DNA of 25,932 bases from Bacteroidales bacterium (GCA_900769035.1 CAAGFD010000017.1:1-25932); one strand, 5' to 3'. Positions 1 through 25,932 are shown, numbered from the stretch's first letter. A program made the numbers and translations. Notes: generated by a model not told the origin, from the sequence alone.

Positions 1-57
1 GCCGAATAATACTATATATATGTATTAACAATTGATGTATAAAACTTACTGCATATT

Positions 58-100
58 ATAAAGTCCGAAATTATTCACTGATTTCGGACTTTATTTGTTT
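58..100 (+). terminator. Intrinsic terminator-like hairpin, presumably of a gene upstream of the window
   Basis: 14-bp perfect inverted repeat ATAAAGTCCGAAAT (58-71) / ATTTCGGACTTTAT (81-94), followed by T-rich TTGTTT. Confidence 0.75.
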
Positions 101-198
101 AGTGCTTCGGTAGCAGAATGTTTTTTGATTTTCTCATGATATTAACAGAGTGTTGTGATGTGGGAAATTGTACTTAATTCTTAATTCTTTGTGCGCTC

Positions 199-229
199 TT
201 TGCTATGTAGATTCTAATTTGTACCTTTG
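199..229 (+). promoter_or_regulatory. Bacteroidetes primary-sigma promoter (-33/-7) for glf
   Basis: TTTG (199-202), 19 nt, TACCTTTG (222-229); matches TTTG-N19-21-TAnnTTTG, 55 nt before the ATG at 285. Confidence 0.75.
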
Positions 230-284
230 TAAAACATTATTATTGGCAAATAATTTCATATCCTAAATCTTAAATACTGAAGTT

Positions 285-1418
285 ATGCTCGACAAGTATA
301 AATACGATTTCCTTGTGGTGGGGGCGGGACTTTTTGGTGCCGTAGTGGCTTATCGTGTTGCCAAGGCAGGTAAAAAAGTGCTCGTGGTGGACCGCCGTAA
401 TCATATCGGTGGTAATGCCTATTGCTCTGAAATGAATAATATCATTGTGCATCAGTACGGACCTCATATCTTTCATACCGATAATAAAAGGGTGTGGGAC
501 TTTGTCAATTCGCTCTCGGCTTTCAATAGATTTATAAACTCCCCTCTCGCTTTCTATAAAGGGGTGCTCTACAATCTCCCTTTCAATATGAATACTTTTG
601 CTAAGATGTGGGGCGTGAATACTCCGGATGAGGCTTTGAAAATATTGGATATGCAACGTGCCGAGGCTTTGAATAATTTATCCGGCAGAGAGCCGGAAAG
701 CCTTGAGGAACAGGCGCTTTCTCTCGTGGGAAAAGATATTTACGAAAAACTCATCAAGGGCTATACCGAAAAACAATGGGGTCGTCCTTGCTCCGAACTG
801 CCGGCTTTTATTATTAAACGTTTGCCGGTAAGGCTTACTTTCGATAACAACTATTTCAACGATATTTACCAGGGTATCCCGGTAGACGGATATAATCCTA
901 TTTTTGATAAATTACTTGCCGATTGCGATGTGCAACTGAATACCGACTTCATAGAGTGTCGTTCGGAATTAAAAGATATTGCCCGCACTATCATCTATTC
1001 CGGTGCTATTGACGAATATTTCGATTATCGCTTCGGGCATCTTCAATATCGCTCGTTGAAGTTCGATACCGAGACTTTGAATGTGCCTAATTTTCAGGGA
1101 AATGCTGTTGTTAATTATACCGATGGCAAGGTGCCTTACACCCGTATTATAGAGCATAAACATTTCTCCACTTTCGGCGAAGGGGTATATCATAATGCCG
1201 ATACCGTTATTACTAAAGAGTATCCTGCTGAGTGGAAGCCCGGTATGGAGCCTTATTATCCTATTAATAATGAAGATAATAACGCTCTGTATAAGAAGTA
1301 TGCCGAGCTGGTTGCTACCGAGAAAAACGTTGTTTTCGGGGGTAGATTGGCAGAATATAAGTATTACGATATGGACGATATAATAGATTGTGCCTTGTCT
1401 ATTGACTTGGGTCTATAA
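285..1418 (+). CDS. glf: UDP-galactopyranose mutase
   Basis: 377 aa; FAD-binding VVGAGLFG, HIGGNAY, YGPHIFHT, YTEKQWG, YFND.YQGIP..GY, YTRIIEHKHF, EPYYP, GRLAEYKYYDMD. Confidence 0.96.
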   Translation: MLDKYKYDFLVVGAGLFGAVVAYRVAKAGKKVLVVDRRNHIGGNAYCSEMNNIIVHQYGPHIFHTDNKRVWDFVNSLSAFNRFINSPLAFYKGVLYNLPFNMNTFAKMWGVNTPDEALKILDMQRAEALNNLSGREPESLEEQALSLVGKDIYEKLIKGYTEKQWGRPCSELPAFIIKRLPVRLTFDNNYFNDIYQGIPVDGYNPIFDKLLADCDVQLNTDFIECRSELKDIARTIIYSGAIDEYFDYRFGHLQYRSLKFDTETLNVPNFQGNAVVNYTDGKVPYTRIIEHKHFSTFGEGVYHNADTVITKEYPAEWKPGMEPYYPINNEDNNALYKKYAELVATEKNVVFGGRLAEYKYYDMDDIIDCALSIDLGL

Positions 1419-1487
1419 TAGCGTGTAATATATTGTATGCCAACACATTAAAATGCCACTTTGATGTGTAGGTGGCTGAGAATGACA

Positions 1488-2795
1488 TCAATTTATAGTG
1501 GCTTCTTTTATAACGAGGGCAGGGTACGGACTCTTGCCTTTTGTTTTTGGTAAGGTGCCTACTTCTATAATGTTTTGTAGTAGGTCGAGGATATTACCCG
1601 TAATAAGCATCTCGTTAATCGGTTGTGTCAGAATGCCGTTTTCAATCAAAAAGCCCTCTATGCCGTAAGAGAAATCTCCACTTACCGGATTACAATTGCC
1701 TCCAAGGAAGTCTGTAATTAAAATTCCTTTATCTATAGATGTAATGATTTCCGACGTACTGCGTATGCCGGGCGTTACCGTTGTGCAAACCGGTGTTTCC
1801 AAGGTAGTAGGCATATTCATTTTCAGTGAGTAGCGGTAGTTTATAAAATAGTTTTCCAGCACGCCACTCGTAATTATGTTCATATCTCTTGCCGGTAGCC
1901 CGTCCGATGTATATGTTATTGCACCGAGTCTGCCATAAGTCTGTGGTATACACTTTATTGTGAGTAAATCCGACGTTATTTTCTCTCCTATCTTATTGCA
2001 TAAAAAAGAGTGCCTGTCGTAAATGCGACTACCATAGGTTGCCGTAATTAGATTTTCGAGTATGTCGGGTGTTATGTTGTTGTGAATCACTGTGGTATAT
2101 TTGCCGGATGCGATGCGTTTTGCTCCGATTTTTGCCCTTGCATAATTCAATGTTCGTATGCCTATATCTTCGCGCCCTAAATCACTGCCGTTGATATATG
2201 TGCGTGACTCATAATGCTGTCTGTTAGTGCCTTCGCTGTCGTTGATGGTGGCTGTGGTGTAGAGCGTCAGCATCGTGTTTCGGTTCATACCATAGAAGCC
2301 GTTACTGAAGAGGCAGGTTTTCTCGGACTTACTCTTTTGCACTCCGCAAGTAGATGTAATTACGTCTTTATCTGTGTGTTGACCGCTAATGCAAACCTCT
2401 TCTAACTTGTCGAAATCAATTCTGTCGACATTCTCATCATAAAGCCCTAAGTCTACATACCCTCCCTTATAGCATAGCTCAATAGGTAATTGCCTTTCGT
2501 ATGGGTCTTTAGCAAGATATTTTATGTTGTTGATGCCGCTTTTGATAAACCTCTCTAATGCGTCGTGGCTGAGGTGAGAGCAGGTAATGGTGTTGTTGCG
2601 CTCGTTACAATATAGTGAGATGATAATGGTTTGTTGGTTGTTGAAAGAGATGTTCTCTAACTGCCCGTCGGTTCTGACAAGCTTTTCCGTTTCCGAATTG
2701 CTGATATATACGTTGGTTTGTTCCGCTCCGTATTTTTTTGCAGTAGCAATGATGAATTCGGCGAGCTCGAGGGTCTCTTGTTGTATTGTATTCAT
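1488..2795 (-). CDS. pmbA: TldD/PmbA family protein, PmbA/TldE-like (no HExxxH metal motif seen)
   Basis: 435 aa; C-terminal SFL.NKIGEKITS, DGLP, GGNCNPVSGDFSYGIEGFLIENG...PINEMLITGN motifs typical of PmbA/TldE. Confidence 0.8.
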   Translation of the reverse strand: MNTIQQETLELAEFIIATAKKYGAEQTNVYISNSETEKLVRTDGQLENISFNNQQTIIISLYCNERNNTITCSHLSHDALERFIKSGINNIKYLAKDPYERQLPIELCYKGGYVDLGLYDENVDRIDFDKLEEVCISGQHTDKDVITSTCGVQKSKSEKTCLFSNGFYGMNRNTMLTLYTTATINDSEGTNRQHYESRTYINGSDLGREDIGIRTLNYARAKIGAKRIASGKYTTVIHNNITPDILENLITATYGSRIYDRHSFLCNKIGEKITSDLLTIKCIPQTYGRLGAITYTSDGLPARDMNIITSGVLENYFINYRYSLKMNMPTTLETPVCTTVTPGIRSTSEIITSIDKGILITDFLGGNCNPVSGDFSYGIEGFLIENGILTQPINEMLITGNILDLLQNIIEVGTLPKTKGKSPYPALVIKEATIN

Positions 2796-2818
2796 AATGA
2801 TAAATAGTATTTATAGCA

Positions 2819-2847
2819 ACGCCGAAAAGTAACATACTCTTCGGCGT
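2819..2847 (-). terminator. Hairpin between secA and pmbA (possible terminator or mRNA-stabilising stem)
   Basis: ACGCCGAAAAGTA-ACA-TACTCTTCGGCGT inverted repeat with one G.U pair on the minus strand; weak U-tract. Confidence 0.5.
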
Positions 2848-2874
2848 GCAAAATAATATTTTATTCTTAATTAA

Positions 2875-5800
2875 TTAAGCATTTCTACCGTGACAGTTTT
2901 TGTATTTCTTACCGGAGCCGCAAGGGCAAGGGTCGTTACGTCCTACGGTTTTTTCAACGTGGATAGGCTGGGTGACTTGTTTTTCGCGAGTATCTTTATT
3001 GCCGGCGCGTTGGATGTCAGACATGTCTTGCTTTTGAGTATTGTATTTACTATAGTCTTTGTGGCGAGCCTCTTCGGCGCGGCGTACAGGGTCGGATTCG
3101 CGTACCGGTATTTGTGCACGCATAAGTATTTCCGTTATCTTACGGTTGCAGTCGGTAGTCATTCGAGTGAAGAGGTTGAACGATTCGAGCTTGTAGATTA
3201 CGAGCGGATCTTTCTGTTCGTAAGTGGCATTCTGCACTGCAGTTTTAAGGTCGTCGAGGGCGCGGAGGTTCTCTTTCCAGCCTTCGTCGATATTGAGTAG
3301 GAGCAATGCTTTTTCGAATGCTTTTATCACCTCTTTGGAGTCTGACTCATAAGCAGCTTTTAGGTCTACCGGTATGTTGTATTGTCTACGTCCGTCGGTG
3401 ATAGGTATTAATATCTTTTCGTATTGGTTGCCTTGGTCTTCGTATACGCGTTTGATTACCGGGTTTGCTATTTCGGCAAGGCGGTCCATCTTGCGTTTGA
3501 ATACTTCGAACATGGTGTCGGAGAGGGTGTCTATCACTTTTTCCGTTCTCATTTGGCGGAATTCGGCTTCAGAGAGTGGCGATTCTATTGCAAAAATCTT
3601 CATTATCTCGTTACGGAAGCCTTCGTAATCGTTCTCCGGATGGTAAGTATTTACGGTGTTGGCAAGTGTATCGTAAATGGTATTTACGGTTTCCACTCCG
3701 ATGCGTTCACCGAGTAAAGCGTGATGGCGGCGCAGATATACCACTTTACGTTGCATATTCATCACGTCGTCGTATTCGAGCAGGCGTTTACGAATACCGA
3801 AGTTGTTCTCTTCTACCTTCTTTTGAGCTCGTTCGATAGATTTAGATATCATCTGGTGCTCAATCATCTCACCTTCTTGGAATCCGAGGCGGTCCATTAC
3901 TTTGGATATTCTTTCAGAGCCGAAGAGACGCATTAAGTCGTCTTCGAGAGATACGTAGAATACGGAAGAGCCCGGGTCGCCTTGACGTCCTGAACGTCCG
4001 CGTAATTGGCGGTCGACACGGCGGCTTTCGTGGCGCTCGGTACCTATGATGGCAAGACCTCCCGCTGCTTTTACTTCGTCGGTGAGCTTGATATCCGTAC
4101 CACGACCTGCCATGTTGGTAGCTATGGTTACGGTGCCTTTACGTCCTGCTTCTGCTACAATGTCAGCCTCCTTCTGGTGTAGCTTGGCATTCAACACGTT
4201 GTGTTTAATCTTACGTATTGTAAGCATACGGCTGAGGAGCTCGGAAATCTCTACCGATGTAGTACCTACAAGCACAGGACGACCTTCGGAAACGAGTTTT
4301 ACAATCTCTTCTATTACGGCGTTGTACTTCTCGCGTTTGGTTTTGTAGATACGGTCTTCCATATCTATACGGGCTATCGGTTTGTTAGTCGGTATCACCA
4401 CTACGTCGAGTTTGTAAATGTCCCAGAATTCACCTGCTTCCGTCTCTGCAGTACCCGTCATACCGGCGAGTTTGTGGTACATACGGAAGTAGTTTTGTAA
4501 AGTAATGGTAGCGTAAGTCTGTGTGGCTGCCTCAACTTTTACGTGCTCTTTTGCCTCTATGGCTTGGTGTAGTCCGTCGCTATAGCGGCGTCCGTCCATG
4601 ATACGTCCCGTTTGCTCGTCTACGATGAGCACTTTATTGTCCATAACTACGTATTGGTCGTCTTTTATGAACAATGTATATGCTTTAAGGAGTTGGTTTA
4701 CAGTGTGTACACGCTCCGATTTAACGGCATAGTTTTGGAATGCCTCATCTTTTTTAATTTGTTTTTCTTCTTCCGACAAATCGCTCTTTTCTATTTCTGC
4801 GATTTCGGATCCGATATCAGGGAGTACGAAGAATTCAGGGTCTTCGGTTGATCCCGTCATAATATCTATACCTTTATCTGTAAGGTCGATAGTATTTTGT
4901 TTTTCGTTGATAACGAAGAGTAGGGGGTCGGTGGCTATATGCATGTTACGGTTGTTCTCTTGCATATAGAATTCTTCCGTTTTGATAAGGGTTTGTTTGA
5001 TGCCTTGTTCGGAAAGGAATTTGATGAGGGCTTTATTTTTTGGCATCGCTTTATAAGAGCGGAACAGAGCAAGGGCTCCTTCTTCAGCCACTTTTTTATC
5101 TTCGCTATGTATCTTGTTTTTGGCTTCAATAAGGTATTGAGTAGCCATTGCAGACTGTTGTTTTACAAGACGTTCTACGCGAGGGCAGTACTCTTCAAAC
5201 ATCTGGTCTTCGCCTTTAGCTACAGGTCCGGAAATGATGAGTGGTGTACGGGCATCATCGATTAATACGGAGTCTACCTCATCGACGATAGCGTAATGGT
5301 GCTTGCGTTGAACGAGGTCGATAGGCGATGAAGCCATATTGTCGCGGAGGTAATCGAAGCCGAATTCGTTGTTGGTACCAAAGGTGATGTCGGCGTTATA
5401 AGCTTTACGGCGTTCGTCGCTATTCGGTTTGTGCTTGTCGATACAGTCGACGCTGATGCCGTGGAACATATATATCGGGCCCATCCATTCCGAGTCACGC
5501 TTAGAGAGGTAGTCGTTCACGGTAACTACGTGTACGCCGTTGCCTGTGAGGGCGTTAAGGAATACCGGTAGGGTAGCAACGAGGGTTTTACCTTCACCGG
5601 TAGCCATCTCCGCTATCTTGCCTTGGTGCAGTGCCACACCACCAATGAGCTGTACGTCGTAGTGTACCATATCCCATTTGTGCATATTACCGCCCGCTTC
5701 CCATTCGTTGCTGTAGATGGCTTTGTCGCCTTCTATACGTACAAAGTCGTGCTTGGCGGCAAGTTCGCGGTCAAAGTCCGTTGCTGTTACCTCCAGTGTG

Positions 5801-6174
5801 TCGTTCTCTGCAAAGCGACGCGCCGTATCTTTTACTATGGAGAATACTTCAGGCAATATCTTGTTGAGCTCTTCCTCTTGGATGTTGAGAATCTTTTTCT
5901 CTATCTTGTCTATTTCGGAATAAATCTGCTCACGTTTGTTAATCTCCGTATCTTCTACCTTTGCTTTGAGGTTTTCTATTTCGAGTTTACTGCTCTTTAC
6001 CGATTCTGCAAGTCCTGCACGTAGGGCTGCAGTGCGAGCTCGTAATTCATCATTGCTTAATTTGGCTATTGAGGGGTATACCGATTTAATCTTTTCTACT
6101 ATCGGCTTTATCTCTTTTAGGTCTCTTTCGGCTTTATTACCGAATATCTTGCTTAAAAATTCGTTAAATCCCAT
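2875..6174 (-). CDS. secA: Preprotein translocase ATPase SecA
   Basis: 1099 aa; [58 protein letters not shown]-terminal SEC-C motif [19 protein letters not shown]. Confidence 0.99.
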
Positions 6175-6202
6175 ATTAATATATTGTTGTTTATAGAGAA
6201 TG

Positions 6203-6210
6203 CAAAGTTA
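6203..6210 (-). promoter_or_regulatory. Bacteroidetes -7 promoter box for secA
   Basis: CAAAGTTA on + reads TAACTTTG on -, 28 nt upstream of the secA start. Confidence 0.6.
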
Positions 6211-6217
6211 CAAATAA

Positions 6218-7366
6218 TTATTTTGTTACGCAATATTTTTTTCTGTTGCTTTTTATAACGAAAGAAAATACGGAAATTGTTCCGGTGATGGTGATGTAGA
6301 ATGGGTAGAATATCGACATTAACGGCATATAATACAGTAGGTTTCGCCTATTTATAATCCTTAAATAAGGGATGAGGGCGAAGCAGTCGATAGCGAGCTT
6401 GATTATATAAGCCATAATGCTTAATATCCATAGGTTGTGTGCAAATAGAGTGGCTGTGTAAATCGACGCAAGCATGATGTTCGTTACAGCCGTAATAGTG
6501 GCGGTGACGATAGTGAATTTGTCGGTATAGGCGGGCAGTTTGCCTATCCATCTCTTTCGTTGTGTAAAGAAGTCGAGCGGTGCATCATTCCCCAATGTAG
6601 ATATTATCTGCTCGGGAGTAAAGAGGTAACATATTTTGCCTTTGGAGGCTTTGATATTATGGAGCATGAACATGTCATCACCCGATGGTATGTCGCTCCT
6701 TATTCCGGACACGTTTTGTAAATACACATCACGCCGCACTATCATATTTGCCCCGTTGCACATTATAGGTTTGCCCATCATGGCAGCGCCTGCCGTTACG
6801 GCTTGTAGACTGCAAAAGTCGAGTATCTCAAAGGCGCGAAACGGATTTGTAATTTTTTTGCCCTCTGCTGTGGCATCGTTCTTGTCTTTGTAATGCAATT
6901 TAACGCCACCAAGTAGCATATCCGTATCATGTGTAGTTAGGAATATTTTGGCTTTAAGGCAGAACTCTTCCGGCAGAATGCAGTCGGCATCCGTAAAGAG
7001 GATGTATTTGCAACTGCTCTGTGTAACTCCTTCAAGAAGAGCGGCTTTTTTGCCTTGTCCCGAGCTTTTCAGTACTTGTACATTCGGCATTTTAACAGCA
7101 AAAGATTGCAGAATGCTATACGTATTGTCGGTAGAATTGTCGTCGACAAAGATAATCTCTTTCGGCATGGAGTGTTGCTTTTCGATTGACTCCAAAAGGG
7201 CAGGTAGATTTTCCGCTTCGTTTTTGCATGCCACTACTATAGCTATTCTGCCGTCGGTATCTATAGTGTCGGCTGCGGAATATTGTTTGGGGATATATAG
7301 TCTTATACTGAAATATATTATCAGAGCTACGTATGGCAGTAGTAGTAAGAATAAAATTGCTTCCAT
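6218..7366 (-). CDS. Family 2 glycosyltransferase, membrane-anchored
   Basis: 382 aa; N-terminal TM segment, VACKNE, VDDNSTD, GKKAAL, FTDADC (DxD), SGDD, QRKRW (QxxRW), several C-terminal TM helices. Confidence 0.88.
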   Translation of the reverse strand: MEAILFLLLLPYVALIIYFSIRLYIPKQYSAADTIDTDGRIAIVVACKNEAENLPALLESIEKQHSMPKEIIFVDDNSTDNTYSILQSFAVKMPNVQVLKSSGQGKKAALLEGVTQSSCKYILFTDADCILPEEFCLKAKIFLTTHDTDMLLGGVKLHYKDKNDATAEGKKITNPFRAFEILDFCSLQAVTAGAAMMGKPIMCNGANMIVRRDVYLQNVSGIRSDIPSGDDMFMLHNIKASKGKICYLFTPEQIISTLGNDAPLDFFTQRKRWIGKLPAYTDKFTIVTATITAVTNIMLASIYTATLFAHNLWILSIMAYIIKLAIDCFALIPYLRIINRRNLLYYMPLMSIFYPFYITITGTISVFSFVIKSNRKKYCVTK

Positions 7367-7411
7367 CGGGCTGAATTGTGAAAGTTAATTATGTCCGGTT
7401 TCTATCTCTTG

Positions 7412-7419
7412 CAAAGTTA
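7412..7419 (-). promoter_or_regulatory. Bacteroidetes -7 promoter box for the GT2 gene
   Basis: CAAAGTTA on + reads TAACTTTG on -, 45 nt upstream of the start. Confidence 0.55.
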
Positions 7420-7489
7420 AGGAAAATATTTTGGATTATTAGTGAATTGTGTAAATTATTTGATAAGTGAGTGTGGAAGTATAGTGCAT

Positions 7490-7527
7490 AAAAAGAGTGC
7501 ATAGAGAAAATCCCTATGCACTCCTTT
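7490..7527 (-). terminator. Intrinsic terminator of the LRR gene
   Basis: GAGTGCATAG (7495-7504) / CTATGCACTC (7514-7523) stem with an A-run on its left, i.e. a U-tract on the minus strand; ~20 nt after the stop. Confidence 0.8.
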
Positions 7528-7547
7528 GTGGTATTAGTAGTTTATAA

Positions 7548-9779
7548 CTATTTCGTGATACTTACTTTTTGCACCGCTTTGTCGGTTCTGATGATGTAAA
7601 TACCGTTGAGGTTACCGTTTAGGTTTGTAACGTCGCGACCGACAACATCGTAGATACGGAATTCACCATCGTAATGTACAGTGCCGTTTTCTACCCAAAG
7701 GTTTTCGATAACAGCCTCTTCTACAGCAGTAGGGTTAAGCTCAGTCTTACCTTGGATGTCTAAGAACTCTTGCCATACAGGTGCGTTTTGATAGTCGGTA
7801 AGTGCCACTTCAGGCACTACAAGGCGTGCACTGTCTTTTATTATTTCATTGAAATTGTCGGTAAAAGTAGTACTTTCGAATACAGCAGGAGTAACGTTTT
7901 TACATATAATAGTGCGGATATTTGGGCTATAAGTGAAAGCATCCTTTTCTATGTTTGTAACTTTTTTACCTATATCAATTCTTTCCAAGTTTGAACACCA
8001 AGAAAAAGTAGATTTTTTGATTGTTGTTACATTATTTGGTATAGATACTGAAGTGAAAAAATTTCCTGCAAAGGCGCCTTCTCCTATCTCGGTTACCGAT
8101 GTAGGTAAGTTAAGCACTTTTAAAGCAGCATAACTAAAAGCTAATTTTCCGATTGTTTCTAAACCGTCGTTGAAGATGACATTATTTAAGTTACTGTAAT
8201 AGAAAGCTTCATCGTCTATTTCTTTCAAGCTGGATGGTAATTTAATTACCTTTTGTTGATATTTAGATAAAGGGTAAGTATCGTAGAAAGCTTTATAACC
8301 TATTTTGGATACAGGATAGTTTACTCCTTGATAACTAACATATTCCGGAATGACGATAGTGTCGTTTTGGAATAGAGAGTAATAGCATTTGTTGTAGATT
8401 GTATCAATAGTAGTAATTGTTGCTTCGTTATTGTCGAGATAATAGAAGAATCCGTTGTCGTATTCGTCACTCTCTACAATATTCATATCTTTCCAATACA
8501 GGTCGGCTTTGTATGTGTTTATGTAAGGGGAGTCTACTTCTACAGTAATGTTTGCTTGGTTGTCGGCTGTGAAAGATACATCACATGGGTTTATTGAAGT
8601 GGCGACTATTGAGGTCAGATTACTACAATTGTCGAATGCAAGAAAGCCTATTGTATTGATGTTTTCACCTAAGATGATTTTCTCTAATGGAGTGTTATAA
8701 AATGCATAACTTCCAATATTTTGTACTGTGTTTGGTATGTATATATTCTTCAATTTTGTGTTGGCAAATGCGCTTCTGTTAATAGAGCGTAATGTAAGAG
8801 GCAATATTACCTCGGTTATATTTCTGCCATAATAAGCGGAATCCCCGATAGTTTCTATAGGATAATAATTAGAATTAATTATCATGTCGCCTAAATTGCC
8901 ATTTGTAGAACCTACAACCAACGTTTTTGTGGTTTTGTCAATAAGGCCGTAACCACCACTGTATCTTTTGTTTTTATAGCTTACATAAAAAGTTTCCAAG
9001 CTATCGCAAGTTTTGAACATTGTTGCATTGATATCTGCTGTACAGGTGTCTAAATCTACTTCTTTTAAACTTCTACAATTTTCAAATGCGTAATCACCTA
9101 TTGACCTTACATTTCTTGGTATATCTATATATTTGAGTGAAGAGCAATTATAGAATAACATTTTTGGCAATGTAGTTATATTCCCATGAGTGAGGTTTGT
9201 CACTCTTACTAAATTTGTGCAATCACTAAATACACCTTCGTCTAAAAAAACAACGTTATTTAAATTAATTGATGTTAGTGCTTCGCAATAGCGGAAGGCC
9301 TTTTTGAATATAAATCCACCTGCATTGTCGTCGAACGTTAATGAACAATTTGTCATTTTATCACATTTGTAGAAAGCAAATTCATAAATAGAGTTTATTC
9401 CAGTGCTTCCATACTTCATTGTTACGGAAGTTAGATTACGACAAGCATAGAATGCAGAGTCTTTGATTGATTGTACGAATTTAGGAAGAGTGATAGATGT
9501 GATGGTAGAATTTTTAAATGCACCTTGCTTGATATAGCGTACTTCGTAAGCATCAATGCCTTCTTCACTTGTACTGATTGAGTCCGGAATTACAATATTA
9601 CCTGTATAAGGTGTTACCGGGGTGGAACCTGTGTACTCGCGAGGGTTACATACATAAGCATAACGGTCAGTGCCATTTGATGTCAACCAGTACACTAATG
9701 TGCCATCGTAATAATAGCGCCCTGCAAAAGCAGAACATGCTAATGACAGAACAAAAAATAATGTAAATAGTTTTTTCAT
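7548..9779 (-). CDS. BspA-like leucine-rich-repeat (LRR_5) surface protein with signal peptide and probable T9SS C-terminal sorting domain
   Basis: 743 aa; signal peptide MKKLFTLFFVLSLACSAFA; many IPxxVxxIGxxAFxxCxxL repeats; C-terminal IYDVVGR...GIYII...QKVSITK. Confidence 0.88.
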   Translation of the reverse strand: MKKLFTLFFVLSLACSAFAGRYYYDGTLVYWLTSNGTDRYAYVCNPREYTGSTPVTPYTGNIVIPDSISTSEEGIDAYEVRYIKQGAFKNSTITSITLPKFVQSIKDSAFYACRNLTSVTMKYGSTGINSIYEFAFYKCDKMTNCSLTFDDNAGGFIFKKAFRYCEALTSINLNNVVFLDEGVFSDCTNLVRVTNLTHGNITTLPKMLFYNCSSLKYIDIPRNVRSIGDYAFENCRSLKEVDLDTCTADINATMFKTCDSLETFYVSYKNKRYSGGYGLIDKTTKTLVVGSTNGNLGDMIINSNYYPIETIGDSAYYGRNITEVILPLTLRSINRSAFANTKLKNIYIPNTVQNIGSYAFYNTPLEKIILGENINTIGFLAFDNCSNLTSIVATSINPCDVSFTADNQANITVEVDSPYINTYKADLYWKDMNIVESDEYDNGFFYYLDNNEATITTIDTIYNKCYYSLFQNDTIVIPEYVSYQGVNYPVSKIGYKAFYDTYPLSKYQQKVIKLPSSLKEIDDEAFYYSNLNNVIFNDGLETIGKLAFSYAALKVLNLPTSVTEIGEGAFAGNFFTSVSIPNNVTTIKKSTFSWCSNLERIDIGKKVTNIEKDAFTYSPNIRTIICKNVTPAVFESTTFTDNFNEIIKDSARLVVPEVALTDYQNAPVWQEFLDIQGKTELNPTAVEEAVIENLWVENGTVHYDGEFRIYDVVGRDVTNLNGNLNGIYIIRTDKAVQKVSITK

Positions 9780-9908
9780 TGTGATTTAAATTTTAAATTA
9801 TTGATTTTAAATATTTTTAATGGTAAAAAAGGTTGGGACATTATACTTATGATAGGGACTAAACTTCATATTATATATGGGACACTCTTCTACCAATATT
9901 TTTCGGTG

Positions 9909-9916
9909 CAAATATA
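9909..9916 (-). promoter_or_regulatory. Bacteroidetes -7 promoter box for the LRR gene
   Basis: CAAATATA on + reads TATATTTG on -, ~130 nt upstream of the start. Confidence 0.5.
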
Positions 9917-9958
9917 GTATTTTTTTGGCATATTAAGGCTTTGTTTTGAAAAAAAATT

Positions 9959-10741
9959 TTATTCCCAATTGATTTTCGGAATGTTGTTATTTGTAAGCCA
10001 TTGATTTACAGCTACAAATTGATTTGAGCCCCAAAAGGAATTATCGCACAATCTGCCGAAATTATTACGTATGAAAGGATTTTTTGTAAGAGTTGTTACG
10101 CCTCTATGGTTGTAAATCATCTCGTGACCTTTCATTTTTTCCGGCTTTGAGGTTTTACCCCATGATAGCCCTGAGGGGTGTGTGGATGAATAAATGATAT
10201 GTTTTGAAGTATCTATATAATCCGACAGTTTTATAGCGCTGTTGCCCCACAGCATAAATGCGATGTTATTGTATTGTTGGCTCAGCTGTTTTATTATCTC
10301 GGATGTGAATTGTTGCCAACCGAATTTCCGGTGGCTATCTGCTTTGCCCGCCTCCACAGTGAGTGTGGCATTCAGCAGTAGTACCCCTTGAGTAGCCCAA
10401 CGTTCAAGGTTGCCCGTTGGCAGAGTGGCTATGTCGAGCTCCATTTCTATTTCTTGAAAGATGTGGTTTAGAGAACTCGGTATCTTTACACCATATGGTA
10501 CTGAAAAAGCCAATCCGTGCGCCTGCCCCGGCTCGTGATATGGGTCTTGCCCGATAATAACTACTTTTACATCTTTTGGTTTGGTGAGCTCCAATGCACG
10601 GAAGATGTTCTTTTCTGTCGGATATACTGTGGTGGTGGCGTAAGCGTCGGCAATTTTCTTTTCCAACATACGGAAGTCATTGCTACTTAAGTAGCTGTTT
10701 AGTAGCTCTTGCCATTCTGCGGGTATTAATTCTTTCAGCAT
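9959..10741 (-). CDS. ung: Uracil-DNA glycosylase, family 1, with an extended leucine loop
   Basis: 260 aa; VKVVIIGQDPYH, AHGLAFSV, WATQGVLLLNATLTV, SH..FGW, FMLWG, HPSGLS, terminal PKINWE. Confidence 0.93.
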   Translation of the reverse strand: MLKELIPAEWQELLNSYLSSNDFRMLEKKIADAYATTTVYPTEKNIFRALELTKPKDVKVVIIGQDPYHEPGQAHGLAFSVPYGVKIPSSLNHIFQEIEMELDIATLPTGNLERWATQGVLLLNATLTVEAGKADSHRKFGWQQFTSEIIKQLSQQYNNIAFMLWGNSAIKLSDYIDTSKHIIYSSTHPSGLSWGKTSKPEKMKGHEMIYNHRGVTTLTKNPFIRNNFGRLCDNSFWGSNQFVAVNQWLTNNNIPKINWE

Positions 10742-10763
10742 TTCTTGGTGTTTTGTGAGTGCA

Positions 10764-10771
10764 CAAAAGTA
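10764..10771 (-). promoter_or_regulatory. Bacteroidetes -7 promoter box for ung
   Basis: CAAAAGTA on + reads TACTTTTG on -, 22 nt upstream of the start. Confidence 0.55.
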
Positions 10772-10819
10772 ATATTTTTTCTTCGATTTAGGCTTTTATT
10801 TCCGCCTAAAAATACGCAC

Positions 10820-10858
10820 AAAAAAAGAGGAGAAGTTTATTCACATAAAATTCTCCTC
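10820..10858 (-). terminator. Intrinsic terminator of the TonB-dependent receptor gene
   Basis: GAGGAGAA (10827-10834) / TTCTCCTC (10851-10858) stem with inner TTTAT/ATAAA pairing and an A-run on its left. Confidence 0.75.
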
Positions 10859-10943
10859 CTCAAAAGTTTGTTACTAACTTAAAATGATTATGTTATGAAA
10901 ATGATTGTGTTGAAGAGTTGTGGTTGTCCACTATTATTCTTAT

Positions 10944-13445
10944 TTAATACGAATCGCTCATATCGTCATAGTCGCTTCCGGAATTCATGTTGTTATTGCC
11001 TCTGTCGGTAGATTTTCTCTTTCCTTGTATGTTTCCGAAATTATAGGTAAGAGAAAGAGAGAATGTAGTGCCGCGAGGGATGAATTCGGAATATTGCCAG
11101 AAATTATCACCGTAAGTGGTACTTGCCCAACGGCGAGAGTTCAAAAGGTCGCGCACGGTGAACGACAAGTTAAGAGTACGGTTGAGGAAGCTCTTGCGAA
11201 GACCGAGGTCGATAGAGTAGTCGCTACGACTTGTGCCTTGTGCCACCACTCTTGGAGAGCGGTAACCGCCGGTGAGCTGTGCCGAGAAATTCTTAGGCAT
11301 TATAAAGTTAGCCATCAGGCTGATATCCCATGAGAAGTTGTTTTGTGCTTCGTAGAGTAAATCCGGGTTGCCATCGAGGTCGGTATCATAATATACGTCG
11401 TTCATCATAGAGTAATACCCGTTTACGGTGGTAGTCAGGTTTACCCATTTGCATAATTTATTTTTTGAAACGAGCTCGATTCCAAGGGATTGACGTTTGG
11501 AGATATTTTCAAAAGTAGTGTACATCACGTTATTAGCATCCAAATATCGTACTCTTTCGATGACGTTGTCAGAGAATCCGTAGTAGATGCTTGCACTAAG
11601 GGCATGATTGTCCCAGGTTTTGATGTAATTCAGTTCTACGGCAGAAGATATTTCAGGGTCGAGGAGCGGGTTACCGAATTCGATATTTGTTGAGTCGCTT
11701 GTATTACGGAACGAGTTGAGTTGGCGACCGCGCGGGCGATTGATTCGGCGAGTGTAGTTGGCTTGCAGTTCGTGGTTGTTCTTGAACGCATAAGAGAGGA
11801 AAACAGTAGGGTACACCTCCCAGTATTGGCGATTGGTGTATGTGTAGTTGCCGTTTTCGTCGTCACGGGTGGCTACTTGTGTGTTTGTATATTCTGTTCT
11901 AAGGCCTGCCGACATACTGAAACCGCCGAATTTTGCACCGTAGGTGGCATAGAAGGCGCCTATCCATTCGTTATAAGTGAAGTCGTTATATTGTTCAAGG
12001 TGTTGAGTGCCATCGGGCATTTCGTTCCAAGTGCGGGATGGAGAGAATCTGTTATCCCATTTTCCATACAGTCCGGCTTCCAACTTCATGTTAGTGCCGA
12101 ATTTTTGAGTGTAGTCTACTTTTGCTTCGGCATGTTGGTTTTTACCATTGGAGCGTTGTATTTGGTTATATTCCGGCATACTGCCTTTTTGTACTGTTTG
12201 AGTGTAGTAATAATCGCCGGAGCGTTGGTGCCCGCCATAAGAGATACCGGCACGGATTTCCGATCCTTTACTATCTATTTCGTATAAATAGTCGAGACCG
12301 ACATTGTATGAAGGGTGCATACCTTTTTGAGAGTTAGAGCGATTATAGATAGTGGTGTCTAAGGCAGCCCAAGCCACTTGAGTGTAGTCGGTAGAATTCA
12401 ACGATTTATTCATACCGCCGTGACCCATGAGTGAGATGCTGAGGGTGTTTTTCTTGTCGAGGTGGAAGTCGGCACCCATTCGGGCAAATAAGCCACCGCC
12501 AATTCTGTCGCCTTTGGTAGTGTTGTTGAGGAATGAAACGGTATCGAGCATATTGGTGCCGGGAGTAAAGGAATAACGGTCGGTAAGGCTTCTGCTTGTA
12601 TTGTTCATCAAGCGGAACCCGATATTTGCATAAAAGTCGACTTTAGATGAGTTGTAGTTGAAGTTGAAACCGACATTTCCTTCCGGTTTGCCGTATATGT
12701 TGATGTTACCGCCGAGAGTTACGGAGCCGTAATAACCAGCGTTACGGTCTTTTTTCAGTACGAGGTTGATGATACCGGCAGTACCTTCCGGGTTGAATTT
12801 AGCAGAAGGGTTTGTTATCACCTCTACCGATTCTATGCTACCTGCCGGCATTTGTTCCAGTATTTGAGCACGGTTATCTTCCGTGAGGCCGCTCGGTTTA
12901 CCGTTTATCCAAACCTCTACGCTACTGCTGTTACGGAGCGAAACGTTACCTTCGTTATCGACCTCTACAGAAGGGATGTTTTGAAGCATTTCGGAAGCAG
13001 AGGCACCGCTTGAAGCCAGGTTTTGGTCTACATTGAATACCTTTTTGTCGATATCAAAGCGCATTTGGCTGGCTTGTCCTATCACTTCCACTTGTTCAAG
13101 CATTTGAGCATCTTCTTTTAATGTGATCTCTTTTACTGTGATTTTCTGGTCGTTAGAAGTTACTGTAACATTGGTTACGAACGATTGATAGCCGATAAAA
13201 GATGCTTCAAGAATGTATTCGCCCGGCGATACATTATTTATTATATAGTTTCCTATCGTGTCGGTTATGGAACCTAAAAATATGGATTTGTTGTCTTTTT
13301 GAGTGAGAGAAACGGTGACAAATTCGAGGTCTTCACCTCTTTTGTCCGAGATATGACCCTTTACTACAGCTGCCATAATGCTGTTACAGATAGAGGCTAT
13401 TGTCAGTAAGCTTATCAGTGAATATAAACGGATGTGTCTGTTCAT
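10944..13445 (-). CDS. TonB-dependent receptor / outer-membrane beta-barrel protein with N-terminal carboxypeptidase-regulatory-like domain
   Basis: 833 aa; signal peptide, GEYILEASFIGY, plug motifs LQNIPSVEVD and IESVEVITNPSAKF..EGTAGIINLVLKK, barrel GNPLLDPE, C-terminal LSLTYNFG. Confidence 0.9.
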   Translation of the reverse strand: MNRHIRLYSLISLLTIASICNSIMAAVVKGHISDKRGEDLEFVTVSLTQKDNKSIFLGSITDTIGNYIINNVSPGEYILEASFIGYQSFVTNVTVTSNDQKITVKEITLKEDAQMLEQVEVIGQASQMRFDIDKKVFNVDQNLASSGASASEMLQNIPSVEVDNEGNVSLRNSSSVEVWINGKPSGLTEDNRAQILEQMPAGSIESVEVITNPSAKFNPEGTAGIINLVLKKDRNAGYYGSVTLGGNINIYGKPEGNVGFNFNYNSSKVDFYANIGFRLMNNTSRSLTDRYSFTPGTNMLDTVSFLNNTTKGDRIGGGLFARMGADFHLDKKNTLSISLMGHGGMNKSLNSTDYTQVAWAALDTTIYNRSNSQKGMHPSYNVGLDYLYEIDSKGSEIRAGISYGGHQRSGDYYYTQTVQKGSMPEYNQIQRSNGKNQHAEAKVDYTQKFGTNMKLEAGLYGKWDNRFSPSRTWNEMPDGTQHLEQYNDFTYNEWIGAFYATYGAKFGGFSMSAGLRTEYTNTQVATRDDENGNYTYTNRQYWEVYPTVFLSYAFKNNHELQANYTRRINRPRGRQLNSFRNTSDSTNIEFGNPLLDPEISSAVELNYIKTWDNHALSASIYYGFSDNVIERVRYLDANNVMYTTFENISKRQSLGIELVSKNKLCKWVNLTTTVNGYYSMMNDVYYDTDLDGNPDLLYEAQNNFSWDISLMANFIMPKNFSAQLTGGYRSPRVVAQGTSRSDYSIDLGLRKSFLNRTLNLSFTVRDLLNSRRWASTTYGDNFWQYSEFIPRGTTFSLSLTYNFGNIQGKRKSTDRGNNNMNSGSDYDDMSDSY

Positions 13446-13608
13446 TTTTGTCTTTATTTATTCCACACCCATAGACAGGATTTTTTTGTTTGAGTTTAAT
13501 CCGTATTACGCATTTTTCGTATTTTTTTGTTGTTTTTAATTTTTGATAATATTTTATTGGTTCGAATAAATCGGTTTGGATATATCGAACGCTACCTCTC
13601 TAAAATAG

Positions 13609-14628
13609 TTATCTGTTATTTTTGAAATATTTTTTTTGAGCGTCAATGAAAGCGGCCTCGAAATTTAGAATAGCGATTCGGGAAGTTTTTTTACGAGGTG
13701 ATAACATATCAAATGCGTGATACATACCTTGATAGATATCTATTTTTGCATCGATATCGGCGGCTTTCAGGGCGGAAATATAGTCGATAGTCTCTTTGTA
13801 AAACGGCTCGTCAGTGCAGATAAAGGTGTAAGCAGGGGGAAGATTCTTATAATCGGTTTGTCGTGCCGGAGCGGCATAGACGGGCACACTATCGGTGCCG
13901 TATAGCGGACCGAGATACTTTTTCCAGCCGTAATGATTTCGTTTTGTATTCCAAACTTTATCGTGATTATCTCGCGATGATTCCGTGTCACGGTCGTCAA
14001 TCATGGGGTATAGAGGCATTTGAAAGGCTATGTTAACTTCTTGTTTGTCACGGGCTAACATACATATAGCTATGGCAAGTCCACCGCCGGCACTCTCTCC
14101 GCACACAAAAATTTGGTTTGGATTGATGCCCAATTCTTCGGCGTGTGACACCATATATTTTAGAGCATCGTAGCAGTCGTTCAGCGCGTTAGGGTATCTT
14201 CCTTTTTTGCCGAGGCGATATTCGGGGCTGACTACTACAGCGCCATACTTCTTTACCAACGACGGTGCACGTCCCATGATTCCCGCCATAGATGCCATGC
14301 CCGTGACGTATCCGCCTCCGTGTATCCAAAGCACCCCTGTGGCGTTATTTATAGTGCTGTCTGCTTGAGAATTCAAATTTTTATTGTCGGCGTTCGAGGC
14401 GCTTTCTTGGGTATTCACATCATTTTTTTTCGGACTATAAACCAATATCTTCATTTTTCCTCCATCGGAACGCTCGATAAAAATTTTTTTCTTTTTCATC
14501 TTCATCTCGGTATATTGCTCCGTTTGTGGAACTCTATTTCTTGTAATGCTGTCTTCAATAATCGTGTTTGCACGAATAATAGATATTATTATCAAAGAGA
14601 TTATCAGAGTCGTTAGTCTTATTTTCAT
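13609..14628 (-). CDS. Alpha/beta hydrolase of the HSL (GDXG) esterase family, probably exported
   Basis: 339 aa; hydrophobic N-terminus, IHGGGY, YRL, GESAGG nucleophile motif, YPMIDDR, HAFD; starts 6 nt after the aroQ stop. Confidence 0.9.
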   Translation of the reverse strand: MKIRLTTLIISLIIISIIRANTIIEDSITRNRVPQTEQYTEMKMKKKKIFIERSDGGKMKILVYSPKKNDVNTQESASNADNKNLNSQADSTINNATGVLWIHGGGYVTGMASMAGIMGRAPSLVKKYGAVVVSPEYRLGKKGRYPNALNDCYDALKYMVSHAEELGINPNQIFVCGESAGGGLAIAICMLARDKQEVNIAFQMPLYPMIDDRDTESSRDNHDKVWNTKRNHYGWKKYLGPLYGTDSVPVYAAPARQTDYKNLPPAYTFICTDEPFYKETIDYISALKAADIDAKIDIYQGMYHAFDMLSPRKKTSRIAILNFEAAFIDAQKKYFKNNR

Positions 14629-14634
14629 AGTAAT

Positions 14635-15084
14635 TCAGCGGATATTCGGGGGCATCTTCTCATCTGTTCGATTTACAAAATAATCTACAGCCATAGCGTA
14701 TCCTTTCAGTCCGAAGCCGGAGATAATGCCGATGCTATGTGGTGCGATGAGGGAAGTGTGACGAAATTCTTCGCGAGCGAGAATGTTGGAGATGTGCACC
14801 TCCACCACCGGGGTTTTGATGGCAGCAACGGCGTCTGCTATCGCTACGGAGGTATGGGTATATCCGCCTGCGTTTATGATTATGCCGTCGGCACTAAAGC
14901 CGTATTGTTGGAGCCAATTGATGATTTCGCCCTCTACATTACTTTGCAGAGAAACGATATCAACTTGAGGAAACTCTTTTTTTAGAGAATCCATCATATT
15001 TTCCAAAGTTTGATTACCATAAATCTCCGGCTCCCTCGTACCCAATAAATTCAGATTCGGACCGTTAATGATTACTATCTTCAT
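14635..15084 (-). CDS. aroQ: Type II 3-dehydroquinate dehydratase
   Basis: 149 aa; INGPNLNLLGTREPEIYG, QSNVEG, INAGGYTHTSVAIADA, VEVHISN...REEFRH. Confidence 0.97.
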   Translation of the reverse strand: MKIVIINGPNLNLLGTREPEIYGNQTLENMMDSLKKEFPQVDIVSLQSNVEGEIINWLQQYGFSADGIIINAGGYTHTSVAIADAVAAIKTPVVEVHISNILAREEFRHTSLIAPHSIGIISGFGLKGYAMAVDYFVNRTDEKMPPNIR

Positions 15085-15127
15085 ATACTGCTTTTCCTTT
15101 ATAAATAGAATTCTTTTCTTGACGATA

Positions 15128-15135
15128 CAAAGGTA
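15128..15135 (-). promoter_or_regulatory. Bacteroidetes -7 promoter box for aroQ
   Basis: CAAAGGTA on + reads TACCTTTG on -, 43 nt upstream of the start. Confidence 0.6.
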
Positions 15136-15158
15136 CTCAATTATTTTCTACTAAAAGC

Positions 15159-15200
15159 AAAAAATCCATATTTTGCAGTCGTTGATTGCAAAATATGGAT
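15159..15200 (-). terminator. Intrinsic terminator-like hairpin at the left edge of the island
   Basis: 14-bp perfect inverted repeat ATCCATATTTTGCA (15164-15177) / TGCAAAATATGGAT (15187-15200), with an A-run on its left. Confidence 0.7.
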
Positions 15201-15284
15201 AAGCATTTATATAGATAAGCCTATATATTTACATAGGCTTTTACCCAATTCAGTTTTAGATTTTCCAAGCAGTGATTGGAAAAT

Positions 15285-15419
15285 CTACTTTATATCCCCC
15301 AGCATCCCTTTGATTTGCTTATCGAAGTCAGAGTCGATACGTTGTGTCTTGTTGAAAATATCATATTCACTTTCAGCCTTTTCTTTGGCTTGTGCGACAG
15401 AAATACGTCCTTTGTCGGA
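15285..15419 (-). pseudogene. rhuM: C-terminal fragment of a RhuM-family gene (not in the ORF track)
   Basis: Manual translation 15419->15285: SDKGRISVAQAKEKAESEYDIFNKTQRIDSDFDKQIKGMLGDIK*, matching the RhuM C-terminal pattern GxIS..QA..KA..EY..F......SDFD; no in-frame ATG before the upstream stop at 15462-15464. Confidence 0.8.
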
Positions 15420-15449
15420 GTGGTTGGCATCAACTTGCGGATTATTTCG

Positions 15450-15457
15450 TAACTTTG
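15450..15457 (+). promoter_or_regulatory. Bacteroidetes -7 promoter box for the RhuM-Fic gene / inserted block
   Basis: TAACTTTG about 30 nt inside the left junction and 70 nt before the ATG at 15528. Confidence 0.55.
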
Positions 15458-15527
15458 TGTTCTAAAATAGCGCGCATATGGCAAATAAAGACCTAATCTT
15501 CCAACAATGTTAATATGATAAGACAGA

Positions 15528-16553
15528 ATGAGTATGACAGAGAATAGAATAATTGCGAATAACGGGTCGTCTATTGTACTCTATACAACAGAAGATGGCA
15601 ATACCCAACTTGAAGTGAAGTTAGAGAAAGATACCGTGTGGCTTACACAAAGCCAGATGGCAGAATTATTTGGAAGAGACCGATCTGTAATAGCTCGCCA
15701 TATAAGAAACATATTTAAAGAGGGAGAACTAGATAAAACCTTGGTATGTGCAAAAAATGCACAACCCAAGAAATATGGTCGGCGAGATAATTATATCCAG
15801 TTATCCGAAACAATATACTATAATCTTGACGTAATCATATCTGTAGGTTATAGGGTTAAGAGTATTAATGGCACAAAATTTAGGATTTGGGCTTCAGCCC
15901 TTATCAAACAGTACCTTATCAAAGGCTATGTTATCGACCAACGTCGCCTCGACCACTATAACGAATTGAAAGATGTAGTGCGGTTGATGTCTCGTGCCCT
16001 TACTCTCCAAGACAAGGTTTCAGAGGGAGAATATACCGGTCTGTTCAATGTTATTTCCGATTATGTCTATGCCCTAGATACGCTCGACCGCTACGACTAT
16101 CAGTCTTTGGACATTGAGAAGACGACAAAAGAAGAACCTTTCCGTGCCACCTATGAGAATGCCATGGGTGCCATCAATGCATTGAAGGTGAAGTTTGGTG
16201 GTAGCCAATGGTTTGCCAACGAGAAAGATGATTCGTTTAAAAGTAGCATCGGGCAGATTTACCAGACATTTGGTGGTGAAGACCTCTACCCGTCAGTAGA
16301 GGAAAAGGCTGCCATGCTACTTTATCTCGTAGTGAAGAATCATTCGTTCAGCGACGGAAACAAACGTATTGCAGCCATGCTCTTCCTGTGGTTTATGGAG
16401 AAGAACGGAATCCTTTATTCCGCAGACGGCAGAAAGCGTATAGCAGACAACACTCTCGTTGCCCTGACATTGATGATTGCCGAGAGCCGTACGGAAGAGA
16501 AAGATGTCATGGTGAAAGTCGTGGTCAATCTTATCAACAAGGACAATCAATAA
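15528..16553 (+). CDS. RhuM/Fic/DOC family protein (RhuM-like N-terminal domain plus Fido domain)
   Basis: 341 aa; N-terminal TVWLTQSQMAELF...I.RHIRNIFKEGEL and YNLDVIISVGYRVKS..G.KFRIWA; C-terminal YPSVEEKAAMLLY and Doc-type motif HSFSDGNKRIA. Confidence 0.9.
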   Translation: MSMTENRIIANNGSSIVLYTTEDGNTQLEVKLEKDTVWLTQSQMAELFGRDRSVIARHIRNIFKEGELDKTLVCAKNAQPKKYGRRDNYIQLSETIYYNLDVIISVGYRVKSINGTKFRIWASALIKQYLIKGYVIDQRRLDHYNELKDVVRLMSRALTLQDKVSEGEYTGLFNVISDYVYALDTLDRYDYQSLDIEKTTKEEPFRATYENAMGAINALKVKFGGSQWFANEKDDSFKSSIGQIYQTFGGEDLYPSVEEKAAMLLYLVVKNHSFSDGNKRIAAMLFLWFMEKNGILYSADGRKRIADNTLVALTLMIAESRTEEKDVMVKVVVNLINKDNQ

Positions 16554-16569
16554 GTAATATTATGCAAAT

Positions 16570-16715
16570 GACTTATTGTTCGTTTTTTACAGACGTTTTG
16601 ACTTTGTATTCATCTTTCTTACGCAGAATGGTTCTAACAAACAAGTCTCTCCTCTTGCTCGTTCGTTAGTTGTCGCTATGGCATAACATAGGGATAGTTG
16701 GGTTTTGCTCATTTG
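16570..16715. repeat. Copy A of a 146-bp structured intergenic repeat (REP/MITE-like element or ncRNA)
   Basis: Aligns in direct orientation with 23471-23616; 43/46 identity over 16642-16687 vs 23544-23589, including a 25-nt exact match. Confidence 0.8.
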
Positions 16716-16851
16716 GCTTATCAAGAATATTTCGTTTTTAAGTGTACGCTTAAGGGTAAACATACGTATAAAATAATGACAAGATAGCATACGAACGGTA
16801 TGAAGATGAATTTTATTAGGAAAAAAATTAACTATATATTTTAATATTATT

Positions 16852-17736
16852 ATGAATAAAGACATTATTACTACAATCCAAGCTTTGTTATCAGGGCGTA
16901 ATGAAGATTTTGACCAAGCAAACAAAAGGCGAGTGAAATTAATTCGTCATAAGGATAATAGTAAAGAAAAAGTTATAGATAGCAAAACATACAAGGAATC
17001 TCTGTTCGATTTATACCTTAATGAAAACGCAGTATTCTTGGAATATCAAAGTGAACAATTAAGAAAGAACTTCGAAAAAATAGATTATATTGTGTCTTTT
17101 ATAGGAGAAGAAGGTATCACATCAAGATTTCTTGGTGTTTATAAGAATAATGGTGTTATAGCAGAATTAGGTCTTTATAAAGGAGAAGAGTTAGTGAAAT
17201 TTGATTTTCAAGAATTGTCAGGCTTTGAATTGTTAAAAGAACGAATAGTTATTGACTGGAAAAGCCCTGTTATGTGGCATCAATATTACGAGAATGAGAT
17301 GCCAGTTGTTCGTATAGATAGAGGATTGACAGAAAATCATATCCCTGTATTCAAAAGTTTTGAAGATGTTGTGTTGGATTACAACCAACTTAAACGAATA
17401 TTTGAAACTAATAATGCGGAATGGAAATCGAAATTGGAGAGTTGCAACGGAATCTATATGATATTGGATAAAAAATGTGGTAGACAATATGTTGGATCTA
17501 CATACAATAGAGATGGCATTTGGGGACGTTGGAAGCAATACGTAGAAACAGGACATGGAGGCGACAAAGATTTGAAACCGCCGCTGGCTGATGATAGTAA
17601 CTATGCTGCAAAGTATTTCCAATGGTGTATTCTCGAAACACTTCCATTAAAGATATTGGAAGACCAAGCCATAGACAGAGAGTCCTTATATAAACGTAAA
17701 TTTGGGACAAGAGAATTTGGTTATAATAATAATTAA
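16852..17736 (+). CDS. GIY-YIG nuclease family protein (uncharacterised N-terminal domain, C-terminal GIY-YIG domain)
   Basis: 294 aa; GIYMILD....RQYVGS, GIWGRW..Y..TGHGG, RESLYKRKF...EFGYNNN; the expected catalytic Tyr/Arg/Glu/Asn positions are present. Confidence 0.88.
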   Translation: MNKDIITTIQALLSGRNEDFDQANKRRVKLIRHKDNSKEKVIDSKTYKESLFDLYLNENAVFLEYQSEQLRKNFEKIDYIVSFIGEEGITSRFLGVYKNNGVIAELGLYKGEELVKFDFQELSGFELLKERIVIDWKSPVMWHQYYENEMPVVRIDRGLTENHIPVFKSFEDVVLDYNQLKRIFETNNAEWKSKLESCNGIYMILDKKCGRQYVGSTYNRDGIWGRWKQYVETGHGGDKDLKPPLADDSNYAAKYFQWCILETLPLKILEDQAIDRESLYKRKFGTREFGYNNN

Positions 17737-17749
17737 TCAAAAAACAACT

Positions 17750-18469
17750 ATGAGCAATATGAAAAATAATATGCGCTCTGTACTCGAGTCTTTTCAAGGT
17801 GTAGCAGAGATTAAAAACGAGAAAGAGAAACTTTTAAGTCTTTCTTCTCAGTTCGAAACAATTGCCAGGGAGGTTCTCCTTGGAGGATGTTTCGATATTA
17901 ATGGAGTGCGGAGAATTTATCCTCTTGAAATAGAATTCTATTACCATGAAGAGGGTGAGAATGGCTTGAAAGACCATATTATGTATCATACTAATGACCA
18001 TGAAGGGAAACCACTTGCCTATTATTCCTTAGGAACTTTAAATTGTCATATCTCAGGCATAGATGTTACTTTTGAGAATAAAGAAAAGCAATATAGGGCA
18101 TCTTTCTTGATTAGGGAATATAGAGTATGCGAATACGAGTCTGGCGCGTGGTTGGAAAAGAAAGTTCGTGAGAAACGTCCTACCTATCTCTACGAAGATA
18201 TGTTTATGAATATCTCATTTTTTGATGGTATAACCATTAAATGGGTATCAGGAGACCCTGTAAATCTAACCAAGGAAATATGTCGTAAACAGAGAGTTCA
18301 TGTGGCTGAATATAAAAGGAATAATGATAACAAAGTCATAAAAGTCGAAATAACAAAAGATGAATACGACAAACTATCAGATATAGAGCAACAGGAATAC
18401 TTTTCATATTCTGGAAAGAAACTGAAAAAGTGCAAACGAATGTGGAATTATTCTATTATAAATGATTAG
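17750..18469 (+). CDS. Hypothetical protein with AAG/MPG (3-methyladenine DNA glycosylase)-like motifs
   Basis: ATG at 17750 preferred over TTG at 17702 (13 nt after the GIY-YIG stop, A-rich leader); 239 aa; LLG..., EIEFY...D....H and ASFLIR resemble the AAG motifs LLG, ETEAY...D...H and AVLIR. The CDS is well supported; the product is tentative. Confidence 0.6.
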   Translation: MSNMKNNMRSVLESFQGVAEIKNEKEKLLSLSSQFETIAREVLLGGCFDINGVRRIYPLEIEFYYHEEGENGLKDHIMYHTNDHEGKPLAYYSLGTLNCHISGIDVTFENKEKQYRASFLIREYRVCEYESGAWLEKKVREKRPTYLYEDMFMNISFFDGITIKWVSGDPVNLTKEICRKQRVHVAEYKRNNDNKVIKVEITKDEYDKLSDIEQQEYFSYSGKKLKKCKRMWNYSIIND

Positions 18470-19325
18470 TAAAGACAAAATGGAAATTTGTATATCTGAA
18501 TGGCTTAGTAAAGACTACCCGGAAGTGTATGCCTCATTGTGCGATGCTTTTAATCAGAGTAATATCAACTGTCAAGTCCTCACTCATACCAAAGATGTGT
18601 GGGCAAGGGATTATATGCCTTTGCATATTGGCAATGGCGGATACGTAACCTTTAATTATGAACCCGACTATCTTGTTGAGAAAAATGATAAATACATAAC
18701 TAATCAGAACAATGTCATTCAAGACATTGACCTTAATGTGGTAGCCCATCTTGACATCGTGATGGATGGTGGTAACGTGGTGAGATGTGGAGATAAAGTC
18801 ATCATGACAGACAAAATCATATCTGAAAATCCAAACATCCGTCCCTTAAAATTGATAGATACAATAGAGAATACGCTGAATTCAGAATTGATACTGATTC
18901 CTTGGGATATGGAAGAACCATTTGGTCATGCCGACGGGATGGTAGCTTATATTGGAGATGAAAAACTACTTATGAACAACTATGTTCAGATGGGGAAAGA
19001 GGCAGATTCATTTCGCAAAAGACTCCATAAGATACTTGACTGCCATTTTGATGTTATGGAACTGTCGTATAGTGGCAGACTTAGAAAAGACGCTTGGTGT
19101 TATCTCAACTATGTGGAAACGCCAAAAACAATTATTATTTCTGGCTTGTCAAAAAAACTTGATTGTGAAAATGATAAGTCGGCAGTTAAGGTTTTCTCAG
19201 AAATATTTCCTGCCAAGAAAATAATTCAAGTTTATGTAGCTCCCCTACTCAGATATGGAGGAGCATTGCATTGTGTAACATGGGAATTATATACCGCTCA
19301 TCGTCCATCACGAATCCTTTCTTAA
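18462..19325 (+). CDS. Agmatine deiminase / peptidylarginine deiminase-like pentein enzyme
   Basis: 287 aa; WARDYMP, DGGNVV, GHADG, YLNY, GGALHCVTW, so the Asp/His/Cys catalytic residues are present; 8-nt overlap with the upstream gene. Confidence 0.87.
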   Translation: MISKDKMEICISEWLSKDYPEVYASLCDAFNQSNINCQVLTHTKDVWARDYMPLHIGNGGYVTFNYEPDYLVEKNDKYITNQNNVIQDIDLNVVAHLDIVMDGGNVVRCGDKVIMTDKIISENPNIRPLKLIDTIENTLNSELILIPWDMEEPFGHADGMVAYIGDEKLLMNNYVQMGKEADSFRKRLHKILDCHFDVMELSYSGRLRKDAWCYLNYVETPKTIIISGLSKKLDCENDKSAVKVFSEIFPAKKIIQVYVAPLLRYGGALHCVTWELYTAHRPSRILS

Positions 19326-19680
19326 TGTATTCGTTCAGAATCTTTGTTGCCCATTGACGGAAGCGAGTTGCCTTAGGCGAAGAGACACGATAGCCTACAG
19401 CAATAATCATATCCAAATTATAGAAGTCAACCAGTTCTTCCACCTCTCCTCTAATACCCCTATTTACGACGGTTGCAATTTTTGCAACTGTCGTGTCCTG
19501 CTGCAGTTCGTCTTCCTTAAAAATATTGGATATGTGGCGACTAATGCCTGACTTATCCACCCCAAAAAGCTGTGCCATAGCCTTCTGAGTACACCAGATG
19601 GTCTCGTCCTTGATGACCACCTGTACCTTGCCCTCCTCGTCGGGTAGGCTATATAACAGGAATTGTATTTCGTTACTAAT
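19294..19680 (-). pseudogene. rhuM: N-terminal fragment of a RhuM-family gene
   Basis: SNEIQFLLY..DETIWCTQKAMAQLF..ISRHISNIFKEDEL..YNLDMIIAVGYRV.S.KATRFRQWAT..L.EYIKKGFVMDDER, after which similarity stops; the expected start position reads ATT (19678-19680). Confidence 0.82.
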
Positions 19681-19690
19681 TGTTAGATAA

Positions 19691-19951
19691 TTATTCTTCA
19701 TTATTCTCATTAAGAAGGTATTCATATTGAGTGTTTTTTAGGCTCTCCCTATCATATTCTTTGCGATACTCCATTATGTAAAAACTAACTATTTCCGGAT
19801 ATATGTAAAAATATGTGCGACATATCTTCTTGAAAAGTGTCGGCATACGATTATCATCCACAAAATCAAACATCCAAGTAAGCAGATGGTCAACTTCGTC
19901 TTTGGATGCTTTTCTATTGCATATATCATCTACAAAATTCTTAAATATAGA
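19691..19951 (-). pseudogene. 5'-truncated small hypothetical gene upstream of rhuM
   Basis: The frame stays open upstream of the tracked ORF (SIFKNFVDDICNRKASKDEVDHLLTW-MFDF...) to a TAG at 19952-19954 with no ATG; protein-like sequence; its stop lies 10 nt before the rhuM start position. Confidence 0.5.
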
Positions 19952-19987
19952 CTAAGTAAAAAAAATACATCCGTAATTCATCTACGC

Positions 19988-20015
19988 AAAAAACCCGAAG
20001 AAAACTCTTCGGGTT
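19988..20015 (-). terminator. Intrinsic terminator of the topA-thioredoxin transcript
   Basis: AACCCGAAGA (19992-20001) AAAC TCTTCGGGTT (20006-20015), with an A-run on its left. Confidence 0.82.
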
Positions 20016-20049
20016 AGTTCTTTATCGTAAAAATATTTTATATTTAATA

Positions 20050-20547
20050 TTATTTTACGGCACTTGGAGTCCAGCATTGAAGAAAGCGGAGCACTTTTTT
20101 GCGGTCGTAGCTCTTGTCTTGCTCAAGGAAGGCTGAGTCTTGTAGGTGAATTACTTCGCCTTTGTCATTGAGCACTACGAGCACGGGATAGCCGAAACGA
20201 GATGGATTGCCGAGTCGCTTCAATAGTTGCGCGTTCTGCTTTTGTATCTCTGCGGTAGTGGCATTTTTTGGGTTGTAATTTACGTGGATATACACGTAAT
20301 TGTCTTTGATAAAATTACTTATCTCTTCGTCTTTAGTAATGAAATCGGCAAAGCGAAGACACCAGATACACCAGTTGCCCCCAAGCTGACAAATGACGTG
20401 TTTCTTCTGCTTTTTTGCTTGATTTACAGCATTATCAATCTGTGTAAGGGGATTGATAGTTTCGTTGTAAACCTTATTTAATTTCGTTTGAGCTTCTATG
20501 CTGAGGGCACATAGTGTGGCAACGAGTATGACTAATGTTTTTTTCAT
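20050..20547 (-). CDS. Exported thioredoxin-family protein
   Basis: 165 aa; signal peptide, GGNWCIWC (CxxC), RFGYPVLVVL cis-Pro loop; 21 nt downstream of topA. Confidence 0.85.
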   Translation of the reverse strand: MKKTLVILVATLCALSIEAQTKLNKVYNETINPLTQIDNAVNQAKKQKKHVICQLGGNWCIWCLRFADFITKDEEISNFIKDNYVYIHVNYNPKNATTAEIQKQNAQLLKRLGNPSRFGYPVLVVLNDKGEVIHLQDSAFLEQDKSYDRKKVLRFLQCWTPSAVK

Positions 20548-20568
20548 AATATCAATATTGTCAACTAA

Positions 20569-23184
20569 TTATTCTTTTGTTGTAGAGCTTTTCTTAGCAG
20601 TTTTAGCGGTAGATTTTTTAGTTGTAGCCTTTTTGGTTGCAGTTTTCTCCGTTTTGGCAGTGGCGGTTTTAGAGGCTACTTTAGCAGTGGTTTTTGCGCT
20701 ACTTTTTGTAGCTTTAGTGGCTGCTTTGGCGGTGGTTTTTGCTGTAGATTTAGTAGATGTCTTCGCCGAAGCACCCGTTTTTGCCGAAGCACCCGTTTTT
20801 GCCGAAGCACTCTTACGTGACGTCTTACCCTTAGCGGTAGGTCCGTTTTTAATTACTTCGAGACAGTAGTCAAGAGTAAGTACTTCTTTTTCAATGTTTT
20901 TAGGTAGTTTATAATTATTCCCTGCATGTTGAATATAAGGTCCGAATCTGCCGTTAATCACCTCTATGTCATTATCCGGATATGATGCAAGGATTTTGTC
21001 GAGGTCGGCTTGTCGCTTATTCTCAATAATCTCTACGGCTCTTTCGTAAGAGACGTCGAGAGGATCTTCACCCTTAGGAATTGAGAAAAATTCGTTGCCG
21101 AGGCGCACATAAGGTCCGAATCTACCTATGTTTACACTGACATTTTTTTCTTCAAATACTCCGAGAGTAATAGGCAATTTAAAGAGTTCGAGAGCCTCAT
21201 CAAGGGTAATGGTCTCGATAGATTGATTTTTACGAAGTGAAGCAAAGCGTGGTTTTTCGCCCTCATCACTCTGCTCGCCGAGCTGAATCATAGGACCGAA
21301 ACGTCCGATTTTTGCGTATACCGGTTTGCCGGAAACAGGGTCGATACCGAGCTCTCGCTCACCGGCTTTTCGTCCTGTACTATTCTCTGCTCTTTCCACC
21401 ATCGGATGGAATTGTTTATAAAAGCTGTCGATATCTTCCGTCCATTTTGATTCTCCCTCTGCAATGGCATCGAATTTTTCTTCTACCAATGCGGTAAAGT
21501 TATAGTCCATAATTTCAGGGAAATTGGCTATAAGATAGTCAGTTACAACGGTACCGATATCGGTAGGCAGCAATTTGCCTTTATCTATCGTAGGTTTATC
21601 TGTATTAATTTTATCCGAAATCTTATTCCCTTTAAGCGTAATAGTGTGGTAAGGGAGATGAACGTTTTCTACTTCACGTTTTTCTACATAATCTCTTTTT
21701 ATGATTGTAGAAATAGTAGGGGCATAAGTGGAAGGACGACCGATGCCGAGCTCTTCGAGTTTACGCACCAAGGATGCTTCAGTATATCGATAAGGGCGTT
21801 GCGAGAATTTTTCTATCGCGGTAATATCTTTTGTATCAAGCATTTGTCCTATGGCTATCGATGGCAATAATCCTTGAGATTCTTCTTTAATATCATCAGT
21901 TCCCTCTTTATACACTTTAAGGAAACCATCAAAAGTAATTACTTCGCCTGAGGCAACAAAGAAGTTATTTTGAGCGTGTACCGTATAATCCGATGTAGTA
22001 GAATGATTAAAAAGTGTATCATTTTCGGTAGCATTCAACTTCTCTGCCGGAATAATATCTATGTTAATGTCGGTTTTTTCGAATTGAGCATCAGCCATTT
22101 GACTTGCAATGGTACGTTTCCAAATGAGCTCATATAGTTTCACTTCTTGAGGCGTACCGGTGATGGTATGATTGCTCATATATGTAGGGCGAATTGCCTC
22201 GTGAGCCTCTTGGGCGCCCTTGCTTTTTGTGGTATATTGGCGGCGTTTATAATATTTTTCTCCCGCCATAGAGATAATCTCTTTTTTTGCGGAAGCGAGA
22301 GCAAGGTCGGAAAGATTGACGGAGTCGGTACGCATATAAGTAATTTTTCCGCTTTCGTATAACGACTGTGCCACCATCATTGTAGTAGCTACGGAAAAAT
22401 TAAATTTACGAGCAGCCTCTTGTTGTAGAGTAGATGTTGTAAACGGGGCTGCCGGGGCGCGGTGTGCCGGGTGTTTTTGTATGCTATTTACTCGGAATGA
22501 GGCATCTATACATCCTTCGAGGAATAGTTTAGCCTCTTCATAAGTGGAGAATTTCTTGCTTAATTCTGCCGAGAATTCTGCTCCTTCGTGCTTGAAATTG
22601 GCAAAAACACGATAAGATGCCTCAGGATTAAAGCCTGCAATTTCTCTTTCTCGCTCCACTACAAGGCGGAGTGCAACGGATTGAACGCGACCTGCCGAGA
22701 GTTGTGGCATCACCTTTTTCCAAAGAATAGGAGAAATTTCGAAGCCCACAAGGCGGTCGAGAACACGGCGAGCTTGCTGTGCATCTACAATATCCAAATT
22801 TATTGAGCGCGGATTTTCAATGGCATATTTTATTGCGGACTCGGTAATCTCGTGAAATACAATACGGTGAGTTATCTTATTATTAAGCCCGAGTACTTCG
22901 AACAAATGCCAAGCAATAGCCTCCCCTTCACGGTCTTCATCGGATGCGAGCCAAATGACTTTTGCTTTATCCGTTGCTTCGCGTAATTCCTTTACCAACT
23001 TAACTTTATCTTTTGGTATCTCGTATTCCGGAAGGTAATTATTCTCTATTTCTATGCCCATGCCTTGTTTCTTAAGGTCGCGTACATGACCGAAACTCGA
23101 CATTACTTTATAGTCCTTTCCCAAAAATTTTTCTATAGTCTTTGCCTTTGCAGGAGACTCCACTATCACTAAGTTTTCTTGCAT
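20569..23184 (-). CDS. topA: DNA topoisomerase I (type IA) with a Lys/Ala/Thr-rich C-terminal tail
   Basis: 871 aa; LVIVESPAKAKTI, ASDEDREGEAIAWH, SAGRVQS, ITYMRTDS, QEAHEAIRPT, GIGRPSTYA; GRFGP-type C-terminal repeats rather than Zn ribbons. Confidence 0.98.
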   Translation of the reverse strand: MQENLVIVESPAKAKTIEKFLGKDYKVMSSFGHVRDLKKQGMGIEIENNYLPEYEIPKDKVKLVKELREATDKAKVIWLASDEDREGEAIAWHLFEVLGLNNKITHRIVFHEITESAIKYAIENPRSINLDIVDAQQARRVLDRLVGFEISPILWKKVMPQLSAGRVQSVALRLVVEREREIAGFNPEASYRVFANFKHEGAEFSAELSKKFSTYEEAKLFLEGCIDASFRVNSIQKHPAHRAPAAPFTTSTLQQEAARKFNFSVATTMMVAQSLYESGKITYMRTDSVNLSDLALASAKKEIISMAGEKYYKRRQYTTKSKGAQEAHEAIRPTYMSNHTITGTPQEVKLYELIWKRTIASQMADAQFEKTDINIDIIPAEKLNATENDTLFNHSTTSDYTVHAQNNFFVASGEVITFDGFLKVYKEGTDDIKEESQGLLPSIAIGQMLDTKDITAIEKFSQRPYRYTEASLVRKLEELGIGRPSTYAPTISTIIKRDYVEKREVENVHLPYHTITLKGNKISDKINTDKPTIDKGKLLPTDIGTVVTDYLIANFPEIMDYNFTALVEEKFDAIAEGESKWTEDIDSFYKQFHPMVERAENSTGRKAGERELGIDPVSGKPVYAKIGRFGPMIQLGEQSDEGEKPRFASLRKNQSIETITLDEALELFKLPITLGVFEEKNVSVNIGRFGPYVRLGNEFFSIPKGEDPLDVSYERAVEIIENKRQADLDKILASYPDNDIEVINGRFGPYIQHAGNNYKLPKNIEKEVLTLDYCLEVIKNGPTAKGKTSRKSASAKTGASAKTGASAKTSTKSTAKTTAKAATKATKSSAKTTAKVASKTATAKTEKTATKKATTKKSTAKTAKKSSTTKE
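20765..20810. repeat. 18-bp tandem repeat (2.5 copies) in the topA tail
   Basis: GCCGAAGCACCCGTTTTT twice plus GCCGAAGCAC; encodes ASAKTG-ASAKTG-ASAK. Confidence 0.92.
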
Positions 23185-23470
23185 ACTTTTTTTCTTAAAT
23201 CATAAAGGGGTTATACATTATTATATATATGACCCCAAAATTGGCGCAAAGTAACAACAAAAATTTCAAACTATAATAATGTTTCAGTGATAATTAATAT
23301 TATTTAACATTGAGACAAAATCTTATGTGTTGATAATCAAAGGAATAAAGTAGTTTATTATACTAATATTCCGGTAGAATTTTATTTGATTCAATGTGAT
23401 ATTTAATGTAAAATCGCATCATTTATCATTGTAAAGCAGTCTGTATTGTCTTGATAAAAACATTATTGTG

Positions 23471-23616
23471 GATTTATTATTCGTTTTCAACAGACTTTTT
23501 TGACTTTATTGGCTTCCTCCTCACTCGGGATAGCCCTGGCAAGCAAGTCTCTCCTCTTGCTCGTTCGTCAGTTGTCCCCATGGCATAACCAAATCAAGCT
23601 TTGTTCTGCTCATTTG
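23471..23616. repeat. Copy B of the 146-bp structured intergenic repeat
   Basis: Aligns with 16570-16715; lies in the divergent topA / IscU-like intergenic region. Confidence 0.8.
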
Positions 23617-23696
23617 TTTCTACCAAAACGCCCAAATTTTGTCACTAATTTTGCACTTGCTTGTTGAGAGTAGGAAAAATTATTTCATCAAAAAAA

Positions 23697-23728
23697 TTTG
23701 TCCATATCACAAAAAAGCAGTACCTTTG
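23697..23728 (+). promoter_or_regulatory. Bacteroidetes primary-sigma promoter (-33/-7) for the IscU-like/GGGtGRT operon
   Basis: TTTG (23697-23700), 20 nt, TACCTTTG (23721-23728); 49 nt before the ATG at 23778. Confidence 0.78.
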
Positions 23729-23777
23729 CAACTTAAATGAGATATAGAAAACATTTCTAACATTATATTTTTAAGGT

Positions 23778-24470
23778 ATGATATATTCACACGAAGTAGA
23801 ACAGATGTGTGTTGTGGCTAAAGGTGCCAACCATGCGTCTGCCCCAATACCTCAAGAAGGTAAATGGGTTAGAGCTAAAGAGATAAAAGACATCTCAGGC
23901 CTTACTCACGGCATTGGATGGTGCGCTCCTCAACAAGGCGCATGTAAGCTTACATTAAATGTTAAAGACGGTATAATTCAAGAAGCCCTCGTAGAGACTA
24001 TCGGTTGCTCCGGTATGACTCACTCTGCAGCTATGGCTTCAGAGATACTCCCGGGTAAAACCCTTCTCGAAGCACTCAATACCGACCTCGTTTGCGATGC
24101 TATTAACACTGCTATGCGCGAGCTCTTCCTTCAAATCGTTTACGGCCGTACTCAATCGGCTTTCTCTGAAGGCGGTCTCGTTGTCGGTGCTTCTCTCGAA
24201 GACCTCGGTAAAGGCCTTCGCTCTCAAGTAGGTACTATGTTTGGCACCCTTGCTAAAGGTACTCGTTTCCTCGAAATGGCAGAAGGCTATTGCACACGTA
24301 TGGGCCTCGATGCCGACGGCGAAGTTATCGGTTACGAATTTGTTCACCTCGGTAAATTTATGGATATGGTGAAGAAAGGCGTTGATGCCAACGAAGCCCT
24401 CGAAAAAGCTAAAGGCAGCTACGGTAGATTTAAAGATGCAGTTCAATATATTGACCCACGTAATAAATAA
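23778..24470 (+). CDS. IscU/NifU-N-like Fe-S scaffold-type protein, the usual partner of the GGGtGRT protein
   Basis: 230 aa; GWCAPQQGACKLTLNVKDGIIQEALVETIGCSGMTHSAAMASEIL.GKT..EAL..DLVC resembles the IscU Cys spacing. Confidence 0.8.
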   Translation: MIYSHEVEQMCVVAKGANHASAPIPQEGKWVRAKEIKDISGLTHGIGWCAPQQGACKLTLNVKDGIIQEALVETIGCSGMTHSAAMASEILPGKTLLEALNTDLVCDAINTAMRELFLQIVYGRTQSAFSEGGLVVGASLEDLGKGLRSQVGTMFGTLAKGTRFLEMAEGYCTRMGLDADGEVIGYEFVHLGKFMDMVKKGVDANEALEKAKGSYGRFKDAVQYIDPRNK

Positions 24471-24475
24471 GGAGG
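24469..24475 (+). promoter_or_regulatory. Shine-Dalgarno-like ribosome-binding sequence
   Basis: AAGGAGG overlapping the upstream TAA, 7 nt before the ATG at 24483. Confidence 0.65.
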
Positions 24476-24482
24476 ATAGAAT

Positions 24483-25493
24483 ATGGCAAAACGTGAAGTA
24501 AAATTTGAAAGTCAAGATCGCCGTATGGAGAACATCCTCAAAGTTCTTAATTCTTACGGAATCAAAAATATTGAAGAGGCGGAAGATATATGCTCTTCTC
24601 GCGGAATAGACCCTTACAAAATGTGTGAAGAGACACAGCCTATCTGCTTTGAAAATGCTAAATGGGCTTATGTAGTGGGTGCTGCTATCGCTATCAAAAA
24701 AGGTTGTAAAAACGCTGCTGATGCCGCAGAAGCTATCGGTGAAGGCCTCCAAGCTTTCTGTATTAAAGGTTCTGTTGCTGATGATCGTAAAGTCGGTATC
24801 GGACATGGTAACCTCGCCGCTCGTCTCCTCCGTGAAGAGACTAAATGCTTTGCTTTCCTCGCCGGCCATGAGTCTTTCGCTGCTGCCGAGGGTGCAATAA
24901 AAATCGCCGAGATGGCTAATAAAGTGCGTAAAGAGCCTCTCCGCGTTATCCTTAACGGTCTCGGTAAAGATGCCGCTAAAATCATCTCTCGTATCAATGG
25001 TTTTACTTATGTGCAAACTCAATTCGACTATTATACAGGTGAACTTAAAGTGGTTAGCACTAAGTCTTATTCCGATGGTCTCCGCTCAAAAGTAAAATGC
25101 TATGGAGCTGATGACGTTCGCGAGGGTGTGGCTATCATGCGTTCTGAAGGTGTTGACGTTTCCATCACCGGTAACTCTACAAACCCTACTCGCTTCCAAC
25201 ATCCGGTAGCCGGTACTTATAAAAAAGAGTGCATGGAGCAAGGCAAGAAATACTTCTCTGTTGCTTCCGGTGGCGGTACGGGTCGTACTCTTCACCCGGA
25301 TAATATGGCTGCCGGTCCTGCCTCTTATGGTATGACGGATACTATGGGCCGTATGCATGGCGATGCTCAATTCGCCGGCTCTTCTTCAGTCCCTGCTCAC
25401 GTAGAAATGATGGGATTCCTTGGTATGGGTAACAACCCTATGGTTGGTGCTACTGTTGCCGTTGCCGTTGCCGTAGAAGAGAGTGCAAAATAA
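24483..25493 (+). CDS. GGGtGRT family protein (function unknown)
   Basis: 336 aa; signature SVASGGGTGRTLHPDN, plus QPICFENA, AGHESFAAAEGA, ITGNSTNPTRFQH. Confidence 0.92.
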   Translation: MAKREVKFESQDRRMENILKVLNSYGIKNIEEAEDICSSRGIDPYKMCEETQPICFENAKWAYVVGAAIAIKKGCKNAADAAEAIGEGLQAFCIKGSVADDRKVGIGHGNLAARLLREETKCFAFLAGHESFAAAEGAIKIAEMANKVRKEPLRVILNGLGKDAAKIISRINGFTYVQTQFDYYTGELKVVSTKSYSDGLRSKVKCYGADDVREGVAIMRSEGVDVSITGNSTNPTRFQHPVAGTYKKECMEQGKKYFSVASGGGTGRTLHPDNMAAGPASYGMTDTMGRMHGDAQFAGSSSVPAHVEMMGFLGMGNNPMVGATVAVAVAVEESAK

Positions 25494-25519
25494 AGCAATA
25501 ATTTCAAAATAATATTCAT

Positions 25520-25557
25520 AGAAAGTCGTGGTAGTAATTTACCACGACTTTCTTATT
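25520..25557 (+). terminator. Intrinsic terminator of the IscU-like/GGGtGRT operon
   Basis: 14-bp perfect inverted repeat AGAAAGTCGTGGTA (25520-25533) / TACCACGACTTTCT (25540-25553), T-rich afterwards. Confidence 0.85.
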
Positions 25558-25932
25558 GCTCATACTATTATTTCTGCTCCTATCCGTTTTATTTTCTTTA
25601 AACTATTATTTTTCACCCCTTTGCTTTCAAATTGAAATAATGGCAGTTGTCGGTCTTCCTTTGTGAAAATAAGAATTATTTCAAGAAATTATTGATGTTA
25701 AAACTATCAGGGTATGTTATTTATACATATACAACCGGTTAAATATCATTAAATTATCGGTTTTACCTCTCTCGTTCTGTTTAAATAAGTTAAACACCTC
25801 CGTAAAATACCGCTCGGAAGTTAAAATTTATCAAATTCTTCTTTTGTCAAAGTTTTATCTTTATATTTGCATTTGTTACTTTACAGCCTAATTGTTTGGT
25901 TTTTGGTTAGATAAATGGATTTCAAATTTAAA

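What the first reader, a model, noticed from the sequence alone, without database searches (positions are those of the whole stretch)
16852..19325. Candidate undescribed defence operon: GIY-YIG nuclease + AAG-like glycosylase + pentein deiminase
Seen: three co-oriented AT-rich genes with a 13-nt gap and an 8-nt overlap, with intact-looking catalytic motifs, inside an insertion in a RhuM/Fic hotspot. Established: GIY-YIG domains occur in restriction and modification-dependent endonucleases; DNA glycosylases can act in anti-phage defence (Brig1 on glucosylated hmC); penteins hydrolyse or transfer guanidino/amidino groups; some phages carry amidine- or amine-decorated bases such as dG+ (archaeosine). 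I know no named system with this trio. Inference: the module may sense or edit hypermodified phage DNA (deiminase alters the modification, glycosylase excises the base, nuclease cuts). Alternatively the deiminase depletes agmatine/polyamines or citrullinates proteins during infection.
Basis: partly seen in the sequence, partly recalled or inferred. Interest (0 to 1): 0.82.

Follow-up and report, generated by a model that had tools for sequence, protein, structure and literature searches.

The report
Glycosylase–deiminase pair beside Uzume nuclease
Of three neighbouring genes, the first is an already known anti-phage nuclease (Uzume) that is only an occasional passenger, while the other two, a divergent DNA glycosylase and a trimmed-down deiminase, form a widespread, often fused and apparently undescribed pair that probably edits and then cuts out a chemically modified base in phage DNA.

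Summary
The three genes, spacing and catalytic motifs are as described. The trio is not a unit. Gene 1 is Uzume (PADLOC UzuA, 4e-80). It lies beside gene 2 in 1 of 80 related loci, and 0 of 18 other Uzume loci carry gene 2 within 1.5 kb.

Genes 2 and 3 are a conserved module. Gene 2 has the AAG/MPG glycosylase fold (Z 10.5 to human AAG) but no Pfam family. Gene 3 is a short pentein with an intact Asp/His/Asp/Cys site, distinct from housekeeping agmatine deiminase. They are adjacent in 50/80, 18/22 and 64/80 loci of three samples, in both orders, and are repeatedly fused. Where the AAG-like gene is missing, the deiminase often sits beside a hypoxanthine-glycosylase-like or HNH gene instead.

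Best reading (0.5): a Brig3–BapA-like trim-then-excise defence against an amidino/guanidino-decorated base. Deoxyarchaeosine (dG+) is the leading known candidate (~0.2). No activity is shown, defence-neighbour enrichment is modest, and I saw no Bacteroidales dG+ phage. My paper searches found no description of the pair, and this scan had not reported it; it had noted a phage sister deiminase.

The parts
17750..18469 (+). Gene 2: divergent AAG/MPG-fold DNA glycosylase, unnamed family (no Pfam hit); core of the module
   Evidence: AF2 model matches 1ewn at Z 10.5; 5 of 21 divergent members hit PF02245 below its cut-off; hhalign to canonical MPG prob 69%, E 4.5e-5; E62, Y64, D75, G103, D105, R122, R182 conserved 94-100%; 431 clusters at 50% identity
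18462..19325 (+). Gene 3: short pentein deiminase (PF04371) of an accessory clade lacking about 40 N-terminal residues present in agmatine deiminases; second core gene
   Evidence: Foldseek 6b10, E 3e-15; median 284 vs 345 aa; 48 vs 86 residues before WxRD; catalytic D50/H156/D158/C271 kept
16852..17736 (+). Gene 1: Uzume (UzuA) GIY-YIG nuclease, a known single-gene defence system; passenger in the slot upstream of gene 2
   Evidence: PADLOC PDLC03973, 4.1e-80, residues 8-294 vs profile 4-278/278; linkage tests
15528..16553 (+). RhuM-Fic gene (PADLOC candidate PDC-S23), first gene of the inserted cassette; also near gene 2 in L004, L005, L006, L007, L010
19249..19725 (-). 5' part of an interrupted rhuM gene (PDC-S05-like), overlapping the end of gene 3 by 77 nt
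15288..15440 (-). Probable 3' remnant of the same rhuM gene on the far side of the cassette (identified from a recalled RhuM C-terminal motif, not by a profile search)
   Evidence: translation

Best explanation
Genes 2 and 3 are a two-gene, mobile, modification-dependent defence module. Step 1 (inferred): the trimmed pentein uses its Cys/His/Asp site to hydrolyse an amidino or guanidino group (C(=NH)NH2 to C(=O)NH2 plus ammonia) on a decorated base of invading DNA. Step 2 (fold and catalytic Glu shown, substrate inferred): the AAG-fold enzyme flips out and excises the resulting purine-like base, leaving abasic sites that stop phage replication. The glycosylase can act alone on some base and the deiminase widens its range, as BapA does for Brig3. 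The only known amidine-bearing phage base I know of is deoxyarchaeosine (dG+), which this chemistry would convert to dADG; I put that exact substrate at about 0.2 and an unknown guanidino-decorated base at about 0.3. Uzume is an independent defence gene stacked into the same cassette.
For: Shown, linkage: clade deiminase within 1.7 kb of gene 2 in 50 of 80 GTDB loci (41 of 63 with at least 1 kb on both sides). In an evenly drawn 401-genome order sample, 12 of 12 strong and 6 of 10 weak gene-2 matches lie within 1.6 kb of a clade deiminase, which occurs in only 48 of 400 genomes. Gene 2 lies beside 64 of 80 metagenomic deiminase loci and 3 of 4 found outside the order. Among 138 non-redundant pairs spanning 41 clusters at 60% identity: 87 are G2-PAD, 44 PAD-G2, 4 on opposite strands and 3 fused, and 99 of 131 co-oriented pairs are at most 30 nt apart. 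8 of 11 long gene-2 homologues carry PF04371, with fusions in both orders. Shown, partner swapping: of 53 deiminase loci in the order sample, 28 have gene 2 (27 plus G380), 5 a TIGR04274-like hypoxanthine-glycosylase homologue (below cut-off), 8 an HNH-like gene (one fused to the deiminase), 1 only another UDG-like gene, and 11 none of these. The partner types are interleaved on the deiminase tree. The partners share only that they act on DNA, and both main glycosylase folds canonically excise purines (AAG: PMC5363859, PMC10317176, passages). Shown, anatomy: the clade lacks about 40 N-terminal residues and replaces the FNGWG loop of agmatine deiminases by Y-x-PDYL; that this opens the funnel to a macromolecule is inferred. 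Intact gene 2 occurs in 6 genomes where no clade deiminase was found, as expected of an accessory enzyme. Setting: strong PADLOC hits (E<=1e-50) in 9 of 73 neighbours against 1 of 77 around housekeeping aguA; inserted cassette with an empty site in a relative. Precedent: Brig3-BapA (10.64898/2026.02.25.707755, passages); most Dag glycosylases fail against preQ0 and G+ phages (10.1101/2025.10.29.685425, parts 1-3 of 6).
Against: No activity, expression or protection is shown. No Bacteroidales phage appeared among the listed hits to phage 9g Gat-QueC or DpdA (60 of 144 and 60 of 233 rows seen), and the dG+ papers do not mention Bacteroidales. The deiminase is not basic (clade median pI 5.5 vs 5.0 for aguA), so there is no charge evidence for DNA binding. 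Defence enrichment at any E is only 14 of 73 vs 6 of 77 (Fisher p 0.054, kin not independent), and many neighbours are generic hotspot genes. Distance co-variation of the two genes is weak (Spearman 0.27, permutation maximum 0.18). Related penteins occur in phage head-gene modules, which points to protein or small-molecule substrates for relatives. The Tyr wedge hairpin of AAG is not conserved, and D105 aligns with the MPG Asn in only one of two profile alignments. 11 of 53 deiminase loci lack a recognised partner. The HNH and UDG-like profiles were built from these same loci, so those counts are descriptive.
Confidence: 0.5

Rival explanations
1. The deiminase acts on protein arginine: it citrullinates its DNA-damaging partner (a switch or antitoxin) or a phage protein, and gene 2, the HNH or the UDG-like protein is the effector.
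For: DGGN motif and loss of the agmatine lid; PPAD is among the structural hits; relatives sit in phage head modules; ADP-ribosylglycohydrolases, also arginine-directed (recalled), recur beside or in place of the deiminase; unrelated effectors share the one deiminase.
Against: Intact gene 2 occurs in 6 genomes with no clade deiminase found, which does not fit an obligatory antitoxin. One antitoxin serving three unrelated folds is less economical than one shared DNA substrate.
Confidence: 0.2
2. The pair repairs host DNA: it removes a guanidino- or amidino-bearing lesion, or damage made by a competitor's toxin, in two steps.
For: AAG and hypoxanthine glycosylases are repair folds; the own genome has no canonical MPG match; a repair enzyme inside a conflict locus has precedent (PMC13648612, abstract only).
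Against: Patchy distribution (48 of 400 genomes), variable insertion sites, carriage on prophages and plasmids, and replacement of the glycosylase by HNH nucleases fit conflict better than housekeeping repair.
Confidence: 0.15
3. The deiminase is a metabolic agmatine deiminase that drains or alters polyamines during infection; the neighbour is incidental or a second arm.
For: The best structural hits are agmatine deiminases; an acidic residue four before the catalytic His is kept; databases label it agmatine deiminase.
Against: Far below the aguA cut-off (35 vs 382 bits); a separate housekeeping aguA exists in the same genome; the lid motifs differ; fusion to DNA enzymes in both orders is unexplained.
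Confidence: 0.08
4. One reading: Uzume, glycosylase and deiminase form one obligate system.
For: 13-nt spacing; the same trio in L006 at 81% nucleotide identity; a Uzume one gene upstream of a clade deiminase in G129; other nucleases fill this slot in some loci.
Against: Uzume in 1 of 80, 1 of 53 and 0 of 80 loci; gene 2 in 0 of 18 Uzume loci; close relatives L005, L008, L011 and L035 have the pair without any recognised nuclease; Uzume is described as single-gene (10.1101/2024.10.26.620412, passage).
Confidence: 0.05

Closest known systems
Brig3-BapA (bioRxiv 10.64898/2026.02.25.707755; passages read)
   Same: Two overlapping genes: an anti-phage DNA glycosylase plus an enzyme that strips a decoration so the glycosylase can act; the glycosylase works alone on the undecorated base.
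   Different: Brig3 was named for homology to Brig1/Brig2 and acts on 5hmC, and BapA is a glucosyl hydrolase. Here the enzymes are an AAG/MPG-fold protein and a Cys-dependent pentein; the paper has no mention of deiminase.
Dag1/Dag2 and related defence glycosylases (bioRxiv 10.1101/2025.10.29.685425; parts 1-3 of 6 read plus term search)
   Same: Mobile, divergent glycosylases that attack 7-deazaguanine-modified phage DNA.
   Different: HhH and UDG folds, single genes; the terms AAG, MPG, methylpurine and deiminase do not occur in the main text.
Human AAG / bacterial MPG (PF02245; PDB 1ewn)
   Same: Fold (Z 10.5) and the ExEAY-, LLR-, RIG- and WRF-type motifs.
   Different: 14% identity, below the Pfam cut-off, no Tyr wedge motif, invariant G103-x-D105, patchy and mobile, coupled to a deiminase.
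Agmatine deiminase AguA (TIGR03380; 6b10, 2jer) and PPAD
   Same: Pentein fold and Asp/His/Asp/Cys catalytic set.
   Different: About 60 residues shorter; DGGN for EGGS, YxPDYL for FNGWG, invariant W212/W274; far below the cut-off; never seen here in the housekeeping aguA context.
Uzume (PADLOC PDLC03973/4)
   Same: Gene 1 is a full-length member.
   Different: None found; it is simply stacked next to the pair.

Membership tests
Uzume | Full-length match to the UzuA profile | tested here: met
   4.1e-80, profile 4-278/278
Uzume | C-terminal GIY-YIG with catalytic residues; single-gene system | tested here: met
   no fixed partner in 18 other loci
Uzume | Anti-phage activity of this allele | not testable with these tools
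   needs plating assays
AAG/MPG glycosylases (PF02245) | AAG fold | tested here: met
   Z 10.5, rmsd 3.4 over 148 residues to 1ewn; Foldseek on the PDB missed it
AAG/MPG glycosylases (PF02245) | Pfam gathering score | tested here: not met
   no hit for gene 2; best relative E 3.7e-5
AAG/MPG glycosylases (PF02245) | Catalytic Glu and invariant Arg (human E125, R182) | tested here: met
   E62 and R122 align with EVEAY and LLR of canonical MPG and are 94-100% conserved; the human numbering of these motifs is recalled
AAG/MPG glycosylases (PF02245) | Intercalating Tyr (Y162) and guanine-excluding Asn (N169) | tested here: inconclusive
   no conserved Tyr in the hairpin; D105 aligns to the Asn in one of two alignments
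Agmatine deiminase AguA | TIGR03380 cut-off and lid motifs (FNGWG, EGGS, N-terminal WP loop) | tested here: not met
   34.6 vs 381.8 bits; motifs replaced or deleted
Pentein deiminases (PF04371) | Fold plus Asp/His/Asp/Cys site | tested here: met
Brig3-BapA | Brig-family glycosylase with a glucosyl hydrolase | tested here: not met
   gene 2 has no NCBIfam Brig1 or Pfam UDG hit; the partner is a pentein
Brig3-BapA-like logic | The accessory enzyme converts a phage base into the glycosylase's substrate | not testable with these tools
   only linkage and partner swapping are shown
Dag glycosylases | HhH-superfamily fold | tested here: not met
   the model matches AAG with Z 10.5 and 9.7, all other rows at most 5.7

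The most novel reading that the evidence does not exclude
A pentein has been remodelled into a DNA-editing deiminase that serves as a plug-in adaptor for at least three unrelated effectors (AAG-fold glycosylase, hypoxanthine-glycosylase-like UDG, HNH nuclease), letting gut Bacteroidales destroy phage DNA that carries dG+ or an undiscovered guanidino-decorated base. That would be, as far as my searches reach, the first pentein acting on DNA and the first AAG-fold anti-phage glycosylase, and it would predict a base modification not yet found in Bacteroidales phages.
Probability: 0.4. Interest if true: 0.88.

Novelty: new variant of a known kind. Interest (0 to 1): 0.68.

Why it matters
Glycosylase-based immunity has so far been shown for UDG- and HhH-type folds, and one accessory 'unmasking' enzyme (BapA) is known. 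This pair would add the AAG fold and a new chemistry (deimination on DNA). Genomes of the order carry the deiminase clade at about 12% (48 of 400 sampled), annotated as 'agmatine deiminase' plus 'hypothetical protein', so the annotation hides it. It is directly testable with phage 9g (dG+), and it offers a probe for unknown modifications in phages of gut Bacteroidales.

Tried and rejected
Trio as one system: rejected. Sequence searches of the PDB with gene-2 profiles found nothing meaningful, and Foldseek on the PDB missed AAG; only the wide structural alignment found it. PADLOC has no model for gene 2 or 3. No complex prediction and no read-level check could be made, so physical binding of genes 2 and 3 and co-transcription are untested. 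Promoter scans were at chance level (20 found vs 17.8 expected; 9 TAnnTTTG vs 10.9 expected). The ~150-bp repeat upstream of Uzume has no Rfam match and no unusual fold (z -0.63). Literature: full-text searches listed no paper on a deiminase-glycosylase defence pair (titles and abstract starts seen only); most subscription papers are not in the library, the 2013 NAR paper on predicted DNA-modification systems was not held, and bioRxiv supplements (such as candidate lists of defence-prediction preprints) are closed, so a prior computational mention cannot be excluded. The Millman 2022 preprint does not contain the name Uzume; that attribution is recalled. No Bacteroidales phage with a dG+ pathway was seen in the rows listed. 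Rows dropped: only the best 80 of 124 and 80 of 553 loci were returned; the defence control used 73 of 114 test neighbours and proteins cut to 500 aa; one search left out 22 of 171 neighbour representatives, among them two RhuM proteins and one Uzume.

Full report
OBSERVATION. The window holds three co-oriented genes at 16852-17736, 17750-18469 and 18462-19325, 13 nt apart and overlapping by 8 nt. They lie in an insertion of about 4.9 kb between a type II dehydroquinase and a thioredoxin-like gene; in a same-genus genome these two genes are about 50 nt apart. Inside the insertion, the cassette RhuM-Fic, gene 1, gene 2, gene 3 appears to interrupt a rhuM gene on the opposite strand (5' part 19249-19725; probable 3' remnant near 15288-15440, recognised from a recalled motif). 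All three genes are under purifying selection.

GENE 1 IS UZUME. It matches PADLOC UzuA over the whole profile at 4e-80. Uzume is listed as a single-gene GIY-YIG system (10.1101/2024.10.26.620412, passage). It is not tied to the other two genes. It lies within 1.7 kb of gene 2 in 1 of 80 GTDB loci (L006, a close relative), of gene 3's clade in 1 of 53 and 0 of 80 loci, and none of 18 other Uzume loci from 400 genomes has gene 2 in the 1.5-kb flanks, some of them cut by contig ends; one has a clade deiminase one gene away.

GENE 2 IS A DIVERGENT AAG-FOLD GLYCOSYLASE. It has no Pfam, NCBIfam or PADLOC family, but 431 clusters at 50% identity match its profile. The AF2 model (pLDDT 92) aligns to human AAG at Z 10.5 and 9.7, with all other folds at 5.7 or lower. 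Five of 21 divergent members hit PF02245 weakly, and a profile alignment to ten canonical MPGs gives probability 69%, E 4.5e-5, pairing EIEFY with EVEAY, LIR with LLR, and the C-terminal R and W-x-F motifs. E62, Y64, D75, G103, D105, R122 and R182 are 94-100% conserved both with and without a deiminase neighbour. The Tyr wedge hairpin is not kept. D105 falls on the guanine-excluding Asn (N169 in human AAG; PMC5363859, passages) in one of two alignments, so a shifted base preference is suggested and not shown.

GENE 3 IS A TRIMMED PENTEIN, NOT THE HOUSEKEEPING ENZYME. The fold matches agmatine deiminases and PPAD and the catalytic D50, H156, D158 and C271 are kept in 98-100% of 132 clade members. 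The clade separates cleanly from aguA: scores are bimodal in 401 genomes, and the own genome has a separate aguA. It is about 60 residues shorter, lacks about 40 N-terminal residues, and swaps FNGWG for YxPDYL and EGGS for DGGN. I infer a more open active site. It is found in 48 of 400 genomes of the order and in 4 further genomes of a 351-genome phylum sample.

THE REAL MODULE. Genes 2 and 3 are adjacent in 50 of 80 gene-2-centred GTDB loci and 64 of 80 deiminase-centred metagenomic loci, and in 18 of 22 gene-2 matches of the evenly drawn order sample, 12 of 12 for the strong ones. The 138 non-redundant pairs span 41 clusters at 60% identity, occur in both orders and are mostly within 30 nt. 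Fusions exist in both orders. The first sample contains many related Segatella loci, so the order sample carries more weight.

PARTNER SWAPPING. Of 53 deiminase loci in the order sample, 28 have gene 2, 5 a TIGR04274-like hypoxanthine-glycosylase homologue, 8 an HNH-like nuclease (one fused), 1 only another UDG-like gene, and 11 none of these (with G380 added). The types are interleaved on the deiminase tree, for example L091 (gene 2) with L092 (UDG-like) at support 0.99 (73 sequences, FastTree, rooted on aguA). The profiles for the minor partners were built from these loci, so their counts describe and do not test. Gene 2 also occurs without the deiminase, often fused to a PD-(D/E)xK/SMEK-like nuclease (7 of 80). 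Of 10 such genomes searched whole, 7 had no clade deiminase (one of the 7 with a broken gene 2) and 3 had one elsewhere.

SETTING. Neighbours vary and include restriction enzymes, GmrSD, Tmn, TIR-NLR, PARIS, MzaE, WYL and PDC candidates (30 of 149 representatives hit PADLOC). Against housekeeping aguA neighbours the enrichment is 14 of 73 vs 6 of 77 at any E, and 9 of 73 vs 1 of 77 for strong hits. The pair also rides on prophage-like contigs. This supports a conflict role moderately.

MECHANISM. Shown: folds, intact sites, linkage, fusion, swapping among DNA-acting partners, mobility. Inferred: the deiminase hydrolyses an amidino or guanidino decoration on DNA and the partner then excises or cuts. 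The logic matches Brig3-BapA and fills a gap noted for Dag enzymes, most of which stop 7-deazaguanine phage VP1 but not preQ0 or G+ phages. dG+ to dADG is the one known conversion that fits pentein chemistry (my reasoning; both bases are documented in PMC6884629, passages). Against it, no Bacteroidales phage with that pathway appeared in the rows I saw, the enzyme is not basic, and sister penteins sit in phage head modules. I give the trim-then-excise model 0.5, protein citrullination 0.2, repair 0.15, polyamine metabolism 0.08 and the obligate trio 0.05.

NOVELTY. One gene is known. The pair is absent from PADLOC 2.0, from the papers my searches listed and from this scan's earlier notes. The working principle is known, and the two enzymes would be new to it: new variant of a known kind, interest 0.68.

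Noticed in passing
window 16570-16720 and 23471-23616; also G000 contigs C90, C154, C97, C241, C298: A ~150-bp interspersed non-coding repeat (72-79% identity for the longer copies) upstream of Uzume and at several other sites, also in relative G002; no Rfam match, no unusual folding energy.
   Followed up: partly
L207:11518-12570 (Bacteroides phage SJC03_194); also DAC16/19/20/22/23: Large B. thetaiotaomicron phages encode a PF04371 pentein with the clade's DGGN motif, two genes before the portal.
   Followed up: partly
L191, L192, L195, L196 (and L193, L194): Viral contigs with a DDAH/amidinotransferase-like gene, a short deiminase and a phosphatidylserine-decarboxylase-like gene near structural genes; a possible source of guanidino chemistry in phages.
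   Followed up: partly
L108:2471-2815, L109, L138, L209, P0328: A ~110-aa unnamed domain found between, or fused to, the glycosylase and the deiminase in several loci.
   Followed up: no
L057, L060, L069, L070 vs L058, L059, L067: In Segatella copri an ADP-ribosylglycohydrolase gene takes the deiminase's place directly after gene 2, or follows a few genes later.
   Followed up: partly
L095, L100, L103, L139, L146, L149, L154, L208: An unnamed HNH-like family (CxYC...LEIDR...CYWCNNAK) coupled or fused to the deiminase; in L139 it is fused to a UDG-like domain.
   Followed up: partly
BFVD A0A1V0SB56, A0A3G5A9Y1: The gene-2 model's only significant viral structure hits are uncharacterised giant-virus proteins (Catovirus, Hyperionvirus).
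   Followed up: no
L002 (G002:C19): A same-genus genome carries RhuM-Fic next to a short, stop-interrupted remnant of gene 2, a decayed copy of the cassette at another site.
   Followed up: partly
window 7548-9779 (-) and 9959-10741 (-): A leucine-rich-repeat surface-type protein and an ordinary uracil-DNA glycosylase, judged by eye from the translations.
   Followed up: no
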